From: a virus
IMG/VR virus record: IMGVR_UViG_3300016476_000657
Span: 6,583-70,582 of that record
Reading direction: 5' to 3' (one strand)
Length of the DNA: 64,000 nucleotides
Notes under the pieces: model-generated
The model's database searches: none
What the model saw: only the letters and a program-made list of their open reading frames with translations
Told to the model about the DNA's origin: nothing
Shown here: positions 1 to 64,000 of the stretch, in pieces
How the letters are laid out: every line of letters begins with the position of its first letter
How positions within the stretch are numbered: the first letter of the stretch is position 1
Position numbers and translations under genes: made by a program

Positions 1-165
1 GGATATCGTAGTTGGAGGTACAGTATGGTTATCAACGACGGCGTTATTGAAATGATGTGGGTTGAACCAGGCATTGAAGATGACAAAGCTAGCGATCCAT
101 TTTACGTATCAGATGTAGGCACAATGATTAAATGGTTGAAAGAGAACCCACCAGAGAGCGAATAG
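1..165 (+). CDS. Peroxiredoxin (Prx5/redoxin-like), C-terminal part, truncated by window start
   Basis: Frame 1 reads GYRSWRYSMVINDGVIEMMWVEPGIEDDKASDPFYVSDVGTMIKWLKENPPESE*, matching the RSWRY..V.DGVIE...VEPG C-terminus of Prx5-type redoxins; not in ORF track. Confidence 0.7.
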   Translation, partial: GYRSWRYSMVINDGVIEMMWVEPGIEDDKASDPFYVSDVGTMIKWLKENPPESE

Positions 166-797
166 AAATTATTCCATGGGCTGAGTTCCAACAAGGAATA
201 GCACCATTGTGGTATAGTAACAGCCCAAGTACTATTCCTATCTTTAATAACCCTTACGGCATTATTCAGTACGACCAATCCGACTGGGCTAATAAGATAA
301 TTTATTTCCCAGCGAAGTATGTTGTTGATGAAACTACAGTAGGCTACATCAGCATCTATAACCTAAGCGACATGCATATTCGTCCTAGAGGTATATACAT
401 ACTTCCGGAACATAGGGGTAAGGGACTAGGACATCGTATGCAAGAAGCAGCGTGGAATCTATTTCCTAAAACATTTTATCGTGCATTCATTTGGAGTAGA
501 GACGAAAACGTTGAACGGTTTTCCAAGTACTCTAAGATGAATGTAGTCCCAGGAGGATCGAACATATGGAGCGAGTACAGTCAACTTTATATGTTCTTCA
601 TGTACCGTGACAGGCACACTAAACCTACTGATGACGAGTTAACACTTAACCGTGAGTTCTTAGAACAGCACAGACGACAATTTAGCTTTGGCGGACGCAA
701 TAACCTAAATAATAGCTGGGACAAGGACACATGGAGTAAATATTTTAGTAAGCACGAAGGTAACTACATTCAGCTTAATATTAATCTAGACTTTTGA
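132..797 (+). CDS. GNAT-family acetyltransferase-like protein
   Basis: Acetyl-CoA binding motif A: GIYILPEHRGKGLGHRM. Confidence 0.6.
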   Translation: MVEREPTRERIEIIPWAEFQQGIAPLWYSNSPSTIPIFNNPYGIIQYDQSDWANKIIYFPAKYVVDETTVGYISIYNLSDMHIRPRGIYILPEHRGKGLGHRMQEAAWNLFPKTFYRAFIWSRDENVERFSKYSKMNVVPGGSNIWSEYSQLYMFFMYRDRHTKPTDDELTLNREFLEQHRRQFSFGGRNNLNNSWDKDTWSKYFSKHEGNYIQLNINLDF

Positions 798-804
798 GGA
801 AACT

Positions 805-1962
805 ATGAGCTATCCAAACGAACTTGATCCCCGTTGGGACAATAAAACACTAAACTACGATCTTTCGAAACATAACTGGCCTGAGTACTGGTTAAATATT
901 GCAAAGCAAAAGTTTCCTCAGATTACCAGTCTAGAAACTGTTCACGAAATCCTTACCCCACAAGAAATTTCAGAGCTAGGCAAGCATTGTCAGCGAGCAT
1001 GTGACACACCAGAGTTCATTGCAAGAGCAGATGCATATTATAAAGATGCACTAAAGGATCTAGTTGACGATGAGTGGATGGTGCAGCGTAGTTTTACTAT
1101 TCGCATCGTTATTCCAAACCAAGCAAAGGTTGGTAGACTTCTAGCTTTCCACCAAGGCATTTGGGTAGGTAACGGTATTGGTCTCCGTACAATCTGGACA
1201 CCGTTTACCCGTTGCTACGGCAACAACAGTATGCAGATTATGGGCTGGGAAGAAAGTGATGATCTAACTCAGCGTTGCTATAATGAGCAGTGGAGTTACG
1301 ATAAGCTACAAGAAGAATGCAGCAAGCATACTTGGCCAGTTACACTAGAACCAGGACAAGCACACTTATTCCAGCAGCACCACATTCACGGTAACTTTAA
1401 TAATGATACAGAAATTACTCGTTGGAGTATGGACGGTCGTGTACTAGTTAAGGGCGGCTACTATGGTCGTAAGGTACCGGGTGGCTACTTCCGCTTCCCA
1501 GATGAGGAAGAAGATACTCGTCCAGTAGATACAAGCAAGCGTTGGATCAGTTATGCTGGCTGGAACACTAAGTTCAGCAGCCCAATCCCACTACCAATGC
1601 AGCGAGCAATTGTTGATCAATATATTAACAAGCATGGTATTCGTATCAACGATTATCAGTTTGAAAACGAATTCCTAGACTGGCTCCCCGGGCTAGAGAA
1701 GTACATCACTGGTTATAATATCGATGCTATTGTAATGTGCAGCATCTTTAACCTACCTGATGATGCTGATCGTAGATACGAACTGCTTAAGCTAGCTGTA
1801 GACAGCGGTGTAGAACTACACTTTGCCAACGAAGTTTGCAGTGTCCGAGACTACAAGGACATTGAACACATTAAACGTGTATTCGAATTTGTTAACGAAA
1901 ATCCAGACCCTAACTTATTCTTAGGCTTCACAAGCGCAAAGAAGACTGGCTGGACTGTTTAA
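805..1962 (+). CDS. Fe(II)/2-oxoglutarate oxygenase-fold protein (StrG / sporadic carbohydrate cluster type) fused to an LIC12192-like domain; H-x-G metal motif
   Basis: DSBH motifs FHQG...IWTPFTRCYGNNSM...HIHGN...TRWSMDGR; C-terminal domain PLPMQRAIVDQY...IDAIVMCSIFNLPDD...ELHFANE resembles the LIC12192 family. Confidence 0.65.
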   Translation: MSYPNELDPRWDNKTLNYDLSKHNWPEYWLNIAKQKFPQITSLETVHEILTPQEISELGKHCQRACDTPEFIARADAYYKDALKDLVDDEWMVQRSFTIRIVIPNQAKVGRLLAFHQGIWVGNGIGLRTIWTPFTRCYGNNSMQIMGWEESDDLTQRCYNEQWSYDKLQEECSKHTWPVTLEPGQAHLFQQHHIHGNFNNDTEITRWSMDGRVLVKGGYYGRKVPGGYFRFPDEEEDTRPVDTSKRWISYAGWNTKFSSPIPLPMQRAIVDQYINKHGIRINDYQFENEFLDWLPGLEKYITGYNIDAIVMCSIFNLPDDADRRYELLKLAVDSGVELHFANEVCSVRDYKDIEHIKRVFEFVNENPDPNLFLGFTSAKKTGWTV

Positions 1963-2549
1963 TGGCAGCACGTTTTACTCATCCGAGTACCGTTGTAGTA
2001 GCAGCACTGGAAATGGAACTTCCTACCTTTTGGGGTGGGCCAGTGCTGTTTACTGGTGTAGGTAAGGTACGAGCAGCAACAGCACTGTCTAAGTATCTAG
2101 CACTTAATCCGCACATCGAGCGTGTTATTAACTACGGCACAGCAGGAGGCATTAAAGGTGTAACCAAAGGCCACCTTTATCCTGTTAATAAATTTATTGA
2201 GAGTGACTTCCGTAGTTGTGCTATTAACCTTCCGCACAAAGATTTGGTTGAAGTTACACCTTGGATTGCAGGCACAGAGTTCTTCTGTTGCAGTACTCAA
2301 GATCATTTTGTAACAGATCCTACAGAGCTAGATGAAGCACCGTTTGGGGATCAAGTTAATTTAGTTGATATGGAAAGCTACGCCCTAGCTTTTGTTTGCT
2401 TACAACATGGCGTAGAGTTTATTTGCTATAAGTATGTAAGCGACGATGCTGACCATAAAGCTGCTGACGAGTGGATTGAAAATGTTAATGGCGGAGAAGA
2501 TCAGTTCAAAGAGATGTTAACGAAGTACCATGGCTATCAGTGTAATTGA
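1962..2549 (+). CDS. MTA/SAH nucleosidase-like (PNP/UDP phosphorylase superfamily)
   Basis: ALEME, GVGKVRAA, NYGTAGG, VDMESYAL, KYVSDDAD motifs. Confidence 0.8.
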   Translation: MAARFTHPSTVVVAALEMELPTFWGGPVLFTGVGKVRAATALSKYLALNPHIERVINYGTAGGIKGVTKGHLYPVNKFIESDFRSCAINLPHKDLVEVTPWIAGTEFFCCSTQDHFVTDPTELDEAPFGDQVNLVDMESYALAFVCLQHGVEFICYKYVSDDADHKAADEWIENVNGGEDQFKEMLTKYHGYQCN

Positions 2550-2748
2550 TAACATTCTAAACGAAGCTGAATTCAAGCCCGGTGGCATGGTGTGGAAACA
2601 TATTGCTAGTGGTCGTAGCGATCCGCTAGTTGCTGTTCGCAGTGCAGTAGATCGTATGCGTGAGCTACATGACATACCAGACAATCAATTCAATGCAGTA
2701 TGCAATGAAGTGTTAAAAGGAATACAAGCTAAGATAGCTGGATTTTAA
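2530..2748 (+). CDS. Hypothetical protein
   Basis: 72-aa ORF overlapping the upstream gene, with GGAG upstream. Confidence 0.5.
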   Translation: MAISVIDNILNEAEFKPGGMVWKHIASGRSDPLVAVRSAVDRMRELHDIPDNQFNAVCNEVLKGIQAKIAGF

Positions 2749-3476
2749 AGTCCGTATAAGGATTTAGTTGCGTCGTAGTTTTGCGTAACTTCTGCTTGTG
2801 TAAGAACTTTATTATAAAGTCTTATCACTCCTAGTTTACCTTGGAATGCCGCACCATTAGCAAATTTTGTAGTATCGCTGTTACCAAAATTTAGATACCA
2901 CCCCGGCGAGGGAGTAGTCCAAGCGATAGCAGTATCACTAGATTTAACCTTATTCAAATAAGCATAAGCAGTATTTGATCCGTTATAGACTCTGACCAGC
3001 TGGTACCAGTTGTTGAGCGTGGGGATACCTCCGCCTACTCTAGTAACGCCTGCACTACTCCATAACATAGCGTTAACATTGTAGAATGGCCCTGTCTGGT
3101 AGACTTCTAAACCTGTACTATGATAACCTGTGTTAGTAGGACCAGAGCCAGTGTCACTAAACACCGCACCACCAGCACTGGGGCTGAACCATACTTCTAA
3201 ACTGTGCTGCCAGCCACTATACAAGGTAGCTAAGTTGCCTGTTTGAATACTCTGTGAGCCGGTAAATGTAAACCAATTGCCTGCATCTGTAGGGCTACCT
3301 GATAACGTGGCATTAACACCGCTGGGTGATAAGTCGTATAAGGTAGTACCACTACCCGGATAACTTGTGTTATTACTTGGATCGTAATACAGCTCTAAAC
3401 CTGATGTGACACTATTGTCAACTCTAGTGTTATCAACAACTGTAACGCCTTTGAGTGCTACGCCTTGTATAAACAT
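2745..3476 (-). CDS. LamG/concanavalin A-like lectin domain virion protein
   Basis: GLELYYDPSNNTSYPGSGTTLYDLS N-terminus and FQGKLGVIRLYNKVLTQAEVTQNY C-terminus typical of phage LamG proteins. Confidence 0.75.
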   Translation of the reverse strand: MFIQGVALKGVTVVDNTRVDNSVTSGLELYYDPSNNTSYPGSGTTLYDLSPSGVNATLSGSPTDAGNWFTFTGSQSIQTGNLATLYSGWQHSLEVWFSPSAGGAVFSDTGSGPTNTGYHSTGLEVYQTGPFYNVNAMLWSSAGVTRVGGGIPTLNNWYQLVRVYNGSNTAYAYLNKVKSSDTAIAWTTPSPGWYLNFGNSDTTKFANGAAFQGKLGVIRLYNKVLTQAEVTQNYDATKSLYGL

Positions 3477-5383
3477 TAGATTAATCTTTCAATGCTGATC
3501 ATGTTGTTGTTGAAGCTAGCACCTATCTGTAATGTAATACGATAGCATCTACTGTTTGTAGTATCTGTTAGTACATAAGTCGATAAATCGCCGGATACTG
3601 TAAAGCCCCAACCAAATATTGAACCAGTTGCTGTTGTTGTCAGTGTTTGTCCTGCTGCTACTGATGCACCAGGTCCACCCGAAAGAGCAAAGTTGCCAGC
3701 TATGTTGTAAGAGAATGTTCCGGATACTGTTGCTAAACTTAATCCGCGAGGTGCGCTTGAAGTAACAGTTGCTTTGATATTGTCCATTGTGACAAATGTG
3801 CCAGCATTAACAAATGCACTCACACGATTGTTTAGTAATGTGCCTACACCTGTTGCTGCCTGGCTCAAATCAATATATACACCTTTAGTGCTGCCATCAA
3901 AGATTCTAACTCTATCTTGATATACATCTAATTTTACACGATCTACTAAAGTAGTGTTGGCAGTAGGAATTGCAAAATTGATCTCACCACCTTCGCTGCC
4001 GCCAACAGCAGGCAAGGTCAGCACACCAGTGTTATCAAAAGTAGCAGTATAACTTCCAGCAACCAGCGAAACGTTTTGACTTGTACCTACAATATTTCCT
4101 GCAACACTTACAGTTACATTTGTAAGAGCACTACCGTCACCAACAAATTTACCTGTTGAAATAACGTTACCACCACTTATATTACCTGTAGTTATTAGTG
4201 TATTTGATCCAAAACTACTTAGTAAGGTTACAACATCAGTATTGCTGTAATTGCTTAAACTAGCATCAGCAGGTGTAAATGTAAAAACACCAGTAGTGTT
4301 ATCATAAGATAAGCTACCGTTACCGCTTGGACTGTTTGAAGCAACACTTATATCTGCTAGGGATATACCACCAGCGCCTAGTACACTTGTACCTGAGCTG
4401 TTCTTAATGTCGCCACTTGCTGGTAATATTAAATCACCGTTACTAGCAAACTTCCAGGTTTTATCACCATTATTGGATTTTAGATAAACATCGTTGAGGC
4501 CTTCATATGACATGCCCAGTGAACCGGCATCGTCAACTGGTCGAATATAACCGTAATCATTACCTGCTGTATAATTATAAAAAATCGCTAAGCCGCCATC
4601 GGTATATCGCAATTCCCATGTGTAAGTATTTGCGGCAAAGTCATGTCCGGTTCTAAATCTAATGTCGTCGCTAGCTCGTAAGTGAACATCATCATCCAGC
4701 GCATCTAGAAATAAATCATCTATTGCCTTAACATACATATCTTCGTTGGTAAGACCAGATACAGTTAATGTAGTATCTGTAAATACAAACTCGCCTACGT
4801 TGGCTGCATTGCCGCCACCTGAGCCATAATTGATTGCACCACCATTTACAACTGGACCGTCAACAACACTTACTAGAACAGTACCAGCACCTTGTGTAGC
4901 ACCAGCTGGTGTTACATAAATGTTCAGTGTACTGTTGCTGGCAAACTCAACTACGTTAACTGTTTGATATGTACCAGCAACTTCAATTTCCGCATAACTG
5001 TCGCTCATCAACAAACTGTTATCTGAACTATCGCCAACTGTTACTATTGCAGCAGGATCATCAAATGCTGTTGTGACTTCAAATGTGGTAATGATTGTTT
5101 TTGTACCGTAGCTGATGTTTCCAAGTAGAATTGGACTGCTGTCGTTGTAGTTAACATTGGCTAAGAACGTAGCTTCTGTATAAACTGCATCTAATTGAGA
5201 TTTTGTAATAAAGTGTGTGCCGCTGGTAGCGTTTGCACCACTCATATTTGTTAACGTTGCTGCGTCTTGTAGTGTGACACTGAAACTATCTGTATCAGCG
5301 TTGCCTACAAGAACAGGACCTTGCTTGCCCAATTGCAGTGTACGATGTACGCCACTTAGACCATAATTTTTGACTTCAGCCAC
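3476..5383 (-). CDS. Virion structural / fibre-like protein
   Basis: Gly/Thr/Ser-rich, GTG start with AGGAG RBS, late-promoter box upstream; N-terminus paralogous to 55308..59276; shares SPSGNGSLSY.NTTGVFTFTPA module with 49987..53205. Confidence 0.6.
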   Translation of the reverse strand: MAEVKNYGLSGVHRTLQLGKQGPVLVGNADTDSFSVTLQDAATLTNMSGANATSGTHFITKSQLDAVYTEATFLANVNYNDSSPILLGNISYGTKTIITTFEVTTAFDDPAAIVTVGDSSDNSLLMSDSYAEIEVAGTYQTVNVVEFASNSTLNIYVTPAGATQGAGTVLVSVVDGPVVNGGAINYGSGGGNAANVGEFVFTDTTLTVSGLTNEDMYVKAIDDLFLDALDDDVHLRASDDIRFRTGHDFAANTYTWELRYTDGGLAIFYNYTAGNDYGYIRPVDDAGSLGMSYEGLNDVYLKSNNGDKTWKFASNGDLILPASGDIKNSSGTSVLGAGGISLADISVASNSPSGNGSLSYDNTTGVFTFTPADASLSNYSNTDVVTLLSSFGSNTLITTGNISGGNVISTGKFVGDGSALTNVTVSVAGNIVGTSQNVSLVAGSYTATFDNTGVLTLPAVGGSEGGEINFAIPTANTTLVDRVKLDVYQDRVRIFDGSTKGVYIDLSQAATGVGTLLNNRVSAFVNAGTFVTMDNIKATVTSSAPRGLSLATVSGTFSYNIAGNFALSGGPGASVAAGQTLTTTATGSIFGWGFTVSGDLSTYVLTDTTNSRCYRITLQIGASFNNNMISIERLI

Positions 5384-5414
5384 GGCTACTCCTAAAGAAT
5401 CCTACCATTAGTTA

Positions 5415-5422
5415 TATTTATC
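5415..5422 (-). promoter_or_regulatory. T4-late-like promoter box GATAAATA
   Basis: Exact 8-mer on the minus strand just upstream of the 3476..5383 structural gene. Confidence 0.6.
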
Positions 5423-5423
5423 A

Positions 5424-5452
5424 TTGACACACCAAAATAAATATGCTACAAT
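5424..5452 (+). promoter_or_regulatory. Sigma70-type promoter
   Basis: TTGACA-17-TACAAT with TG extension. Confidence 0.7.
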
Positions 5453-5483
5453 AACACACATAATACAGAAGAATAGGTAAAAA

Positions 5484-6245
5484 ATGGAACTAAAAACCGA
5501 ACAGAGTGGGTATCTTGTGCTTGGAGATGTCCACGCGGTTTATACACCTTTTGCACGAGCAGTGGAATATGCAGTAGCTAACGATCTTACAATTGTTGCT
5601 GTAGGCGATCTAGTCGACAACGGTAATGAGGGCGACATGGTAGTTGATGCCATGTTAGAACTTATTTTTGCTGAACAAGCATATGCTATTTGGGGCAATC
5701 ACGAATGGAAGGTTCGACGCTGGTTGGCTGATAACTCGACACCAGTTGGCTGGCCCAGCAAAATTACTATCAGTCAATTTCACGATGATCGTCAATTTCA
5801 ACAGGCATTTCTAGAATTATGCAACAGACTTCACGACTTTGTCAGCTTCACAATTAATGGACGCAGTTACTTTGTGGCTCACGCAGGTTTTCATCCTCGA
5901 TTCTGGGAGGGTGAACTTAATGATGAAGTATTGAGCACATTTAGAAATGGTATGGCGGACTATTCTAAACAGTACGATTGGAAAGGCCAGATTTACCCTC
6001 TTAGAGTATACGACTGGACTGAATATGTGCCAGAAGGAGTAACTGTTTTTGTAGGTCATGATCCTACTCCTCTGAAGCCTGAGCCAATCTGGGATCAGTT
6101 TCAAGCTCGTCCTACAGTTGTAACTAACCATCAAAATGGTACATCAGTATTCCTAGATTGCGGCAGCGGAAAAGGCGGAGACCTTTGGGGTGCTGTGATC
6201 ATGAACGATTCAGACTCAATCGAATATGTAAACTTTGGAAGGTAA
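5484..6245 (+). CDS. Calcineurin-like metallophosphoesterase (PrpE/ApaH/Ser-Thr phosphatase type)
   Basis: GDVHA, GDLVDNG, GNHE, HAG, VGHD and LDCGSGKGG motifs. Confidence 0.85.
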   Translation: MELKTEQSGYLVLGDVHAVYTPFARAVEYAVANDLTIVAVGDLVDNGNEGDMVVDAMLELIFAEQAYAIWGNHEWKVRRWLADNSTPVGWPSKITISQFHDDRQFQQAFLELCNRLHDFVSFTINGRSYFVAHAGFHPRFWEGELNDEVLSTFRNGMADYSKQYDWKGQIYPLRVYDWTEYVPEGVTVFVGHDPTPLKPEPIWDQFQARPTVVTNHQNGTSVFLDCGSGKGGDLWGAVIMNDSDSIEYVNFGR

Positions 6246-6251
6246 AACACA

Positions 6252-6476
6252 ATGGCTAGAATCGAAACTTATGTTGAAGTAGATGTTGACCTAGACGAGT
6301 TCGATGACGACGAACTGCTGGAAGAAATCGAACGCAGGAATCTATCGATAAGCGATGCAAGCCCAGCTGAGGCTCGTAGACTACTAGAAGATATCTATTA
6401 TAAGCGTGTGATGGACAAGGACTATACAGTTGAACTAGATCGTTACTTTTATCTAACACTGGGGAGAGTTGCATAA
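6252..6476 (+). CDS. Hypothetical acidic protein
   Basis: 74-aa ORF in operon. Confidence 0.6.
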   Translation: MARIETYVEVDVDLDEFDDDELLEEIERRNLSISDASPAEARRLLEDIYYKRVMDKDYTVELDRYFYLTLGRVA

Positions 6477-6583
6477 TGTCAGGTTTGTTTATTGTTTTTG
6501 TTGCATGGGTATGCAACAAGGAAATCAAAGAATGGTTTTCATCAGCTATTGCAGAAGGCATTCGCCGCAGTAAGGAATCATAA
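6476..6583 (+). CDS. Small hypothetical membrane peptide (35 aa)
   Basis: TAATG overlaps at both ends; MSGLFIVFVAWVCNKEIKEWFSSAIAEGIRRSKES. Confidence 0.5.
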   Translation: MSGLFIVFVAWVCNKEIKEWFSSAIAEGIRRSKES

Positions 6584-6885
6584 TGGCTTATTGGATGTAT
6601 CGAACTCGTGACGGAATGGGTGACAGCGGCACTATGAGCATGGCGCTACTTCCTACATATGATGAGAATGGTAAGGTGGTAGATGTACAGTATATTAACA
6701 ATGCACGGCCACAAGTTGGTTATGTGATGCGTGTAGGCAGCGGTTATGCACGTAGCTACTCTGCACAGGATTGGTGGCAGACCACAGTAATCACAGAAAT
6801 ACTAGAGGATACAGTCAATGGGGACGGCAGCGAATATGTACGCTTCAAAACAGGCAACAGCATATACGAGTGGCGCAAAGATTAA
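6583..6885 (+). CDS. Hypothetical protein
   Basis: 100-aa ORF coupled by TAATG. Confidence 0.6.
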   Translation: MAYWMYRTRDGMGDSGTMSMALLPTYDENGKVVDVQYINNARPQVGYVMRVGSGYARSYSAQDWWQTTVITEILEDTVNGDGSEYVRFKTGNSIYEWRKD

Positions 6886-6952
6886 CCGGGTAACTGCAAT
6901 AGGCGGTGGTGTTCCCGGACCTAAACGAAAGAAACAAAAAGGAACAAACAGA

Positions 6953-7237
6953 ATGTTTAAGTGGTTTGCAAAAAAGATTCGCAATGCAATTCGTGAAATG
7001 GATAGCGAGTACGAAGCCGAGCTAGTACCAAGTCGTGATACTATTACTCGCGAACGCAGTAGCGACGAACGTATCACACTGCGTCTAGAAAAAGCTATTG
7101 GTGGACATATTGTAACTGTGAGCAAGTACAATGGTAAGATTGATCGGCACCGCGAGAACACTTATCTAATTCGCGACGACGATAATCTAGAAGAAGCACT
7201 AACAGGTGTATTCATTCAAGAAAAAATTTCACAATGA
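6953..7237 (+). CDS. Hypothetical protein
   Basis: Start at MFKWFAKK preferred over 6818, which overlaps the previous gene and an intergenic hairpin. Confidence 0.55.
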   Translation: MFKWFAKKIRNAIREMDSEYEAELVPSRDTITRERSSDERITLRLEKAIGGHIVTVSKYNGKIDRHRENTYLIRDDDNLEEALTGVFIQEKISQ

Positions 7238-7593
7238 TTCAAAATATTTCAGGCGGCCCGGGCATTGTAGTACATGGCGGAGGCGCATATCCAGTTTATC
7301 TAAATTCTTCAACACCGGGCAATCCTGCCAGCGGTGAAGTACGCTATAACAACGGTCAGCTCGAAGTTTGGGATGGCAGCAGTTGGCGACAAGTGAGTCA
7401 GGGCTATACTAACATCAGTTTAGAAAATGAACTTTATGAAGCTCTACAGTGGGCTAGAAAAAAGATGCAGGAAGAACAAGAACTTGAAGCATTAGCCAAA
7501 GAGTATCCTATTCTCGAGGATGCTATGCGTGATCTAGAAGTAATTAAAGTTCTTGTAAAGGGCAAGCGTAACAATGATATTCAACAAAGTTAA
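7234..7593 (+). CDS. Hypothetical protein
   Basis: ATGA overlap; GEVRYNNGQLEVWDGSSW motif plus coiled-coil tail. Confidence 0.6.
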   Translation: MIQNISGGPGIVVHGGGAYPVYLNSSTPGNPASGEVRYNNGQLEVWDGSSWRQVSQGYTNISLENELYEALQWARKKMQEEQELEALAKEYPILEDAMRDLEVIKVLVKGKRNNDIQQS

Positions 7594-8053
7594 ACAACTA
7601 AAGAACGAAGGTAAAACTATTGGTATTACCTTTAGCACCTTTGATCTTTTTCACGCAGGGCATATTGCTATGCTAAGTGAAGCAAAGAACTTCTGCGATT
7701 ATCTAATTGTGGGACTGCAAACAGATCCTACAATTGATCGTCCTGATTCAAAGAACCCTCCAGTACAGAGCATTCTAGAGAGACAGATACAAGTTAGTGC
7801 TTGCCGTTTTGTAGATGAGATTGTTGTATACCAAACCGAAAAGGATTTGGAAGACATTCTACTAACACTGCCTATCGATGTTCGTATCCTGGGCATTGAG
7901 TATGCTGACAAAGACTTTACTGGACGCAACATCTGTGATAGAAAAGGCATTGAACTAATATTCAACAGCCGAGACCATAGCTTTAGTAGTAGCAATCTGC
8001 GGCAGCGTGTTTGGGGAGCAGAAAATATCAAACGTGAACGCAAAAGTAATTGA
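7574..8053 (+). CDS. Cytidylyltransferase (TagD/glycerol-3-phosphate cytidylyltransferase-like)
   Basis: FDLFHAGH (HxGH), IVGLQTDP, RDHSFSSSNLR. Confidence 0.85.
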   Translation: MIFNKVKQLKNEGKTIGITFSTFDLFHAGHIAMLSEAKNFCDYLIVGLQTDPTIDRPDSKNPPVQSILERQIQVSACRFVDEIVVYQTEKDLEDILLTLPIDVRILGIEYADKDFTGRNICDRKGIELIFNSRDHSFSSSNLRQRVWGAENIKRERKSN

Positions 8054-8078
8054 CACAATACCATAATTCGTATATACT
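8050..8078 (+). promoter_or_regulatory. Sigma70-type promoter
   Basis: TTGACA-17-TATACT. Confidence 0.7.
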
Positions 8079-8111
8079 AAAGACATAGTAACACAGAGTA
8101 AGGATTTAAAA

Positions 8112-9185
8112 GTGACGTACTTTCTTAAGAATGGCAGCAGCTATCGTGTAGCAACCGAAGAATCACTAGACATTCACGAGCAGCTACCAGCCGGAAACTT
8201 TATCGTAAAGGAAGATGCATTCGGCAACCTTTACCTAGAACATATCGGCAGCTTCACTCCGTTAAGCCGTTACTACGGCGATACACTACGCAACTCAGAT
8301 CGTATCCTTCGTACCTTTATGGACCGCGACAACAGCACTGGCGTTATGCTGACTGGTGAGAAGGGATCTGGTAAGACTCTGCTAGCAAAGAACCTTTGCA
8401 TTGAAGGTGCAAAGATGGGTATGCCTACTATTGTTATTAACGATAGCTGGCATGGCGACAAGTTCAACAAGCTAATCCAAGATATCAGTCAGCCTTGCAT
8501 TGTTCTGTTTGACGAGTTTGAAAAGGTGTATGACAGCCAGGAACAGGAGAGCATCCTTACACTGCTAGACGGTGTATTCCCTTCAAAGAAGCTGTTCGTT
8601 CTAACTTGTAATGACAAGTGGCGCATTGATCGTCATATGCGTAATCGTCCTGGTCGTATCTTTTACATGCTAGACTTTAAGGGTCTATCAGCAGAGTTTA
8701 TTACTGAATACTGCGAAGAGAACCTTAACGAAAAGAAGTACATTCCTCAGGTCTGTAAGATTGCAGCACTGTTCACTGAGTTTAACTTTGATATGCTTAA
8801 GGCCCTAGTTGAAGATATGAACCGCTACAACGAAAGTCCACAGGAAGCAATGGAAATCCTAAACGCAAAGCCTGAGTATGATCAGGAAAGCAGCAGCAGT
8901 AAGTTTAAGATTGAGCTCGTAGTAGACAAGAAGCCAATCAAGGAAACCAAGCTCTACGATAAGTTCTGGAAGACCAACCCTCTAAGCCATCGTGTTATTA
9001 ATATTGAGTACGAACTTGATACTGACACAGACAGCGATGAATATCGTACTGCACAGTTTGAACCAACTGACCTACGCAACATTAACGGCGACACTGGCGA
9101 GTTCACGTACATTAATAGCCGCGGCGATACGCTAAAGCTAACTCGCGAGCGTCCAGAAGCCTTCAACTACTGGAAGGCGTTTTGA
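8112..9185 (+). CDS. AAA+ ATPase
   Basis: Walker A GEKGSGKT, Walker B LFDEFEK, RPGRIFY sensor region. Confidence 0.85.
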   Translation: MTYFLKNGSSYRVATEESLDIHEQLPAGNFIVKEDAFGNLYLEHIGSFTPLSRYYGDTLRNSDRILRTFMDRDNSTGVMLTGEKGSGKTLLAKNLCIEGAKMGMPTIVINDSWHGDKFNKLIQDISQPCIVLFDEFEKVYDSQEQESILTLLDGVFPSKKLFVLTCNDKWRIDRHMRNRPGRIFYMLDFKGLSAEFITEYCEENLNEKKYIPQVCKIAALFTEFNFDMLKALVEDMNRYNESPQEAMEILNAKPEYDQESSSSKFKIELVVDKKPIKETKLYDKFWKTNPLSHRVINIEYELDTDTDSDEYRTAQFEPTDLRNINGDTGEFTYINSRGDTLKLTRERPEAFNYWKAF

Positions 9186-9188
9186 TCT

Positions 9189-9560
9189 ATGTCAACTAAA
9201 CTATTGTTAGTTGACCTAGACAAAGATTACATCAGGCGAGTTGAGAATGGTTCAGACTTCAAGCTGAACCACGACTTGTTTCAAGAAGCTGTGAGCAATC
9301 TAAGTCAGGATATTAAATATTGGACAGCAAGCAGCGGCATTGAACTAGAGTTAGAAACTGTAAACGAGACTGAAGTAGAAGAGCTGGAAACAGGTCAAAC
9401 ATTAACACGAATCTACACTCGAGTATATGCCGTTCCGGGGTCTGAGGATGACCTTGCGTGGATTAATCTCAGCTTGGGTAATCTAAAGCCAGCTAAGAGA
9501 CTAGCACACGGACAGATGCGAGGATGGCAATTCGATTGGGGACACAGTGAAGGTTATTAA
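9189..9560 (+). CDS. Hypothetical protein
   Basis: 123-aa ORF in operon. Confidence 0.55.
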   Translation: MSTKLLLVDLDKDYIRRVENGSDFKLNHDLFQEAVSNLSQDIKYWTASSGIELELETVNETEVEELETGQTLTRIYTRVYAVPGSEDDLAWINLSLGNLKPAKRLAHGQMRGWQFDWGHSEGY

Positions 9561-10092
9561 CTTTTTTGGTGGTGCGGGCGTAGGTAAAAGTACACATGCA
9601 GCTGGCTTATTCTATCATATGAAGAGTCGGGGCTATAATGTAGAACTAATAAACGAATACGCCAAGCAAATGGTTTGGGAAGGTCACAGCGAAGTTATGC
9701 GTGACCAGTTCTACCTAGCGGCCAACCAACACCGTCAAATGATTCGTCTGGATGGTAAAGTTGATTACTGTATCACTGACAGCCCTATGCTGCTAAACAT
9801 TGTTTACCGTGACATGTACGGCGAACCCTTGTACAGTGACACTTTGGACAAACTGGTATTAGAATGCCATCGTCGTTATGAAAATATCAACATAGTAATG
9901 AAAAGGCCTCAAGCTAATTCTTTCAAACAAGAAGGTAGGTTGCAGGACTATATTCAAAGCTGTGTAGTAGACGAGCGCATTGAACGTGTATTAGATAGCA
10001 TAAGCGAAAACTATATCAAAGTTAACTATGAATGGAGCAACAGCATTTTTGATGAGCTCCTAGATTATATTGTAAATTGGCCACGAGAATGA
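9547..10092 (+). CDS. P-loop nucleoside/nucleotide kinase-like (NadR/AAA_28 type)
   Basis: GGAGVGKST Walker A, EYAK, ITDSPMLL motifs. Confidence 0.7.
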   Translation: MKVINFFGGAGVGKSTHAAGLFYHMKSRGYNVELINEYAKQMVWEGHSEVMRDQFYLAANQHRQMIRLDGKVDYCITDSPMLLNIVYRDMYGEPLYSDTLDKLVLECHRRYENINIVMKRPQANSFKQEGRLQDYIQSCVVDERIERVLDSISENYIKVNYEWSNSIFDELLDYIVNWPRE

Positions 10093-11969
10093 GCGACGAA
10101 CAAAACATGAAGCCAAAGCATCTAGATGCTTTTATGGATACAGCATATAAATTTGCTGACCTAAGCACAGCAGTTCGCGCTCAAGTGGGCGCTATCATTG
10201 TGAAAGATCGCCGTATCATCAGCATCGGTTATAATGGTATGCCATCGGGTTGGGACAATAACTGCGAAGATCGCGAATATATGCCGCAGGACGCTGGTGG
10301 TTGGTTGAATCCTGAAGAGATTGAAATGCAATGGCCTTATCAAGATGAACAAGGTCGTTACAAACTTAAAACTAAACCCCAGGTACTTCATGCAGAAGCA
10401 AACGCTATTGCTAAACTAGCACAAAGCCCAGAAAGCGCACGTGACGCTGTACTGTTCTGTACTCACATGCCCTGCATGGAATGCGCTAAACTGATTCATC
10501 AAAGCGGCATCCGCACAGTATACTATGGCGAGCAGTATGTAGCAGCCAAGGGCAGTGGCGAACAGTTTCTAAGCAAGAGCGGCATTAAGCTAGAATGGCT
10601 ACCACCTAAACCTAAGCCAGTTAAGACAGTTGAAAAGATTGTTGAGGTTGAGCGTGTAATTAACGCAGGTATTCCTCTAGCATTTGATAATGGTAAGCTG
10701 CTACCTCCAGATAGTTTCTATAAAATTCTACACCGTAGGGATGAGCGCGGCGAAATTATCACTATCAAGGTGTTTAAGAACATAGCGTTTCTTCATATTA
10801 GTGCAAAATACAATTGGGATATGCTATACAGCGATGTGATGGCTGTTAATAAATTGTTTGATATTACGGATTGGGTAATTGATTACAGCTACGAAGCACA
10901 TATTCTACAAGCAGATAATCAACGCAAGGGTCTTATTTTTGATTTAATTCATCAGAGTATTGCAAAGCTATCGCTTGAAAACTGTAATTGGCATTTAATT
11001 CACGGAAATTATTATGTAGAAAAGCAGTACAACGAATGGTGTAAACATAATAATTATGAGAAAATGTTTGCAACTGTAGACCATTTGCCTACATTATTCT
11101 TCCACAGATATTATAAGACTGCAACAGAACAATACAAGCCAATTGAGTTTAGACAGATTTTCAGCAAAACTCCTGTCAAGCATTACTGCACCTTTAATGG
11201 TCGCGCTGGTTATGATCGTGTAGGGCTATTAAAGTTCTTGCACAGTGAGAATCTATTAGATAAAGGCTACAGCACTTGGCACTTTGATCCTGAAAGCTGG
11301 CAGATCATTTACATCGAAGCGCCAGATATTGCGGCTGAAAATCGTTTGCCTAATGGCGTTGAGCCAGTAAAACATTTTAGTGAAATCTCCACAGCGTGGA
11401 ATTATCAAAGTGAACAAGAGCTAATTGATTGCTATGCTCAAAGCTGCTTTGAGATTGTAATAGAAACTATCACAAACATAGAACAAGAAAGCTATAACTG
11501 GGATATACTGCAAATCGGCCGTATGCCTAATCAGCTAATCACAGATAAAATCCCTGACCCTAACACAGTGTTCCTAACTGAAAAGACCGCAAGGCCGTTG
11601 CTATGGGGCATGCCTTTCTTTCTTAATGCAGGCTATCGCAGCCTAGCAGCCCTACGTGAACTAGGCTTTAAGACATTCAGTGATATCTGGGACGAGAGTT
11701 ATGACGAAATTGCTGATCCTGACAGCAGAGCCGCTTCTATGCATAACTCTATTCGAGCAGTATTAGCATTGCCCTTAGACGAACTTGCACAGCGTATTGC
11801 TGATCACAAAGAAATACTAGTGCATAACCAACAGCATTTTCAGAAATTAGCTAGACTAATTCCTATTCGACTTTGGCTTGAAGCACACAATGCACGACAC
11901 AGCGGACACAGCAAGCGCCGTGTTCTATCGCAGTTTGCAGAACCTAACGCTCATATTAAGATTGATTAA
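10089..11969 (+). CDS. dCMP deaminase fused to a ~440-aa glycosyltransferase-like domain
   Basis: N-terminal GYNGMPSG, HAEANA, PCMEC zinc motifs; C-terminal FEIVIET...FLTEKTARP...LRELGFKTFSDIWDESYD; one continuous reading frame. Confidence 0.75.
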   Translation: MSDEQNMKPKHLDAFMDTAYKFADLSTAVRAQVGAIIVKDRRIISIGYNGMPSGWDNNCEDREYMPQDAGGWLNPEEIEMQWPYQDEQGRYKLKTKPQVLHAEANAIAKLAQSPESARDAVLFCTHMPCMECAKLIHQSGIRTVYYGEQYVAAKGSGEQFLSKSGIKLEWLPPKPKPVKTVEKIVEVERVINAGIPLAFDNGKLLPPDSFYKILHRRDERGEIITIKVFKNIAFLHISAKYNWDMLYSDVMAVNKLFDITDWVIDYSYEAHILQADNQRKGLIFDLIHQSIAKLSLENCNWHLIHGNYYVEKQYNEWCKHNNYEKMFATVDHLPTLFFHRYYKTATEQYKPIEFRQIFSKTPVKHYCTFNGRAGYDRVGLLKFLHSENLLDKGYSTWHFDPESWQIIYIEAPDIAAENRLPNGVEPVKHFSEISTAWNYQSEQELIDCYAQSCFEIVIETITNIEQESYNWDILQIGRMPNQLITDKIPDPNTVFLTEKTARPLLWGMPFFLNAGYRSLAALRELGFKTFSDIWDESYDEIADPDSRAASMHNSIRAVLALPLDELAQRIADHKEILVHNQQHFQKLARLIPIRLWLEAHNARHSGHSKRRVLSQFAEPNAHIKID

Positions 11970-11971
11970 AC

Positions 11972-12583
11972 ATGATTGAGAGCAGAGAAAACTTTTATTG
12001 GGTGGAGCAGCACAACATTAACTTAGTTGAGCTAGAGTCTAGCTGCCGGAAAATTGTAGACTATGCTAACACTAACCTTAAAGGTATTGCTCCGGATCCT
12101 ATGAGGGAAAATAAACTAATCGGCGACACATACAACGGTTATAACTTACTGCTATATCCCTTGCCCGGGATTAGTGCGCTATACAATGCTATTAGAAGCA
12201 GTTGGAGTCAGTTGAATCAAGGTCCTGATTGGTGGATTAAATGTTGGGCAAACGTGTACACTAACAGTCAATATCACAATTGGCATCAGCACAAGACACA
12301 CATTGCAGAGGATTACGACAACTACGAACCACAGTATCCCAGCTATCACGGCATCTTTTGTGTTAGCGGTAATGACACTGTTACCAGCTATCGCAATGAA
12401 TCACGTGTAATTCATATTCCTCAACAGCCTAATCAATTAAGTATTATTCCTAATCGCGACGATTGGTATCATAGAACTTGGCCCTACAAGGGCGAGGTAG
12501 ATCGTGTAACTGTGGCATTTAACATACTGCACGGCACTGAGATTGAACCGTTTAGATACGCTAACCATTGGCTACCACTTTAA
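11972..12583 (+). CDS. 2OG-Fe(II) oxygenase-like protein (TIGR02466-like)
   Basis: WANVY...HNWHQH...YHGIFCV...WYHRTWP...RVTVAFNI. Confidence 0.65.
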   Translation: MIESRENFYWVEQHNINLVELESSCRKIVDYANTNLKGIAPDPMRENKLIGDTYNGYNLLLYPLPGISALYNAIRSSWSQLNQGPDWWIKCWANVYTNSQYHNWHQHKTHIAEDYDNYEPQYPSYHGIFCVSGNDTVTSYRNESRVIHIPQQPNQLSIIPNRDDWYHRTWPYKGEVDRVTVAFNILHGTEIEPFRYANHWLPL

Positions 12584-12601
12584 GCCAGAAAAACATATCT
12601 T

Positions 12602-12616
12602 TGCTGCGTTGCAGCA
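12602..12616. promoter_or_regulatory. Candidate PhaR-type operator (TGCTGC-GTT-GCAGCA palindrome)
   Basis: Contains CTGC-N3-GCAG and TGCGTTGCAGCA; intergenic, upstream of the phasin-like gene. Confidence 0.6.
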
Positions 12617-12622
12617 TAAATA
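12615..12622 (+). promoter_or_regulatory. T4-late-like promoter box CATAAATA overlapping the operator
   Basis: ATAAATA core shared with nine other intergenic boxes. Confidence 0.55.
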
Positions 12623-12675
12623 CAATGTCGCTGAAAAGTCAGGACAAAAACTCTGTCAATACGAGGAGAATACAA

Positions 12676-12780
12676 ATGACACATAATAAGGGTGCGGTTC
12701 TAGTTAGCCGCGCAGGTCACATCGTAGGTCTAAGCTCAATGCTAGCACTTACATGGGCTTTCATTTTTGCAGTACTATAA
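12676..12780 (+). CDS. Small membrane peptide (34 aa)
   Basis: GAGGAG RBS; MTHNKGAVLVSRAGHIVGLSSMLALTWAFIFAVL with hydrophobic C-terminal helix. Confidence 0.6.
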   Translation: MTHNKGAVLVSRAGHIVGLSSMLALTWAFIFAVL

Positions 12781-12813
12781 ACACTAACGTTTCGCTTAAG
12801 GAAAGGAAAACAT

Positions 12814-13071
12814 ATGTTAGCATTTTCAATTAATCGCGCTGTAGAATCAGTGCAGAATCTAAAGAAAAATTGGGTAAACAGCACAGTTTTTGATACTAAA
12901 CTAGCTGAAAGCCTAAACAGTTTTGTGGACACACAAACTGAATATACCAAATCAATGTTTAATAACTTTGAACGCACAGGCATGAGCCTAGCGGGTTATG
13001 CCATTGGCAAAGCACAAGAGGCTGCAAAGACTGTTAGTGACTGGGCTGAAAAGTTTACTCAAAAGAGCTAA
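12814..13071 (+). CDS. Phasin-like amphipathic helical protein
   Basis: AAGGAAAGGA RBS; all-helical composition, LNSFVDTQTEYTKSMF segment resembles phasin-type proteins; PhaR-type box upstream. Confidence 0.5.
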   Translation: MLAFSINRAVESVQNLKKNWVNSTVFDTKLAESLNSFVDTQTEYTKSMFNNFERTGMSLAGYAIGKAQEAAKTVSDWAEKFTQKS

Positions 13072-13073
13072 TA

Positions 13074-13163
13074 ATGGATTTGCACAGCATTGTGGAACGT
13101 CTCGCAGAAATGTTCCCCAGTAGTCACTGGACAAATTTATACACTGCCCTTAACGTAGAATAA
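13074..13163 (+). CDS. Small peptide resembling the N-terminus of DUF3563-type proteins (29 aa)
   Basis: MDLHSIVERLAEMFPSSHWTNLYTALNVE; starts 2 nt after the previous stop. Confidence 0.4.
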   Translation: MDLHSIVERLAEMFPSSHWTNLYTALNVE

Positions 13164-13171
13164 CAAAAGAT

Positions 13172-13206
13172 AACCCCACAGTATAAACACTATGGGGTTT
13201 CTTTTT
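13172..13206. terminator. Intrinsic terminator between convergent units
   Basis: AACCCCACAGT-ATAAAC-ACTATGGGGTT hairpin followed by TCTTTTT, A-run upstream. Confidence 0.75.
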
Positions 13207-13208
13207 GA

Positions 13209-13418
13209 CTAAGCTACGGGCCCTACATAGTCTGCACGTACATACCAATCCGGAGCGTAATCCAAGTTGTTATGCTTCTCATTGTAGTTTAGTGCATAAG
13301 CACGAGCTTCAGCTGCATTATCAAAATACAGTGTATCCCAATGCTTGCTGCCCCATCCCCGTTCATACTCAGTAAGTACGACTTTATATACAGTAGCGGG
13401 AGCATTAACTTGCGGCAT
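13209..13418 (-). CDS. Hypothetical phage protein
   Basis: ATG with GGAAAGGA RBS; EYERGWG motif; own promoter. Confidence 0.65.
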   Translation of the reverse strand: MPQVNAPATVYKVVLTEYERGWGSKHWDTLYFDNAAEARAYALNYNEKHNNLDYAPDWYVRADYVGPVA

Positions 13419-13441
13419 AAACAATTCCTTTCCGTATAACT

Positions 13442-13469
13442 AGCATAGCAGAACACACAAGTATGTCAA
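13442..13469 (-). promoter_or_regulatory. Sigma70-type promoter (leftward)
   Basis: Minus strand TTGACA-16-TATGCT. Confidence 0.55.
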
Positions 13470-13611
13470 GCATAAAAGCTACGAGCCTAGTCCCCAAAGG
13501 GCAGGGCTTTATTACACTATAGCGAGTAGCGAGCGCAGCGAGCGTCCGCGCCCGAGTCCTATTTGTAAATTCTAGCCCTATTCTAAAGCTAAAAATAGTA
13601 TCCAAAAACGG

Positions 13612-13639
13612 TTGACAACATGCCCAAAGATGCTATTAT
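13612..13639 (+). promoter_or_regulatory. Early sigma70-type promoter with TGCCCAAAGATGC spacer
   Basis: TTGACA-16-TATTAT. Confidence 0.7.
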
Positions 13640-13664
13640 CAAACTGTAACAAAGAGGAAGTGTC

Positions 13665-13838
13665 GTGCGTAACCTAGTAATACTAATCCTAATTCCATTG
13701 CTGCTACTGTTGGGCATTGCTGCTAACGTTATGCTGTATAACGAATGTAAGCGTGATGGCTATTCAACGTTTGCTTGCGTTAGTATGCTGCAACGAGGTC
13801 ACTACATTATAGTAGACGCAACAGACAACAAATCATAA
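13665..13838 (+). CDS. Small membrane protein (57 aa)
   Basis: GTG start, AGAGGA RBS, N-terminal hydrophobic helix; not in ORF track. Confidence 0.55.
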   Translation: MRNLVILILIPLLLLLGIAANVMLYNECKRDGYSTFACVSMLQRGHYIIVDATDNKS

Positions 13839-13849
13839 AGGATAACGAT

Positions 13850-14116
13850 ATGTTTCGCATCAACGATAACAAGGGTTTCCAGATCACGTTTGATAACGGA
13901 TATACTGTAAGCGTACAGTTTGGTCCTGGCAACTACGGTACTAACTATAATGCAGACTTTAGAACTAATCTAAACAAGCCACAAATTGCTATTACTGCGG
14001 AAACTGCACTTATAGCAGCTAACGGTGAGTTTATAGAGTATAAGGGCGGTGACGTACAGGGCTATCAAACACCTAATGACGTACTAGAACTGCTTAACTA
14101 CGCTAGTAAGCTGTAG
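13850..14116 (+). CDS. Hypothetical phage protein
   Basis: AGGA RBS; FDNGYTVSVQFGPGNY motif. Confidence 0.65.
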   Translation: MFRINDNKGFQITFDNGYTVSVQFGPGNYGTNYNADFRTNLNKPQIAITAETALIAANGEFIEYKGGDVQGYQTPNDVLELLNYASKL

Positions 14117-14301
14117 GAACTATGTGAGTCATACACTAGCTATAGTAGTAGTATAGTAGAGAATAACGCAGTATATAGTAGTGAAGGGATGTGAAAATAT
14201 TTTCGGAATAATTGGTAAAATTTTCTTTTTGACGCCTTCCTTATAGCTAACCACCACTGTAGACGTCAAAATTGCGCCATTTAACACACCGTATTAACAG
14301 G

Positions 14302-14310
14302 TTATCCACA
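14302..14310 (+). promoter_or_regulatory. Perfect DnaA box TTATCCACA
   Basis: Exact consensus 9-mer inside a 340-bp non-coding stretch. Confidence 0.45.
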
Positions 14311-14376
14311 GCTTAATATTTTCGGGAAAAACCCTCTACTATAGCTCACTGTAGTGCTATACTGTGCGTACACTGC

Positions 14377-14389
14377 TAAGTCATTGATT
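14377..14389. promoter_or_regulatory. IHF consensus site
   Basis: TAAGTCATTGATT = YAA-N4-TTGATW. Confidence 0.55.
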
Positions 14390-14419
14390 CTATTGGGTTA
14401 AACCATGCCCAAAAAGGTC

Positions 14420-14447
14420 TTGACAATGCCCGCAAAGATGCTATTAT
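14420..14447 (+). promoter_or_regulatory. Early sigma70-type promoter with TGCCCGCAAAGATGC spacer
   Basis: TTGACA-16-TATTAT; extra TGCCCAAAAAG just upstream of -35. Confidence 0.7.
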
Positions 14448-14453
14448 ACTAGT

Positions 14454-14663
14454 ATGGATAGAGAAGATTTCATCGAGTACGTGCTGGACTTTTACAGCAC
14501 TAGTAGTGAGCTTTACCCTTGGGTTGCTGCTACACGGGCTGAGGTTCTAGATGCTACACTACAGCTAGAGCGTTGGTACAGTGCTAACAGTGGGGGAACA
14601 CCTTGCTGGGACAGCATTGATCGCGAGCGTGTACGGGACTTTATTCTGGAAAATCGTGGTTGA
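14454..14663 (+). CDS. Hypothetical protein
   Basis: 69-aa ORF directly after promoter. Confidence 0.55.
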   Translation: MDREDFIEYVLDFYSTSSELYPWVAATRAEVLDATLQLERWYSANSGGTPCWDSIDRERVRDFILENRG

Positions 14664-14687
14664 CATTTGGGCAGAACCTGCTATTAT
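14660..14687 (+). promoter_or_regulatory. Early sigma70-type promoter with inverted motif TTTGGGCA in spacer
   Basis: TTGACA-16-TATTAT. Confidence 0.7.
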
Positions 14688-14717
14688 TATAATGTAGGTT
14701 GTGACAGCGAGGACACT

Positions 14718-15170
14718 ATGAAGCTGGTAATTCAGACTCAGTACTGCGAGAACTACGGTGATGAGGATCAGCCCCGTTGGAAGTTCAAGGGTGGCAGTAC
14801 CTACGTAGTAGAGAACATTACCCCTAAGCAGGCTACCCGCATTGAGAGTCAGGGTATTCCCACTCTTACTGAGCTCGTTGAATACTCAAACCCCATGAGC
14901 CGCGAGTATATCATAGACTACGCTGTACGTGAGGATGATGCGGTTGTATGTGAGCCCTGGGAGACCCCTACTGTATGCTCTTACAGTGATGGTGCTTGGC
15001 ATGCCAGTGAGGAAATCCTCAACGATGAATACGGCTACTTGCGAGAGGATATTGGCCGCAAACTAAGTGTTTGGACCATGCTGCCCCAGGGTGAGCGACA
15101 GGATTACACTGTAGAGTACTATGATCGCGAGGGTAAAGTAATGGTGTTAGAGGTCTTGACACCTGCTTAA
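14718..15170 (+). CDS. Hypothetical phage protein
   Basis: GAGG RBS; TQYCENYG...WKFKGGSTY motif. Confidence 0.65.
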   Translation: MKLVIQTQYCENYGDEDQPRWKFKGGSTYVVENITPKQATRIESQGIPTLTELVEYSNPMSREYIIDYAVREDDAVVCEPWETPTVCSYSDGAWHASEEILNDEYGYLREDIGRKLSVWTMLPQGERQDYTVEYYDREGKVMVLEVLTPA

Positions 15171-15183
15171 ATGGTGCTATACT
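15156..15183 (+). promoter_or_regulatory. Early sigma70-type promoter
   Basis: TTGACA-16-TATACT with TGC extension. Confidence 0.7.
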
Positions 15184-15265
15184 AGTAGTATGAGTTAGGG
15201 CATATGCCCCAGGGCTGAAGCTGCTGAGCCCCTCACACAGCGGCACGTTAGATGAGGTATTACAA

Positions 15266-15580
15266 ATGAGTACGAAGACTTTTACAATTGCTGGTTATTC
15301 AAATCTCAATGGTCGTGTCAAGCTGCGTGTAGCAACTGGCACCATTGCGCGCCGAACTGCTGTGCTCAAGAGTGCAGGTCACACTGACATTAACCTTGTA
15401 GAGCTCCCCGAGCCCATGACTCGTGCTGCTGCTACTGAGTATGTGGAGCGGACCTTTGCGGGCGTTGAGCTGTTTAAGAGCAAGGTAGCTGCACCCAAGA
15501 CTGTGGCCAAGGAACTTGAAGTTGAAGTAGAGCTTGAAGCTGCACCTGAGGGTGTGTTTGCAGACGTAGCCGAGGCCTAA
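15266..15580 (+). CDS. Hypothetical phage protein
   Basis: GAGGT RBS; AGYSNLNGRVKLRVA...GHTDINLVELPEPMT. Confidence 0.7.
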   Translation: MSTKTFTIAGYSNLNGRVKLRVATGTIARRTAVLKSAGHTDINLVELPEPMTRAAATEYVERTFAGVELFKSKVAAPKTVAKELEVEVELEAAPEGVFADVAEA

Positions 15581-15637
15581 TAGCAGCGCACAGGGTGGGG
15601 GACACTGTTCCCCTAACCCCTAATATAGTGTAGGACC

Positions 15638-15820
15638 ATGAAGAAGCCAAAGATTCCTCCCGGGACTCATCGCGAATTGTGGGATCAGGATAGCCCATTT
15701 CGCTATAATCGAGTGGAACAACAGCGTGATCGGGACCGGCGTGAAACCAAATACCGCAAGCGCCCCGATGAATATCTAGAAGATGACGACTGGGAATGGG
15801 ACGACGATTGGGGATCATGA
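15638..15820 (+). CDS. Small basic/acidic hypothetical protein
   Basis: AGGA RBS, 60 aa. Confidence 0.5.
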   Translation: MKKPKIPPGTHRELWDQDSPFRYNRVEQQRDRDRRETKYRKRPDEYLEDDDWEWDDDWGS

Positions 15821-15833
15821 TGCCCAAAAGTGG

Positions 15834-15861
15834 TTGACACCCTGCCCAAAGATGCTATTAT
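15834..15861 (+). promoter_or_regulatory. Early sigma70-type promoter with TGCCCAAAGATGC spacer
   Basis: TTGACA-16-TATTAT; extra TGCCCAAAAG upstream of -35. Confidence 0.7.
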
Positions 15862-15893
15862 ATAGTTATAGTGTTTGATAAGGAGTGTTGCCC

Positions 15894-16241
15894 ATGCAGT
15901 ATACAGTTCTCCAAGTCCAGGTTCTGGACAGTGTGTATGACAGTGTTAATGAGCTGGGCCACAGTGCCGCGGCAACTCAGTACCCCGAGTATGGTGCGTA
16001 CTTAGACACCATGATGGGCGGGTTCAAAAGCTACAAGCCAGAATACTTGCAGTACTACAAACCCGTTTGTGAGATCGAAGCCGACGACCTCAACGGTGTA
16101 TTCCATACGGGCAACATGGGCCCAGAAACTTCAATTACACGACTGGCTCCCATGCACAGCGTAAGCGTCGGTGATATCATCCAAGACACCAACGGCAGCA
16201 TGTATATGGTAGACCGCTTCGGCTTCAAGGAGATAGTGTAA
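15894..16241 (+). CDS. YodL-like domain protein
   Basis: DDLNGVFHTGN...MHSVSVGDII...YMVDRFGFKEI resembles the YodL C-terminal signature. Confidence 0.55.
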   Translation: MQYTVLQVQVLDSVYDSVNELGHSAAATQYPEYGAYLDTMMGGFKSYKPEYLQYYKPVCEIEADDLNGVFHTGNMGPETSITRLAPMHSVSVGDIIQDTNGSMYMVDRFGFKEIV

Positions 16242-16384
16242 TGTATAGTGTAACATATACATACTATAACTATAGTCCACAAACCAAAGTGTTTGACTCG
16301 TATATAGCAGCTAAGGGTTTCCTCAAGCGCATTACACGGAGTGCTGGAGTACGCCGTGCTGAACTAATCATACAGGGAGAGTGA
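16241..16384 (+). CDS. Small hypothetical protein (47 aa)
   Basis: TAATG coupling; MYSVTYTYYNYSPQTKVFDSYIAAKGFLKRITRSAGVRRAELIIQGE. Confidence 0.5.
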   Translation: MYSVTYTYYNYSPQTKVFDSYIAAKGFLKRITRSAGVRRAELIIQGE

Positions 16385-16385
16385 G

Positions 16386-16622
16386 ATGCTTAACAGTCGA
16401 GTATTAGCATATAGTGCAGGCACTGTGGCCTTCATAGTGTTAGCCGGTTGGGCTGGCCGCAGTGACTATGAAGATGCACAGCGCAGTGAGCGTGCTTACT
16501 GTGAACAAGTACAGCTATACATGGACACACAGGGGCAGATGGGGTGGCCTGACTATAGGGACCTATACACTACTATGTGTGTGCCTCTTAATGAAAAAAA
16601 CCAAATGATTTCAAATACTTAA
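16386..16622 (+). CDS. Small membrane-anchored hypothetical protein
   Basis: N-terminal TM helix; YCEQV...GWPDY motif. Confidence 0.6.
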   Translation: MLNSRVLAYSAGTVAFIVLAGWAGRSDYEDAQRSERAYCEQVQLYMDTQGQMGWPDYRDLYTTMCVPLNEKNQMISNT

Positions 16623-16630
16623 AAACCGTG

Positions 16631-16716
16631 GGGGTAGGTGGTTCAAACGAGTAGATGGAAAATACCGGGTGGTGGTGGCTATACCGGAATCAAAATTTTT
16701 CAAGATTTTACTGTAG
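16631..16716 (+). repeat. Imperfect non-coding repeat, copy 1
   Basis: GGGGTAGGTGGTT ... AAATACCG ... TTTTTCAAGATTTTACTGTAG shared with 18024..18108. Confidence 0.7.
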
Positions 16717-16747
16717 AACCTTCTTTTACACACTAAGCAAATAGTTC

Positions 16748-16776
16748 TTGACACTTCTCCCCAAAACATGTATAGT
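16748..16776 (+). promoter_or_regulatory. Sigma70-type promoter
   Basis: TTGACA-17-TATAGT. Confidence 0.65.
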
Positions 16777-16805
16777 ATAGATATACTGTAAAGAAAGATA
16801 CTGTT

Positions 16806-17015
16806 ATGCGTCCCGCTACTGCTATTATCAATTACTTTAGTCAAGCTGTTGTAGAAGCTGCTGCTGCTACATACTTTAAGCGTGAGGGCATTAATCCAGC
16901 AGCACTTAAAGCGTTAATAGCTATGAGTGAGGATGATCCTGAAGCTTTCTTTGATCTAGTCAGTGGCTATGTAGAGACTACCTATGCAACTACACAAGTT
17001 TACACTAAGCGATAG
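16806..17015 (+). CDS. Hypothetical protein
   Basis: ORF downstream of promoter. Confidence 0.5.
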   Translation: MRPATAIINYFSQAVVEAAAATYFKREGINPAALKALIAMSEDDPEAFFDLVSGYVETTYATTQVYTKR

Positions 17016-17226
17016 TCAGTTCACTAACTTTGAGCGTTGGTTCTTAACTCACTATAACTATAAGCTACGGGGCATTAATAACGACACTGTGAATCGCTTT
17101 CTAGGGCATCACTGGGGTGTGCGTATGCTAAACTGGCCCTCAAAAACGTTTGTTACTATGACACCCGCCAATGCTGGATTCTTTGTGTTAGCTATGAGCA
17201 CTAGGGTAGAACACAATGACAGTTAA
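16984..17226 (+). CDS. Hypothetical protein
   Basis: Overlapping ORF in operon. Confidence 0.5.
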   Translation: MQLHKFTLSDSQFTNFERWFLTHYNYKLRGINNDTVNRFLGHHWGVRMLNWPSKTFVTMTPANAGFFVLAMSTRVEHNDS

Positions 17227-17569
17227 TGCTTTTTTAATGAGTTGGGATTGCACGGGCGTAGAAGCTATTGTGCCTATTACTCAATATGAGGATTGGGATA
17301 CAGTTAATGCTTTTGAAATACTACAGGGCAATGCATCTAATAACTCTAACCCACTAAACAGTATCCTTAACAGCATACTACTGCGAGCACGTTTTAACAG
17401 TCAACGCTACTATGAAGTGTATGCCATTGACTGTGATGAGTCTTTCACGGAAGATGATTGGCGGAGTATGTGGGAATCCAATCCACAAGCTACTGCTAAC
17501 CTAGTACGTGCTCGTGGTGTTAAGCTATATGGTGAGGGTATGGGCAGTGTGCGGAGTGTTATCTTGTAA
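17216..17569 (+). CDS. Hypothetical phage protein
   Basis: FLMSWDCTGVEAIVPIT...LRARFNSQRYYEVY. Confidence 0.65.
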   Translation: MTVNAFLMSWDCTGVEAIVPITQYEDWDTVNAFEILQGNASNNSNPLNSILNSILLRARFNSQRYYEVYAIDCDESFTEDDWRSMWESNPQATANLVRARGVKLYGEGMGSVRSVIL

Positions 17570-17868
17570 TGCCTGTGTACAAGAACTTTACTCCTGAAGA
17601 AAACGAGTTCTGGGAAACCTATAAGGACTATAGCTATACGTACATGCGATTGGATCTAGCAAAGCTGTTAGATGTACCCTCTAAACGTGTAAGCGTTCCT
17701 CTGCTGCGAGAACTGTTTTATACTGCGGGCGTACAGCCCCATGAGTTTCTAATTAGAACTAACGCTCGCTATCCTGCTAGCTATAGTCATATGGATTGGC
17801 AGTTTGAAATACGCTTTGCAGGACCTGAGGTAGTTAGTTTGCTTAAACTAGCGGGACTTGTTGCCTAA
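17569..17868 (+). CDS. Hypothetical protein
   Basis: TAATG coupling. Confidence 0.55.
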   Translation: MPVYKNFTPEENEFWETYKDYSYTYMRLDLAKLLDVPSKRVSVPLLRELFYTAGVQPHEFLIRTNARYPASYSHMDWQFEIRFAGPEVVSLLKLAGLVA

Positions 17869-18023
17869 GCCTGTGGTAATGCTGTCTAGGAATGCGTTTT
17901 GCTTTGCTTGATCCTCTTTGGGATCGCGGAATAGGTATGCTAGTGCAAAGCCCCCGAGTATTAGTAACAGTGCAGTTTTTAATAGTATTGTTAACATATA
18001 TTAATATATATCATAATTATGGT

Positions 18024-18108
18024 GGGGTAGGTGGTTATTTTGTGCAGGTGGTTAAAAGTCGTGAGTGCGCGAAATACCGAAGCGCAGATTTTTGAGATTT
18101 TACTGTAG
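18024..18108 (+). repeat. Imperfect non-coding repeat, copy 2
   Basis: GGGGTAGGTGGTT ... TGCGCGAAATACCGAAGCGCA hairpin ... TTTTTGAGATTTTACTGTAG. Confidence 0.7.
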
Positions 18109-18117
18109 GGGTGGTTT

Positions 18118-18324
18118 TTGGTGATTGAAGTATATTTAGACGACGGCGACGGTGTAAACTTTAGTGCTGCGGATCTGTGGGCGCAGGAGTGTTGCGAGTC
18201 CTATCGTGGCGTAGTTATTACTGATATACATGATCTCGGCTGGGGTGCGGATGAGCTAGCTGTGTATAAGTTTGAATCTAGTGCGGATGCAGCGTTCTTT
18301 ACTATGACTTGGAAGGCTGTGTAG
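18118..18324 (+). CDS. Hypothetical protein
   Basis: 68-aa ORF ending in DAAFFTMTWK. Confidence 0.5.
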   Translation: MVIEVYLDDGDGVNFSAADLWAQECCESYRGVVITDIHDLGWGADELAVYKFESSADAAFFTMTWKAV

Positions 18325-18379
18325 GACTCGGGCGCGGGGCGGCTTCGCCGCTATATACGTTGTAATAGCGGCCTCGCCC

Positions 18380-18387
18380 TATAAATA
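18380..18387 (+). promoter_or_regulatory. T4-late-like promoter TATAAATA
   Basis: Exact T4 late consensus 5 nt before the ATG at 18393. Confidence 0.6.
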
Positions 18388-18392
18388 GTCAC

Positions 18393-19319
18393 ATGAAGTT
18401 CTACTCCAGTGACACTGACTACGATGAATATTTGCATGGTTTGCTGAATAACCATTTACCTGAACTGTATAATGTAGGGGTTGGGCCCGAATATCAAGAA
18501 CACACTGACTTAACACTGAGCAGTGCTGTAGCTGAAAGTGTTTGGCACAACAGTACTGTATTTGGCGTTACCACTCCTGATGCAGCGTATCCTGTGCGAG
18601 TTGAATGGACAGGTTGTGACAATGCTGAAACTTATCGTCGACATCTAGACAGTCCTGATCATCGCGAGCTGTTAGCACAGAATGGGTGGATTGATCGCGA
18701 AGTAGTATATGAAATCAACAGTGAAGGTTGGCGCAGTGCAAATTGTCGCGAGTACGACATAGCTGAACCCAGCTTGGTTGTGTTGGGCTGTAGTTTTACT
18801 TATGGCACTGGACTTAATCTAGAACAAACTTGGGGAGCCAAGCTGGCTCAACGTATGGGACTTACTTTGGTTAATCTTGGCATGCCCGGACACAGTTTAG
18901 ACCTTAGCACCGCTTGGCTGATGTTGAATCAACATCGTTTACAACAACCACGTGCTGTGATCATATGCGAAACACCTCCTGCTCGTATGAGTTGGTTAAC
19001 TACAGTTGCTCATGCGAGAACCGCAGTGTATACCTATCCACTGTTTACACTGGTAACAGAGCACAGCAGCCGGGAACCACAAGATATAGCTAGACATCAT
19101 TGGATAATTAATAATCTAAAACTCAACAGTGCGGTTTCTTATTTTAAAAATCGCAAGCTGGTTGAGTATTGGGCTAAGAGTAAAAACATACCCTTTGTGC
19201 ATTTCAATGCTCTTAGTGTAGGCTCTAACACTTATGCTCGTGACCTAGCACACTTTGGTGAGGATTGGCACGACACTGTTGCTCTTGGTGTAGAATCATA
19301 TCTATCAGAAAATACTTGA
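18393..19319 (+). CDS. SGNH/GDSL hydrolase-like protein
   Basis: LGCSFTYG (block I), VNLGMPGHS (block II), DLAHFG (DxxH). Confidence 0.65.
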   Translation: MKFYSSDTDYDEYLHGLLNNHLPELYNVGVGPEYQEHTDLTLSSAVAESVWHNSTVFGVTTPDAAYPVRVEWTGCDNAETYRRHLDSPDHRELLAQNGWIDREVVYEINSEGWRSANCREYDIAEPSLVVLGCSFTYGTGLNLEQTWGAKLAQRMGLTLVNLGMPGHSLDLSTAWLMLNQHRLQQPRAVIICETPPARMSWLTTVAHARTAVYTYPLFTLVTEHSSREPQDIARHHWIINNLKLNSAVSYFKNRKLVEYWAKSKNIPFVHFNALSVGSNTYARDLAHFGEDWHDTVALGVESYLSENT

Positions 19320-19344
19320 CATTGCCCTAATTCTAGCGTATACT
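19316..19344 (+). promoter_or_regulatory. Sigma70-type promoter
   Basis: TTGACA-17-TATACT; spacer holds TGCCCTAA. Confidence 0.7.
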
Positions 19345-19379
19345 TAACGTATGGTATTAGAATTCTAAATGGAACAAGT

Positions 19380-19580
19380 ATGGTACAGAAATTTTCCCTA
19401 GATCGTCGTGAGATTGAAGAAATACTGCGGCTCATGAACAAGTTTGATTGCAACCGCGTTAAGCTAGAGGAAAGCTCGGGCAGCGGCATTGGTACTACGC
19501 TCACAGGATACTTTCCAGTAATACACAACGATGAAGTAGGTGAACTGCAAATAGAGATCACCGGTGTGGAGAATTGGTAA
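19380..19580 (+). CDS. Hypothetical protein
   Basis: 66-aa ORF. Confidence 0.55.
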   Translation: MVQKFSLDRREIEEILRLMNKFDCNRVKLEESSGSGIGTTLTGYFPVIHNDEVGELQIEITGVENW

Positions 19581-19717
19581 TGTGGGAAGTTATACTAGCA
19601 ATCTTTTTATTCCCCGCGGCATTCCTGCTGTACTTGTTTTGGATCGCACCTGAGGGCTACGAAGACGAAACTGGATTCCATCTTGGAAAGAAAGACGACA
19701 ATGAACCTAGAACTTGA
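19580..19717 (+). CDS. Small membrane protein (45 aa)
   Basis: TAATG coupling; MWEVILAIFLFPAAFLLYLFWIAPEGYEDETGFHLG. Confidence 0.55.
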   Translation: MWEVILAIFLFPAAFLLYLFWIAPEGYEDETGFHLGKKDDNEPRT

Positions 19718-20030
19718 ACGCTATGAAGGCGAGCTACGTACCTTGCGTGAGCAAGTGCAGGTATATGAGCAACTGCTACATAAGATTCATCTTAACGCAG
19801 AAGTTGTAATGGATCATGAAGTTGTTGGCGATCTAATTACTAATATCTGTCGCTGGAGTTATGCACATCGTCGTGGTAACGGCGAGAACAGTGAGCAGGA
19901 ACAGGATGAGATTGTTCGTGCAGCATTTGATAAGCTGCTGGATACTCGCGAGCCTTGGCGTGTTCGCAATCGTAAAGCAAAGGAAAGTAATGAGAAAGAT
20001 TCTACTAACAACACTGCTAGCACTGTGTAG
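19701..20030 (+). CDS. Hypothetical protein
   Basis: Coiled-coil N-terminus, WSYAHRRGNGE motif. Confidence 0.6.
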   Translation: MNLELERYEGELRTLREQVQVYEQLLHKIHLNAEVVMDHEVVGDLITNICRWSYAHRRGNGENSEQEQDEIVRAAFDKLLDTREPWRVRNRKAKESNEKDSTNNTASTV

Positions 20031-20634
20031 TGCGCCGGCGCTAGCAGGCACAACCAAAGTTAACCTAGGTGCTAATATCATTGACGGCAAGGATATTACA
20101 TCTAACATTAACATTGAACACATTCATGAGAGCGGCCGATGGCGTCAAGAGTATGAAGCTGAGCACGACTATCAGAATGTGACCAATAAGGTTGGCAAGA
20201 ACGACTTCTACGGTCTAGCGAAGGTTAACTATTCGCTAGATAAGAAGAATTATGTTCTCGGCGTTGTTAAGTATGAATACGATCATTTTCTAGCTAACCA
20301 ACACAATGCTGTGGCCGCAGTAGGTTATGGCCACAAGATATTGCGTACTGATGTACTCAAGGTCAGCAACGAAGTATCTGGAGGTGTAATGCGTACAGAT
20401 ACTGATACTAAACCTGTATTGCGTAACAGTCTTTGGATTCGTTACGATGACAAGAAGTATGTGTTTATTAACAAGATGCTGCTTGAGTACACAGACTTCA
20501 TGTATGTACGCAATCAAACAGAGTTGGGATACAAAGTAACCAATCGTGTTACAGTGGGCATTAGAAATGTTTATACTCGTAACATACAACGTAATTCAAA
20601 CGTAACACTTATTAACCTCGGACTAACACTTTAA
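19990..20634 (+). CDS. Outer-membrane beta-barrel protein (DUF481/YdiY-like)
   Basis: Signal peptide MRKILLTTLLALCSAPALA; alternating beta-strand pattern, YEYDHF...AVGYGHKI, TELGYKV...VGIRNVY...INLGLTL. Confidence 0.65.
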   Translation: MRKILLTTLLALCSAPALAGTTKVNLGANIIDGKDITSNINIEHIHESGRWRQEYEAEHDYQNVTNKVGKNDFYGLAKVNYSLDKKNYVLGVVKYEYDHFLANQHNAVAAVGYGHKILRTDVLKVSNEVSGGVMRTDTDTKPVLRNSLWIRYDDKKYVFINKMLLEYTDFMYVRNQTELGYKVTNRVTVGIRNVYTRNIQRNSNVTLINLGLTL

Positions 20635-20636
20635 AT

Positions 20637-21086
20637 ATGAACGCTCCAGACGAAACATATTGGCAGACTAAGGAACGCATTGGTAATGCGTCTAATCGTT
20701 ATCAAGGCAAGTACAAGCGTGTATTAGCAGTGTGCAGTGGCGGACTACTTCGCAGTCCTACTATTGCTCATACTCTAGCTGCTGAACCCTACAACTATAA
20801 TACTCGCAGTGTAGGGATTAACGTTGACTATGCACTGAACATCATTGACCAAGTGTTACTTGAGTGGGCAGATGAAATCGTTTGTGCAGACAGCGAGCAT
20901 GAAGTTGAAATCCGTAACATGCTTATGGACATTGGTATTACAACTAAGAAGATCGTATGTTTAAAGTTGCCCGATGTATATCCATATCGTGACCGTAAAC
21001 TTGTGCATTTGATCAAGAAGCGTTATAATCAATACCTAGAAGGTCAAACAGTAACTGAAGAGGATAATGATTATGACGAACAATAA
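20637..21086 (+). CDS. Low-molecular-weight protein tyrosine phosphatase-like
   Basis: CX5R loop VCSGGLLRSPT; LLEWADEIV; LPDVY. Confidence 0.8.
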   Translation: MNAPDETYWQTKERIGNASNRYQGKYKRVLAVCSGGLLRSPTIAHTLAAEPYNYNTRSVGINVDYALNIIDQVLLEWADEIVCADSEHEVEIRNMLMDIGITTKKIVCLKLPDVYPYRDRKLVHLIKKRYNQYLEGQTVTEEDNDYDEQ

Positions 21087-21303
21087 GATTCGAGAACTGA
21101 TTCAACGAGTAGGTACAGATACCAGCGGTAAGTGGATTAGCATCGACAATGCAGAAGAACTTGTTAAGCTAGTCGTAGCCGAATGTTATATCGCTATTGA
21201 AAATACGAATACCAATCATGTGTATACAACATTCGACGAAGGCCTAGTTAAGCAAACCATTCGCAACAGCAAAGATGCAGTACAGCAACACTTTGGAGTT
21301 TGA
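21073..21303 (+). CDS. Hypothetical phage protein
   Basis: Paralog of 22368 and 22583 (KIREL...LVVAEC...QHFGV). Confidence 0.55.
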   Translation: MTNNKIRELIQRVGTDTSGKWISIDNAEELVKLVVAECYIAIENTNTNHVYTTFDEGLVKQTIRNSKDAVQQHFGV

Positions 21304-21307
21304 TAAC

Positions 21308-21568
21308 ATGAGCGGCTATTCAGATCTAATCAGCGATGGCGGTATGGATCCACGTGAACGAGAATTAATTGGTTACTGTGAACGAGAGGAAGGATTTTAT
21401 CCTATCTACAAAGCGCCGCGAGGTAGTATTGTTACACAGGCATTTATTCTCTGCAAATATTGTCGAGGAGCAATTGACAGTGTAGGCGGACCAAAGATTG
21501 ACAGTGTATGCATTCCGTGCTACAATAGTGTTGAACGTAGAGAGATGTATCATGACAATAGCCAGTGA
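21308..21568 (+). CDS. Hypothetical Cys-containing protein
   Basis: CKYC...CIPC possible zinc ligands. Confidence 0.5.
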   Translation: MSGYSDLISDGGMDPRERELIGYCEREEGFYPIYKAPRGSIVTQAFILCKYCRGAIDSVGGPKIDSVCIPCYNSVERREMYHDNSQ

Positions 21569-21806
21569 ACGAACTCGAGCAGTTAATTACACATACGACT
21601 TCTTGTGTGACTTGCTGGATCCTTCTAAGACACCACGTGTGCCTAAGGAAGTGAGACAGCGAGCAAGCAGGTTACTTAAACACTATCCTAGTCGATGGGA
21701 TATGGAAATGGCAGTGCAGGAAGGCAGCAGCCGATTTGGTGATGAGAAGAATCCGTTTGGAACAAAGAGCTTAGAAGATATGCTAAGAGGACAAGGACAT
21801 GCGTAA
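21552..21806 (+). CDS. BPSL0761-like protein
   Basis: MT..SERTRAV...FLCDL...PKEVRQRASRLLKHYP. Confidence 0.55.
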   Translation: MTIASERTRAVNYTYDFLCDLLDPSKTPRVPKEVRQRASRLLKHYPSRWDMEMAVQEGSSRFGDEKNPFGTKSLEDMLRGQGHA

Positions 21807-22371
21807 AGAATTAGATGAGCAACTGTGTGCCAAGTATCCTAAGATCTTTAGGGATCGTCATGCACCACCAAACCGTACCTGCATGTATTGGGGGTTCGAT
21901 CATGGCGATGGATGGTATAACATCATTGATATGATGTGTTCTAATATTCAAAGTCATATCAATCATACTCGCCGTCAACGACATGATGCATTGGTTTGGA
22001 ATCGTGCGCTGAGTCGTGCTATCCGTGGAGACTTCAGCACTTACAATCGTCTAAAGAGCTGGCAGCAGAAATGGATTGATGAAGCACTGGCTGATCCGGA
22101 GCCACAGCTAAAGATTGTGCCGGAGGCCTGCCCTCAAGTAGTAGCAGTACAAGTCAAGGAAAAGTTTGGCACATTGCGCTTCTACTACAATGGCGGCGAC
22201 GATGAAGTACGCGGTATTGAGCGTATGGCTGAAAGCATGACCGCAGTAACCTGTGAGACTTGTGGCTCGCCTGGCGTTGCTCGCAGTGGTGGTTGGATTC
22301 AAACTCTGTGTGATACACATGCAGCGGAAGTAGGCAAAACTGAAATTATGGAATGGAAGACAATGCCATGA
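21799..22371 (+). CDS. Conserved hypothetical phage protein
   Basis: GDGWYNII...QVKEKFGTLRFYY...CETCG...TLCDTH. Confidence 0.7.
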   Translation: MRKELDEQLCAKYPKIFRDRHAPPNRTCMYWGFDHGDGWYNIIDMMCSNIQSHINHTRRQRHDALVWNRALSRAIRGDFSTYNRLKSWQQKWIDEALADPEPQLKIVPEACPQVVAVQVKEKFGTLRFYYNGGDDEVRGIERMAESMTAVTCETCGSPGVARSGGWIQTLCDTHAAEVGKTEIMEWKTMP

Positions 22372-22586
22372 ACGAACGAATTAAAGAACTTTGGTCTCAG
22401 AGCAAGACTTCCGGAACTCATCCTGAGTTTGGCGAGTATGACAAGTATTCGATCGAAACATTTGCTGAGTTGATTGTGCAGGAATGTGTACGATATTTCA
22501 ATGAAGACTATCAACGAGATTTTGATACACCATGGCGAGAAGATCTGTCTAAAGGTATTAAAGAACATTTTGGAGTTAACACATGA
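22368..22586 (+). CDS. Hypothetical phage protein
   Basis: MNERIKEL...FAELIVQEC...IKEHFGV. Confidence 0.6.
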   Translation: MNERIKELWSQSKTSGTHPEFGEYDKYSIETFAELIVQECVRYFNEDYQRDFDTPWREDLSKGIKEHFGVNT

Positions 22587-22960
22587 ACGAGAATGTAAAG
22601 AACCTGGCTAAGCGAGCTGGATTTGTATTGTGGGGCAACGAAGATTGGAACCCCGGTGATGTTATTGATTGGGCTAGTCGTTATGACGAACAGTTTATTA
22701 AGTATACTCAACTGTTAGTACACGAAGTGCTTGCACTACAAGCCGCCGGAACTGATGTACTAACTTACTTTGGCATCACTGAAACAGATGGTAAGGAATC
22801 TATCGACGTTGACTTTAGTGATGAGGAACTGCTACTGTATATGCGGTTAGCACACGAAAAGGATATTACGTTTAACAAGTTCATTGAACTTGCACTACGT
22901 AAAGTTATTGATGAGGAAAATCTAAAGGATGACGATTTTGAAAGCTCAGAAGGCTGCTAA
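22583..22960 (+). CDS. Hypothetical phage protein
   Basis: Paralogous N-terminus plus ribbon-helix-helix-like C-terminus (AHEKDITFNKFIELALR). Confidence 0.6.
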   Translation: MNENVKNLAKRAGFVLWGNEDWNPGDVIDWASRYDEQFIKYTQLLVHEVLALQAAGTDVLTYFGITETDGKESIDVDFSDEELLLYMRLAHEKDITFNKFIELALRKVIDEENLKDDDFESSEGC

Positions 22961-23279
22961 AGGTATTATGCTCCAGGGTGAGTGGAAGGATGCTAAATCA
23001 TTCCACGTGCCTTGCGAGTGTACTGACCCTGATCATGGGGTAGACATGTGGATTGAAGTTGACCACGAGCAGGATATCGATGCTGTTAATGTAACCTTCT
23101 ATGTAAAGACTACAAACGAGTTTTGGCGTGAAGGTTATAGCAGGATTCGCGCAGCATGGGATATTCTCACCAAAGGAGTGCATACTCAATCCAACACATT
23201 GATTTTGGATAAGCAGTCTGCACTTAATATGGCTGAAGCAATCAAACGTACAGTAAAAGACTTGACAGTATCCAAATAA
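22929..23279 (+). CDS. Hypothetical protein
   Basis: 116-aa ORF with CECTDPDH. Confidence 0.6.
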   Translation: MTILKAQKAAKGIMLQGEWKDAKSFHVPCECTDPDHGVDMWIEVDHEQDIDAVNVTFYVKTTNEFWREGYSRIRAAWDILTKGVHTQSNTLILDKQSALNMAEAIKRTVKDLTVSK

Positions 23280-23290
23280 CTTGCTATAAT
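23262..23290 (+). promoter_or_regulatory. Sigma70 consensus promoter
   Basis: TTGACA-17-TATAAT. Confidence 0.8.
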
Positions 23291-23296
23291 AGTAGC

Positions 23297-23785
23297 ATGA
23301 CTAGTAATAATGGAAATCACGTGAAGAAGATCTTTTACGAGAAGGTTGGTCGCCGTTACGTTCCTGTAGCGGAGTATGACAGTGACTACCTCGATAGTTT
23401 TCCAAAAGGCAATCATCTAGTGATGTGCTATCCAGGTGGAACAACTCGTCGCTTTAACATTGAGCCTAACTATGCTGCAATGATTGCTGCTGGTCGCATC
23501 GCTGAAGATGCTATGTGTAAGGCAATGAGTAAAGCTAGCGAACTACGTCCTGCTAAGGCACCCATTACTCCGGAACAAAAAGCTGCATGGGAAAATCTTG
23601 CAGCGGCGTTCGGCGAAGAGTTAAGTACGCTGTATGGATCAAGCACTGCCGACATTGCACAAGCCGGTGTTAAAGCTATGATAGAAGAAGCAGACAAGCT
23701 GATGCAGAATCCAAATGTGCGTGAAGCGTTTGAACACTTTGTTGTAGTGTGCAAACTTACCAAGGAACAAACAAATGAAAGTTAA
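23297..23785 (+). CDS. Conserved hypothetical phage protein
   Basis: YEKVGRRYVPVAEYD...GNHLVMCYPGG. Confidence 0.65.
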   Translation: MTSNNGNHVKKIFYEKVGRRYVPVAEYDSDYLDSFPKGNHLVMCYPGGTTRRFNIEPNYAAMIAAGRIAEDAMCKAMSKASELRPAKAPITPEQKAAWENLAAAFGEELSTLYGSSTADIAQAGVKAMIEEADKLMQNPNVREAFEHFVVVCKLTKEQTNES

Positions 23786-24521
23786 TATTGGCCCATATAC
23801 AAATTGGTTCGGACCATACCAGTTGGCAGAAAAACTCTGCTTCTGGGCTAAGCCAGTAAAGGATGAGTGGGGCATTGAAAGCAAGCCTGACTGGGTACAC
23901 AGTTTTGGTGAGTGGCTTGCCCACGGCAGTGTGCAACCAGACCCTACTCCAGATAATCCTGTTAGCCGCTGGGATGAAGATCGACCTAATACTTGGCTGT
24001 ATAATTTTCTACTTTGGATTGACAGCAAGAAGAAGCGTAAGGTACAAGTACGTATCGACAAGTGGGACACATGGAGTATGGATCATACTCTAGCATATAT
24101 TGTGCTGCCTATGCTTGAGCAACTGCAAAAGACCAAGCACGGCGCACCTTTTGTAGATGACAAGGATGTTCCTAAGCATCTACGTAGCACTAGCGCACCT
24201 CCACTCAGCCAAGAGGATATTGATTGTGGTGCAGTGGATGACCTGCACTTCAAACGTTGGGAGTGGGCTCTAGATGAAATGATCTTTGCATTCCGTAGTA
24301 AGATAGATGACAACTGGGAAAATCAATTCTTCACAGGCGAGTCAGAGTGGATCAGTACTGCTACTGAGTTTTACGAAAACGGAAAGCCTAAGTTGTTTCA
24401 AATGTCTAAAGGTCCTAACGATACTAGCAAGGTTGATATGAAGGGACTTAAGGCTTACCAAAAGCGTATCAGCAACGGCTTTAGGTTGTTTGGGAAGTAC
24501 TACGAGAATCTTTGGGATTAA
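23775..24521 (+). CDS. Conserved hypothetical myovirus protein
   Basis: IDKWDTWSMDHTLA...KHGAP...LDEMIFAF...NGFRLFGKYYENLWD. Confidence 0.7.
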   Translation: MKVNIGPYTNWFGPYQLAEKLCFWAKPVKDEWGIESKPDWVHSFGEWLAHGSVQPDPTPDNPVSRWDEDRPNTWLYNFLLWIDSKKKRKVQVRIDKWDTWSMDHTLAYIVLPMLEQLQKTKHGAPFVDDKDVPKHLRSTSAPPLSQEDIDCGAVDDLHFKRWEWALDEMIFAFRSKIDDNWENQFFTGESEWISTATEFYENGKPKLFQMSKGPNDTSKVDMKGLKAYQKRISNGFRLFGKYYENLWD

Positions 24522-24538
24522 TTTAAAAGGAGATGTAA

Positions 24539-24766
24539 ATGGCAACAGCAAGTGTGTTAACATCAAAAGTTCGACCAGAAGTTGAGTTTGATCCTTCTAA
24601 CTCTGAGCATCGCCGCTTATACGGTTTATTCTTAAAGAATCGTAGCTGGCGCCATTCTCCGATTCGTTTTATTACTCGTCCAAGTTACGGCATTGACAAA
24701 GGTGTTATTGATCGTAAGCTGCTCGAGTACTATACTAACAATGAATTTCCTAGCATCCAGGAATAG
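24539..24766 (+). CDS. Hypothetical protein
   Basis: GGAG RBS; FDPSNSEHRR motif. Confidence 0.6.
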   Translation: MATASVLTSKVRPEVEFDPSNSEHRRLYGLFLKNRSWRHSPIRFITRPSYGIDKGVIDRKLLEYYTNNEFPSIQE

Positions 24767-24813
24767 TAGTTGTGTACGATATCTGCTTGTAAATAGAAGC
24801 AATAGGATAACAT

Positions 24814-25035
24814 ATGGCTGTTAAGAGTACAACACAAATGACCAAAGGTGAACTTATTTCTCTCTTGCGGGAGAAAGATAAGATCATTGCTGACCTTAAC
24901 GCCAGGATCGATGACCTAGAAAGTTTGGCTATTACAAGTCAAGCTATTCCTCTAGATGCTGACAGTAGTCGTTTGCTCACACTAATGAATCAACGAATCA
25001 AAGCATTAGAAGAACAAATAAATGCAAAAAAATAA
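24814..25035 (+). CDS. Hypothetical coiled-coil protein
   Basis: AGGA RBS; TGTAAATA late-like box at 24788. Confidence 0.55.
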   Translation: MAVKSTTQMTKGELISLLREKDKIIADLNARIDDLESLAITSQAIPLDADSSRLLTLMNQRIKALEEQINAKK

Positions 25036-25396
25036 AGTTTTTGTTTACGGTACACTAAAAAAGGATAACAGCACTAGAGGTCTTAACCTTTGGAGCGATG
25101 CTACCTACGTAGGTGATGCTGTAACACACGATCAATTTAATTTGTGGGACATGGGTTCCTTCCCGGCAGTTACACTAAAAGGTAATGCTAGTATTAGTGG
25201 AGAAGTGTGGGAAGTAAGCGACGAGGTATTTGAGAGCCTCGATCGTATCGAAGGCTACCCAGAGTTTTACGAGCGAACAGAAATTGAAACTGCATACGGT
25301 AAAGCATGGATGTATTACATTCCAGATATTGAACCTTATTACCGGGCAGAGCTAATCGAACCATTTAACAACACAGCATCATGGAGAGCACAATGA
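25022..25396 (+). CDS. Gamma-glutamylcyclotransferase (AIG2-like)
   Basis: VFVYGTLK, ISGEVWEV, LDRIEGYPEFYER. Confidence 0.85.
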   Translation: MQKNKVFVYGTLKKDNSTRGLNLWSDATYVGDAVTHDQFNLWDMGSFPAVTLKGNASISGEVWEVSDEVFESLDRIEGYPEFYERTEIETAYGKAWMYYIPDIEPYYRAELIEPFNNTASWRAQ

Positions 25397-25800
25397 ATCA
25401 AGTTGACCTAAACCGATATATGGATTTTGTACGAGCAGTTACTAGCAAGGAATCAGATAACTTTGATCACCTTCAAGCTCGCGCACAAGAACTACGTAAC
25501 GAAACATTTAATCCTGCACTGCTACTTACTGCCGCTATTGGTCTTGGTAGCGAAGGTGGAGAGTTTCAGGAGATTGTAAAGAAGATCATGTTCCAAGGCA
25601 AACCAGTTAATGATGAATCGGTTTTCCATATGAAGCGTGAACTTGGTGACATCATGTGGTACTGGATCAACGCTTGCCGCGCACTAGGTCTAGAGCCTAA
25701 CGATGTTATTGCAGAAAATGTACGCAAGTTAGAAGCACGTTACCCAGGCGGACAGTTCGATGTACACTACAGCGAAAATCGTAAGGCGGGGGATCTCTAA
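25393..25800 (+). CDS. MazG-like NTP pyrophosphohydrolase
   Basis: GLGSEGGEFQEIVKK, KRELGDIMWY, ENVRKLEARYP. Confidence 0.85.
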   Translation: MNQVDLNRYMDFVRAVTSKESDNFDHLQARAQELRNETFNPALLLTAAIGLGSEGGEFQEIVKKIMFQGKPVNDESVFHMKRELGDIMWYWINACRALGLEPNDVIAENVRKLEARYPGGQFDVHYSENRKAGDL

Positions 25801-25988
25801 TGGCAGAGTATATTATGTGCCACAAAAGGCAGAAGGACTATAACGGGAAGGGCGCATTCACAATCCTTCGCAATAGCGAACCGCCTGAAGGCATGGTTTT
25901 TCTAAAGGTTAACGCTAGCGGAATGCCGACATACTGCTATCCAGAAGACCTGGAGTATTTTCAGAATCGTAAGGAAGGCGACCTATAA
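25800..25988 (+). CDS. Hypothetical protein
   Basis: TAATG coupled at both ends. Confidence 0.5.
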   Translation: MAEYIMCHKRQKDYNGKGAFTILRNSEPPEGMVFLKVNASGMPTYCYPEDLEYFQNRKEGDL

Positions 25989-26209
25989 TGAAAAAGGTTG
26001 AGAAGTTAATTGCAGAGCATTTTGGTTTAGGTAAGATCCATGAAAGTGATCTGCTCCAAGAAGACCTTGGTGGCGATGCCCTAGATGTTATTGAACTGAT
26101 AATGACCTTAGAAGAAGAATTCAATATTGAGATCTCCGATGAGGAAGCAGAAGACATGCGAACAGTTCAAGACGTGTATGACTGTGTTGCTAAGAAAAGT
26201 TTAGCCTAA
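25988..26209 (+). CDS. Acyl carrier protein homolog lacking the phosphopantetheine serine
   Basis: EDLGGDALDVIELIMTLEEEFNIEISDEEAEDMRTVQDV; Ala (GCC, 26078-26080) where ACP has DSLD. Confidence 0.8.
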   Translation: MKKVEKLIAEHFGLGKIHESDLLQEDLGGDALDVIELIMTLEEEFNIEISDEEAEDMRTVQDVYDCVAKKSLA

Positions 26210-26583
26210 TGGAACTGTTACTCATAACCTTATTGCTAATTAAACACACCGTTGCAGATTTCTTTCTGCAACGGTCATTCATGTTTAAGGACAAACATAT
26301 CTACGCAGGCCGTGGCGGCCTGGTTCATGCCGGGTCGCATGGACTACTAACAGCAATTGCAGTTGCAATCTGCGTTCCTACTCCACTTCAACTATCAATG
26401 GCACTAGCTGCTGGTATGCTTGATATGGTGATTCACTACCATGTTGATTACATTAAAAGTAATTGGAATGTTAGAACCAAAGCCTCGCCTAGTGAAACAC
26501 GTTACTGGTATGCGTTTGGCTTAGATCAATTAGCGCATTTCTTAACTTATGTGCTTATTGTATATACAATTTTTATAAGGTAA
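26209..26583 (+). CDS. DUF3307-like membrane protein
   Basis: KHTVADFFLQ...HAGSHG...HYHVDY...GLDQLAH. Confidence 0.7.
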   Translation: MELLLITLLLIKHTVADFFLQRSFMFKDKHIYAGRGGLVHAGSHGLLTAIAVAICVPTPLQLSMALAAGMLDMVIHYHVDYIKSNWNVRTKASPSETRYWYAFGLDQLAHFLTYVLIVYTIFIR

Positions 26584-26587
26584 AATT

Positions 26588-27379
26588 ATGAAGCGTATTC
26601 TTTTATGCGGCTTGCCAGGCTCTGGCAAAACAACTCTTGCAAAGCGACTTGTTGAAACACTAGGCAATGCTGACTGGTATAATGCGGATGCAGTCCGCGA
26701 ACAGTTTAAAGATTGGGATTTTAGTCCCGAAGGCAGAGCTCGACAGATGAAGCGTATGCAAGACTTTACTCGTAAGAGTGTTGCCAAAGGTCGCTACGGT
26801 ATTGCAGACTTTGTATGTCCTACTCAAGCACTGCGAGATGAGTTCAAAGCTGATTATGTAATCTGGATGCACACTATTAAAGAGGGACGTTACGAAGATA
26901 CAAATAAAGTTTTCGAAGCACCTACTAATGTCAACATGGAGATTACTGCCGACGAATGGTGGAATGATGAATGGGTCGAGCATTGGGCCAGATTACTAGC
27001 AGTTGACATTAAGGATCACGAATTCCAAACTAAGTTGCCTACTACACAGATGCTGGGCCGGTTCCAACCATTTCATCCAGGTCATCGTGCGCTGTTCGAA
27101 CGAGCCCTTGCCAAGCACGGTCAGGTTGCTATTCTAATTCGCGACATGCCTATTACAGAAAGCAATCCTTGGCAGCAGGATGATATTGCTACTAACATCG
27201 AAAAAGAACTATATGAGTACGCAGGTAAGTTTAGAATTTATCCTGTGCCTAACATTATGAACATCACATATGGACGCGATGTAGGATATAAGATTGAGCA
27301 AGAAGTTTTTGACGATGCTATCCACAGTATCAGTGCTACAAAGATTCGCGAGCAGATGAGAAAGGATGGTAAGTTATAA
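26588..27379 (+). CDS. APS-kinase-like P-loop domain fused to an HxGH nucleotidyltransferase domain
   Basis: GLPGSGKTT, NADAVR, DWDFSPEGRARQ; C-terminal GRFQPFHPGH and ISATKIR. Confidence 0.75.
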   Translation: MKRILLCGLPGSGKTTLAKRLVETLGNADWYNADAVREQFKDWDFSPEGRARQMKRMQDFTRKSVAKGRYGIADFVCPTQALRDEFKADYVIWMHTIKEGRYEDTNKVFEAPTNVNMEITADEWWNDEWVEHWARLLAVDIKDHEFQTKLPTTQMLGRFQPFHPGHRALFERALAKHGQVAILIRDMPITESNPWQQDDIATNIEKELYEYAGKFRIYPVPNIMNITYGRDVGYKIEQEVFDDAIHSISATKIREQMRKDGKL

Positions 27380-27597
27380 TGGTAGGACGTAGACGACACA
27401 TAGCTAAGGCTATTACTTGGCGCTTGCTAGGAACACTAGACACTATTCTTATCAGTTGGTTCTTTACTGGTTCACTTGCTATTGGTGCAGCTATTGGTGG
27501 CTTTGAAGTGATCACAAAAACTATTTTGTATTACTTCCACGAACGTGCTTGGTATAATTACATTCCGTACGGTTTAGAAAAAGGCGTTGACAAGTAG
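27379..27597 (+). CDS. DUF2061-like small membrane protein
   Basis: RHIAKAITWRLLGTLDT...LYYFHERAW. Confidence 0.75.
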   Translation: MVGRRRHIAKAITWRLLGTLDTILISWFFTGSLAIGAAIGGFEVITKTILYYFHERAWYNYIPYGLEKGVDK

Positions 27598-27615
27598 ACT
27601 CAACTGTTATATAAT
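27587..27615 (+). promoter_or_regulatory. Sigma70 consensus promoter
   Basis: TTGACA-17-TATAAT. Confidence 0.8.
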
Positions 27616-27648
27616 GAACTTATTAATCTAATAAGAGGAATACTAACT

Positions 27649-27852
27649 ATGGCTAAGGTAACTAAGATTGCAGACAAGCTGTCGAAGGTAAATGACAACT
27701 TTACTGTTAACATGTACGACAATGGCTTCATGCTAGAGATTGGCGGACGCGATGCAGACGACGATTGGGCTAATGCCAAGATCATGTGCAGTTCCGATGA
27801 AGAGCTGCTTACTCTAGTTAAGGAAGCTGCTTCCTTGCCACGGAGCGAGTAA
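27649..27852 (+). CDS. Conserved hypothetical phage protein
   Basis: GAGGA RBS; YDNGFMLEIGGRD..DDW. Confidence 0.65.
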   Translation: MAKVTKIADKLSKVNDNFTVNMYDNGFMLEIGGRDADDDWANAKIMCSSDEELLTLVKEAASLPRSE

Positions 27853-27853
27853 C

Positions 27854-28267
27854 ATGGCTGTGTGGACACTGATGCCTGTCAACAAGAAGAGCATCGAGGA
27901 AGTTACATTCTGGACCAAGGATAATATGACTATCGCTTTTCGTCATGGCTGGCGAGGAGGTAGTGTCACGCTTGTTACTACTGATGACAATGCACCTGAT
28001 ATTGATCTAGAAGGTAATGATGAGCTTAACGTATATGATCTAGTTGACGATCATGTTGTTAGCGTTGATCTTGATAGCTTCTGGGATGGCTGTTGGGCTG
28101 AGTGGGATTGGAATGAACAAGACCTCTCTTCAGAAGAGCAAGAAGAAATTGAAGAGGCTTGGAACGAAGATGGGCATGACGGTCTTGAGGAACTTGGTTG
28201 GACCGAAGACGACTGCGAAGCCTATTTCTACGGTGAACTAAGTCTAGAGCGAGTTAGTGAAAATTGA
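27854..28267 (+). CDS. Acidic hypothetical phage protein
   Basis: 137 aa, GWRGG and DGCW motifs. Confidence 0.6.
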   Translation: MAVWTLMPVNKKSIEEVTFWTKDNMTIAFRHGWRGGSVTLVTTDDNAPDIDLEGNDELNVYDLVDDHVVSVDLDSFWDGCWAEWDWNEQDLSSEEQEEIEEAWNEDGHDGLEELGWTEDDCEAYFYGELSLERVSEN

Positions 28268-28629
28268 AAGTAGTTATTGCTGGTTCTCGAACCATTGACG
28301 ATTACAAGCTAGTAGTCCAAGCAATGAAACGCTGTGGCTATACCGTTACAGAAGTAGTGTGTGGTATGGCCACAGGCATTGACAAGCAGGGCGAAGTGTG
28401 GGCTCGAGCCAATAACATTCCTGTAAAGGAAATGCCAGCTGACTGGCATCGACACGGTAAAGCTGCTGGACCTATTCGTAATCGTGAAATGGCCAAGTAT
28501 GCAGATGCCGCAGTTGTTATCTGGGATGGCAAGAGCCGCGGCTCACGCAACATGATAAATGAAATGATACGACAGGGCAAGCCCTACTTCGTACAACTAA
28601 CAGAGTCTGAAGACGAACCTGTACTATGA
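28264..28629 (+). CDS. SLOG-superfamily protein (DUF2493/YspA-like)
   Basis: [35 protein letters not shown]. Confidence 0.75.
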
Positions 28630-29735
28630 GAATTGAACGAGAAGTAAAACTTGATTATAGCGATGTGCTGTTCCGTCCTAAGCGGAGCACAATGGGCAGT
28701 AGAAGTGAAGTTGATCTAACTCGCACTTATGCATTTAGGAACAGTAAGCAAAACTACACCGGTGTTCCTATCATGGCTGCTAACATGGATGGCGTTGGTA
28801 CTTTTGCTATGGCTGAAGCACTAACCAATCAAGGACTGTTTACTTGTTTAGTAAAAAGTTATTCGCCATCCGAAGTACATAGTTGGTTAAACAATCATAA
28901 TAACAAACTTGATTTAGTTAATAACTTTGCAGTTAGTACAGGTATCACTGAAGCAGACAGTGAGCGTGTTGAAGAAACACTCAAACTGAGTCGCAGCATT
29001 AAGTATGTTTGCATCGATGTTGCTAATGGCTATAGTGAAAAGTTTATTGATTATGTAGCACGTTTTAGGGACAGGTTCCCTCATGTAACTATTATTGCAG
29101 GCAATGTTGTAACGCCTGATGTAACAGAGGAGTTAATTTTACGTGGAGCTGATATTATTAAAGTGGGTATTGGCCCTGGCAGTGTTTGCACTACTCGCAT
29201 TAAGACTGGCGTGGGTTACCCGCAGTTGTCCGCGGTCATCGAATGTGCGGATGCTGCACACGGTCTTGGCGGGCATATCATTGCTGACGGCGGCTGTACT
29301 TGCCCTGGCGATGTTGCCAAGGCTTTTGGAGCAGGCTCCGATTTTGTCATGCTGGGAGGAATGCTTGCCGGATGTGATGAGGGCGGAGGAGAACCCGAAA
29401 CTAAAATTTACACCCTCCCGTATACAGGAATGGATCGAAAGCCTGTAGTAGAACTCAAAGGATATGTTAAATTCTATGGAATGAGTTCTACTGCGGCGCA
29501 GGATAAACACGGTGGACGTAAGAACTATAGGGCCAGTGAGGGGCGTGTGGTTGAGGTTCCGTATCGAGGACCAATTGAACCTGTAGTACAAGATATACTT
29601 GGCGGTGTTAGAAGCACCTGTACTTATGTAGGTGCTAAGAGTTTGAAGGAACTCAGCAAGCGTACTACATTCATTCAGGTTAATAACGGAAAGCAATTTA
29701 ACACAGTGTACGAAAACTACACTGTTGGTAGCTAA
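28626..29735 (+). CDS. guaC: GMP reductase
   Basis: [58 protein letters not shown]. Confidence 0.9.
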
Positions 29736-29736
29736 T

Positions 29737-30657
29737 ATGAATACATTAGATAAAATTTTTAAGTACAATAGAAATCCTGTTATATCTGATTTCTTTAAAG
29801 AGAAGTTAAACGAGCTTATTGGCTTTGGTACATACCATAACGAGATCGAAACAATCAGGGATAGTATTCTTCGAGAACTTGTTGACTATAGAGAAAAGCA
29901 TAGTATTAATACTGTAGTCATCGGAATGAGCGGAGGACTTGATAGCGCACTAACAGCAAGTTTGTTTAAGGATGCAGGCTATCGTGTTATTGGTGTTACA
30001 TTACCAATTCATCAAAACCCAGATGAAACTGAACGGGGCATCGAAGCAATTAACACACTAGGCATCGAACATGTGCATATTGATTTAACTGATGCGTATG
30101 ATACCTTGCTTGGCTTTTTCCAATCAGAAACAGCAGATCTAATAGAAACTGACAGGCACACATTGATGCGTAAGGGTAATATTAGAGCCCGCTTACGTAT
30201 GATTACGCTGTACAATCTTGCAGGCAAGCACCGCGGCTTTGTTGCTAGTACTGATAACTTTAGTGAGCTTGCAGCAGGCTTCTGGACACTGCACGGTGAT
30301 GTAGGCGATGTAGCACCTGTACAGAGTTTAACTAAAAGCTGGGAAGTACCTGCTCTAGCAGAACTACAAGGTGTTCCCTCTAGCACTATCTATGCTGTAC
30401 CCACTGACGGACTAGGTATTGCTAATGGTGACGAGGACCAGTTTGGTTTCAGTTACCTAGAGTTTGACATTGCTGTGTTTACTCTTATTAAGGGGCTGAG
30501 CCTAGCAAACGCTACTGATCGAGATATCCAAATTATTAATAATGTTAAGAATAGGCTTAAAGGAACAGCGTTTAAACGTGCTAACCCATATAACCTATCT
30601 CATCCTATTTTTGGTATTAGATTTGAAGAACTCAGAATGCTAGATGAAACACTCTAA
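29737..30657 (+). CDS. nadE: NH3-dependent NAD+ synthetase
   Basis: GMSGGLDSA, GNIRARLRM, STDNFSE, TLHGD, PTDGL, DEDQFG; no glutaminase domain. Confidence 0.85.
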   Translation: MNTLDKIFKYNRNPVISDFFKEKLNELIGFGTYHNEIETIRDSILRELVDYREKHSINTVVIGMSGGLDSALTASLFKDAGYRVIGVTLPIHQNPDETERGIEAINTLGIEHVHIDLTDAYDTLLGFFQSETADLIETDRHTLMRKGNIRARLRMITLYNLAGKHRGFVASTDNFSELAAGFWTLHGDVGDVAPVQSLTKSWEVPALAELQGVPSSTIYAVPTDGLGIANGDEDQFGFSYLEFDIAVFTLIKGLSLANATDRDIQIINNVKNRLKGTAFKRANPYNLSHPIFGIRFEELRMLDETL

Positions 30658-30663
30658 GCAGAT

Positions 30664-30671
30664 TATAAATA
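30664..30671 (+). promoter_or_regulatory. T4-late-like promoter TATAAATA
   Basis: Exact consensus, intergenic. Confidence 0.65.
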
Positions 30672-30704
30672 ACTGTTAATACACATTTACTACAGGAGAA
30701 GATA

Positions 30705-31010
30705 ATGAGTATTGAACTATTAGTAGTGGTAGTTGTTGTTCTAGCAGGCGTAGCCGTTTGGTACTTCAACAGATCCGCTAAGACCACTGATCTAAACAGT
30801 GATGGTAAGACTGATGTTAAGGATGTACTTGTTGCAGTCGAAAACACAGTTTCTGGTGTTAAGGCCGCTGCTGACCTAAATAAGGACGGCAAGGTAAACT
30901 CTGGTGATGCTAAGGTTGTTGTTAAGAAGGCTAAGACTACTGCAAAGAAAGCAGCAGCTAAAGTTAAGGAAACTGCAACTAAGAAGCCCAGAGCTAAGAA
31001 AAAGCAGTAA
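30705..31010 (+). CDS. Membrane-anchored protein with two Ca-binding-loop-like motifs and a Lys/Ala-rich tail
   Basis: N-terminal TM; DLNSDGKTD and DLNKDGKVN; KKAKTTAKKAAAKVKETATKKPRAKKKQ. Confidence 0.65.
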   Translation: MSIELLVVVVVVLAGVAVWYFNRSAKTTDLNSDGKTDVKDVLVAVENTVSGVKAAADLNKDGKVNSGDAKVVVKKAKTTAKKAAAKVKETATKKPRAKKKQ

Positions 31011-31019
31011 TTAACTTCC

Positions 31020-31766
31020 GTGTTTTTTGCGTTTGACGTAGACGGCACGTTAACGCCGAGTAGGCAAAGAATTGACCCTGATTTTGAGCAGTGGTTCATC
31101 AGATGGATGAGTCTTGTTCAAGAGAAGGGTCATTCTGTTCTTTTAGTTACTGGTAGTGACTATGATAAGACTGTAGAGCAGTTAGGCACCGCTATTACTG
31201 AAGCAGTTGATTATTGTTGCAACTGTTTAGGCAATCACGTGCTCAGTAAAGGTAAGTTAATTGAAACTTACACATTTGAACCAACCAGCGAGTTGGTTAA
31301 CTTTTTAGAAACAGAGCTAGCAGCTAGTCCGTATACTGAACGATATGGAAATCATATTGAGCATCGCGGCAGTATGATTAACTTTAGCATAGTAGGACGC
31401 AATGCTGTAGGAGAACAGCGTAAGCGTTATTATGATTGGGACAAGTTCAGTTGTGAGCGTTTAACATTAGCTGAAAAGATTAATTCGTTATTTCCCGAAG
31501 TAGCTGCACAAGCTGGCGGCGAAACCGGTATAGATATTATACCTATAGGCAGAGACAAGCGCCAAGTAATTAAGTATACTGAGGATCAGAAGGTTTGGTT
31601 CTTTGGTGATCGGTTGGACGAAGGTGGTAATGACAAACCCTTAGCAGATGTACTGTTAGCATCAGATACAAGCTCAGAAGCGTTCCACGTAAAGTCGTGG
31701 CAAGAGACATGGGAAGTGCTACAAGACATAACTACAAATGTTTTAAAGATTACAATACATAAGTGA
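31020..31766 (+). CDS. HAD-IIB hydrolase, eukaryote-type phosphomannomutase-like
   Basis: FDVDGTLT, VTGSD, IEHRGSMINFSIVGR, GGETGIDI, FFGDRLDEGGND. Confidence 0.8.
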   Translation: MFFAFDVDGTLTPSRQRIDPDFEQWFIRWMSLVQEKGHSVLLVTGSDYDKTVEQLGTAITEAVDYCCNCLGNHVLSKGKLIETYTFEPTSELVNFLETELAASPYTERYGNHIEHRGSMINFSIVGRNAVGEQRKRYYDWDKFSCERLTLAEKINSLFPEVAAQAGGETGIDIIPIGRDKRQVIKYTEDQKVWFFGDRLDEGGNDKPLADVLLASDTSSEAFHVKSWQETWEVLQDITTNVLKITIHK

Positions 31767-31773
31767 ATAGAAA

Positions 31774-31781
31774 GATAAATA
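31774..31781 (+). promoter_or_regulatory. T4-late-like promoter GATAAATA
   Basis: Intergenic, upstream of 31812. Confidence 0.6.
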
Positions 31782-31811
31782 CACTTATATAACCTACTCG
31801 AGGAGTTTAAA

Positions 31812-32162
31812 ATGGGAACAGTATCATATCCATCAGGCACACCTACTTGGAATGTATCAGATCGTGAAGCCCAAAAAGCATTTGCAGCAAAGCTACATGG
31901 TGTTGCGGTTGAGGATCTGATCGTTGGTGTACACATTGGTCCAGAAGAATCAAACGGTGTCGGACTACCAGCAGACTTTGAAGGTCTACGTCCATTCCAC
32001 AAAGTTGATAAGCCAGAAGACGGTTGGAACAATGGCGCTAAGTATGTAGTTTACTTTGAAGATGAAAACGGTTCAGTCTTTAAAGCAGTTAATGCAGATC
32101 CATCAACAATTGCTGCATTAACAGAAGGTCCTGAATTTGATTCGGTAATTTCATACAAGTAA
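31812..32162 (+). CDS. Hypothetical late protein
   Basis: GAGGAG RBS, late box. Confidence 0.65.
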   Translation: MGTVSYPSGTPTWNVSDREAQKAFAAKLHGVAVEDLIVGVHIGPEESNGVGLPADFEGLRPFHKVDKPEDGWNNGAKYVVYFEDENGSVFKAVNADPSTIAALTEGPEFDSVISYK

Positions 32163-32165
32163 CAC

Positions 32166-32194
32166 TTGACTTTTAGTGTAATATACACTATACT
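32166..32194 (+). promoter_or_regulatory. Sigma70-type promoter with spacer palindrome
   Basis: TTGACT-17-TATACT; AGTGTA-ATA-TACACT at 32175-32189. Confidence 0.7.
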
Positions 32195-32203
32195 TAATGT
32201 ATT

Positions 32204-32611
32204 ATGTCAAAACACAATCTTGAAGAATACATTAAGATTATATCAGAAATAGACGACTATAGCAAACTTATAGAGTGGATCAATTCTTTATCGCAAGAGT
32301 TAAAGGTTGATCCATCTATAAGAATTCCTGCTAATTATGTATACGGTTGCCAAGTGTCTACTTGGATTAACTGTACTGTCAAAGACAATAATATTTTCTT
32401 TTCGTTTGATAGCGACTCTAATGTAACAAAAGGGGTCGTTAAGATTCTACTTGACATTATAAACGGAAAATCTATAGCAGAAATTAAACAACTTAAGTTT
32501 TATGATTTACGGGAAATCACATCTAGATTGCCCACAGAAAGACAAAAGACGTTACAGATTATCTTAAATAAAGCACACGAACTTGCACAGAAGACAGGAG
32601 AAACACAGTGA
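32204..32611 (+). CDS. sufE: SufE-like sulfur acceptor
   Basis: [12 protein letters not shown] with conserved Cys; [18 protein letters not shown]. Confidence 0.75.
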
Positions 32612-33195
32612 ACTTTGTACCATTTGTAATTGAGAAGACTAGCCAGGGCGAACGTAGTTACGACATTTATAGTCGACTACTAAAGGAACGAATTGTGTTT
32701 CTTAACGGAGAAGTAAACGACACAGTAAGTAATAGTATCTGTGCTCAGCTATTGTTCCTTGAAGCAGAAGATCCAGATGCAGACATCAGCTTCTATATTA
32801 ATAGTCCTGGTGGTGTTGTTACTGCTGGCATGGCTATGTATGATACCATGCAGTATATTCGACCCGATGTAAGCACAATCGTTATGGGGCAGGCTTGCTC
32901 AATGGGCTCACTGTTAGCACAAGCAGGCGCAGCCGGTAAGCGCAAGATGCTACCTAATGCACGCCACATGATTCACCAGCCGTCAGGAGGCGCCCGCGGG
33001 CAAGCAACTGATATGGAAATTCAGGTTCGTGAAATTCTTGCAATGAAGAAGAACCTAACTGAAATCTACGTTAAGCATAACAGCAAGGGCAAGACCTTTG
33101 ACGAACTAAGTCGTGACATGGAACGCGACTTCTTTATGTCAGCTGACGAAGCACTTGCTTACGGTCTTGTTGACGAGATCATTTCCGGAAGGTAA
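32608..33195 (+). CDS. clpP: ATP-dependent Clp protease proteolytic subunit
   Basis: [30 protein letters not shown] (Ser), MIHQPSGG (His), MERDFFMSA (Asp). Confidence 0.95.
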
Positions 33196-33203
33196 ACTTA
33201 TTA

Positions 33204-33710
33204 ATGAGAACATTAATTAAGGATGCACTACCTTCTAATTTAATAGACGAAGCACTACACTTATACCGCAACTCAACTAACCAAGTTGTGATTGATGGTA
33301 TTCCCGGTGAGAGATATATTTCGGGTGCATTGGGAGTTTTTGTTCTCAGCTTTTATTCAGAAGAAGAATTTAAGAACATATGGGGTCACCTCAAGCCTCT
33401 TATCGAAGGTAGTGTTGGGTGCGAGGTTGACCCCTATGAATTTCGTATTCTTCGGTACGGAACTAATGGTTTTATTAAATCTCACAACGACTCAGTTGTC
33501 TTTGATCAATCTCTAAATAGTAAGTTGATTTCTATTATTATATTGTTGTCATCTAGTAACGAAGGAGGCGACTTTGTAATTGACGGAGAAAAATGCGCTT
33601 TAAATGCCGGGGACCTAGTGTTGTGGACATCAGAACATTCTCACGAAGTTCGTCCTGTTAAACAAGGTATTCGGTATTCAATTAACATTCGATGTTTAAT
33701 GGTTAAATAA
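33204..33710 (+). CDS. 2OG-Fe(II) oxygenase (prolyl-hydroxylase-like)
   Basis: HND triad, EGGDFV, HEVRPVKQGIRYSI. Confidence 0.8.
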   Translation: MRTLIKDALPSNLIDEALHLYRNSTNQVVIDGIPGERYISGALGVFVLSFYSEEEFKNIWGHLKPLIEGSVGCEVDPYEFRILRYGTNGFIKSHNDSVVFDQSLNSKLISIIILLSSSNEGGDFVIDGEKCALNAGDLVLWTSEHSHEVRPVKQGIRYSINIRCLMVK

Positions 33711-33714
33711 ATTT

Positions 33715-34065
33715 ATGAGCACAAATAAAGAACTTATTAATTTCACTGATCCTGCAATGGATCATTTTAAAAAGATTACTCACAATGCAAATGCATTAGG
33801 TGTTCGTCTTTCATTAGCTGGCGGCGGGTGCGCCGGGTTTAGTTATAAGTGGGAACTAGTTAACTCACCTAGTGAGATTGAACCGTCAGATTATTCAAAG
33901 TCATATGAAGGTTGGACCTTTTGGTTAGACAAGACATCTGAAATGTATCTCATTGGAAGCACTGTAAACAAAAAGGAAGACATTGCCGGTAGCGTGATTG
34001 AAATCCAGTCACCTATGGCTGCTAGTAGTTGCGGATGCGGCGAAAGCATTAGTTTCAAAGTATAA
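33715..34065 (+). CDS. HesB/IscA A-type Fe-S carrier
   Basis: GGGCAGFSY and SSCGCGESISF. Confidence 0.9.
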   Translation: MSTNKELINFTDPAMDHFKKITHNANALGVRLSLAGGGCAGFSYKWELVNSPSEIEPSDYSKSYEGWTFWLDKTSEMYLIGSTVNKKEDIAGSVIEIQSPMAASSCGCGESISFKV

Positions 34066-34910
34066 TGTCTAACTTTAGTTTCATAGAGTATTCGTTCGAT
34101 CCTTATAAGTCGGATCCAGAGGACATCTTTGTAGCGTTAAACAAACTAGGCTTTGTTCAACGTAATGCACATATCTCTGGCTACTATAGTATGTGGACAC
34201 AAAATCAGTCTATCATACTATTACGACAATCAGAGGATGTGAAAACGTTTTGCATCACAGGGATAGGTCTTATTCTCAAGGACGACCTATTAGAGAAGTA
34301 TGATGCTGTATTCGACGAAGAATGCAGTATGCATATTATGCACGATCCTAATGGGGTGAGAATATTAGCAATGCCTGAAAAGAGATTGTCTAAGATGATA
34401 GAGCACGGCTACCAAGTAGTTGACAAACGTCTGTATGATACTCCTGGCATAGAATATTTTAGCGGTATTGTGTATAATGCTGCCGATACTGCAACATTAG
34501 ACTTTTATCAAGATTTAGGTTTTCGATTTACAAAAAGCTCTGACAAGTATAATACATTAATGTCTGATGGTAATAGATTTACAATGCTCTTAAGTAAGGA
34601 CGATAACTCTAAGACTATTGATGCAGTGTATACAGATACTAACGATGTTTTTAAAACAACTCGATGCTATACTGTTGCTGGACTTGACTTAAAAGAATAT
34701 AATATAGAAAAAGAAAAACTAGCGTTTGGTGTATCCTTAAATCACAAAATTATCGGTTACAACTGTGCAGCATTTGGTAATGAGCAAAGCTATACAATTG
34801 AAAACTGCGTTAAGCAAGCACTTCCTAATTTAGATTTTATTTTTAGAACTAGGAAGCAGTACCTACACATTAACGAAGAAGTAGTTGAGTTTCATAATGC
34901 AACAACGTAG
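34065..34910 (+). CDS. VOC/glyoxalase-fold protein resembling the HPPD N-terminal domain
   Basis: FSFIEY...LNKLGFVQRNAH...MWTQNQSIILL. Confidence 0.4.
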   Translation: MSNFSFIEYSFDPYKSDPEDIFVALNKLGFVQRNAHISGYYSMWTQNQSIILLRQSEDVKTFCITGIGLILKDDLLEKYDAVFDEECSMHIMHDPNGVRILAMPEKRLSKMIEHGYQVVDKRLYDTPGIEYFSGIVYNAADTATLDFYQDLGFRFTKSSDKYNTLMSDGNRFTMLLSKDDNSKTIDAVYTDTNDVFKTTRCYTVAGLDLKEYNIEKEKLAFGVSLNHKIIGYNCAAFGNEQSYTIENCVKQALPNLDFIFRTRKQYLHINEEVVEFHNATT

Positions 34911-35214
34911 TAATCTATATTCTGAACTTTTTCCCGAGGAACTAATGATGGAAGCATTTGGTACAACGACACCTGCCCAATCAAAAAAGAATGAGTACTT
35001 CTTTGATTGTTGGATGGAATGGAGAAACAACGAGTTTAAAACCGCTGCATTATTTTCTCCTACTACAAGTCCTGTGCAGTTTAAGACTTTAGTTAAAACT
35101 ACATGTAAGCAAATGGGCTTGAGAGAGTTTTGGGATTATCAAGTTAGAGGATACTCAGTTAGATTTAGAGAGCCTGAGATGAAAGCATTCTTTAAGATAT
35201 CTGCGAGCAAGTAA
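34897..35214 (+). CDS. Hypothetical protein
   Basis: ORF in operon. Confidence 0.55.
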   Translation: MQQRSNLYSELFPEELMMEAFGTTTPAQSKKNEYFFDCWMEWRNNEFKTAALFSPTTSPVQFKTLVKTTCKQMGLREFWDYQVRGYSVRFREPEMKAFFKISASK

Positions 35215-35525
35215 TGGATTATGTAGCTAAACTATACGGTCTTTCAGAAGATAAAGTTTCGCAGGAGATAATGAATCTCCATAAACGTCTTGCTACCGTT
35301 AACAGCACATCACCCATATATAATCAACTTTTAGAGATGCTTGATACTGCTGAAGCTATTAGGCAAGAAAAGATGATTATGGCTTCTCTTAAGGATGAAG
35401 ATAAACAAGATCAAGTTATTGATATTGGTTCTATTGAATCAGTTGTCTACACACCTATCTATTCACAAGAAGAATTTTTAGATGTAGTAGCAAGAATGTA
35501 TATTGACAATAAAGGTAAAAAATAA
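35214..35525 (+). CDS. Hypothetical protein
   Basis: TAATG coupling. Confidence 0.6.
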   Translation: MDYVAKLYGLSEDKVSQEIMNLHKRLATVNSTSPIYNQLLEMLDTAEAIRQEKMIMASLKDEDKQDQVIDIGSIESVVYTPIYSQEEFLDVVARMYIDNKGKK

Positions 35526-36271
35526 TGAAAAGTTTGTCTTTAGAAAAAACTAGTCGCGTTAAGTTAATGGTACTAGAAAATAAAAAGTTTGTTGTTCGTG
35601 AGTATGAAGTATCGTTCTCTATGATGACTCCAATTTCAGAAGCTGAGAGGCCTATGGCTGAACTACAGCTGGATCAGAATATTAGTTTTGCTAAAGCAAT
35701 TTGTTTCATTGATGCAGTGTTCAATAACAGTATTTTGATTACTCACGAAAATATGCAGCAATATGAAAAGACGCTGTGCGAATATTCAAATAACTTTATG
35801 CTGCTACCAGATGTAGCAGATACTACTATTATTCATGCACTGTACCATAAGTTAAGTTCAGTTGTTAGCGAGCTTACCGAAGTTACTAGCGTAACACTAA
35901 CTGACCTCGATGATCACTTAAAGTATCGCTTAGACATTTATGAGATCGATGAAGAGACAGATGAGCTACCTTCTATCACTGAATGGCTAGGTGAACTAGC
36001 CATTAATGAAAAGCCTTGGTGGAAGCGTTCAGATGAAAGCACTTGGGACGGTGTTGCCAAGAGTGCAGATGAATTAGAACACATTAGAGCTAACATAACA
36101 GAGGACAGCGACGAACCTTCTATGTTCGAAGACATTGAAGAAAGCATCACTAGCTTGTTTAAGTCGTTGGAGAAGGAAGCCAAAGGCGAAGAGGTTGGTG
36201 AGATTATTGAAGTTGACTTCAATCAAGAGCCCAAAAAGAAATCTAAGAAATGGAAGCCAACAATCATCTAA
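35525..36271 (+). CDS. Conserved hypothetical phage protein
   Basis: 248 aa, acidic C-terminal half, PWWKRSD motif. Confidence 0.65.
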   Translation: MKSLSLEKTSRVKLMVLENKKFVVREYEVSFSMMTPISEAERPMAELQLDQNISFAKAICFIDAVFNNSILITHENMQQYEKTLCEYSNNFMLLPDVADTTIIHALYHKLSSVVSELTEVTSVTLTDLDDHLKYRLDIYEIDEETDELPSITEWLGELAINEKPWWKRSDESTWDGVAKSADELEHIRANITEDSDEPSMFEDIEESITSLFKSLEKEAKGEEVGEIIEVDFNQEPKKKSKKWKPTII

Positions 36272-36274
36272 TGG

Positions 36275-36303
36275 TTGACTTTGGTGCAAAAAGGTGTTAT
36301 CAT
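36275..36303 (+). promoter_or_regulatory. Sigma70-type promoter
   Basis: TTGACT-17-TATCAT. Confidence 0.6.
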
Positions 36304-36309
36304 AATAGT

Positions 36310-36768
36310 ATGAATATTGTAAAAGCCACAGAGTCAGACGGTATTGAGTTACTGTACAGAAACAAGAGTTTGTATGGAATTCCGTTTTACGATGCTGATA
36401 GCTTTAACCGAGTATGCGATTCACTAGAACTAGACAAGCTGGCAACTGATATCGAATACAGTCAGCAGTTCAATATACCTCAACATTATGTCGAGATTGA
36501 CGTTGAGTCTTATATTAGAACGCTAGTCGCAGATGCTGGGCCTGCGGCGCAGGCAAGAGTAGAACAAGAACTTGAGATGTTCCGTACCAGGAACCTGTAT
36601 CCCATACTACAACTACTGATATATATTGTAGACACCATGCGTAAAAATAATATTGTGTGGGGTGTTGGTAGAGGTAGTAGCGTGGCCAGTTATTGTCTTT
36701 ACTTGTTAGGTGTTCATAAAATTGATAGCCTAAAGTATAATTTAGATATTCGCGAATTTTTAAAATGA
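36310..36768 (+). CDS. DNA polymerase III alpha subunit fragment (split DnaE piece)
   Basis: RVEQELEMF...IVWGVGRGSSVASYCLYLLGVHKIDSLKYNLDIREFLK*; stops before the PDxDxD catalytic motif. Confidence 0.8.
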   Translation: MNIVKATESDGIELLYRNKSLYGIPFYDADSFNRVCDSLELDKLATDIEYSQQFNIPQHYVEIDVESYIRTLVADAGPAAQARVEQELEMFRTRNLYPILQLLIYIVDTMRKNNIVWGVGRGSSVASYCLYLLGVHKIDSLKYNLDIREFLK

Positions 36769-36775
36769 GGATAGT

Positions 36776-37213
36776 ATGACAGTTAAAAGAAGCAATAGAG
36801 GCGTACCCATTGATTTTGACGCCTTAATGGCTAAAGCAGGAGAGTCAACCGCTGTTGGTAACATGCGTGTTAACGCTCACGGCGATGTACTTGGACCTGG
36901 TGGTCAAGTAGTACAGAGTAACGAAGATAGGGTACGTGCATACTATAAAAATAATCCTAGAAGCAGCACATCAGCTAGCCTCAAAGGCAATGCACCAACT
37001 TCAAAGTTGCAGCCAGATACAGCAACGCCTGAAGTTAAGACTGCTGCTACCGCAAAAGAAAATGTACGCACTAAGGCAGTACAACCAGACCCAACTCCTG
37101 TAGTTGAGCCCGATGAGTTCGATGCTCCACAAGAGCCAGTTGGATATAAAGAAGTAACGTTGCCTAACGGCGACATTGAAATGGTGCCTATTTACAAGTC
37201 GGAAGATGAGTAA
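36776..37213 (+). CDS. Conserved hypothetical phage protein
   Basis: GVPIDFDAL...AVGNMRVNAHGDVLGPGG. Confidence 0.65.
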   Translation: MTVKRSNRGVPIDFDALMAKAGESTAVGNMRVNAHGDVLGPGGQVVQSNEDRVRAYYKNNPRSSTSASLKGNAPTSKLQPDTATPEVKTAATAKENVRTKAVQPDPTPVVEPDEFDAPQEPVGYKEVTLPNGDIEMVPIYKSEDE

Positions 37214-37544
37214 CACTATTACAACAGTTGCTAATGGCGGCACAGGTATAACTGCTGGGCCACATCACGGACTAAAAACTACTATCTCCGCCGCCAATGG
37301 TAATCTTTCTGCACCTTTAATCACTAATGGTGGATTTACTTTTACTCAACCCAGTTCAGATTTCAAAGCTGGCACTATTACTATGAAGGGTGAAGGCAGT
37401 GAATCAGCAGAGTTCGATGCTGCATTCATTAACGATCTAAAACTACTATTAGAAGTAATTAACGAACTCCCAGACGAGCATCCACTGGGAGATCTAAAAC
37501 ATGATATGCGGATGCGCCGCGCTTTTAAACGTCTTGGAGGTTAA
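37206..37544 (+). CDS. Hypothetical protein
   Basis: ORF in operon. Confidence 0.5.
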   Translation: MSNTITTVANGGTGITAGPHHGLKTTISAANGNLSAPLITNGGFTFTQPSSDFKAGTITMKGEGSESAEFDAAFINDLKLLLEVINELPDEHPLGDLKHDMRMRRAFKRLGG

Positions 37545-37919
37545 ATGAAACTGCGAGCAATTAAGGATAACATTCTTTGTACTGATGGCGACTTTGGTGA
37601 CAAGGTTACCGCTAGTGGACTAATTGTACAAAGCACTATTGGTAAATCAGAAGGAATCGTTCCTCGCTGGTTCCGAGTGTTTGAGGTTGGCAGTGACATT
37701 GATTGGGTCAAGCCAGGTCAGTGGGTTTATGTAGATTACGGTCGCTGGTCTGAAGGTATCGAAGTAGAAGACGAACGATTTGATACTGAAAACAACAAGA
37801 AGAAGATCTGGAAGGTTGATCCTAATGCTTGCCTGCTAGTTACTGACGAAGAACCTAACTTGCACGAAATCGTTATCAACACTGATGCAGTTTCAGCAGT
37901 TAAGAAGACTCTGGTGTAA
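37545..37919 (+). CDS. GroES/gp31-like co-chaperonin
   Basis: LRAIKDNIL...TASGLIV...VFEVGSD...VKPGQWV. Confidence 0.7.
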   Translation: MKLRAIKDNILCTDGDFGDKVTASGLIVQSTIGKSEGIVPRWFRVFEVGSDIDWVKPGQWVYVDYGRWSEGIEVEDERFDTENNKKKIWKVDPNACLLVTDEEPNLHEIVINTDAVSAVKKTLV

Positions 37920-37923
37920 TAGT

Positions 37924-38100
37924 ATGAAACTACCTGAATTTAACAACGTAACAGTTAACGGCGGTCTCACCACTGTTGGCCTACTAGGGGTATCGCTTAC
38001 TGTGCTAGTGGCGCTAGGAGAAATTAGCATTTGGTGGCTTGTGCCTAGTGTACTATGTGTTCTTACTGGTATCGGCATGGAATCAACTAGATCTAAATAA
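37924..38100 (+). CDS. Small two-TM membrane protein
   Basis: Two hydrophobic helices, 58 aa. Confidence 0.55.
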   Translation: MKLPEFNNVTVNGGLTTVGLLGVSLTVLVALGEISIWWLVPSVLCVLTGIGMESTRSK

Positions 38101-38103
38101 TTT

Positions 38104-38919
38104 ATGCTTAGATTAAAGTTGGGGATCGTTGGTTGCGGTTTTGTTGGCAACGCTGTAGTTAATGGCTTTGGTGCACCTAACGTTGATATGTGGATAGTAG
38201 ATCCTCAACATACTACAACTAGGTTGCAAGAGCTAGTTGAAGCTGATACTCATTTAACATTTATATGCTTGCCAACTCCCGAAGCCAGTGACGGCTCAGT
38301 AGATGTTACTATAGTTGATAATGTACTGGTTGAATTAAACAAATATGCATACGATGGTATAGTTGTTATTAAAAGTACTATTACTCCAGATCACTTAATT
38401 AGATTCACAGAACAATATAATTTACGTATCGTATACAACCCAGAGTTTTTAACTGAAGCTAATGCACATCAAGACTTCATTAATCCACCTATGCAGATCC
38501 TAGGTGGTGTTTGGGAAGAATGCGAAATTGTTGAACGTGCATATGTTGAGTTCAGTAAGGTAAAGGTAGTACCTACATTTAAAACAGATATTGTTAGTGC
38601 TAGCTTACTCAAATATACCATTAACAGTTGGCTAGCAACTAAAGTTTCCTTTATGAATGAATTGTACCATTTGCATCAATCTAGTGGTGCTAAGACAAGT
38701 TGGGAACAGTTTACTGACATGCTGCAAAGAGACCCACGTGTCGGAAGCAGTCACTTAGGTGTTCCTGGTACTGACGGCAAGTTTGGTTTTGGGGGACATT
38801 GTTTCCCTAAAGACACCAATGCGCTGCTTGCATATTCATCTAAGAATAATGTTGGTATGAGCGTATTAGGTCAAGCAGTATCTTACAACAATTCAATTAG
38901 AAAAGACGTTGACAAATAA
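38104..38919 (+). CDS. UDP-glucose/GDP-mannose dehydrogenase family protein, lacking the C-terminal domain
   Basis: GIVGCGFVG, ICLPTP, IKSTITP, YNPEFL, KYTINSWLA, GFGGHCFPKD. Confidence 0.85.
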   Translation: MLRLKLGIVGCGFVGNAVVNGFGAPNVDMWIVDPQHTTTRLQELVEADTHLTFICLPTPEASDGSVDVTIVDNVLVELNKYAYDGIVVIKSTITPDHLIRFTEQYNLRIVYNPEFLTEANAHQDFINPPMQILGGVWEECEIVERAYVEFSKVKVVPTFKTDIVSASLLKYTINSWLATKVSFMNELYHLHQSSGAKTSWEQFTDMLQRDPRVGSSHLGVPGTDGKFGFGGHCFPKDTNALLAYSSKNNVGMSVLGQAVSYNNSIRKDVDK

Positions 38920-38937
38920 TCTTACTTCGTGTATACT
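38909..38937 (+). promoter_or_regulatory. Sigma70-type promoter
   Basis: TTGACA-17-TATACT. Confidence 0.7.
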
Positions 38938-38959
38938 AAGTTAATTATAGGAGTAAGTT

Positions 38960-39148
38960 ATGCCAATGCCTGAAAAAGTTATTATCCCCGCAGCCAAAGA
39001 CCCGGGTCGAGGTCATTTTTATGTTAGCTTAATAAAGAGCTTCATTCGTATTGGCGCTGGTGGCGCACTGATAGCAGGTAATGTAATTCTTGCCGGTGTG
39101 CTGCTTATTGTAGCAGAACTACTAGGTATCGTTGAGGAAATTGTATGA
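38960..39148 (+). CDS. Small membrane protein
   Basis: AGGAG RBS; HFYVSLIKSFIRI...AELLGIVEEI. Confidence 0.65.
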   Translation: MPMPEKVIIPAAKDPGRGHFYVSLIKSFIRIGAGGALIAGNVILAGVLLIVAELLGIVEEIV

Positions 39149-40068
39149 AAGAGCTTTGGACAGAAAAGTATCGCCCTACAGACATTAACAGTTACGTCTT
39201 TAGGGACGCAAAGCAGAAGCAGCAAGTATCAGGGTGGCTAAGTGATGGTGCTCTGCCACACTTGCTATTCAGTGGTGCGCCTGGTACAGGTAAGACTACA
39301 CTAGCAAAGGTACTACTCAACGAGCTAGGTATCAACAGCATGGATATCCTAGAGATCAACGCTTCAAACGAAAACAACGTTGATACTATTCGTAACAAGA
39401 TCACAAACTTTGCTAGCACTATGCCATTTGGTGATATGAAGTATGTGTTGCTAGACGAAGCTGACTACATTACTCCTAACGGTCAAGCTGCACTACGTGG
39501 TGTTATGGAAATGTATGCTAGTAGCTGTCGCTTTATTCTAACCTGTAACTATCCGCAGCGTGTTATTCCTGCGCTGCATAGCAGAACACAGGGCTTCCAT
39601 ATTGAGAAGCTAGACGTTACAGAGTTTACTGCTCGCATCGCAGAGATCGCAGTAACTGAAGGGGTTGACATTGATCTAGAAACACTAGACACATATGTAC
39701 AAGCAACCTATCCAGACTTGCGTAAGTGCATTAACCTTGTTCAGCAAAACGTAGTAGATGGCGTGCTACAGAAGCCTCAAGCTGGCGACAGCAACCAAAG
39801 TGATTGGATGCTAAGTGCTATTGATCTGTTTAAGAGCGGAGAGTTTAAGCCAGCACGTGAGCTTATTGTAAGTCAGGCTCGGCCAGAGGAGTACGACGAA
39901 GTGTATCGCTTCATGTACCGTAACTTAGAACTTTGGGGTAAGTCGCAGCTACAGCAAGATCAAGCTATTGTTATTATTCGCGATGGCATGGCTAAGAGCA
40001 GCTTGTGTGCTGATCCAGAAATCAATCTTAGCGCAACGCTAATTGAACTGCAAATGAACGCAGGTTAA
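39145..40068 (+). CDS. Clamp loader small subunit (RFC/T4 gp44-like)
   Basis: LWTEKYRP, GAPGTGKTT, EINASNE, LLDEAD, FILTCNY, LHSR, PDLRKCIN. Confidence 0.9.
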   Translation: MKELWTEKYRPTDINSYVFRDAKQKQQVSGWLSDGALPHLLFSGAPGTGKTTLAKVLLNELGINSMDILEINASNENNVDTIRNKITNFASTMPFGDMKYVLLDEADYITPNGQAALRGVMEMYASSCRFILTCNYPQRVIPALHSRTQGFHIEKLDVTEFTARIAEIAVTEGVDIDLETLDTYVQATYPDLRKCINLVQQNVVDGVLQKPQAGDSNQSDWMLSAIDLFKSGEFKPARELIVSQARPEEYDEVYRFMYRNLELWGKSQLQQDQAIVIIRDGMAKSSLCADPEINLSATLIELQMNAG

Positions 40069-40097
40069 AAATATAGGGGCTTGCGCCCCTATATTTT
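40068..40097. terminator. Bidirectional intrinsic terminator
   Basis: Perfect 13-bp inverted repeat AAAATATAGGGGC-TTGC-GCCCCTATATTTT between convergent genes. Confidence 0.85.
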
Positions 40098-40845
40098 ATT
40101 CTTCTCCGTAAATGCGTAGTACTTCTTCTACTACAGGGTGACGTTCAATATCGCCTCTGTCAAAGTTTACTACTTTAATTCTTTCGGAACCTCTGTCTAG
40201 TAAACGTTCCATAAACATCTTTAGACCATTACTTTCGTAACCGCGATCATGTTGGTTAAGGTCACCTGTTACTACTAGCTTGCTGCCTTCGCCGATACGT
40301 GTTAGCAACATCTTCATCTGGTTGTCTGTTGCGTTCTGCATTTCGTCAGCAATAATAAAACTGTTCTTAAATGTTCTACCGCGCATGTATGCAAGCGGCG
40401 CAATTTCTAGTTTATTTGCTTTTAGCAAATATTCGAGCTGCTCTGGGTGGTAGTATTCCTCAAAAATGTCAAAGATTGGTCGGGTCCACGGTGCCATCTT
40501 CTCTTGTAGAGTGCCTGGTAGGAAACCATGTTGCTCATCAACGCTGACTGCTGGTCTGGTGAGAACAAACTTATCGATATAACCTTTTTTGAATCCTTTG
40601 ATACCTGCTAGGGTTGAGATTAGTGTTTTACCTGTTCCTGCTGGACCAATCGCAAACACTATATTGACTTTGTCATCTTCTAAGTGACCTAGTAAGTCGT
40701 CTTGGTGAAAATTTCTTGGTACAATATTAACTTCTTTCTGTCTGGGCTTTGTAACAGCACCGCCCTCAATTACTCTCAAATGGTTATCTCCCTTATGGTT
40801 AAACTCTTTCGCATATTCGCGTTCTTTTCTTCTGCGTCTTGACAT
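40096..40845 (-). CDS. phoH: PhoH-like ATPase
   Basis: GPAGTGKT, LTRPAV, GFLPGTLQEKMAPW, PLAYMRGRTF, ADEMQN, GDLNQHD; CAT at 40843-40845 and TTA at 40096-40098 show minus strand (track label is wrong). Confidence 0.9.
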   Translation of the reverse strand: MSRRRRKEREYAKEFNHKGDNHLRVIEGGAVTKPRQKEVNIVPRNFHQDDLLGHLEDDKVNIVFAIGPAGTGKTLISTLAGIKGFKKGYIDKFVLTRPAVSVDEQHGFLPGTLQEKMAPWTRPIFDIFEEYYHPEQLEYLLKANKLEIAPLAYMRGRTFKNSFIIADEMQNATDNQMKMLLTRIGEGSKLVVTGDLNQHDRGYESNGLKMFMERLLDRGSERIKVVNFDRGDIERHPVVEEVLRIYGEE

Positions 40846-40990
40846 CTTAAGGTACTCCCTTTAGTATAGTCAATAAAAAAGGCGCTGGCAGCACTTTCCG
40901 CTGTTCCTAACGCCTTGTTTAGTTGAGTGTCGTATAAAGTGTTAAACATCATACACTTTTATTTAGCTAGGTACTTAAAATGATAACAGC

Positions 40991-41003
40991 TAACTTATTG
41001 ATT
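40991..41003. promoter_or_regulatory. IHF consensus site
   Basis: TAACTTATTGATT. Confidence 0.55.
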
Positions 41004-41023
41004 TTGAAAGATATTAAAAATGG

Positions 41024-41051
41024 TTGACTTTTGCTTATTATCGTTTATAAT
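41024..41051 (+). promoter_or_regulatory. Sigma70-type promoter
   Basis: TTGACT-16-TATAAT. Confidence 0.7.
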
Positions 41052-41083
41052 GTATGTATGTTAACAGTAATTAGGAATTAATC

Positions 41084-42202
41084 ATGACCTTATCTTACGC
41101 TGACCAGTTTAACGCAAGATATAATTACTCAGAAAGCGACTACGTTGATGTCCCAACTCGTTTTCAAGAGTTCGTTGATGAAAATCGACTAATCGAAATT
41201 AAGATGGCTTGCCGAGAGTTCAAGCGCCGCAATCCAAACTGGAAAAGTTTTAGCGACATTCCGCTGTGTATTGCACAAAAGGCTAAAGGCTCAAAGATTC
41301 GCATCGATAAGACGATGCAGCGTTTTCTTGTTATCGATAGCTGTGTTAATAAGGTAGACAGCTTTAAGTCTACTAAGGTTATGCCTATTCAGGTTAACCC
41401 CCACCCAACCGAAGAAGACACATACACTGCATGGGATGGCCAGCACACTGTAATTATGCTGTACATTATTTGTACATATGTGTTTGGTGAGAATTGGGAC
41501 GAAGTCGATATTCCAATTGTGATTTATGCGACTACCGAGAAGGCCGAAATTCGTGAAGGCTTTGTTGGACTTAACGGTGAGGATAAGAATCCGCTAGATC
41601 CAATTGATATCTGGATGCAGATGTTGTACGGTGTTCGAGTAGACGGCTCAGAAAATCCGAAGTGGGTTGATGCTAACGAAAAGCAAAAGCAGTTGGAAAA
41701 GTTTAAGCTGTTTGCAACTCACGAAAAGTTTGACAATGCTCATGAAGTAGGTGCGATTTCACGTTTGGCTGAAATTGAAAAGGCTACTGCTGAAGATCTG
41801 CATCTGTTTGGTATTTATTGGGCTGCTATTCGACAGCAACGTTCAGTTCAGCCAAAGGAAAGTTACATGATGCTAACTTGGATCATGTTGTGCCGAACTG
41901 AAGGTGTTAAGCTAGATGAAGATTACATGCTTGACCTAGCAGACATGGCTACTACATTTTGGCGTGCTGACTTCTCGCCAAGTGGACCGTTCTGGGCCAA
42001 GGCAGAGATTGCGTATGAGAATTGGCATGAAGAAAAGTATAAGGACTTTAAGGATGCTGACAAGCCAGAGCCAAGTATGCAAAAGCTACCGACTCACGGT
42101 ATCCCATTCCTTAACGCACAAATTCAAAAAACGTTGAAGCGTAAGGTCCCTGCTTATTTTGCTAACAATGGCTTTAAGCCTGCCGAGGAAGATCTGTGGT
42201 AA
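41084..42202 (+). CDS. ParB/Srx-superfamily-like (DGQH motif) protein
   Basis: IRIDKTMQR...VMPIQV...YTAWDGQHT. Confidence 0.5.
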   Translation: MTLSYADQFNARYNYSESDYVDVPTRFQEFVDENRLIEIKMACREFKRRNPNWKSFSDIPLCIAQKAKGSKIRIDKTMQRFLVIDSCVNKVDSFKSTKVMPIQVNPHPTEEDTYTAWDGQHTVIMLYIICTYVFGENWDEVDIPIVIYATTEKAEIREGFVGLNGEDKNPLDPIDIWMQMLYGVRVDGSENPKWVDANEKQKQLEKFKLFATHEKFDNAHEVGAISRLAEIEKATAEDLHLFGIYWAAIRQQRSVQPKESYMMLTWIMLCRTEGVKLDEDYMLDLADMATTFWRADFSPSGPFWAKAEIAYENWHEEKYKDFKDADKPEPSMQKLPTHGIPFLNAQIQKTLKRKVPAYFANNGFKPAEEDLW

Positions 42203-42639
42203 GGTCGATACACGACATTCCAAAGAGCAAACACGAACGTCGCAGGATCATTGAAAACAATGTGACCTGCGATGTTCCTGGTTGTACCGAACTCATTAGT
42301 TTGTACAAGGGTCCAAACTGTGATACTAAATGCCGCGAGCACCAGCTTCAAGGTGTTGAGTATAGCGGCAATGCGTTCTCTGATCGAGTATACACCTATC
42401 ACAAAAAACATGTTTGTGAGGAGTGCGGGTACGATCCTTATGTAGATACTGTTAGGTTTAAGATTGAGGATTTTGAAAGCGAAGCTGATATGAAACGCTG
42501 TCAAAATAAGCTACTAACAGTTGACCACATTGACGGCAATCATGCAAATAACGAACCTGACAATTGTAGGACGCTATGCCATCTTTGCCATACGATTAAA
42601 ACTCACATAAACAAAGACTGGACGTGGAAGTCCGAGTAG
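42196..42639 (+). CDS. HNH endonuclease with zinc-binding Cys pairs
   Basis: CEECG...LTVDHIDGNHANNEPDNCRTLCHLCHTIKT. Confidence 0.85.
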   Translation: MVRSIHDIPKSKHERRRIIENNVTCDVPGCTELISLYKGPNCDTKCREHQLQGVEYSGNAFSDRVYTYHKKHVCEECGYDPYVDTVRFKIEDFESEADMKRCQNKLLTVDHIDGNHANNEPDNCRTLCHLCHTIKTHINKDWTWKSE

Positions 42640-42649
42640 ACATGCGTTA

Positions 42650-42991
42650 ATGTATTATAAAATAACCAAACTTAACAAACGCTACACTTGGCACGAGCAT
42701 TTTAGTCATCGGGTTGAAATCATACGTCCTGCTAGTCGTATGACAGTTAATGACCACGATCGTAACTCTAACTTTGTTATGCTACGGCAATGGTGCTGGG
42801 ACAACTTTGGCCCTAGCGTTGAAACTATCTATTGGGACAAGCTAAAAAATAGCCATCAAGCTCATTTATCTAATGAAAAATGGGCATGGTACGTTAATGT
42901 ACACGATGGCTATCGTACTTTCCTATATTTTGCAGACGAAACTGCACTATTCTTTTTTAAGCTCAATTGGCCCTTAACTCTTAAGCGTTAA
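42650..42991 (+). CDS. Hypothetical phage protein
   Basis: LRQWCWDNFGPS motif. Confidence 0.6.
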   Translation: MYYKITKLNKRYTWHEHFSHRVEIIRPASRMTVNDHDRNSNFVMLRQWCWDNFGPSVETIYWDKLKNSHQAHLSNEKWAWYVNVHDGYRTFLYFADETALFFFKLNWPLTLKR

Positions 42992-42994
42992 ACT

Positions 42995-43002
42995 GATAAA
43001 TA
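42995..43002 (+). promoter_or_regulatory. T4-late-like promoter GATAAATA
   Basis: Intergenic, upstream of 43022. Confidence 0.6.
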
Positions 43003-43021
43003 GTTGTAACAGGAGAATGTT

Positions 43022-43573
43022 ATGACTATATCAGTTAAGATGGTCAACGACCAGATTAAGAAGATCAGCGAAACAAACACCCTTCTAGACATGTTGCTAG
43101 AAGTTGAAAAGGTGCTAGACAGTTGCGATCTATATGCGTATGCTAACTGGAAGAAGGGCGAAGTATTAGAGGGCCCTACACTAGAGCGCCATTGGGTTAA
43201 TGTAAAGCTACTTTACCCATACAATGAGATGCCAGATCCAGAAGGTGCAAAGCGTTTATTAGCACGTCAGTGCTTAGTTGACTATAAAAAAGAAACTCTA
43301 CTAACTCCTGTTAAAGTTAGAAATTTTGACGATGTTGAAGTAACAGTTCGTCCTGATGGTAGCACACGCTACAAGACTCGTACTGAAAGTCAACCAGTAT
43401 GGGTAGTTGAACTAAAGATTCCTCGCAAGTACGTAGATGAATTCTCTACCGCAGTTATTGAAGCTGATGAGGATTCATATGTTGATACCGAAGATACAAA
43501 TACAGAAACTGATCTTGAGGCACAACAGTTGGTAGCCCCACCTGAACAACAGCCTGCACAAGGAGCATTTTAA
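43022..43573 (+). CDS. Conserved hypothetical late protein
   Basis: AGGAG RBS; DLYAYANWKKGEVLEGP...MPDPEGAKRL. Confidence 0.7.
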   Translation: MTISVKMVNDQIKKISETNTLLDMLLEVEKVLDSCDLYAYANWKKGEVLEGPTLERHWVNVKLLYPYNEMPDPEGAKRLLARQCLVDYKKETLLTPVKVRNFDDVEVTVRPDGSTRYKTRTESQPVWVVELKIPRKYVDEFSTAVIEADEDSYVDTEDTNTETDLEAQQLVAPPEQQPAQGAF

Positions 43574-44379
43574 TGGCTCTCAAAGAAGGTGATCTTAAAG
43601 ACGTAGTTCTAAAGAAAATTAGCATTGATGAGTTCGAACCTAAGACAGGCGATGCTAAAGATGTGTTAGTAATGGGATTCCAAGTTACTGAAAGTAATGT
43701 GGGCGATGATCTATACGGTTTCCTAAATGGATCAAACGTTACCATTAGAGATATTGAAGTAAGCCCAAACCCAAACGATGATGGCTTCTACATGGTATTC
43801 GTTGAACTTGACCGTAACGATAGTGTTGTAGAATCTATCAAAACATTATTACGTGATACTGAACGCCTAGCAGGTAAGTTACGCTGGGAAGCGAAAACTT
43901 ATCTAAATGATGACTATCTTCCTCTATCAGAAGATGAGATTTATCAGTACATCATTACTGATCCAAGTAACTATATGACCAGAGAAGAATTTGAAGCTAA
44001 ACGAGAAGTTGAAGAAGCAGCACGTTTAGAAGAAGAACAGCGTCTAGCTGAAGAAGCAGCAGCACAAGATGCAAGTAATAATATTCTAGAATTTTTAAAA
44101 GATAGCAATCTATTACAAGCCGGCGTGAACGAAGGACGCCTTGTATTACAAGATTCGAGAAACGTTATTGCATTAGAAATTGTTGATTTTGGACCAAGCG
44201 AAGATGTAATGCTCAAGCACGGCATTAAAGAAAGTGCTATTAAATTTGATTTCGATAAGGTACTATTTGGTAGATTAAAAAGTATGTTAGGTGAAATGGC
44301 AGCATTGCCAATTGACCAGTACGTTGTTATCTATAATCCAGCAAAGCAAGATAATGTCTTGCTTGCTAAAGCAACCTAA
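43573..44379 (+). CDS. Conserved hypothetical late protein
   Basis: TAATG coupling; ISIDEFEPKTGD...VFVELDR. Confidence 0.7.
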   Translation: MALKEGDLKDVVLKKISIDEFEPKTGDAKDVLVMGFQVTESNVGDDLYGFLNGSNVTIRDIEVSPNPNDDGFYMVFVELDRNDSVVESIKTLLRDTERLAGKLRWEAKTYLNDDYLPLSEDEIYQYIITDPSNYMTREEFEAKREVEEAARLEEEQRLAEEAAAQDASNNILEFLKDSNLLQAGVNEGRLVLQDSRNVIALEIVDFGPSEDVMLKHGIKESAIKFDFDKVLFGRLKSMLGEMAALPIDQYVVIYNPAKQDNVLLAKAT

Positions 44380-44429
44380 TTTAGCCGAAAGGTAAAATAT
44401 CGAAAACACAGGACAGGAGTAATTAGGCC

Positions 44430-44915
44430 ATGATGATGTGGTTGTTCTTTTGGATCATTGGAAAAATACCTGCAACATTCTGGCTCATTATGGCTTGTGT
44501 TGGTGTTGCACTTTTCTTTGCAGCAGGCATATTAGGAAAACTTCCTCCTTTCAAAGCCTACTCATTCTTTATCAAACCCCTTAGTGTTATAATGGCTGTA
44601 CTAGGAATCTATATGTACGGCGGCGCAAGTATCAATGATCATTACCAAAAACTAATCAAAGAGTACGAGCAAAAGATTGCTATTGCTGAACAACAAAGTG
44701 CAGCAGTTAATACAGTAATCGAAGAACGTGTTAAGTACCAAACACAAGTTATTAGAGATAACCAAATAGTTTATCAAGATAGAATCATCGAAGTAGCCAA
44801 AGAAGTAGACGGCCAATGTAAACTTGATCCTAGAGTTGCCGAAATACTTAACGGTGCTACTATCTATCCAATTACAAAGTCTGCACCAGACGCAGATAAG
44901 AAGGACACAAAATGA
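44430..44915 (+). CDS. Inner-membrane spanin (Rz-like)
   Basis: N-terminal TM helices, YMYGG, periplasmic coiled coil, CKLDP; directly precedes a lipoprotein. Confidence 0.65.
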   Translation: MMMWLFFWIIGKIPATFWLIMACVGVALFFAAGILGKLPPFKAYSFFIKPLSVIMAVLGIYMYGGASINDHYQKLIKEYEQKIAIAEQQSAAVNTVIEERVKYQTQVIRDNQIVYQDRIIEVAKEVDGQCKLDPRVAEILNGATIYPITKSAPDADKKDTK

Positions 44916-45193
44916 AAAAACTATTATTGATTCCAATGCTGGTTATTATGTCTGGATGTGCAACAAAGGTGCCTGTTGCCATGAAATTCCCTGCCGCACC
45001 TGAAAGTCTGCTAATTACTTGTAAGGATCTCGATCAAGTAAAACCTAATGAAGAACAACTCAGCGAGATGCTTAAAGTAGTTGTTAAGAATTACGGACAA
45101 TATCACGAGTGCAGAGCAAAAGTTGAAGCGTGGATAGATTGGTATAACCAGCAAAAAGAAATACACGATTCAGTTACCGGTAAAGGGAAATAA
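44912..45193 (+). CDS. Outer-membrane spanin lipoprotein (Rz1-like)
   Basis: Signal II with lipobox MSG-C, Pro-rich PAAPESLLITC, NYGQYHECRAK. Confidence 0.7.
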   Translation: MKKLLLIPMLVIMSGCATKVPVAMKFPAAPESLLITCKDLDQVKPNEEQLSEMLKVVVKNYGQYHECRAKVEAWIDWYNQQKEIHDSVTGKGK

Positions 45194-45197
45194 ACAC

Positions 45198-45470
45198 ATG
45201 CGTAAATGGTTTTTTGAACTGTTTGAACAAAAGGCAGCAAATAGACTCAAGTTAATGTTTATGGATTCGCAGAGATTAATTTCTGAGTCCGAAAGTGAGA
45301 TTGCTAAGTGGGAAGCTCTAATTAAAAATGAACGTGAGTTTCTTGCTAAGGTAGTAGCGAAGAATCAATCAATTGCAATCGAGCGTGCTAAGTTAGCTAG
45401 AAAAGAAGCTGACGAGCGTCTCAAGGAAATTGCAGCAGCAACCAATTTAGCGAACAAGTATAAAAAATGA
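45198..45470 (+). CDS. Hypothetical coiled-coil protein
   Basis: 90-aa ORF. Confidence 0.55.
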   Translation: MRKWFFELFEQKAANRLKLMFMDSQRLISESESEIAKWEALIKNEREFLAKVVAKNQSIAIERAKLARKEADERLKEIAAATNLANKYKK

Positions 45471-45781
45471 CAAGAACAAAAGAAGAAATCGTAGCAGCCA
45501 TTGTTGAGCAGCTAGACGAAAAAGTAGCACCCATGGTAGACCAACACGGCGGCATTGTCAAGTTTATTGACTTTGACATGGAGAATGGTTATGTTGAACT
45601 CATGCTTAGTGGTTCTTGCAGCGGCTGTGCTGGTAGCAGTATGACACTAAAGTACGGTATTGAAAACCTACTAATGCACTATGTTCCTGAAGTAAAAGGT
45701 GTAATTGGTCACCATGATCCAATGACCATGAGTCAACCATATTTCCAACCTAATTTATTTAATCCTACATTTGATCGTTGA
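45467..45781 (+). CDS. Nfu/NifU C-terminal domain Fe-S carrier
   Basis: VAPMVDQHGGIVKF...LSGSCSGCAGSSMTLKYGIENLL..YVPEV. Confidence 0.9.
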   Translation: MTRTKEEIVAAIVEQLDEKVAPMVDQHGGIVKFIDFDMENGYVELMLSGSCSGCAGSSMTLKYGIENLLMHYVPEVKGVIGHHDPMTMSQPYFQPNLFNPTFDR

Positions 45782-45806
45782 CATTCGCGCCTGTTGGTAA
45801 TATAAT
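45778..45806 (+). promoter_or_regulatory. Sigma70 consensus promoter
   Basis: TTGACA-17-TATAAT. Confidence 0.8.
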
Positions 45807-45812
45807 AGTATA

Positions 45813-46631
45813 ATGGACTATTATCAAATACTAGGCGTAAATAGAAATTCCTCACCAGAAGAATTAAAACAAGCCTATAGAAAACTTGCAATGCAACATC
45901 ACCCCGATCGGGGTGGTGATGAAAACGAGTTTAAGAAAATCAGCGAAGCATACGATGTTCTCAGCAACCCTGAGAAGAAAGCATCATATGATAATCCAAG
46001 ACAAGCATACGGTGATTGGCGCGGCCCATTTGATCCAGGTGAACCTTTTGACTTTGAAGATATACTTCGGCAAGCTAGATCAGCATTCCACGAAAATCGA
46101 CGACAGGCCCGAAACCCTGATGCAATAACTGATGTTAATGTAAGCCTTAGTCAGGTCTTCACTGGCACTGATATGTTAGTTGATGTTGGTTATACTAGAG
46201 AAGTAATTTATATCAACCCAGGTGTTAAGAACGGCACTAAGTTAAGGTTAAAAGGAAAAGGGCCTAGTCGTTATAAAGATATGCTGCCCGGAGATCTCAT
46301 TGTTCGTGTAAATGTTGAACTACCACATAACACAGCAATTGACGGAAATCATTTTTTTGTTAAAATAGATGTTAATGCGTTGTCTGCAATTGTAGGCACT
46401 ACAATAGATTACCGACATCCAACAGGATCTGATTTAAAAATTACAGTACCCCCAGGAACACAGAATAATACTAAACTAAGATTACGTGGGTTAGGTGTAC
46501 CTGATTCTAATACACGGCAAAATGGAGATATGTTTGTCATAGTTAATGTTTTTATACCAAATGTAACAGATCCTACACACATTGAAGAATTAAATAAAAT
46601 TATTAAGGCAGGTAAATTTAATGAGCAATAA
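45813..46631 (+). CDS. DnaJ/CbpA-type co-chaperone (no zinc finger)
   Basis: J domain with HPD (HHPDRGG), C-terminal GKG...PGDL and GDMFV. Confidence 0.9.
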   Translation: MDYYQILGVNRNSSPEELKQAYRKLAMQHHPDRGGDENEFKKISEAYDVLSNPEKKASYDNPRQAYGDWRGPFDPGEPFDFEDILRQARSAFHENRRQARNPDAITDVNVSLSQVFTGTDMLVDVGYTREVIYINPGVKNGTKLRLKGKGPSRYKDMLPGDLIVRVNVELPHNTAIDGNHFFVKIDVNALSAIVGTTIDYRHPTGSDLKITVPPGTQNNTKLRLRGLGVPDSNTRQNGDMFVIVNVFIPNVTDPTHIEELNKIIKAGKFNEQ

Positions 46632-48825
46632 CACACAAGTAGAAAAGATCATTCACAGTGCAGCAGCGTTTGCTACAGAAAAAGGTCACGAATATATTTG
46701 CTTAGAGCATCTTGCATTATCACTTTTTGAAGACGATGACATTATTAGTCTTTGTAAAAATCTAAAAGTAGATCATACTCAGATCAAAGACGATCTAGTT
46801 AACTACCTAGCCGATAACGAGCTCAATGGACTTATTCCCACTAACGGTACTAAAGGGCTACCAAAAAAGACTGCTAGTTTAGATAGAGTTATTCAGAGGT
46901 CACTTGCACAAGTATTGTTTACTGGTCGTGATCGACTAAGCCCAATTGATGTACTAGTAAGTATTCTTACCGAAGACCAATGTCATGCAAAGTACTTCTG
47001 TGAAGTGAATGGGCTTGATAGAAATGTTATTATTCATTACATTGAACAGCAATCTAGGTCAGAAGAAAACACAGAGCTTCTGGAAGAGTTTACTACTAAC
47101 CTCAATCAGGAAGCAATGAATAGCAAGATCGATCCTCTTATTGGTCGACATGAAGAAGTAAGCGATCTGATTCATATTCTTGCTCGTCGCAAGAAGAATA
47201 ACTGTGTACTAGTAGGTGAGCCTGGTACAGGTAAGACTGCGATTGCAGAAGGCCTTGCAAAGAAGATCGTAGAGGGCGATGTGCCTGACATTCTTAAGAA
47301 CAAGGTCGTGTACAGCCTGGACATTGGTAACCTACTAGCTGGTACACGTTACCGCGGTGACTTTGAAGAACGAATCAAGGGTGTGCTACAAACGCTAGAA
47401 GCAAACCCAGATGCTATTTTGTTTATTGACGAAATTCATATGATTATGGGTGCAGGCAGTGCAGGTGGTAGCAGTGTTGACGTTGCTAACTTGATTAAGC
47501 CAGTACTTGGTAAGGGTCGTCTACTAACCATTGGTGCAACTACACCTGACGAGTTTGCAGACAGCTTTGAAAAGGATCGTGCATTGATGCGCCGCTTTGC
47601 ACGTTTAGAAATTGAAGAAACTAGCGTCGAAGACACTAAACTAATTGTCAAGGGGTTAAAGAATTACTACGAGGAATTCCACGGCGTTGAGTATGACGAC
47701 AAGATTCTAGACAAGAGTGTTGAGCTCGTTGATCGTTATGTAAAGACTAAGCACTTCCCCGATAAGGCGCTCGATGCTGTTGACGCCGCCGGTGCAGCCG
47801 TAAAGCTACGTGGGGAGAAAGTAGTAGCACTTAAAGACATTGTAACTGTTGTTGCTAAGACTAGTAAGATTGGGGTTGATGTAATTGACACCGAAAGCAC
47901 AACAGGTTACAAGAATCTAGACGGACGTATTAAGGGTACAGTATACGGACAGGATACAGCAGTTGATAAGATTGTAGAAGCTATCCTTGTTAGCAAGAGC
48001 GGACTACGTGAGCCTAATAAGCCTATCGGTAGCTTCCTCTTTGTAGGTCCAACTGGTACTGGTAAGACTGAAACAGCACGTTCACTAGCTAACGAGCTAC
48101 AAGCCAAGCTGGTTAAGTTTGATATGAGTGAATATCAAGAGCGTCACAGTGTTGCTAAACTAATTGGTGCACCTCCAGGTTATGTTGGCCATGCTGAAGG
48201 TAAGATGGGTCAAGGTCAGCTAATTGCCGCAGTCGAAGATAGCCCTAACTGTGTTCTACTGCTAGACGAAGTTGAAAAGGCTGCACCAGAAGTACTACAG
48301 GTTCTACTACAGGTAATGGATGATGGACGACTAACCAGTGCTACAGGTAAGACTGTAGATTTCACTAACGTCATCCTTATTATGACATCTAACCTTGGTG
48401 CTGCTAATGCAGAGAAGCGTAAGATTGGTTTCGGCGACAGTGTTAAGGCAGGTGAGATTAGCAAAGCTATCGAAAACTTCTTTACTCCAGAATTCCGTAA
48501 CCGACTAGATGCAGTTGTTGAGTTCAGCAAGCTAGACAAGACTATGATGCTCAAGATTGTTGACCGTCTAGTTGTAGATACTAACAAGCTACTAAGCGGT
48601 AACGACAGCAGTGTACGTATTGCTATTACAGAAATTTGTCGTCAGCAGCTTGCAGAGGATGGTTATGAGCCTAGTATGGGCGCAAGACCATTGAAGCGTG
48701 TCTTTGAAGAAAAGATTAAGAAGCCACTCAGTAGAAAAATCTTATTTGATAATCTGGCTGATTGCACAGTAGAAGTTAATTATGACAAAGAAACAGCTAC
48801 ATACAATTTCGCAGTCCAACATTAA
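46621..48825 (+). CDS. clpA: ClpA-like Hsp100 ATPase
   Basis: Clp N domain, two AAA modules ([14 protein letters not shown]; [15 protein letters not shown]), IGF ClpP-docking loop (KIGFGD), no ClpB middle domain. Confidence 0.9.
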
Positions 48826-49486
48826 AATTTTATCAAAGAAGGCAATATCTAAAACGGTATTGCCTTCTAACAATATCTATTTTAACCGATATCCGTATAA
48901 AGTTGTATTTGATTTACAATTTGATGCTGATAGGACTTATCGCGAACAATTGTTAGACTTTAAATTTGATCTAACAAACTTTACCGAAGAAGCTCTTAAG
49001 TATCCTACTAGATCCCTTATGAGTACCCAGACACCTAGTTTGTTTATTCACGATTATAAGGATCTGTTAGTAACACTAGCTTATTACAAGGACCAGATAA
49101 GTGAAGTACATGGTCCAAGTTCAAAAGAGCATTTAGAGTTACTATTATCCAATACTTATAGATGTCAGGCTAAAGAACGCTTGTGGTACGGTATCTACGA
49201 TTGTAAGGTTGAAACATGGTTGCCTTTTAGGTTGCGTACTAATCAGCATATAAACATTGGTAGCTTTAATTCAATATTGACCCCGCCTGAAGTAGATGAA
49301 GAAGTAGTGTCTATAATTAATTACATTAAGGACAATGTAAATACTCATGTGCCAAAGCAGACTGGGAGATACATCTCTACACTGTATTGTAAATTTGAAG
49401 AATTTTTAAACATCTTGCCATTCGTTAAAATGAGTTACCCGAAACATAAGATGTTGATTACTAAAGCTATACTTAGCACTAAGTGA
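48782..49486 (+). CDS. Hypothetical protein
   Basis: 234-aa ORF overlapping the clpA end. Confidence 0.55.
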   Translation: MTKKQLHTISQSNIKILSKKAISKTVLPSNNIYFNRYPYKVVFDLQFDADRTYREQLLDFKFDLTNFTEEALKYPTRSLMSTQTPSLFIHDYKDLLVTLAYYKDQISEVHGPSSKEHLELLLSNTYRCQAKERLWYGIYDCKVETWLPFRLRTNQHINIGSFNSILTPPEVDEEVVSIINYIKDNVNTHVPKQTGRYISTLYCKFEEFLNILPFVKMSYPKHKMLITKAILSTK

Positions 49487-49492
49487 TAAATA
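49485..49492 (+). promoter_or_regulatory. T4-late-like promoter GATAAATA
   Basis: Upstream of the structural block. Confidence 0.6.
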
Positions 49493-49518
49493 TATTGATA
49501 TAGCTTTTAGGAATCACT

Positions 49519-49932
49519 ATGCCAATAAACCGTAGAAGTGTAACAATAATGGGTGCCAGCGGCACAGATATGAACAAGTATAGCGAAGTCGCTAAAGGTG
49601 ACAGCTATTACGGCTACACCGACGGATTCCATACTATTCAGGTGATCTATAACCAATTTGTTGGCAGATTAAGAATACAAGGTACATTAAGTTTAAATCC
49701 AATCGACTCTGATTGGTTTGACATCGTTCCTAGCACTACTAGTGGTAGTTCGTGGAACCCAGCTGGTTACATTCAGTTCAATGCAAACGAACCGGCAGAT
49801 TTATCAGAAGCATACAGTTTCCAGGGAAACTTCACGTTTATACGTGTATATATGGACCGTGAGCACGTTGGTGATGGTGCTACATACGATAGTTCATATG
49901 GTCAAGTAAGCCGAGTTATTCTATCTAGCTAA
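49519..49932 (+). CDS. Putative virion protein
   Basis: KGDSYYGYTDGFHT...IQGTL..NP..SDWF...FQGNFTFIR; late box. Confidence 0.6.
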   Translation: MPINRRSVTIMGASGTDMNKYSEVAKGDSYYGYTDGFHTIQVIYNQFVGRLRIQGTLSLNPIDSDWFDIVPSTTSGSSWNPAGYIQFNANEPADLSEAYSFQGNFTFIRVYMDREHVGDGATYDSSYGQVSRVILSS

Positions 49933-49936
49933 AAGT

Positions 49937-49944
49937 GATAAATA
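49937..49944 (+). promoter_or_regulatory. T4-late-like promoter GATAAATA
   Basis: Intergenic. Confidence 0.6.
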
Positions 49945-49986
49945 GTTGTAATAAACAGCTATATTACTTTGCTGATAGGATGGCAG

Positions 49987-52900
49987 ATGGCAAACACCTT
50001 TATAGATTTAAACGATACCCCTTCAGATTATTCCGGACAAGGATCTAAGTTTGTCCGCGTAAACGCTGATGGCAATGCGCTGGTTTTTGGATTCGTTGAG
50101 CTAAATGATTTAGTTGACGTTCAAACAAACCTCGCATATACTCCTTCAGGTGGCCAAGCATTAATTTACAGTTCAGCAGCAGGTAAATGGCGTCCTGGCA
50201 CTATGGATGTTTATAGTGCAGGCAACGGTTTAAATAAAAATGCACTAACACTTAACGTAGTAGCTGGCGCTGGCGGCGGGTTAACATCTAATTCAGATGG
50301 TGTTTACATTACTGATATTATTGGTGTATCTGGTACTTGGGGCAACGCTAGTCACGTACCTGTGTTAACTATTAATAGTAAAGGTCAGGTAACAGGTGTA
50401 ACACCTACACTAATTACTGCAACACAAGCTGAAACTATTACAAGTGCATTCGTTGGTAACGTAATTGGTACTCCAGGACAAATTCGTGTTGTTGGTGGTA
50501 CAGGTAATAATTCAAATGCAACAATTGACTTAGTTGCAACTGGTGTAACCGCAGCAACATACGGTAACGCAACTCACTTACCACAAATTACTGTTGACTC
50601 GTACGGTCGAATCCAGAATGTTGACTTAGTTCAAATTTCTGGTGTTATTGGCGGCGGCACAGGAACAGGTAATGCGCTTGGCTTTGCAAATATTGTAGTA
50701 GCTGGACAAACAACTGTTAGTGCAGAAACACCTGCTGATACTTTAACATTTGTTGCAGGTCCTGGTGTTTCTATCTCTACTCAAGCTAATGCTGATACAA
50801 TTACATTTGGCATGGATACTAGCACTGTTGCTAGTGCTATTAGCTTATCAGATTTAAACGATGTTGATGCTAGTGGAATTACTAACGGCCAAGTATTAAT
50901 TTGGAACGGTTCAACTGGTAAGTTTGAAGCTGGCACAATCACCGGTGATGGCGCAGGTGGTAATGTTGATCTAACTGACTTTAGTGTTGTAACAGCAAGT
51001 CCAAACGGCAATGGTAGCTTGGTGTACAATAATGCAGGTGTATTTACATTTACTCCTGCAAATATACAAGCTACTGCACAGTCATTAAGTTGGAACTCAT
51101 CGACCTATGTATTAAGTCTTAGCGGTGGTAACTCAGTTAACCTAAGCGTTCTTAAAGATAACACTGATTCACAGACATTAAGTTTATCAGGTAACGTTAT
51201 TACTATTAGTGGTAGTAATAGTTCAGTTAACTTAACTTCTGTATTAGGCAGTGTTGCAGGTAACTATGGTAACAGTAATGTTGCAGCATACCTAAACACA
51301 AACAGTTATGCTACGCAAACTTATGTTAATAATGCAATTGCAAACATTGCGCCATCAAGTAGTTATGGTGATAGTAATGTATTAAATCTACTTGGTGCTG
51401 TAAGTACCAATATTGTTCCTAGTGCTAATAATGTTTATAGTTTAGGTACAGCATCAAACAGATGGACTGAGCTGCATCTTTCAGGTAATTCAATTTACTT
51501 AAACGGTAGCACATTAAGTGCTGATACAAACTTAAAATATAACGGCACAAACCTTGCTACTGAAAATTATGTAGACATCGCAATTAACGACTTAGTAAAT
51601 GGCGCATCGGCTGCACTAGATACATTAGGTGAAATCGCTAATGTACTTAATAATAGTAATGGTAGTTTATCAACAGTAGCATTTAGTGGTGATTATGCTG
51701 ATCTAAATAATAGACCAACAATGAGTGTTGTTGGCAATACCTATCTAGTATACGATGGGTCAAATATTGATCTCAGTGGTGTTGTAGGGCAAAAAGGTGA
51801 TAAAGGTGATACTGGTGTAAGTGTTAGCTCTGCTAGTGTAAACGGTAGTGGCAACTTAGTTCTAACCCTTTCAAATGCTAGTACAATTGACGCTGGTAAT
51901 GTCCGCGGAACAAATGGTACTAACGGTACTAACGGTGTTAGTGTTACTAACGCAACCGTTACTGGTGCTAACTTAATCATTACATTAAGCAACAGCACTA
52001 CAATCAATGCCGGTAATGTACAAGGACCTAAGGGCGATACTGGTAGTGCTGGTGTTGGTATTACAAGTGTAAACCTAGTAGGTAGCAACCTAGTACTAAA
52101 CTATTCAAATACTTCAACACAAGATGTTGGAAACATTCGTGGCCCACAAGGTACTGCTGGTACTAATGGTGTAAGTGTTAGCTCAGCCACGGTAAATGCT
52201 AGTGGTAATTTAGTAATTACACTAAGCAATACTGCAACAATTAATGCTGGTAACGTTCGCGGTGCAGATGGCGCATCAGGCATCCAGCTAACAAATCTCA
52301 GCGTTACAACAGCAAGTCCAAGTGGTAACGGCAGCTTAAGCTATAACAACACAACTGGTGTGTTTACATTTACTCCTGCTAACCTAAGCAGTGTAGCTGG
52401 TAACTACGGCAATAGCAACGTAGCAGCATATCTAGCTGCAAACGGTTACAGTAATGTTGACAGCGATGCACAAACGCTAACTCTAAGCGGCAGCAACCTA
52501 AGCATCAGCGGCGGCAATACTGTTGACTTAAGTGGCTTAGGTAGTGGTGGCGGAACTGGTGATATCACTAGTGTAGTAGCTGGAAATGGTTTAGTTGGCG
52601 GCGGCACAACAGGTGACGTCACATTAAACATTGGTGCTGGTACAGGCATTAGCGTTACTGCTGATGCAATTGCTCTTGCTAATAGTGGTGTAACTGCTGG
52701 TACATATGGTAGTGCTACAAAGAGTGCAAGGGTAACAATTGACCAATACGGGCGTGTTACTAGCGTTACTGAAGCAACTATTACTGGTGGTGGCACTGGT
52801 AGTAGTGGTGCTAAAGTTGAGCGATTTAAACTAAATTACACCAGCTCTGGTACGCTAGCAGGGACAGCAAACCTAAGTGCAGGTATTAGTAATGTAACAA

Positions 52901-53205
52901 TTGATAGCGCATCTGGTGGTGAATGTACAATTACTTTTGCTAACGGAACATATTTCTTACCTCCAGCAGGTATTATGTTCTATGGATACGATTATACTAA
53001 TAACAAATATCAAATTGTTCCAATGGAAACATCAATGGGATACAGAGAAGTCCCAGCAGGCGGCACTAGTGGTAGTCCAACACTATTCAATGGTGCCAGC
53101 CAAGTAGTAGTCAAGCTAAGATTACGTGAAGCTGAAACAGGCGCGAGCAGAGGTGGGTTTGGTACTACTACCCATGCATGGATTCAGTTTGTAATGTATG
53201 ATTAA
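49987..53205 (+). CDS. Long tail-fibre-like virion protein with collagen-like and tandem beta repeats
   Basis: G/T/S/N-rich; GQKGDKGDTG, GPKGDTG, GPQGTAG; four GVS..SA.VN.SGNL..TLSN...I.AGNV.G-type units; ATG at 49987 after ATAGGA. Confidence 0.7.
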   Translation: MANTFIDLNDTPSDYSGQGSKFVRVNADGNALVFGFVELNDLVDVQTNLAYTPSGGQALIYSSAAGKWRPGTMDVYSAGNGLNKNALTLNVVAGAGGGLTSNSDGVYITDIIGVSGTWGNASHVPVLTINSKGQVTGVTPTLITATQAETITSAFVGNVIGTPGQIRVVGGTGNNSNATIDLVATGVTAATYGNATHLPQITVDSYGRIQNVDLVQISGVIGGGTGTGNALGFANIVVAGQTTVSAETPADTLTFVAGPGVSISTQANADTITFGMDTSTVASAISLSDLNDVDASGITNGQVLIWNGSTGKFEAGTITGDGAGGNVDLTDFSVVTASPNGNGSLVYNNAGVFTFTPANIQATAQSLSWNSSTYVLSLSGGNSVNLSVLKDNTDSQTLSLSGNVITISGSNSSVNLTSVLGSVAGNYGNSNVAAYLNTNSYATQTYVNNAIANIAPSSSYGDSNVLNLLGAVSTNIVPSANNVYSLGTASNRWTELHLSGNSIYLNGSTLSADTNLKYNGTNLATENYVDIAINDLVNGASAALDTLGEIANVLNNSNGSLSTVAFSGDYADLNNRPTMSVVGNTYLVYDGSNIDLSGVVGQKGDKGDTGVSVSSASVNGSGNLVLTLSNASTIDAGNVRGTNGTNGTNGVSVTNATVTGANLIITLSNSTTINAGNVQGPKGDTGSAGVGITSVNLVGSNLVLNYSNTSTQDVGNIRGPQGTAGTNGVSVSSATVNASGNLVITLSNTATINAGNVRGADGASGIQLTNLSVTTASPSGNGSLSYNNTTGVFTFTPANLSSVAGNYGNSNVAAYLAANGYSNVDSDAQTLTLSGSNLSISGGNTVDLSGLGSGGGTGDITSVVAGNGLVGGGTTGDVTLNIGAGTGISVTADAIALANSGVTAGTYGSATKSARVTIDQYGRVTSVTEATITGGGTGSSGAKVERFKLNYTSSGTLAGTANLSAGISNVTIDSASGGECTITFANGTYFLPPAGIMFYGYDYTNNKYQIVPMETSMGYREVPAGGTSGSPTLFNGASQVVVKLRLREAETGASRGGFGTTTHAWIQFVMYD

Positions 53206-53215
53206 GGATTTCTAA

Positions 53216-55234
53216 ATGTCGCTGTCATATAGATCAAGTCAGATAAAATTAAATTATCCAAATAAGGTACTAGGTGTAAGTGTTAGTTCTATTGCAGGTA
53301 CTGAGTACTGGCCTTTTGCAAACGGCAGCGGAGACTTGTGGTATGAAGGATCAGCAAGTAAAAAATATTATCGCTGGCAGATTACCTTCAGCGTAACAGC
53401 ACAAAATCACGGCAGTCACTTAACTCGCGATGACTTTCAGTATAACGGTCTAGATGTTCAAGTAGGTGATTGGATCGCCGGTGCTACTGACGGTAAGTGC
53501 TTAAAAATTATTAGTATTAGTGCAAAGACAAGAACAAGTGTAACCTGCGTAGTTGAAGATTGGTTACGCTATAATACATTTGCTATTACTACAGGTAATG
53601 GTATTTTTGGTACAGGTGCAGCGGTTGTATTTACTCTGAATGAAAATGGTTATCCAATGTTGGATCCATTACCTACCTCAGTTACCTCAGCTTTCTATCC
53701 AACTGTAATGAGTCGATTCCAATATTTGAATCCTCAAGTTAATTACGTATTAGAAAAAACTAATCATGGTTTTGTTAAAGGTGATGTTATTGCAGTTACA
53801 GCTAATGGGTTTGAAAAAGCTAATGCATTAACAGCAGATAAAATGATTGGCGTTGTGACTGAAAGCGGTCCTGGTCCAAACTATTTTATGATTCTACCTA
53901 ACAACAGAATCATTGACTTTGATCCAAACATTCCTGGTGTGCAGGGTGACTACATTTATGTTGATACTAACGGTACACTAACTAACGTAACAACTTCAAC
54001 AGGCAAGGTTGCGTTTCTAAATATCCAGAGTCCAGTACCAACAGTATTAACTGGTAACAAGGGTAATCCTCAAATTTCATCTGGTTATGCTATTAGCATC
54101 AATGGCTATAGTGTAACTCTAACTGGTGCTAACGGTAACGCTAGTGTTAATGAAATTGTAAGTTTAATTAATACTCAGACATCTAATACACAAGTTGTAG
54201 CAACAGCACTACCTTTAGAACGTACGATTGTTAGTAATGAAGTAGAAGCAGTCTACGGACTAGTTGGCGGTTACACTCCATTTAGTGCATACTTTAATAC
54301 CGGTAGCGGAAATACTCTAGTTAACTTCACAACGAACGGTAGTGTGTATGCTGGTGTAAGCACACCGCAAGATATGGCTGCTGATATTAATGCAAAAAAT
54401 ATTGCTAACCTAGTAGTCAGTGCAACAGCAACCGTTTTAACATTAACTGAACTAAATGGTAATGCAATTACTATTACTAACGGTAATGCTGAAGGCGGCG
54501 GCTACTTCTTTGTAGGCCCAAGCAACGTTTCAGGTTTACCTGCAACTACACCTGCTACTAATGCAGCTAAACTTCGCTTAACTCGTAGCAATGGCGGCGA
54601 GATTCTAATCTACGAAGATAGTACATTGTGGCAAGATCAAACAGGCATCTTCAGCGGACACACTGGTAGTCTGCCACTTGCAATGAACATTGAGCAAGGT
54701 GTACGTACCGGTGGTACTACAGTTGTTGCAAATATCGCAGCACGTGATGCACTACAACCGGCAGCAGGTGACCAAGCCTATGTAGTTAATAAAGGCGACG
54801 GTGAATGGGGTCTATACTTGTATACTGGTAGTGCATGGGAGATGTTAGGCAACAAGGATAGCTCAACAGTTGATGCTAAGACTATGACAACTACCTTTAC
54901 CATGCCGGCAGCTGGCTTTGGTAATAGCACAACTCAAACACTAGGTAACATCAGCCCTGGACGTAAGATTGTTTCAGTAAGTATGGAGATTCATACAGCG
55001 TTTAGCGGCTATACTGGTAACATTCTGCCTAATATTGAAGTTGGTACAATTTCCGATCAAGACATGTTTGTTGACGATATAAGCAACGACTTAACAGATT
55101 CTAGTGTCGAATTTATTGTTCATCCCGAGTATGTTTACCCAGCAACAGAAGCACAAGACTTGCAAATTCGTGTTCGTTGCAACCACTATAGAGCCACTTC
55201 CGGAAACGTCACAGTTAAGCTGACTTACGTATAA
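53216..55234 (+). CDS. Large virion structural protein (baseplate/fibre-associated)
   Basis: 672 aa in late structural block; C-terminal beta-sandwich with IHTAF motif. Confidence 0.6.
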   Translation: MSLSYRSSQIKLNYPNKVLGVSVSSIAGTEYWPFANGSGDLWYEGSASKKYYRWQITFSVTAQNHGSHLTRDDFQYNGLDVQVGDWIAGATDGKCLKIISISAKTRTSVTCVVEDWLRYNTFAITTGNGIFGTGAAVVFTLNENGYPMLDPLPTSVTSAFYPTVMSRFQYLNPQVNYVLEKTNHGFVKGDVIAVTANGFEKANALTADKMIGVVTESGPGPNYFMILPNNRIIDFDPNIPGVQGDYIYVDTNGTLTNVTTSTGKVAFLNIQSPVPTVLTGNKGNPQISSGYAISINGYSVTLTGANGNASVNEIVSLINTQTSNTQVVATALPLERTIVSNEVEAVYGLVGGYTPFSAYFNTGSGNTLVNFTTNGSVYAGVSTPQDMAADINAKNIANLVVSATATVLTLTELNGNAITITNGNAEGGGYFFVGPSNVSGLPATTPATNAAKLRLTRSNGGEILIYEDSTLWQDQTGIFSGHTGSLPLAMNIEQGVRTGGTTVVANIAARDALQPAAGDQAYVVNKGDGEWGLYLYTGSAWEMLGNKDSSTVDAKTMTTTFTMPAAGFGNSTTQTLGNISPGRKIVSVSMEIHTAFSGYTGNILPNIEVGTISDQDMFVDDISNDLTDSSVEFIVHPEYVYPATEAQDLQIRVRCNHYRATSGNVTVKLTYV

Positions 55235-55248
55235 AATTCCCGTTTTCT

Positions 55249-55256
55249 GATAAATA
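55249..55256 (+). promoter_or_regulatory. T4-late-like promoter GATAAATA
   Basis: Intergenic. Confidence 0.6.
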
Positions 55257-55307
55257 TCAGTAACGATTCACAGTCGTTACAATAATACGTATTATTAGGA
55301 GAAACTA

Positions 55308-58300
55308 ATGGCTGATATTAAGAACTTTGGTATCAAGGGTCTTGCAGCTGACGTTCAGATGGGTAAGAGTGGTGGTCGTCTAAAGTATGACGCCGCTAAC
55401 AATAGATTTGATTTTACCCAAAGCAATGGTTCTACACTCGAAGACGTTCGTTTTGGTAGTGTTGTTGCTGGTACCTGGACAGGTTCGGCGGTAGGTGCAC
55501 AGTACGGTGGTACTGGACAAGACCTAAGTGGTTCTACAGGTGTTCTACAGTTTAGCAACGGTACAGCAAGTGCCGCGGCAGTAGACTTATCTGATAGCAA
55601 CTATGTAACAGGCGTACTAAGCGTTGCAAACGGCGGTACTGGTGCAAGCACTGAATCAGGTGCTAGAACTTCACTAGGACTAGGCAGCATTGCAACTCAA
55701 GACGCAAATAATATTTCACTAACTGGTGGTTCACTGGACGGTGTTACAATTGGTGGTAGCACAGCGGCGGCTGGTAGCTTCACTACATTAAGCGCAACTA
55801 GCGGAATTACTGGTGATTTAACCGGTGACGTAACCGGTACAGCAGATTTTGCTGATTCACTTTCAAGTGCAGTAACAATTAACATTAGCAGCGATGCAAC
55901 AGGTTCAGCTACTTTCTCAGCAGCAGGCGATCAAGCTAACATCAGCCTAACACTAGCAAACAGCGGTGTTACAGCTGGTTCATATGGTGACTCATCAAGC
56001 ATTCCAGTAATTACTGTCGATGCTAAGGGTCGCGTTACAAGCGTAAGCACTCAGTCAATTTCAACAAGCTGGGACGTTGCTGGCGATAGCGGTTCATACA
56101 CTGTAGCAGGCGGTTCAACACTAGACATCGTTGGTGCTAGTGGTCAAATTGCAACTTCTGTAACTTCAGGTCAAATTGAAATTGGTATCGTTGATGGCGC
56201 AAGTATTGCTAACCTAACAGTTACTGGTACATTCACATCAGACGATATTACTTCAAGTCAGGTTACTGTACAGGGCGATGCAATCATCACAGGTAACTTA
56301 ACTGTTCAGGGTCAACAGACAATTGTTGAATCAACAACAGTAAGCACAGGTGATGCAGTTGTTCGTGTTAACAGCGACGGACAAGTAGTTAGCGCAGGTT
56401 TAGAAGCTAACGTTGGTGGTACTATTGAGAGCGTTCTTTACGTTCCAACCAGCAGCCGTTGGGAACTAAGCGGTGACGTTTACACAGCAGGCGGTGTTGA
56501 AGCTGCTACATTCACCGGTGACTTAACTGGTGATGTTGTTGGTAACTTAACTGGTGATGTAACTGGTACAGTTAGCGACATCAGCAACCACAGCACAACT
56601 GATCTTGCAGAAGGTACAAACCTTTACTACACCACTGCTCGTGCAAACAGTGCAATGGATGCATACCTAATTGGTGGTACAGGCTTAACTTATACTTCAG
56701 GTACAATTGATCTAGATGATACCGCAGTTGCCGCAGGCACATACGGTAGTGCTACTCAGATCCCAACCTTTACTGTTGACGCACAAGGTCGTTTAACATC
56801 AGCAAGCAACGTAAGTATTTCAACTTACTGGACACTAGCTGGTGATACTGGCACAAGCCAGATCGACGGTGCTGACACTGCAACAGTTGCTGGTGGTACA
56901 AACATCACAACTAGCGTAAGCGGTGATACAGTAACAGTTGACCTAGATGCTAATATTAACTTAACAAGCGTAACAGCAACTGGCACAGTAACAGCAGATA
57001 CATTTACTGATGGTACTTTAACAATTGCTGATGGTGACATCACTGGTGCTGGTGACGGCTTCTTCAGTGGTAACCTACAAGGTGATACCATTTCAGATGG
57101 CTTCTTAGACATCAATGCAGGTAATATCAGCAGCGCAGTTAACGGTACATTCAGTGGCACAGTAACTGGTGGTAGCCTAACAGATGGTACTGCTACTTTA
57201 ACAGGTGGTGACCTTTCAGTTGTTGATATCACAGCAACTGGTGACGTAACTGTAACAGGTAACGTTTCAGCAGCAGACGTAACAGCAACTGGTACAGTTA
57301 ACTTTGGTTCACTAAGTGACGGTTCAATCACAATCACTGGCTTTGTCGATGAAGACAACATGGCTAGCGATAGTGCTTCACTAATCCCAACACAGCAAAG
57401 TGTTAAGGCTTATGTTGATGCACAACTAGGTGCAAGCGCACTTGATATTGCTGGCGACAGTGGTAGTGATACAGTTGACCTAGATACTCAAACACTAACA
57501 ATTGCTGGTGGTACTGGTCTAAGCTCAAGCGTAAGTGGTCAAACAGTTACACTCGATCTAGACGATACCGCAGTTACAGCAGCTAGCTACGGCGCAGCAG
57601 GTAGTGTTGCAACTTTCACAGTTGATGCACAAGGTCGTTTAACAGCAGCAAGTGATGTTGCAATCGACATTACAGCTAGCCAAGTTAATGACTTTAACTC
57701 AGCAGTTGACAGTCACTTATCAGGCGGTACAGGCATTACCTATACCAACGGTACGATTGACCTGGACGACACAGCAGTAACAGCTGGAACTTATGGTAGT
57801 GCAACTAACATTCCACAGTTCACAGTTGATGCACAAGGTCGTATTACCGCAGCAAGCAACATTGCAGTAGCAACTAACTTCACCATTGCTGGTGATAACG
57901 GTAGCAGCGATGTTGTTAACGGTGGTGAGACTCTAACTGTTGTAGGTACAAGCGGTCAAATCGAAACAACAATTACTAACAACAGCATTGAAGTTGGTAT
58001 TGTTGACGGTGCAAGTATTGCTAACCTAACTGTTACTGGCACATTTACCTCAGACGACATTACTTCAAGTACTGTTACAGTAACAGGTGATGCTGTTATT
58101 ACGGGTAACTTAACTGTACAGGGTCAGCAAACTATTGTTGATTCAACAACAGTTCAAACTGCTGATGCAGTATTCCGTGTTAACAGCAACGGTACAACTG
58201 GTACTAACGTAGGTTTTGAAGCCAACGTTGGCGGCAGCATGAAGCAGATCCTTTACACTACAGCTAGTGAGTGGGACTTTGGTTCAGAGAACGTTAAGGC

Positions 58301-59276
58301 AAGCACTTTTGAAGGTGACCTAGTTGGTAACGCTGATACAGCAACCGCACTAGAAACAGCACGTGACTTCAGTGCAAGCGGCGATGCTACAGCATCAGCA
58401 GTTAGCTTTGATGGTACAGGTGCAGTTGATCTAGCACTAACACTTGCAACTGTTAACAGTGACGTTGGTACTTACGGTAACGCTACATTAATCCCAAGCA
58501 TTACAGTTAATGCTAAGGGTCTTATTACTGGTGTAACAACTAACGCAGTAGCTAGCGATCTAAGCATCGCAGGCGACAGCGGTAGTGATTCAGTAAGCCT
58601 ACTAAATCAAAGCCTAACAATTGCTGGTGGTACAAACCTAACATCAAGTGTAAGCGGTCAAACCGTAACAGTTGATCTAGACAACGATATCACACTAAGC
58701 GGCAACGTTACAGCAGCAGCACTTATTGGTGACTTAACTGGTAACGTTACAGCAACCGGTGCAGTACAGTTTGGTTCACTAAGTGATGGTACAACAAGTA
58801 TCACTGACTTTGTAACTGAAGCTGGCGGCATTGCAAACAGCGATAACGATACTAGCGTTCCAACAACAGCAGCCGTTATTGACTATGTTGCTAATAACTC
58901 AGGCGATGGTCTACTACTACGTAGCACATTCACTGCTGATGGTAGCGCAACTAGCTTCACAGCTGGTACAGTACCAAACGTAAGTGGACGTACATACTAT
59001 GCTGAAAAGGTTGTTATCAAGGTTGGTACAGCATTCAGCGGTGGTAGCTTCAACCATATCCTAATTAAGGAAAACGGTGGTAGTGGTGCAGTTCTAGTAG
59101 CAGCAGATGATGCTGATGCAGCAACACAAGGCACTTACATTGTTGAGCTAGACGGTGATTTAACACTTACAAAGAATGCAGGTGTTGAAGTACTATTCAA
59201 GCAGAGCGATGGTACAACCGCAGCAGCTACCTCAGCAGGTAGCATGACTGTAAGCATACACTATAAGTACGTGTAA
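55308..59276 (+). CDS. Very long repeat-rich virion fibre/filament protein (1322 aa)
   Basis: AGGAG RBS; five G.YG....TV...G..T units, repeated IAGDSG units, duplicated ~65-aa block. Confidence 0.7.
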   Translation: MADIKNFGIKGLAADVQMGKSGGRLKYDAANNRFDFTQSNGSTLEDVRFGSVVAGTWTGSAVGAQYGGTGQDLSGSTGVLQFSNGTASAAAVDLSDSNYVTGVLSVANGGTGASTESGARTSLGLGSIATQDANNISLTGGSLDGVTIGGSTAAAGSFTTLSATSGITGDLTGDVTGTADFADSLSSAVTINISSDATGSATFSAAGDQANISLTLANSGVTAGSYGDSSSIPVITVDAKGRVTSVSTQSISTSWDVAGDSGSYTVAGGSTLDIVGASGQIATSVTSGQIEIGIVDGASIANLTVTGTFTSDDITSSQVTVQGDAIITGNLTVQGQQTIVESTTVSTGDAVVRVNSDGQVVSAGLEANVGGTIESVLYVPTSSRWELSGDVYTAGGVEAATFTGDLTGDVVGNLTGDVTGTVSDISNHSTTDLAEGTNLYYTTARANSAMDAYLIGGTGLTYTSGTIDLDDTAVAAGTYGSATQIPTFTVDAQGRLTSASNVSISTYWTLAGDTGTSQIDGADTATVAGGTNITTSVSGDTVTVDLDANINLTSVTATGTVTADTFTDGTLTIADGDITGAGDGFFSGNLQGDTISDGFLDINAGNISSAVNGTFSGTVTGGSLTDGTATLTGGDLSVVDITATGDVTVTGNVSAADVTATGTVNFGSLSDGSITITGFVDEDNMASDSASLIPTQQSVKAYVDAQLGASALDIAGDSGSDTVDLDTQTLTIAGGTGLSSSVSGQTVTLDLDDTAVTAASYGAAGSVATFTVDAQGRLTAASDVAIDITASQVNDFNSAVDSHLSGGTGITYTNGTIDLDDTAVTAGTYGSATNIPQFTVDAQGRITAASNIAVATNFTIAGDNGSSDVVNGGETLTVVGTSGQIETTITNNSIEVGIVDGASIANLTVTGTFTSDDITSSTVTVTGDAVITGNLTVQGQQTIVDSTTVQTADAVFRVNSNGTTGTNVGFEANVGGSMKQILYTTASEWDFGSENVKASTFEGDLVGNADTATALETARDFSASGDATASAVSFDGTGAVDLALTLATVNSDVGTYGNATLIPSITVNAKGLITGVTTNAVASDLSIAGDSGSDSVSLLNQSLTIAGGTNLTSSVSGQTVTVDLDNDITLSGNVTAAALIGDLTGNVTATGAVQFGSLSDGTTSITDFVTEAGGIANSDNDTSVPTTAAVIDYVANNSGDGLLLRSTFTADGSATSFTAGTVPNVSGRTYYAEKVVIKVGTAFSGGSFNHILIKENGGSGAVLVAADDADAATQGTYIVELDGDLTLTKNAGVEVLFKQSDGTTAAATSAGSMTVSIHYKYV

Positions 59277-59305
59277 TAGTTAAAACTTTCGGGATGGGAA
59301 GTTTG

Positions 59306-59334
59306 GGAAGGGGTCGAAAGGCCCCTTCCTTTTT
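59306..59334 (+). terminator. Intrinsic terminator after the structural block
   Basis: GGAAGGGGTC-GAAA-GGCCCCTTCC followed by TTTTT. Confidence 0.85.
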
Positions 59335-59337
59335 GTC

Positions 59338-59925
59338 TTAATGCTTTTTAATAATAAAGCTATTGCAGAAGACTAGTGAGTCTGTGTCAGAGTTGTTTGG
59401 GGTGAATCCCCACGGTATGTGTGCTGGAATAAACACAATTTTATTTTGAAAAGGTTCAATGATATGGTCAAAACTTTGTACACCAGCAGGTGTTGAGTAA
59501 AGTTTTGAATTATGCATTTCTAAATATAGCTTTGGACCATTGGTCGGTGCGTTTAAGAAAACAACTGCTTGGTACCATCTGTGCGGGATAATCATTTGTG
59601 GTACACAGTGCTTAGGTTTAATACCATAGAGCCAACTTTCACAAATCTGAATGTCTTTGTTGTCATTGCCTAATCTAAAATGTGCAGTAGCTGATTCATA
59701 AAAAACGGAACCAATTAATTTATTAAGTTTTAGAATATTTTGCCCTAAGCGTACATTTCTATTTGTACACCAGCCAAAATTTGTTTCTAAAAAGTTATTA
59801 CTACCTCTAACTGACTGTACATCTGCTAAAACAGAGTTAGCCATAGTTTCGTCAATTTGTAGTTCTCCCTCAAATACCCAATCTGGGAACAAAGGATAGG
59901 TGGTCAATGTTGGGCCTAGTTTCAT
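59338..59925 (-). CDS. TIGR02466-like 2OG-Fe(II) oxygenase fold with degenerate metal ligands
   Basis: TYPLFP, ICESW, AVVFLNAP, KIVFIPAHIPW, LVFCNSF; CAT at 59923-59925 shows minus strand (track label is wrong). Confidence 0.6.
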   Translation of the reverse strand: MKLGPTLTTYPLFPDWVFEGELQIDETMANSVLADVQSVRGSNNFLETNFGWCTNRNVRLGQNILKLNKLIGSVFYESATAHFRLGNDNKDIQICESWLYGIKPKHCVPQMIIPHRWYQAVVFLNAPTNGPKLYLEMHNSKLYSTPAGVQSFDHIIEPFQNKIVFIPAHIPWGFTPNNSDTDSLVFCNSFIIKKH

Positions 59926-59968
59926 GCTATTATTTACTGATAGTTGTGATATTTTTTCTACTTTTTGG

Positions 59969-59981
59969 TAAGTTGTTGATT
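59969..59981. promoter_or_regulatory. IHF consensus site
   Basis: TAAGTTGTTGATT. Confidence 0.55.
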
Positions 59982-60009
59982 TATAACAGACTGTTTCGCT
60001 TAAAAGTGG

Positions 60010-60037
60010 TTGACACTATGGCTAAATCTGCTATACT
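60010..60037 (+). promoter_or_regulatory. Early sigma70-type promoter
   Basis: TTGACA-16-TATACT with TGC extension. Confidence 0.7.
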
Positions 60038-60069
60038 ACATAAGTAGGATGAGAGTCAAGGAGTGAAGA

Positions 60070-60345
60070 ATGCTTTATACTGTTGAAATTTACAAGACGG
60101 ACAAGCGCACTAAGGCTGGTGAACGTCTGGTTGGTAAGTATGACTTCGATCGTAAGGATCGCGCTGCTATCGAGCGTGAGGTCAAGGAACTTTATCCCAC
60201 TTACAAGGTTGCGGATGGTTATCGTTTCAACATTGTTGAGACTATGGTAACTAAAGTAAATGCTATCTCTGGTAAGGCTTTCCAGGAGCGTTACGACACG
60301 CCCTACTACTGCTCTGCCTCTTCCGAATCTTATTGGAGCATGTGA
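60070..60345 (+). CDS. Conserved hypothetical phage protein
   Basis: AAGGAG RBS; YKTDKRTKAGER...ERYDTPYYCSASSESYWSM. Confidence 0.7.
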   Translation: MLYTVEIYKTDKRTKAGERLVGKYDFDRKDRAAIEREVKELYPTYKVADGYRFNIVETMVTKVNAISGKAFQERYDTPYYCSASSESYWSM

Positions 60346-60347
60346 TT

Positions 60348-60731
60348 ATGACTAAGATTGTTGCAAATGGTTGTTTCGGTGGCTTTGGTCTGTCTGAGGC
60401 CGCTGTTCGTCGCTATGCAGAGATTAAGGGTATTACACTTTATTCCCAGAAGGATTCAGGATTCACTGCTTGGTACCGGGTGCCAGTTGAAGAATATAAT
60501 GCTATTGAAGATTGGGAAGCTAAGAACGCTGCTTACTTTTCAGTTAGCGATATTGACCGTGCCGATCCCGCATTAGCTCAGGTTGTTGAAGAACTCGGTA
60601 AGGCTGCTAATGATACTTTTGCTGATCTTTACATTGTCGATGTTCCTGCTGGTACTAAGTACCGCATCGATGAATACGATGGCAGCGAATCGGTAATGAC
60701 TATTGATGATTATGAATGGAGCGTAGCATAA
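60348..60731 (+). CDS. Conserved hypothetical phage protein
   Basis: CFGGFGLSEAA...RADPALAQVVEELG...YRIDEYDGSE. Confidence 0.7.
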   Translation: MTKIVANGCFGGFGLSEAAVRRYAEIKGITLYSQKDSGFTAWYRVPVEEYNAIEDWEAKNAAYFSVSDIDRADPALAQVVEELGKAANDTFADLYIVDVPAGTKYRIDEYDGSESVMTIDDYEWSVA

Positions 60732-60961
60732 TGACTGTTGAATACAACGGCAAGACATACGATGATCGCCATGGCGGTCCATTTGATCGCGGCAGTGCTG
60801 ACAGCTACTATGGTCGTCCTTTCCGACCTCACTACTTTCTAGGTGCTACCTATTCTACTCCGGAGGTCATTCCAGAGGAAGGTAGCGCAGAGTACGAAGA
60901 ATATGAAGCTGGCTTCATGTTTAACGAAATGGAACAGAACTTTAAAGATTGGGGTCGTTAA
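60731..60961 (+). CDS. Conserved hypothetical phage protein
   Basis: RHGGPFDRGSADSYYGR. Confidence 0.7.
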   Translation: MTVEYNGKTYDDRHGGPFDRGSADSYYGRPFRPHYFLGATYSTPEVIPEEGSAEYEEYEAGFMFNEMEQNFKDWGR

Positions 60962-60963
60962 TA

Positions 60964-61557
60964 GTGCGTGTAAATAAAAACAAGATTATTTTAACTGACG
61001 TTGACGGCGTCTTACTAGACTGGGAAGAGGGCTTCTCGGTTTGGATGGAGCATCACGGTTACAAGACTGTTGAAGGCTTCAAGAAGATGTATAAGATTGG
61101 TGAACGTTACGGTATTACTAGCAACGAAGGGCATCGTCAGGTGCGTATCTTTAACGAGAGCGCAGCTATTGGATTTCTTCCTCCGGTCCGTGATGCACAG
61201 TATTACATTAAGATGCTTGCCGAAAAGCATCAGTATCGTTTCCTTGCTGTCACTTCGCTGAGTACTGATCCATATGCTAAGGAACTACGGGTACGTAACC
61301 TTAAGAAGCTGTTTGGTGATATCTTTATTGATGTTATTTGCCTAGACACTGGTGCTGACAAGGACGAGGTTCTTGAAGAACTAGCCCAGACCTATAAGGG
61401 TAACTGGTGGGTTGAGGACAAGCCCGAAAACGTTGATGCTGGAGTTGCAGCCGGGTTCAAGGGTATTCTAGTAGAGCACGGTCACAACATGCACTACGAA
61501 GGCGATGCAGTTGTTGCTAAAACTTGGGAGGAGATTTACAATGTCATCACTAATTGA
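60964..61557 (+). CDS. HAD-family 5'(3')-nucleotidase-like phosphatase
   Basis: ILTDVDGVLLDW, WWVEDKPENVDAG. Confidence 0.75.
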   Translation: MRVNKNKIILTDVDGVLLDWEEGFSVWMEHHGYKTVEGFKKMYKIGERYGITSNEGHRQVRIFNESAAIGFLPPVRDAQYYIKMLAEKHQYRFLAVTSLSTDPYAKELRVRNLKKLFGDIFIDVICLDTGADKDEVLEELAQTYKGNWWVEDKPENVDAGVAAGFKGILVEHGHNMHYEGDAVVAKTWEEIYNVITN

Positions 61558-62203
61558 TTTCAATACTAAGGAAGTAGTTGCAGTTTCTTGTGCTGTTGAT
61601 CGGATCAATGGCTTTGTAAAAAAGAGCGATGTAGGTTTCGGCACTAACACTGATAAGAAGCCTAACGTGCATTTCCTCTATCAGCACTTTTGCAATAATG
61701 AAATTGTCGAAGTAACCGAGGCTGACATCGAGATGGCCGATGAGATCATTGACTACCTAAAGGGTCTTAGTTTCAAAGCACTAGAGCGTAAGCTAACTGA
61801 GTTTGAAACTAATGTTCTAAACTTTGTAGGCGCTGAAACTGTAAATAAGAATCAGCTGGGCATTGCTGCTAGCCTCCCAAATGTATACCGTAATAAGCTA
61901 GAAGCTGATGTATGGACAGCTCGAGAAGCAGAGCTTGGCCGTACTAGCGAATACGTAGGTGCTGTTGGCAGTCGTAGCGACTTTGTCGCTAAGGTAGAAA
62001 ACCTTCGATACATTGGAAAGACTATGTCTTACCTAGTAAGTTGTAGCGTTGATGATAAGCATATTCTCAAGTTCTTCAGCGTTGATCGTGTTGGTGAAGT
62101 AGGTGATGTTATTAATGTAACTGGCTTTGTTAAAAGTCAGTCCGTTAGTAAATACAGTAATGCCAAAGAAACAATGATTAATAGGGTTAAGATTACCAAG
62201 TAA
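61541..62203 (+). CDS. Conserved hypothetical phage protein
   Basis: GGAG RBS; LGIAASLP...ETMINRVKI. Confidence 0.65.
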   Translation: MSSLIDFNTKEVVAVSCAVDRINGFVKKSDVGFGTNTDKKPNVHFLYQHFCNNEIVEVTEADIEMADEIIDYLKGLSFKALERKLTEFETNVLNFVGAETVNKNQLGIAASLPNVYRNKLEADVWTAREAELGRTSEYVGAVGSRSDFVAKVENLRYIGKTMSYLVSCSVDDKHILKFFSVDRVGEVGDVINVTGFVKSQSVSKYSNAKETMINRVKITK

Positions 62204-62220
62204 ATATATCGTATTGCAAT

Positions 62221-62249
62221 AAAAAGCCCCTTTAGTTAGGGGCTTTTTT
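62221..62249. terminator. Intrinsic terminator
   Basis: AAAAAGCCCC-TTTAGTTA-GGGGCTTTTTT. Confidence 0.85.
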
Positions 62250-62262
62250 GTATCCTCTTTTT

Positions 62263-62270
62263 GATAAATA
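62263..62270 (+). promoter_or_regulatory. T4-late-like promoter GATAAATA
   Basis: Intergenic after terminator. Confidence 0.6.
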
Positions 62271-62311
62271 GTATGTAGGATAGGTACATCACACCAATTA
62301 GAGGAGTTAAC

Positions 62312-62677
62312 ATGGCAGGTGGCAAAAGATTAGAAAGCGGATCAAAATACGCACAGTTCGACCACGATAATGACGGCGTTGTAACTGATGAGGAAATGAT
62401 CCAAGCAGAGAAACTAATGGCTTTAGAAGAAGAACGTATTCGTTTTGAAAACGAAGATAAGAAAGAAGATGCACAGCGTAACATGGCTTGGTTCGCACTT
62501 GCAGGTATGTTACTATACCCAGCATGTGTTGTAGCAGCAGAGTTCATCGGACTATCAAATGCTAGCCAAATCCTAGGCGATATGGCAGCTACTTACTTCG
62601 TATCGGTTGCAGCAATTGTTGCAGCGTTCTATGCTAAAGAAGGTTACGTTAAAGCTAAATCATCTGAAGAAGCATAA
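62312..62677 (+). CDS. EF-hand-loop-containing two-TM membrane protein
   Basis: DHDNDGVVTDEE canonical 12-residue loop; two C-terminal hydrophobic helices. Confidence 0.65.
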   Translation: MAGGKRLESGSKYAQFDHDNDGVVTDEEMIQAEKLMALEEERIRFENEDKKEDAQRNMAWFALAGMLLYPACVVAAEFIGLSNASQILGDMAATYFVSVAAIVAAFYAKEGYVKAKSSEEA

Positions 62678-62985
62678 TGGCATTTATTAAAAACTTTTGT
62701 AGACTACTAACAAACGAAGAACTCGACGACAGTGATGTTATCGAGTTCTTCGATATCGTTCAAAGTGTTGTGCCAACTAAGTTGGTAACAGCATACACAG
62801 CCGACAATAAAGAAGTTGTTAGTGTTGAGGTTATCGCTTATGCAAACCCAAGCGACAACAGTCAAAATGTATACGAAATTATTTTATCCGGTGCGATAGA
62901 CCCCGACGAAGGCGATGCTATTGCACAACAATTAACCGATGCTTTTGATTTTGATTTTGATTTTGAAGCATCTATAGAGGTATAG
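62677..62985 (+). CDS. Acidic hypothetical protein
   Basis: TAATG coupling; ends DFDFDFEASIE. Confidence 0.6.
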   Translation: MAFIKNFCRLLTNEELDDSDVIEFFDIVQSVVPTKLVTAYTADNKEVVSVEVIAYANPSDNSQNVYEIILSGAIDPDEGDAIAQQLTDAFDFDFDFEASIEV

Positions 62986-62986
62986 T

Positions 62987-64000
62987 ATGAGCTACGAACA
63001 CCCATCAATGTTGCCTCCTGCAGGTCCGCATCATTTGCGAGATCTGTCTAATGCAATGGATTATAATTCTGCTGGTCAACCAGTGGTTAGAGTTATTACT
63101 ACTAGCGGTACAGCGACTAACGATGGTAGATCGGATGCGTTTGGCAGGCAGCGTATGTCTATGCCATTCACAATGTTCGACTCTACTCAGCGTTATTCAA
63201 ATCGTGACGATCAGTGGGTAACAAAAACTGTTACAGGTGGCTCAACTAGCTACAATACAAACCAAAGCACATCAACCCTGTCAGTGACTAATGCACTCAA
63301 TGCACGAGTTACTCGTGAGACAAAACGTGTGTTTGCATATCAGCCAGGTAAGAGCCTACAAGTCATGACTACGTTTGCTTTTGATGAGGGGCAAACAGGA
63401 CTGGCGCAGCGTGTGGGCTACTTTAATAATCAAAATGGTATATTCTTCTCTAACAAGAATGGTACTAACTATATTGTAAAGCGCACATACATTAACGGAT
63501 CAGCGCAGGATACGGAGATTGCACAAAGCGATTGGAACGTTGATAAACTAGATGGTACTACACCGACCGAGATTGAACTAGATGTTACAAAAGCACAAAT
63601 CTTTTTCATGGACATTGAATGGTTAGGTGTCGGTCAGGTACGCACTGGTTTTGTTATCGATGGAAACTTTTATCTAGCACATGTGTTCCAACATGCGAAC
63701 ACATTAGATACAGTATACATGACCACAGCGACATTGCCTGTGCGTTATGAGATTGAAAACATTGCAGCCACAGTAGCAGGTAGCAATATGAAACAAATCT
63801 GTGCTACTGTTATCAGCGAAGGCGGCTTTGAAATCAGAGGTCGTCCATATAGTATAGGTCGTCCTGTTACTGCACCAATGAACTTGGCTACTGCCGGTAC
63901 TTTTTATCCGTTAGTATCAGTAAGATTAAATTCAAGTTATTTAGACGCGGTTGCTGTTCTTAAAAACATCAGTATGTTAGGTATTGCCAACAATGGCAAG
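62987..64000 (+). CDS. Conserved large-phage virion protein, truncated by window end
   Basis: Open to the end of the window: DAFGRQRMS...AYQPGKS...RVGYF...WNVDKLDG...DIEWLGVG...TATLPVRYEI...ICATVISEGG; absent from ORF track. Confidence 0.7.
   Translation, partial: MSYEHPSMLPPAGPHHLRDLSNAMDYNSAGQPVVRVITTSGTATNDGRSDAFGRQRMSMPFTMFDSTQRYSNRDDQWVTKTVTGGSTSYNTNQSTSTLSVTNALNARVTRETKRVFAYQPGKSLQVMTTFAFDEGQTGLAQRVGYFNNQNGIFFSNKNGTNYIVKRTYINGSAQDTEIAQSDWNVDKLDGTTPTEIELDVTKAQIFFMDIEWLGVGQVRTGFVIDGNFYLAHVFQHANTLDTVYMTTATLPVRYEIENIAATVAGSNMKQICATVISEGGFEIRGRPYSIGRPVTAPMNLATAGTFYPLVSVRLNSSYLDAVAVLKNISMLGIANNGK

Follow-up and report, generated by a model that had tools for sequence, protein, structure and literature searches.

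In silico analysis of the window, a stretch of viral DNA of 64,000 nucleotides, revealed a gene for a two-domain protein (Table 1), whose open reading frame originates from an uncultured giant marine phage. A Shine-Dalgarno-like GAGGA is found 5 nt upstream of its ATG.

Table 1. Genes, domains and putative active-site residues at the oxygenase locus (positions are those of the window)
Feature	Position	Strand	Remarks
GNAT-like acetyltransferase, 221 aa	132..797	+	upstream; same position in 9 related viral loci
Oxygenase fusion, whole gene, 385 aa	805..1962	+	PhyH-fold Fe/2OG oxygenase domain and LIC12192-like domain
N-terminal oxygenase domain, residues 1-235	805..1509	+	double-stranded beta-helix, PhyH type
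H116-Q117-G118 (CAC CAA GGC)	1150..1158	+	proximal iron-ligand His; Gly at the facial-triad Asp position
T129	1189..1191	+	Thr/Ser in all H-x-G members examined; mostly Asn in H-x-D members
Q191 (distal His minus 4)	1375..1377	+	predicted neighbour of the ligand site vacated by Gly118
H195 (CAC, inside HIHGN)	1387..1389	+	distal iron ligand; invariant
R206-W-S208-M-D210-G-R212	1420..1440	+	2OG C5-carboxylate binding strand; aligned to PtlH RMSMDTR
C-terminal domain, LIC12192-like (TIGR04323-like)	1537..1959	+	resolvase-like alpha/beta fold
MTAN/futalosine-hydrolase-like nucleosidase, 195 aa	1962..2549	+	downstream; ATG overlaps the oxygenase stop (TAATG)

The AlphaFold2 model of the full protein has a mean pLDDT of 96 and a pTM of 0.91. 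Foldseek matches of the oxygenase domain comprise CurA Hal, SyrB2, PtlH and PhyH, and the best solved structural match found with VIA-align is PtlH, the 1-deoxypentalenic acid 11-beta-hydroxylase (2rdn/2rds), with Z 14.3 and rmsd 3.4 over 208 residues for 2rds. A sequence-profile search of the PDB likewise gives PtlH (E 3.6e-07) as its single significant match. At an identity of about 18%, the profile alignment brings together the His, His and R-x-S-x-D-x-R motifs of both proteins: H116 and H195 are placed on PtlH H137 and H226, and R206/S208 on the PtlH RMS. PtlH carries the Asp of its FHQD motif and an Ala four residues before the distal His, whereas the phage protein has Gly and Gln at these positions. 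Across 66 diverse members of the family H116, H195 and R206 never vary and S208 hardly does, which indicates that the site is under selection and not decaying.

The Pfam PhyH match is weak (E 0.006, under the gathering score). The match to TIGR04324 covers residues 39-213 (E 2.6e-22, 79.6 bits) and stays below the NCBI curated cut-off of 150 bits; judged by this score, the oxygenase half is a divergent relative of TIGR04324 (SpoChoClust_2) and not a member by the curated threshold. The features of the Fe(II)/2OG PhyH-like branch that are present include the fold, the two His and the basic 2OG residue, while the Asp/Glu third ligand is absent. The initial annotation had described a 2OG oxygenase with an H-Q-G triad, an intact distal His and an R-x-S motif, fused to an LIC12192-like domain. 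Translation of the reading frame returned the same residues, namely H116-Q117-G118, H195 and R206-W-S208 (CGT TGG AGT, 1420-1428); the PhyH-type fold, together with both His ligands and the 2OG Arg/Ser, agrees with the enzyme class, and the fusion is supported by a TIGR04323 match in the C-terminal half.

That match spans residues 261-361 (E 1.6e-11, 44.2 bits, the NCBI cut-off of 55 bits not being reached), and Q266, E287, S313, F340 and E343 are nearly invariant in this domain. It is modelled with a pLDDT of 91.8 in a resolvase-like alpha/beta fold, similar to the catalytic domains of serine recombinases, with Z scores in the range 12.5-9 (12.5 for 4bqq_B, 11.9 for 3bvp_B and 9.6 for 2rsl_A) and a Foldseek E value of 2e-05 against the recombinase fold. 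A profile search of the PDB sequences with this domain recovered no relative and no recombinase. In a Y-A-G-W-N stretch, compared by eye only, Asn254 would fall at the position of the recombinase catalytic Ser.

Both halves of the protein thus match the “sporadic carbohydrate cluster” proteins TIGR04324/TIGR04323, and JGI labels many homologues as exactly this fusion. Mention of this family was not found in the literature searched. No PHROGs family matches the protein, and tblastn against 50,697 GenBank phage records, with own-genome records possibly excluded, returned nothing at E 1e-5. The BFVD viral structures yielded just generic folds of the PhyH/2OG and resolvase types, the AFDB clusters just generic PhyH or “StrG” names, and the ESM Atlas nothing but unnamed viral and bacterial clusters.

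A distinctive feature of the oxygenase domain is the residue at the position of the third iron ligand. In the profile alignment G118 falls on the facial-triad Asp, the FH-x-D of the family being aligned with the FHQD of PtlH (triad H137/D139/H226), and the spacing H-x-[D/G]-x-W-x-G is common to family members. The sequence FHQGIWVGNG is kept in 20 of 21 aligned relatives (61-93% identity) and is present in 47 viral loci. The complete family members collected comprise 352 with H-x-G and 82 with H-x-D at the same column, a sample biased by the choice of query; in an unbiased search of 50% representatives, Gly was found in 27 of 109 non-redundant rows. Since the motif recurs in relatives, viral loci and family members, H-Q-G is due neither to chance nor to a sequencing error.

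The H-x-D form is found in the more distant family members, and H-x-G is restricted to one subclade of bacteria and phages, including a bacterial H-T-G clade from Planctomycetota, Myxococcota and proteobacterial MAGs, to which the Planctomycetota MAG protein P0153 belongs. The Asp and Gly forms are intermixed inside one clade, a pattern that has also been described for halogenase/hydroxylase families (PMC13489965). The H-x-G trait is not phage-specific. The earlier proposal that Gly118 replaces a carboxylate ligand was borne out by the profile alignment and the 82 H-x-D relatives. The accompanying check, whether Gly is invariant while bacterial relatives carry Asp, had a mixed outcome: Gly is conserved in the clade and distant relatives have Asp, but bacteria with Gly (H-T-G) also exist. 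Tara Oceans samples are the source of some close homologues, a setting in which chloride is abundant.

The absence of the carboxylate is coupled to a second position. Gln191 is present in 351 of the 352 H-x-G members, the remaining one (P0482, H-Q-G) having Glu. The corresponding residue of the H-x-D members is mostly Ser, Pro or Ala; Thr, Gly and Asn occur, and Gln is found in only 7 of 82. Where Asp has been regained within the Gly clade (P0069, P0124, P0125, P0130, P0136 and P0139), Gln191 is gone, so that Gln is apparently needed only without Asp; P0069, for instance, reads H-S-D with Ser191. Independent contrasts with both columns masked gave the same direction in 4.7 of 6 pairs and the opposite direction in none (median p 0.06), and for the Gly118/Gln191 coupling they are only suggestive. 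Gln191 is probably adjacent to the open iron site, where it could hold a halide or itself stand in for the lost ligand; the combination of Gly118 with Glu191 in P0482 indicates that a ligand-capable carboxylate is tolerated at position 191. In HctB the chloride is flanked by Val113 (His111+2) and Glu223 (His227-4) (PMC6218459). These positions are equivalent to the two that co-vary here, 118 and 191, the residue at His-4 being Glu in HctB and an invariant Gln in the subclade analysed here.

A nearby Asp or Glu completing the triad had been named in advance as evidence against a halogenase. At the sequence level, no acidic residue conserved specifically in the Gly class was found among 21 non-redundant Gly-class members. 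D210 was considered as a compensating carboxylate and rejected, as the Asp class conserves this residue to the same extent.

The gene context indicates the kind of substrate involved. The products of neighbouring genes include sugar-1-phosphate nucleotidylyltransferase-like, NDP-sugar epimerase/dehydratase, DegT aminotransferase and WbuC-cupin proteins; family genes adjoin sugar-nucleotide and glycosyltransferase genes, like those of the NCBIfam “sporadic carbohydrate cluster”. Compared with TIGR04324/TIGR04323, the distant fused members are H-x-D, whereas the subclade analysed here combines H-x-G with Gln191. The phage and bacterial neighbourhoods point to a sugar or sugar nucleotide as the substrate, and in this respect support the chemistry suggested initially. 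The nucleosidase lies close to the oxygenase gene in 10 of 45 loci. Its obligate linkage was rejected, as the gene immediately downstream varies among related phages and encodes a nucleosidase, a cytidylyltransferase-like protein, an NAD-dependent epimerase/dehydratase, an unknown 362-aa protein or an ADI-like protein.

Among the characterised radical halogenases, SyrB2, CurA Hal and HctB share the fold of the phage protein, lack the carboxylate at His+2 and are among the top Foldseek matches. Their substrates are tethered to carrier proteins, but no carrier genes were seen beside the phage gene, and hydroxylases sharing the fold are matched by Foldseek at least as well as CurA Hal and SyrB2. 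In SyrB2, Ser231 may line the chloride pocket, a feature not used as evidence here. When all PDB sequences were searched with phmmer and with profiles, only PtlH and other hydroxylases came up and no kinship with characterised halogenases (SyrB2/CurA/HctB, WelO5, BesD, AdaV) was detected; the similarity to halogenases exists at the fold level only. BesD/HalA, WelO5, AdaV, AspX and BtnX are free-standing H-x-G enzymes with small-molecule substrates that require second-sphere residues besides Gly; they come from other sequence families, with no viral or sugar-directed enzyme among them. The substrate of AdaV is a nucleotide (PMC11186838), and in BesD/HalA the D-to-G change needs an accompanying second-sphere amide, Asn224 in HalA (bioRxiv 10.1101/2024.09.19.613983). 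By the account of Kipouros and Chang, all previously known radical halogenases were recovered through a conserved 2His-Gly/Ala site lacking Asp/Glu in its vicinity, and both of two new candidates tested were halogenases (PMC13489965). VirX1, a flavin-dependent cyanophage enzyme mentioned in PMC8407142, is a virus-encoded halogenase from the marine environment. VirX1 differs from the phage protein in fold, cofactor and mechanism, carrying out electrophilic aromatic iodination and not radical aliphatic halogenation.

The leading reading of these data, proposed with a confidence somewhat short of even, is that the gene encodes an active Fe(II)/2OG enzyme, from a subclade without a carboxylate iron ligand, that halogenates its substrate by means of a bound halide. 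In the proposed mechanism, His116 and His195 would hold the iron, Arg206 and Ser208 would hold 2OG, and an anion from outside the protein, in the simplest case chloride or bromide in a seawater-like cytoplasm, would fill the position opened by Gly118, hydrogen-bonded to the Gln191 amide and the Thr129 hydroxyl. Upon O2 activation, a halo-oxo-iron(IV) species would take a hydrogen atom from a sugar, sugar phosphate or nucleotide-sugar, and the halide, not the hydroxyl, would rebound onto the substrate. The C-terminal domain, with its resolvase fold, probably serves to bind the phosphate or nucleotide moiety of the substrate. More tentatively still, the combination of H-x-G, Gln at the distal-His-minus-4 position and Thr/Ser129 may define a large, previously unrecognised clade of sugar or sugar-nucleotide Fe/2OG radical halogenases, distributed in marine jumbo phages, a giant-virus MAG, Planctomycetota, Myxococcota and proteobacteria. 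Against halogenation it has to be counted that we know of no halogenated sugar or sugar nucleotide from bacterial glycans, and that Gln191, if it were an iron ligand, might leave no room for the halide.

Nearly as likely is a non-halogenating oxygenase, i.e., a hydroxylase or a sugar C-H oxidase/desaturase, with the iron bound by His116, His195 and either water or the Gln191 amide oxygen (2-His-1-Gln), and with a hydroxylated or keto sugar as the product. In resting isopenicillin N synthase a Gln ligates the metal, which counts for such a 2-His-1-Gln site. The strict Gly118/Gln191 pairing and the Glu191 of P0482 fit a ligand shifted from the II-III loop to the VI-VII loop, and the combined side-chain volume of Asp plus a small residue would be similar to that of Gly plus Gln. 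However, seven H-x-D members also have Gln191, so Gln can adjoin a bound Asp without being a ligand. The overall reaction may be unchanged, since the H-x-D relatives are located in the same kinds of sugar clusters; on the other hand, a clade-wide change from an anionic to a neutral ligand, with repeated returns of Asp, is explained more easily by a change of reaction than by drift. AspH, the human aspartate/asparagine beta-hydroxylase, is by its authors' account a natural 2OG hydroxylase that works on two His ligands and no carboxylate (PMC10947486), and therefore the H-x-G motif alone is no proof of a halogenase. This enzyme is a protein hydroxylase with TPR domains and represents a different branch of the fold. 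We know of no halide chemistry for AspH; to our knowledge, all characterised H-x-G/A families other than AspH are halogenases, which argues against a non-halogenating enzyme.

It is improbable that an anionic group of the substrate itself (the carboxylate of a uronic, ulosonic or nonulosonic acid, or a sugar or nucleotide phosphate) completes the triad and triggers O2 activation. The neighbouring gene products (nucleotidylyltransferase-like, epimerase/dehydratase, DegT and WbuC-cupin) imply that the likely substrates are anionic, and the Gln191 amide could hydrogen-bond such a group, but we know of no 2OG oxygenase in which the triad carboxylate is replaced by a carboxylate or phosphate of the substrate. 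Least probable is that the domain is catalytically inactive or does no more than bind a ligand, its metal-dependent chemistry having been lost. As a rule, 2OG hydroxylases such as prolyl 4-hydroxylase are inactivated when the Asp is lost (PMC2767507); yet both His, the 2OG Arg/Ser and many glycines of the active site do not vary among bacteria, phages and a giant-virus MAG, the members are conserved in their hundreds at 25-93% identity, and both copies of tandem paralogues are intact.

Radical halogenases are rare and are wanted as biocatalysts for C-H functionalisation, and we know of none that acts on carbohydrates and of no virus-encoded Fe/2OG representative. The phage protein is a credible candidate, as yet unproven, for the first radical halogenase that is encoded by a virus and directed at sugars. 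If halogenation is correct, these enzymes would be the first Fe/2OG halogenases from viruses and the first to halogenate C-H bonds of carbohydrates, and would open a new substrate class. The halogenation could be cryptic, supplying a leaving group for a later step of glycan or nucleotide-sugar tailoring, and the question would arise why phages chlorinate or brominate a sugar metabolite in infection. If instead Gln191 is the third ligand, the 2-His-1-Gln site would add a new natural metal-binding motif to a superfamily that has been studied very thoroughly. Either way the Gly118/Gln191 coupling is useful, as the Asp revertants (e.g., P0118, which has H-K-D with Gln191) and the Glu191 variant P0482 form a natural comparison set for hydroxylation versus halogenation.

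The virus record behind the window is 71.7 kb long with a completeness of 19% (CheckV estimate), which implies a very large phage, and the window encodes virion structural genes and tail-fibre genes. The gene of the oxygenase fused to a LIC12192-like domain is preceded by a GAGGA motif 5 nt upstream of its ATG, and its stop codon shares bases with the start ATG of the gene that follows (TAATG). The metal- and 2-oxoglutarate (2OG)-binding codons named in the initial annotation are all borne out on the sequence. The annotation's observation is confirmed and extended below, while its interpretation as a phage-encoded radical halogenase is supported in part.

Features of the oxygenase fusion gene, its product and other genes of the window
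Feature	Window position	Strand	Residues	Remarks
Peroxiredoxin gene (Redoxin/AhpC-TSA)	1-165			window begins within the gene
GNAT-like gene	132-797			directly before the oxygenase fusion
Oxygenase fusion ORF	805..1962	+		open for 385 codons
H116-Q117-G118	1150-1158	+	116-118	CAC CAA GGC
H195	1387-1389	+	195	CAC
R206-W-S208	1420-1428	+	206-208	CGT TGG AGT
TIGR04324 (2OG-Fe(II) oxygenase)			39-213	E 2.6e-22; NCBIfam, below curated cut-off
TIGR04323 (LIC12192 family)			261-361	E 1.6e-11; NCBIfam, below curated cut-off
LIC12192/TIGR04323-like domain	1537-1959		245-385	predicted resolvase (serine-recombinase catalytic domain) fold, Z up to 12.5
MTAN/futalosine-hydrolase-like nucleosidase	1962-2549			directly after the oxygenase fusion
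72-aa ORF	2530-2748			overlaps the end of the nucleosidase gene; no family match
ClpB/ClpA-like double-AAA+ chaperone	46621-48825			full-length, phage-encoded (Clp_N, AAA, AAA_2, ClpB_D2-small)

The Pfam search of the fusion protein gave a single, sub-threshold PhyH match; both NCBIfam models are “sporadic carbohydrate cluster” models. This oxygenase family was not mentioned in the literature searched, and cultured phages of the GenBank phage collection have no detectable homologue of the fusion. In the highly confident AlphaFold2 model (input of 66 diverse relatives; mean pLDDT 96, pTM 0.91) residues 1-235 are predicted to form a PhyH-type double-stranded beta-helix, with the hydroxylase PtlH as the closest solved structure (Z 14.3, rmsd 3.4 Å, 208 residues aligned). 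Among the top Foldseek matches are also CurA Hal and SyrB2, halogenases with the PhyH fold, whose scores are no better than those of hydroxylases of the same fold. Residues 240-385, modelled separately (pLDDT 91.8), have a predicted resolvase-like alpha/beta fold matching serine-recombinase catalytic domains (Z 12.5 to 9), to which no sequence relationship is detectable. There appears to be no earlier description of a domain with this fold in sugar metabolism. The position of the catalytic serine of resolvases, judged by eye, would be taken by Asn254.

Alignments of the family indicate that Gly118 truly occupies the carboxylate-ligand position. The spacing H-x-[D/G]-x-W-x-G does not vary within the family, so that aligning Gly with Asp requires no gap, and the family profile aligns (i) FH-x-D with FHQD of PtlH (H137/D139); (ii) H-I-H-G-N with its distal His226; (iii) T-R-x-S-x-D-x-R with its MRMSMDTR. 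Among 66 members of 20-93% identity H116, H195 and R206 never vary and S208 hardly does, hence the iron and 2OG sites are under selection. No Asp or Glu conserved only in the Gly form was found, at sequence level, among non-redundant Gly-form members; D210 is equally conserved in both classes.

The apparent coupling of Gly118 with Gln191, four residues before the distal His, is a new observation. Position 191 is Gln in 351 of the 352 complete H-x-G proteins and Glu in the remaining one (P0482, from a 6.1-Mb bacterial contig in ENA), whereas in the 82 H-x-D proteins it is Ser (28), Pro (14), Ala (10), Gln (7) or another, usually small, residue. All Gly-form members examined have Thr or Ser at position 129, where Asp-form members mostly have Asn. 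Members of the Gly subclade that returned to Asp are mostly without Gln191 (P0069, P0124, P0125, P0130, P0136, P0139), with P0118 and P0142 retaining it. Independent contrasts, on a tree built with columns 118 and 191 masked, agreed in direction in an average of 4.7 of 6 pairs and were never opposed (median sign-test p 0.06), a suggestive result limited by the few independent transitions. In the PhyH-fold halogenase HctB, whose iron ligands are His111 and His227 (PMC6218459), Val113 (proximal His plus 2) and Glu223 (distal His minus 4) flank the chloride and correspond to the two co-varying positions; by this homology Gln191 very probably adjoins the coordination site vacated by Gly118. The surroundings of P0482 hold three or four more 381-385-aa genes without Pfam match, possibly paralogues, together with an APH-type kinase, glycosyltransferases and several transposases.

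A search of 50%-identity representatives found 254 relatives. In the tree of 109 non-redundant N-terminal domains the Gly rows all lie within one subclade of 39 (27 Gly, 12 Asp) and the other 70 rows, including fused members adjoining NDP-sugar epimerase/dehydratase genes, are all Asp. Between 3 (well-supported branches only) and 8 (best tree) state changes are needed; the simplest reading of this unrooted tree is that Gly arose once and reverted to Asp several times. Further searches gave H-T-G in all 118 relatives of a protein from a Planctomycetota MAG (where the source names the organism, these are MAGs of Planctomycetota, Myxococcota and proteobacteria) and H-Q-G in 95 relatives of another family member. 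The more distant relatives carry Asp, and the Gly form is not restricted to phages. The gene is present in 47 IMG/VR loci, one of them a giant-virus MAG (L055:4980-6155, IMGVR GVMAG-S-1059906-5; 391 aa, 38% identity, H-Q-G and Gln191). Seven of these loci contain two tandem paralogues that are both H-Q-G; loci listed with such a pair are L011, L013, L014, L015, L019, L020, L021 and L050, the two copies being about 45% identical to each other, both with Gln191, preceded by the GNAT-like gene and followed by an uncharacterised 362-aa gene. The H-K-D copy at L050:2057-3150 is split into ORFs of 119 and 222 aa, which could reflect a disrupted gene or a misassembly.

Judged by its conserved residues, the oxygenase appears to be a carboxylate-less Fe/2OG enzyme, and the data on its chemistry fit two readings. 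A radical halogenase is a serious candidate, with a chance somewhat below even: the open iron site would be filled by an anion from outside the protein, in the simplest case chloride or bromide, and this anion would be held by Gln191 and Thr129. Support comes from the defining marker of radical halogenases, a conserved 2His-Gly/Ala site without nearby Asp/Glu, which by the authors' account recovered all those previously known, while both new candidates put to the test proved to be halogenases (PMC13489965). Halogenases also require second-sphere changes beyond D-to-G, including the amide Asn224 in HalA (bioRxiv 10.1101/2024.09.19.613983), and the coexistence of Gln191 with a bound Asp in seven members means that Gln191 can act from the second sphere instead of as a ligand. 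The mixture of Asp and Gly forms in one clade is the pattern reported for halogenase families, and the Tara Oceans origin of some close homologues is counted on the same side. The only viral halogenase found cited in the literature covered is the flavin-dependent VirX1.

The data are also compatible with an enzyme that is still a hydroxylase or oxidase, a reading almost as likely, with iron bound by two His and water, as in AspH (PMC10947486), or with the role of third ligand moved to the Gln191 amide oxygen; the one protein with Gly118 and Glu191 indicates that position 191 tolerates a carboxylate capable of binding metal. Completion of the iron site by an anionic group of the substrate is unlikely, and a non-catalytic domain is very improbable, since the metal and 2OG residues are strongly conserved.

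Tail-fibre-like genes on the opposite strand adjoin the fusion gene in the window. Immediate neighbours vary across 45 related loci and comprise the nucleosidase, an RfaE-domain-II/glycerol-3-phosphate-cytidylyltransferase-like nucleotidyltransferase, an NAD-dependent epimerase/dehydratase, a DegT aminotransferase, a radical SAM enzyme, a WbuC-family cupin, an ADI/amidinotransferase-like protein and several proteins without family match. A bacterial H-T-G gene is flanked by genes of a PhyH protein and a large GT2 glycosyltransferase, and a bacterial H-T-D gene lies directly before two NDP-sugar epimerase/dehydratases. Tailoring of a sugar, sugar-phosphate or nucleotide-sugar is the common theme, which fits the proposed action on a sugar or nucleotide; the nucleosidase linkage, considered as a fixed feature, is not conserved across these loci. 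In L049, L051, L052 and L054 the H-Q-G (or H-K-G) fusion lies within a larger sugar-tailoring cluster with DegT aminotransferase, radical SAM, WbuC-family cupin, ADI/amidinotransferase-like protein and another H-K-D oxygenase fragment. In 5 related loci the nucleosidase gene is followed by a homologue of the 72-aa ORF (cluster c22). Many related phage loci share the order peroxiredoxin, GNAT, oxygenase fusion, next to Fe-S assembly and cysteine desulfurase-like genes.

Follow-up and report, generated by a model that had tools for sequence, protein, structure and literature searches.

The window (the whole stretch that was analysed, 64,000 nucleotides of an IMG/VR virus record) contains a single intact ORF of 626 amino acids (P0001) in which a dCMP deaminase is joined through a linker to a GT-B glycosyltransferase. 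The frame (10077/10089..11969) has no internal stops. Its ATG overlaps the TGA of the preceding gene (ATGA), the stop codon occupies positions 11967-11969, and the following gene begins at 11972. The dCMP deaminases are textbook single-domain enzymes. Full-text searching of the literature gave no paper on a dCMP deaminase fused to a glycosyltransferase, and the protein is a new domain architecture made from known folds. The features of the region are collected in Table 1.

Table 1. Genes, domains and motifs of the fusion locus (positions in the window; residues numbered in P0001)
Feature	Residues	Position	Strand	Basis
Sigma-70-like promoter		5424..5452	+	11/12 consensus positions; in the gap ahead of the metallophosphatase gene
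Metallophosphatase, conserved module member		5484..6245	+	84-86% identity across the clade
HldC/TagD-like nucleotidyltransferase (NT)		7574..8053	+	PF01467 (7e-10); TIGR02199 (5.7e-22, under model cut-off)
Second sigma-70-like promoter		8050-8078		consensus match
p120, clade-specific conserved protein		9189..9560	+	always just upstream of the fusion gene
P-loop kinase-like gene (AAA_28, "thymidylate kinase" PHROG)		9547..10092	+	PF13521 (1e-10); phrog_2107 (2e-15)
Fusion gene P0001 (dCMP deaminase, linker, GT-B glycosyltransferase)	1-626	10089..11969	+	single ORF; about 30 orthologue clusters alike
dCMP deaminase domain	1-172	10089..10604	+	PF00383 (4e-21); phrog_174 (5e-50)
GYNG segment	47-50		+	motif reading
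Polymorphic insert within the deaminase	62-88	10272..10352	+	in 11/30 fused orthologues
HAE	101-103	10389-10397	+	motif reading
PCxxC	128-132	10470-10484	+	motif reading
Linker	170-204	10596..10700	+	WLPPKPK, then 2-3 (T)VE(K/R)(I/V)VE units
LPPKPKPVKTVEK	171-183
GT-B N-terminal (acceptor-side) lobe	205-360	10701..11168	+	AF2 model, structural matches
GT-B C-terminal (donor-side) lobe	361-590	11169..11858	+	invariant residues, family match
FNGR..DR, donor lobe	369-377	11193-11219	+
FEIVIET, donor lobe	454-460	11448-11468	+
FLTEKT, donor lobe	495-500	11571-11588	+
GFKTFSDIWDESYD, donor lobe	526-539	11664-11705	+
Basic helical C-terminal tail, pI 10.8	591-626	11859..11966	+	composition, model helices
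Probable 2OG-Fe(II) oxygenase, 203 aa, variable downstream neighbour		11972..12583	+	weak PF13759 (0.013); phrog_81 (7e-4)

The fusion gene and its neighbours

The join itself, proposed in the first-pass annotation of this DNA, has held up. Across the junction (10570-10700) the DNA reads in frame, is unremarkable and has no homopolymer run, and in P0002, from two other ENA assemblies, the junction is 100% identical to that of P0001 at the amino acid level. A search of other phages for the fusion, one of the checks suggested at that stage, revealed the same single ORF in about 30 orthologue clusters from ENA, JGI, NCBI and Logan data, the glycosyltransferase parts being 48-100% identical. Both halves are under purifying selection (deaminase dN/dS 0.03-0.18; glycosyltransferase pN 0.13-0.32 versus pS 0.68-0.86), the deaminase part being much the more conserved. 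The identical junction in two other assemblies, the recurrence of the ORF down to 48% identity, the conserved linker and the selection on both halves effectively refute the idea that two genes were joined by an assembly or annotation error, or that this is a recently broken or fused pseudogene.

The Pro/Lys and VEK-repeat linker retains its character among the orthologues while the number of repeat units varies, and it has a pLDDT below 50 in the full-length AF2 model. Preservation of a fusion and its linker from 100% down to 48% identity is usually the sign of a functional link, and as such tells against independence of the two activities.

The order NT-p120-fusion is found in all six contigs of the clade. 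NT is 84-87% identical across the clade, and the models that fit it best, those of ADP-heptose and CDP-glycerol enzymes, score well under cut-off. The p120 protein (66-80% identity in five contigs) has no match in Pfam, PHROG or Atlas. The P-loop kinase-like gene, the 3' end of which overlaps the fusion start, is present here and in the P0002 contigs and is missing from L001, L015 and L016. The slot downstream of the deaminase is likewise variable among the six syntenic contigs, a glycosyltransferase paralogue (GT2) and the 203-amino acid oxygenase coming and going. Orthologues of the latter occur in L002 (72% identity) and L016 (49-54%) and are absent from L001, L003 and L015. A 383-amino acid gene after the fusion in L016 was considered as a "sporadic carbohydrate cluster" oxygenase; this was ruled out, as it is a glycosyltransferase paralogue. 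The total of sigma-70-like matches is not above that of shuffle controls, and the two promoters in Table 1 are a lead for early transcription only. The fusion gene itself lies in a nucleotide-metabolism, probably early, transcription unit and not by structural genes, a setting that counts against the explanation preferred below.

Part of this arrangement occurs elsewhere. NT directly adjoins a stand-alone deaminase, with no glycosyltransferase, in 18 of 86 IMG/VR loci, and these pairs sit by ribonucleotide reductase (RNR), DNA polymerase B and metallophosphatase (Metallophos) genes, the last of which adjoins the pair in L029. Judged from such gene orders, the metallophosphatase, NT and deaminase appear to form an older nucleotide-metabolism module, which is also found without the glycosyltransferase. 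A role for NT in making the sugar donor is weakened by its pairing with stand-alone deaminases in replication modules lacking a glycosyltransferase; in cultured phages, too, NT is not adjacent to glycosyltransferase genes. The closest cultured relatives of the virus, sought through its AAA ATPase and GMP reductase genes, gave distant matches only.

The deaminase and glycosyltransferase domains

The N-terminal domain matches PF00383 over residues 12-147 (75.2 bits; cut-off 25) and the phrog_174 "dCMP deaminase" model over residues 4-181. In the PDB it is matched best by dCMP deaminases throughout: 4p9c (7e-29), 1vq2 (1e-17), 2hvv and 2w4l; RibD and TadA models score far lower. Neither H101-A102-E103 nor P128-C129-x-x-C132 varies among 30 fused sequences, or in a set of 41 that takes in stand-alone ones too, and the GYNG segment is invariant in the alignments of both kinds. 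By these sequence matches the domain is an ordinary zinc dCMP deaminase with all of its predicted catalytic residues, in agreement with the earlier reading of an intact zinc site (HAE, PCxxC). Stand-alone relatives were found in at least 584 IMG/VR stretches, the best 80 of which show 53-64% identity.

The zinc site and GYNG segment are shared with the dCD of cyanophage S-TIM5 (4p9c) and with T4 Cd (1vq2), and in some copies of the fused deaminase the two conserved halves are separated by an insert like that of T4. P0002 lacks residues 62-88, and from about residue 95 on the two proteins, P0001 and P0002, are the same. Unlike the S-TIM5 and T4 type, which is single-domain and approximately 140-190 amino acids long, the protein described here has a linker and a 420-amino acid glycosyltransferase added.

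An AF2 model of residues 205-626 (pLDDT 88.9; pTM 0.88) has the two lobes of a GT-B enzyme. The N-lobe is a beta-alpha-beta lobe with a beta-meander ahead of it, and carries the clade-invariant motifs DYSYEAH and HGN; the C-terminal tail also has several clade-invariant residues. In a structure search of 48,161 chains about 45 of the 50 best matches were GT-B enzymes (Z 8-11.5), with alignments of 240-298 residues covering model residues 21-423. The Foldseek matches were also mostly to GT-B enzymes but weak (best E 2.6e-3), with nothing at E ≤ 1e-3. We interpret residues 205-626, on the strength of the model, as a complete two-lobed GT-B glycosyltransferase. Structure prediction and searching, which the first-pass annotation had advised, thus bear out its view of a GT-B fold, and the motifs that it had assigned to the nucleotide-sugar-binding half do map to the C-terminal donor lobe; its description of the whole block as that half has to be amended, since both lobes are present. 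Among the best structural matches are the T4 alpha- and beta-glucosyltransferases, AGT (1y6f; Z 11.0, 298 residues aligned) and BGT (1c3j; Z 10.3), an observation that runs counter to an acceptor other than DNA. A full-length AF2 model, from 30 close sequences aligned, is weak (pTM 0.64; deaminase pLDDT 30-60) and therefore uninformative on the interface between the domains.

The motifs listed in Table 1 occupy columns that vary little or not at all in the family alignments. The 69 fused and stand-alone family members all have R377, P509, E536, Y538, D539, R547 and N580; E459, T497, E498 and K499 are nearly invariant. R372 and R377 come after the strand at 364-370 and T497-E498-K499 open the helix at 498-506; by analogy these may bind the phosphate and sugar of the donor.

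A resemblance to GT10 had also been suggested. GT10 enzymes (FUT9 8d0o, Helicobacter pylori FucT 5zoi and plant FUT11/13) have in common with this domain the GT-B fold, a T-E-K-type motif opening a C-lobe helix and a conserved arginine after the first C-lobe strand; they match at Z 9.2-9.9 with 12-13% sequence identity, the highest on the list, and the nearest Pfam-named Atlas cluster is PF00852, although with a score of only 0.76. These scores are, however, tied with those of GT4-, GT47- and GT63-type enzymes, and the N-lobe is unlike that of GT10. The FUT9 match (Z 9.9; rmsd 3.9; 241 residues) is one of many, more than 15 other GT-B families scoring no more than 1.6 Z away from it, and in none of the 69 family members did PF00852 or any other Pfam glycosyltransferase model match at E ≤ 1. 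The GT10 label is consequently not upheld. No NCBIfam model matches the C-terminal domain, and PDB sequence searches with it, as a single sequence and as a profile, gave no meaningful match.

A phage-restricted glycosyltransferase family

The donor-side lobe is common to 14,422 representative proteins (50%-identity clusters). This Pfam-less family is almost exclusively viral: there are almost no members in 185,579 prokaryote species genomes, and there was no match among 50,697 deposited phage genomes. DNA searches and tblastn against the INPHARED phages gave no match to the region, to the C-terminal domain or to a central family member, so there is no cultured model phage. The family of the fused enzyme ranks among the largest of those enzyme families that are restricted to phages and have neither a name nor a studied member. 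So far it can be connected with a defined cellular process only through this stable joining to a nucleotide enzyme, and a single polypeptide of 626 amino acids is a convenient entry point for biochemistry.

Genes for a carbamoyltransferase, DegT, an epimerase, UDP-glucose dehydrogenase and APS kinase are neighbours of family members, which are themselves found fused to FkbM and other methyltransferases, TPR repeats, an epimerase or DegT, or occur as tandem double-glycosyltransferase proteins. The only bacterial context is one with a sulfotransferase and a giant multi-GT4 protein. By these surroundings the relatives are tied to phage sugar-tailoring islands, in which radical SAM, carbamoyltransferase, DegT and epimerase genes accompany many glycosyltransferases, including those of this family. 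In the clade described here, by contrast, the gene lies apart from any island, fused to a deaminase within a nucleotide-metabolism module. One sugar-tailoring island, L017, from a second lineage, does include a closely related dCMP deaminase, within an operon with two glycosyltransferases of the same family and with ThyA 4.5 kb off; this is a point against the independence of the two reactions.

Possible roles of the fused protein

The explanation that we prefer, and to which we would give an even chance as a whole, is that P0001 is truly bifunctional and belongs to a single uncultured jumbo-phage lineage, the two reactions being probably independent chemically and an acceptor outside the nucleic acids favoured. 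The deaminase would, like its T4 and S-TIM5 counterparts, convert dCMP, and perhaps dCTP as well, to the deoxyuridine nucleotide and so supply thymidylate. With its FNGR..R arginines and the start of its T-E-K helix the donor lobe would bind a nucleoside-diphosphate sugar, and the sugar would pass to an acceptor held by the N-lobe. By the context of its relatives we favour as acceptor a glycan, a protein or a small molecule other than nucleic acid. The deaminase would first have belonged to the older module with the metallophosphatase and the HldC/TagD-like nucleotidyltransferase; a gene of the large sugar-tailoring family may then have landed in the variable slot downstream, and loss of a stop codon would have fused the two. 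The main benefit may be early co-expression and tethering of the glycosyltransferase to the deaminase; solved homologues of the latter are hexamers, and the hexamer or scaffold idea is based on these and not on P0001. With such an acceptor the protein would still show clearly how a core gene of nucleotide metabolism can capture a gene from a flexible island.

Phage DNA is the main alternative acceptor. The glycosyltransferase domain might add a sugar to one of the hydroxylated pyrimidines 5hmC, 5hmU and 5hoC in phage DNA as it replicates. The fused deaminase would place the domain in the dNTP-synthesis/replication complex, and the opening step of a pyrimidine-modification route would so be coupled to the final one. 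We regard this as possible but rather unlikely, and the formulation in which a DNA or deoxynucleotide glycosyltransferase is brought to the dNTP-synthesis/replication machinery by the deaminase as doubtful. The clade-wide fusion to a pyrimidine-nucleotide enzyme argues for it, as do the L017 operon with ThyA near by, the nucleotide-metabolism surroundings, including the "thymidylate kinase"-like gene overlapping the start codon, and the early expression suggested by the promoters. Literature precedents exist: phage GT-B DNA glycosyltransferases and a cytidylyltransferase together add heptose to 5hmC, and annotated dCMP deaminases go along with glycosyltransferase pathways that contain ThyS or 5mYOX (bioRxiv 10.1101/2023.12.21.572611), while phages with oligosaccharide-modified thymidine have dCMP deaminase and glycosyltransferase blocks (PMC12686479). 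Like T4 AGT and BGT and the metagenomic phage enzymes (bioRxiv 10.1101/2023.12.21.572611), ours is a phage-encoded, probably soluble GT-B protein, and like them it is encoded among nucleotide and replication genes, probably early ones; to the two T4 structural matches can be added the phage HY126 glycosyltransferase (Z 9.8).

These matches are, however, tied with dozens of unrelated GT-B enzymes, and the absence of a Foldseek match at E ≤ 1e-3 compares with values of 1e-5 to 1e-7 to T4 BGT for published DNA GT-B enzymes. There is no sequence relationship, the family HMM failing to recognise T4 a-gt and b-gt (approximately 0 bits). The pI was rejected as a proxy for DNA binding, as the T4 controls do not discriminate (AGT 6.1, BGT 9.05; the present domain 6.1). 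At the family level ThyA is not enriched, ThyA-like genes being within 10 kb at only 2 of the 79 glycosyltransferase-seeded loci, and none of the 79 has a deaminase of the P0001 type within that distance. Nor was a ThyA-homologue partner found near by: PF00303 (ThyA) is absent from G000 (71.7 kb) and G001 (80.6 kb) and, in six contigs, from the 10 kb to either side of the fusion, and PF02511 (ThyX) and PF00145 (C5-methyltransferase) are absent from the clade fragments (ca. 150 kb in total), results which apply to these fragments only, the clade records being 19-21% complete. The base hypermodification or nucleotide acceptor put forward at first has thus gained no positive support, given relatives in sugar-tailoring islands, ThyA-like genes at so few loci and none of the three genes in about 20% of each genome. 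Were the acceptor DNA, at least part of this family of more than 14,000 clusters, with its islands, would write complex glycans on phage DNA and not on virions or host surfaces, and what is known of DNA glycosylation and anti-restriction chemistry in phages would be much enlarged.

It is improbable, in our opinion, that the GT-B domain is catalytically silent, a regulatory or scaffolding appendage of the deaminase which binds a nucleotide or sugar nucleotide. Such a role would fit the allosteric regulation of dCMP deaminases, the lack of a glycosyltransferase Pfam match and the greater conservation of the deaminase part; but the fused clade retains all the residues that do not vary among the free-standing members (R377, E459, T497-E498-K499, E536, Y538, D539, R547 and N580), has invariant acidic and histidine motifs of its own in the N-lobe, and in relatives adjoins GT2, an active-looking paralogue.

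Less probable still is a recycling role, in which the GT-like domain would use a donor activated with a cytidine nucleotide by the neighbouring cytidylyltransferase-family enzyme, and the deaminase would clear the CMP, dCMP or CDP set free, relieving product inhibition and feeding the U/T pool. We know of no precedent for such recycling by a deaminase. The association of NT, deaminase and glycosyltransferase agrees with it, both in the six clade contigs and, for NT and deaminase, in the 18 other loci; more distant NT homologues lie about 4 kb from glycosyltransferase genes at several loci, and the nearest solved deaminase, that of S-TIM5, also accepts dCTP, so that the range of the subfamily is not strictly dCMP. 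Against this, NT and deaminase occur together without a glycosyltransferase in RNR and DNA-polymerase modules, and the best NT models, one of ADP and one of CDP enzymes, both score low. The deaminase, moreover, has the same invariant residues as its stand-alone relatives and 53-64% identity to the best 80 of them, which argues for an ordinary substrate.

The fused gene and its deaminase domain

The window encodes a real, conserved and selected two-enzyme polypeptide in which a canonical dCMP deaminase is joined, through a linker predicted with low confidence, to a complete GT-B glycosyltransferase (GT). Its ATG shares an ATGA with the stop codon of the P-loop gene upstream, the next gene begins 2 nt past its own stop, and the junction DNA (10570–10700) is ordinary, homopolymer-free coding sequence. 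The motifs quoted in the first-pass annotation, which had proposed an in-frame fusion of these domains, were each found in place in the ORF. The fusion itself is borne out: a search of 5.8 billion proteins returned some 30 clusters (594–643 aa; ENA, JGI, NCBI and Logan assemblies) of the same deaminase-plus-GT architecture, with 48–100% identity in the GT part; P0002, an orthologue from two other ENA assemblies, shows 100% identity from about residue 95 onward, a stretch that takes in the junction; the linker keeps its character (WLPPKPK, then two or three VEK-type repeat units) but differs in how many repeats it has; and purifying selection acts on both the deaminase half (dN/dS 0.03–0.18) and the GT half (pN 0.13–0.32 versus near-saturated pS). 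Given this evidence, an artefact is hardly credible as an explanation. Full-text searching of the literature found no paper describing a dCMP deaminase-glycosyltransferase fusion, and the architecture, built from two known folds, appears to be undescribed.

Positions of the fusion gene and of associated features, in the window except for the loci of relatives (L001, L002, L016)
Feature	Position	Strand	Remarks
Deaminase::GT fusion gene	10089–11969	+	one uninterrupted ORF, 626 codons
Insert in deaminase domain	10272–10352 (residues 62–88)		25–35 aa across orthologues
NT, HldC/TagD-like nucleotidyltransferase	7574–8053
AAA ATPase	8112–9185		between NT and p120; optional insertion
p120	9189–9560		123 aa; clade-specific, 66–80% conserved
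Probable small 2OG-Fe(II) oxygenase	11972–12583		203 aa; weak PF13759 and phrog_81 matches; HxH..H..R-x-T-x-x-FN pattern
Sigma-70-like promoters	5424–5452; 8050–8078		near-consensus (11/12 positions)
GT2, paralogue of GT domain	L001 11806–12843; L002 11803–12846; L016 9460–10611

The N-terminal domain, annotated from the sequence as an intact zinc dCMP deaminase, proved to be just that by similarity. Residues 12–147 match PF00383 at 75 bits (cut-off 25) and residues 4–181 match the PHROG 'dCMP deaminase' (5e-50); the nearest solved structures are all dCMP deaminases, those of cyanophage S-TIM5 (4p9c, 7e-29), T4 (Cd, 1vq2), Streptococcus mutans and human; and H101-A-E103, P128-C129-x-x-C132 and a GYNG segment are invariant across 41 fused and stand-alone sequences. 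Stand-alone relatives are encoded by at least 584 IMG/VR stretches, the best 80 being 53–64% identical. Because of these matches, invariant motifs and abundant relatives we interpret the domain as an ordinary dCMP deaminase of the phage rather than an exotic one. Its insert occurs in 11 of 30 fused orthologues, and its distribution does not track similarity in the GT part. P0002, so nearly identical further along, nevertheless lacks the insert and also diverges within residues 1–60, which implies that a recombination breakpoint lies within the gene. At synonymous sites, too, the deaminase part has diverged less (pS 0.37–0.70) than the GT part (0.68–0.86).

The GT-B domain and its family

For the C-terminal domain, Pfam, PHROGs and NCBIfam gave no match, nor did sequence searches of the PDB, and 69 members of its family, each scanned singly, likewise gave none. 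An AlphaFold2 model built from the alignment of these 69 sequences (pLDDT 88.9, pTM 0.88) has two beta-alpha-beta lobes. In an exhaustive comparison with 48,161 PDB representatives its structural matches were almost solely GT-B glycosyltransferases, among them the streptococcal glycosyltransferase for serine-rich proteins (3rhz, Z 11.5), 6eji (a glycosyltransferase by entry title only, Z 11.2), T4 alpha-glucosyltransferase (AGT; 1y6f, Z 11.0), T4 beta-glucosyltransferase (BGT; 1c3j, Z 10.3), EXT1-EXT2 (7zay, Z 10.1), FUT9 (8d0o, Z 9.9) and the GT of phage HY126 (9iqz, Z 9.8). Foldseek also indicated a GT-B fold, weakly (best E 2.6e-3). Since the matches span model residues 21–423, the approximately 420 aa make up a whole GT-B enzyme; the fold proposed in the first-pass annotation therefore stands, its restriction to the donor half does not. 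The motifs noted there (FNGR..R, FEIVIET, FLTEKT and GFKTF..WDESYD) all lie within the donor-side lobe and are family-wide invariant columns. Membership of GT10, to which the EK motif had been compared, was not supported: with no Pfam match in the 69 members and structural scores tied among many GT-B families, the domain can be placed in no known GT family, GT10 included.

This is a large, viral and unstudied family. When 1.84 billion representatives were searched with its profile, 14,422 proteins were returned (6,100 at E ≤ 1e-30), tandem double-GT proteins being numerous among them, and structure-based and language-model neighbours are 94–100% viral and unnamed. At tblastn sensitivity the family is absent among 50,697 deposited phage genomes; across 185,579 prokaryote species genomes it occurs in just 16 loci, mainly MAG scraps. 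Free-standing members adjoin carbamoyltransferase, halogenase-like, acyltransferase, APS-kinase, DegT, epimerase, UDP-glucose dehydrogenase and radical-SAM genes; fusion partners comprise FkbM and other methyltransferases, TPR repeats, epimerase, DegT and UDP-glucose dehydrogenase; and the sole clearly bacterial copy adjoins a sulfotransferase and a giant multi-GT4 protein. Taken together, these contexts point to a part in building tailored glycans. Of 79 GT-seeded loci, only 2 have a ThyA-like gene within 10 kb.

Genomic setting and probable history of the module

The window covers most of a 71.7-kb viral contig, 19% complete by CheckV estimate. As a syntenic relative spans 319 kb the source is a jumbo phage; no close cultured relative was found among deposited phages. 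The window also encodes a GMP reductase/IMPDH-family enzyme, an NAD synthase and a ClpB-like double AAA+ chaperone (28626–30657 and 46621–48825), auxiliary genes typical of jumbo phages.

All six contigs of the clade share the core order metallophosphatase ... NT – p120 – deaminase::GT. Upstream the AAA ATPase and a P-loop kinase-like gene vary. The former is present in the window, L001 and the two ENA contigs bearing P0002 and absent from three other relatives (L002, L015, L016); of the deposited phages, the actinobacterial Microbacterium phage Pumpernickel gives the best match (53.5% identity, full length). P120, confined to this clade and in every case immediately upstream of the fusion gene, has no family, Atlas neighbour or predicted function. 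Downstream the variable genes are GT2 (345–383 aa) and what looks like a small 2OG-Fe(II) oxygenase, kept in three of the six contigs. GT2, a free-standing protein, directly follows the fusion gene in relatives and is missing from the window; it retains FN(R/G)R, FEIVVET, FLTEKT and WDESYD without the N-terminal beta-meander, and may give the relatives that carry it a two-sugar product. In L013 and L014 a different 2OG oxygenase comes after a distant homologue of the GT.

Our own HMM scan covered 176 fetched loci, including 86 deaminase-seeded and 79 GT-seeded ones. NT directly adjoins a stand-alone deaminase, often overlapping it and without any GT, in 18 of the 86, which are IMG/VR loci (among them L004–L008, L018, L026, L029 and L051), and in two annotated examples ribonucleotide reductase, DNA polymerase B and metallophosphatase genes surround the pair. 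This deaminase was found within 10 kb in none of the 79. Deaminase, NT and phosphatase thus probably constitute an older nucleotide-metabolism module, to which the GT would have been added later, in the variable position that follows the deaminase. The idea that NT makes the donor of the GT is weakened accordingly. Cultured phages of Vibrio, Acinetobacter, Synechococcus and Caulobacter have NT orthologues that carry the annotation TagD or heptose adenylyltransferase. The two promoters, of the same type as one at 13612, occupy the sole intergenic gaps of the gene run 5484–12583 and suggest early transcription of the module by host polymerase.

Possible roles of the fusion

We infer that both domains are active, producing dUMP and transferring sugar from an NDP-sugar. 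We favour, at about an even chance of being right, two independent chemistries: a GT from a flexible island would have been captured by the core deaminase gene and retained for co-expression or tethering, its acceptor being a glycan, protein or small molecule.

The main rival, which we consider possible but rather unlikely, is that the GT domain glycosylates hydroxylated pyrimidines in phage DNA. It draws on the conserved fusion to a deaminase and on the placing of the module in a nucleotide-metabolism, probably early, transcription unit with its two sigma-70-like promoters. In another phage lineage (L017, 3318–17427) one operon holds two radical-SAM enzymes, an SGNH hydrolase, a carbamoyltransferase, two family GTs, a dCMP deaminase and a 731-aa protein, followed on the opposite strand by DegT, an epimerase and a thymidylate synthase, the ThyA lying 4.5 kb from the GT-GT-dCMP deaminase operon. 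Precedents also exist in the literature: heptosylation of 5hmC by phage GT-B enzymes depends on a cytidylyltransferase, and GT pathways that include ThyS or 5mYOX are associated with dCMP deaminase annotations (10.1101/2023.12.21.572611); phages with glycan-modified thymidine carry dCMP deaminase and GT blocks (PMC12686479). The rank of T4 AGT and BGT among the best structural matches also speaks for it. Against it, the family HMM recognizes neither T4 enzyme, and the likeness of this domain to T4 BGT is far less close than that of the published phage DNA GT-B enzymes. Furthermore, no ThyA-like, ThyX or C5-methyltransferase genes were found in the clade fragments searched (the window's contig being an estimated 19% complete).

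A silent GT-B domain with a regulatory function and recycling of a CMP/dCMP by-product both seem very improbable. Net charge did not discriminate as an indicator of a DNA acceptor, the pI being 6.1 for both the GT domain and T4 AGT and 9.05 for T4 BGT.

Follow-up and report, generated by a model that had tools for sequence, protein, structure and literature searches.

The locus described here is a row of small features in an uncultured phage genome: a 6-3-6 palindrome that abuts a -10-like stretch and is followed by open reading frames (ORFs) of 34, 85 and 29 residues and by a terminator (Table 1). The whole stretch of DNA that was analysed, hereafter the window, comprises 64 kb out of a 71.8-kb IMG/VR contig, and its source is an uncultured freshwater/estuarine jumbo phage. 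Since CheckV estimates this 71.8-kb contig to be only 19% complete, a jumbo phage is implied. A ClpA-like protein encoded in the window is 48% identical to its counterparts in PA5oct-type Pseudomonas jumbo phages, and freshwater and estuary metagenomes contain DNA near-identical to the window.

Table 1. Features of the locus, with positions in the 64-kb window
Feature	Position	Strand	Basis or detail
6-3-6 palindrome TGCTGC-GTT-GCAGCA, candidate PhaR operator	12602-12616		12-mer TGCGTTGCAGCA at 12605-12616
-10-like stretch CATAAATA (12615-12622) overlapping TACAAT (12621-12626), abutting the operator	12615-12626	+	Invariance
5'-proximal RNA hairpin TGTC-G-CTGA AAAG TCAG-GACA	12626-12646	+	dG -7.8 kcal/mol, z -4.3
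34-aa peptide, RBS GAGGAG at 12663-12668	12676-12780	+	Hydrophobic C-terminal 19 residues
Conserved TCGCTTAA element and RBS GGAAAGGA before the 85-aa gene	12792-12807	+	Recurrence
85-aa two-helix amphipathic protein of a phage family distantly like Phasin_2	12814-13071	+	HMM, hhalign, AlphaFold2
29-aa ORF	13074-13163	+	Common only to L002
Bidirectional intrinsic terminator between convergent genes	13172-13206	Both	Stem-loop 13172-13199, dG -13.6

The limits of this row are clear on one side only. Downstream, the terminator reported in a preliminary description of this DNA is indeed present, as a strong stem-loop with T-runs on both strands. Upstream lies a 2OG-oxygenase-like gene ending at 12583, and no terminator was found between that end and the palindrome. 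A contig from an RNA library covers 12565-12789, across the palindrome, which would fit read-through from upstream, this comparison having used contigs only, which yield neither start sites nor expression levels. The missing terminator and the RNA-library contig together indicate that the unit is uninsulated on its 5' side, and its portrayal as self-contained has to be given up. The 34-aa ORF with its hydrophobic C terminus was found as a membrane peptide had been described; it is kept in three close relatives (loci L002, L003 and L006 in our numbering) and missing from distant loci, being restricted to the window's clade. The 29-aa ORF is possibly translationally coupled and is replaced by a terminator in L003 and L006; it has no Pfam match at E<=1, which leaves its supposed likeness to DUF3563 without a basis. 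In most loci the family gene is preceded by the conserved element, in full (AAAC)TCGCTTAA, ahead of its ribosome-binding site, the order being AAACTCGCTTAA and then AAGGAG.

Several features of the surroundings vary between relatives. In a closely related strain, 908 other bases take the place of the segment at 12800-13219 of the window, between flanks that match on both sides; what is replaced is the 85-aa gene together with the 29-aa ORF and the terminator. The cassette is a variable spot. The phasin-like gene repeatedly has as its neighbour the gene of a small EF-hand-like protein whose N terminus is hydrophobic. This neighbour precedes the family gene in L024-L028, L036-L039, L067, L069 and L085, occurs also in L093 (2-196, minus strand), and in L006 (4690-4935) separates the operator from the gene of the 34-aa peptide. 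A dCMP-deaminase neighbourhood is common to L002, L003, L006 and the window. The deaminase (window 10077-11969; L006 2799-4604) is fused to a C-terminal domain of ~440 aa that has no Pfam match, and this 601-aa fusion, upstream of the phasin-like gene, is kept in the related contig L006; at the same position, L003 has a stand-alone deaminase of 134 aa instead.

The 85-aa protein belongs to a family that is widespread in uncultured phages, many of its members being encoded on contigs of 200-350 kb. An exhaustive HMMER search of a library of 1.8 billion proteins recovered 31 relatives, and a pattern scan found a member in 254 IMG/VR contigs, several of them 200-350 kb long. The family is recognised by the signature VQxxKKxFV...LNxFVDxQTEYTK. 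A word-indexed protein search with the 85-aa protein returned only the protein itself, and an apparent match to a 4066-aa tail-fibre protein was rejected, being a sum of weak repeat matches that lack the hallmark residues of the family. AlphaFold2 predicts a two-helix hairpin with helices at residues 2-24 and 28-84 (pLDDT 91.8), and the maximum hydrophobic moment of 0.55 is reached by 2.4% of shuffled sequences. The protein is therefore all-helical and amphipathic, as Phasin_2 proteins are, a feature that is unspecific to phasins. Foldseek searches of the PDB and of AFDB clusters returned generic helical hairpins only and are uninformative for such a fold, and a profile search of PDB sequences likewise gave generic helices only.

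Likeness to bacterial phasins, which form the coat of PHB carbon-storage granules, emerges at the level of the family. The window protein has no match in Pfam at E<=1, but when 69 members were scanned, 26 matched Phasin_2 (PF09361; best E 4.8e-5), the next family being matched by four. The register is mostly constant, residues 12-70 of the protein aligning with profile positions 34-94, and in a six-frame search of the entire phage genomes G003 and G004, Phasin_2 matched best at the gene of the 85-aa family. None of the members reaches the Phasin_2 gathering threshold of 24.9 bits, the best relative seen individually scoring 22.5 bits. Aligned by hhalign with 13 short bacterial phasins, the phage alignment scored 29.9 (E 1.3e-4), with a probability of only 54%, and all 81 controls scored lower (15.7 for the reversed alignment, at most 18.1 for 40 column shuffles and at most 26.5 for 40 block shuffles). 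A hidden Markov model (HMM) built from the phage proteins only assigned 12-25 bits to 16 true phasins, and none of the reversed or shuffled decoys exceeded 9.9 bits; in the other direction, the window protein scored 15.3 bits with a phasin HMM, all decoys staying below 15. No similarity to Polynucleobacter phasins was detected by hhalign, and the Atlas yielded a single sub-threshold phasin cluster (0.89), which is a lead only. The phasin likeness of the family thus appears consistent, though it lies below curated thresholds, and the family is probably a remote, shortened relative of Phasin_2 rather than a demonstrated member.

The second line of evidence concerns the palindrome. Genes for phasins (phaP) are under PhaR/AniA repression also in Paracoccus, Rhodobacter and Cupriavidus. 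Footprinting of PhaR from Bradyrhizobium diazoefficiens gave the consensus TGCRNYGCASMA (PMC6201568), in agreement with the preliminary description, and the PhaR palindrome of Sinorhizobium meliloti, YGCRNYGCR, adjoins the -35 (PMC12542648). The window palindrome is present where it had been placed, its 12-mer TGCGTTGCAGCA matches the first of these and the palindrome also fits the second. As a positive control, 30 true Phasin_2 genes were collected from 150 Pseudomonadota genomes, and such boxes were found at 22 of them, flanking TTGAC and abutting the -10. One bacterial box (TTGCTGCGTTGCA, L100) equals the window sequence over 13 nt, and in bacterial phasin promoters the second PhaR box stands directly against the -10, as in L126 (TGCGTTGCACATAAAG). 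With a matrix built solely from 39 boxes upstream of bacterial phasin genes, the palindrome is the top match in the window at 17.7 bits. Because 2 of 30 shuffled windows attain the same score, the palindrome within the window alone is statistically not significant. Shuffles give 0.80 chance sites for the 12-mer, close to the 0.5 per window estimated earlier, and the accompanying caution that the weight lies in position was sound: the palindrome alone means little, and position and conservation must carry it. The matrix finds two more sites in the window, at 18728-18744 and 45883-45899 (16.3 and 14.5 bits), both inside ORFs and probably chance matches; the latter lies ~70 nt into the ORF at 45813-46631, just after a consensus promoter. 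The second TGC-N3-GCA core proposed within the 29-aa ORF (13081-13089, TGCACAGCA) fails the consensus and is a chance occurrence, as it scores only 1.2 bits.

Conservation of the palindrome upstream of homologs in other phages, on which the earlier proposal could be judged, was found even where the proteins are only 30-40% identical. L002, L003 and L006 all keep the pattern TTTG(C/T)TGC-NNN-GCAGCATAAATA and differ in the 3-nt spacer and in the flanks. In distant homologs, tTTGTTGC-aNN-GCArCATAA precedes the start codon by 50-100 nt, and the box overlaps the -35 of a (TGn)TATAAT promoter. Fixed arms next to a spacer and flanks that have diverged, at 30-40% protein identity, indicate purifying selection. 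Some phage boxes are letter-identical to sites listed for B. diazoefficiens, namely TGCACCGCAGCA (L002, L006 and L081), TGCAGTGCAGCA (L012) and TGCATTGCAACA (L009 and L011). Across 57 non-redundant loci, the density of the consensus 12-mer is 0.76 per kb upstream of the gene versus 0.008 per kb elsewhere, and in 24 of the 57 the best matrix match of the ~8-kb locus lies upstream of the family gene at a distance of no more than 500 nt, with a chance expectation of ~4. In the 343-kb genome G001, which is 99% complete, the box upstream of the family gene is the best-scoring site of the genome, a score that shuffled 343-kb sequences, like shuffled 64-kb ones, sometimes attain. The box is absent from about half of the loci of the family, and in the G003 and G004 genomes other partial matches to it precede unrelated genes. 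Taken as sequence, the phage operator is indistinguishable from the boxes before real phasin genes and is conserved at the 85-aa family gene.

The promoter next to this candidate operator calls for a different reading from the one first given. The box overlapping the palindrome, CATAAATA, is there and is unchanged across four close loci, but its assignment as late-type did not hold up. It is an 8-mer one position off the T4-type late promoter TATAAATA; unlike such a promoter, the YATAAATA motif is rarer than chance in the 64-kb window (3 seen versus 9.5 expected), and the contexts of the other two occurrences share nothing with this site. A T4-type promoter before late genes was rejected on these grounds. 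By analogy with bacterial phasin promoters, CATAAATA looks more like a -10 abutting a PhaR box. The placement of the box relative to the -35 and -10 is not the same everywhere, overlapping the -35 of a TGnTATAAT promoter in distant loci and abutting CATAAATA/TACAAT in the window, where the -35 is poor, with no good match. Elsewhere the window has a family of strong, sigma-70-type promoters of the form TTGACA-N16/17-(TGC)TATTAT/TATAAT, nearly all on the plus strand (at 13612-15861 and also, for example, at 5424, 21498, 23262, 45778 and 60010), which are likely phage early promoters; none of this type stands in front of the phasin-like unit. Just behind the -10-like stretch lies the 5'-proximal RNA hairpin. 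Close relatives have equivalent 5' hairpins with different stems, and in distant loci the helix covaries, with 88% of cells paired, 23 double changes versus 7.1 expected and none of 500 shuffles as good, figures that refer to a hand-specified helix, RNAalifold alone having recovered only 3 pairs. Such a covarying helix fits an mRNA stabiliser at the 5' terminus, with transcription starting shortly after the box. A search of Rfam gave nothing meaningful.

What the phages themselves encode bears on whose regulator might act here. No PhaR is encoded in the phage records searched, and any regulator acting at this locus would therefore have to be supplied by the host, unless an unrecognised one is among the phage genes. 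PHB enzymes are likewise missing from five related phage records, PhaC and PhaZ among them. The sole match to the family in a bacterial genome is on L093, a 2.5-kb contig of a Polynucleobacter genome bin. Among the genes of this bin is a phaR with the matching box TGCGCTGCAGCA; the only match to the strict box in the bin is intragenic, and neither of its two phasin genes shows the box. L093 was rejected as a guide to the host, since it is a mis-binned phage fragment whose DctP-like gene, next to the family gene, belongs to uncultured Caudovirales. Solute-binding proteins of the TRAP-transporter DctP type (L093 760-1851; P0208) are common in uncultured Caudovirales, including on contigs of >300 kb.

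The reading that we prefer, to which we assign a probability of roughly 0.5, is that the 85-aa gene is a phage phasin gated by PhaR. It would be a shortened, phage-adapted relative of Phasin_2 whose promoter carries one operator for the PhaR of the host. As long as the host contains no PHB, the palindrome, which abuts or overlaps the -10/-35 region, would be occupied by free PhaR and the gene kept off; once PHB granules are present, PhaR would be drawn onto the polymer and the promoter would open. The phage protein, accompanied in the window's clade by the 34-aa hydrophobic peptide, would then be made and would coat or remodel the granule surface. Binding of PhaR to the operator and binding of the 85-aa protein to granules are both predicted from likeness to the bacterial counterparts, and the effect on the reserve might be to mobilise it, to protect it or to displace granule proteins of the host. 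A little more tentatively, the same may hold for the family at large, such that widespread aquatic phages, many of 200-350 kb, encode miniature phasins with a borrowed PhaR operator, with which they would sense PHB and then remodel the granule. Of the original idea that the phage is wired to the PHB sensor of its host, the phasin likeness and the PhaR-type box have gained independent support, but the late promoter, the DUF3563 peptide, the second box and the insulation of the unit have not survived.

Other explanations share part of this evidence. The palindrome could be the operator of a different dimeric regulator, from the phage or another host factor, and the 85-aa protein a generic two-helix protein unrelated to PHB, both likenesses being coincidence or convergence. 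That every phasin score lies below curated thresholds, that fold searches return generic helical hairpins only and that shuffled 64-kb and 343-kb sequences sometimes equal the matrix score would all be expected under this explanation. We nonetheless consider it unlikely, because two independent likenesses indicate one and the same pathway, because a matrix derived from bacterial phasin promoters alone picks the site in 24 of 57 loci, and because the decoy controls cleanly separate true phasins. A quite improbable explanation is that the phage acquired gene and promoter as one intact unit from a bacterial phaP locus and that the operator is a non-functional leftover; the layout does copy that of bacterial phasin promoters and the box has been lost in half of the family, yet purifying selection, as indicated by arms that stay constant where spacer and flanks diverge at 30-40% protein identity, is at odds with a relic.

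It would be very surprising if the palindrome worked instead at the RNA level, as a hairpin that stabilises, marks for processing or weakly terminates a transcript reading through from the upstream 2OG-oxygenase-like gene. It folds at -8.0 kcal/mol, a C-to-T change in one arm would preserve a G-U pair, and 12565-12789 is covered by the RNA-library contig. Against this, no T-run follows the palindrome, the z-score is a modest -2.7, and distant loci keep only the 3-bp TGC/GCA core, which is too short for a helix; moreover, the element in those loci is upstream of the TGnTATAAT -10 and so would not be transcribed from that promoter.

If the 85-aa gene is a PhaR-gated phage phasin, its parts are known in kind from PhaR-repressed bacterial phasin genes and from phage auxiliary genes placed under host nutrient regulators. 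With the phaP/PhaR systems of B. diazoefficiens (PMC6201568) and S. meliloti (PMC12542648) the phage locus shares the type of operator, TGCRNYGCASMA or YGCRNYGCR, which appears to lie at or adjoining the -35/-10. It also resembles bacterial phaP in its small amphipathic helical product with Phasin_2-like motifs (KKxF..., QxxYxKxxxE/N). Differences are that the gene is phage-encoded and has one box, where two, on either side of the -35, are common in bacterial genes; that the phage protein has 70-95 residues and stays below the Pfam threshold, whereas bacterial phasins have 110-200; that the window's clade would co-transcribe a 34-aa hydrophobic peptide; and that no phaR, phaC or phaZ is nearby. 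Among phages, the closest parallel is offered by cyanophages, in which auxiliary genes are placed under host nutrient regulators, pstS and phoA with Pho boxes responding to the host PhoBR and, in T4-like cyanophages, genes with NtcA sites. There too, a metabolic helper gene of a lytic phage follows the physiology of the host through a host transcription factor. Unlike in the cyanophages, the signal here would be stored carbon, with PHB granules titrating a repressor, rather than phosphate or nitrogen starvation, and the product would be a structural granule protein rather than a transporter or an enzyme.

We found no relevant paper on phage phasins, literature searches matching mostly the word "phasing". 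GenBank phages, searched at the DNA and protein levels, gave no matches to the locus, to the 85-aa protein, to its relative L062 or to a true short phasin, and none of them was found to carry either the 85-aa family or a true phasin. If the preferred reading is true, the 85-aa family would provide the first granule protein encoded by a virus, and its gene would be the first in a phage to be controlled by a sensor of carbon storage. The wiring of phage auxiliary genes to host regulators would then cover stored carbon in addition to phosphate and nitrogen starvation, and PHB granules would be added to the host structures under phage manipulation. In freshwater, soil, wastewater and symbiotic Proteobacteria, PHB serves as a major reserve of carbon and redox equivalents, and phages that control it would therefore affect the flow of carbon in infected cells and matter for PHA bioprocesses. 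With 254 viral contigs, the family is common; it is also small and easily testable, and the operator could serve as a sequence marker for predicting PhaR in the hosts of uncultured phages.

Two relatives have further gene content of note. In a related jumbo phage (L089, G004:C1:97260-100278) there are a malonyl-CoA decarboxylase-like protein (PF05292, E 2e-28), a DUF3579 protein and a 51-aa ORF preceded by a consensus promoter with a partial box. The 343-kb relative G001 (L140-L141) carries at ~188959-208566 a cluster of 32 tRNA genes, one of them with the anticodon CTA; this tRNA would read UAG and is possibly an amber suppressor.
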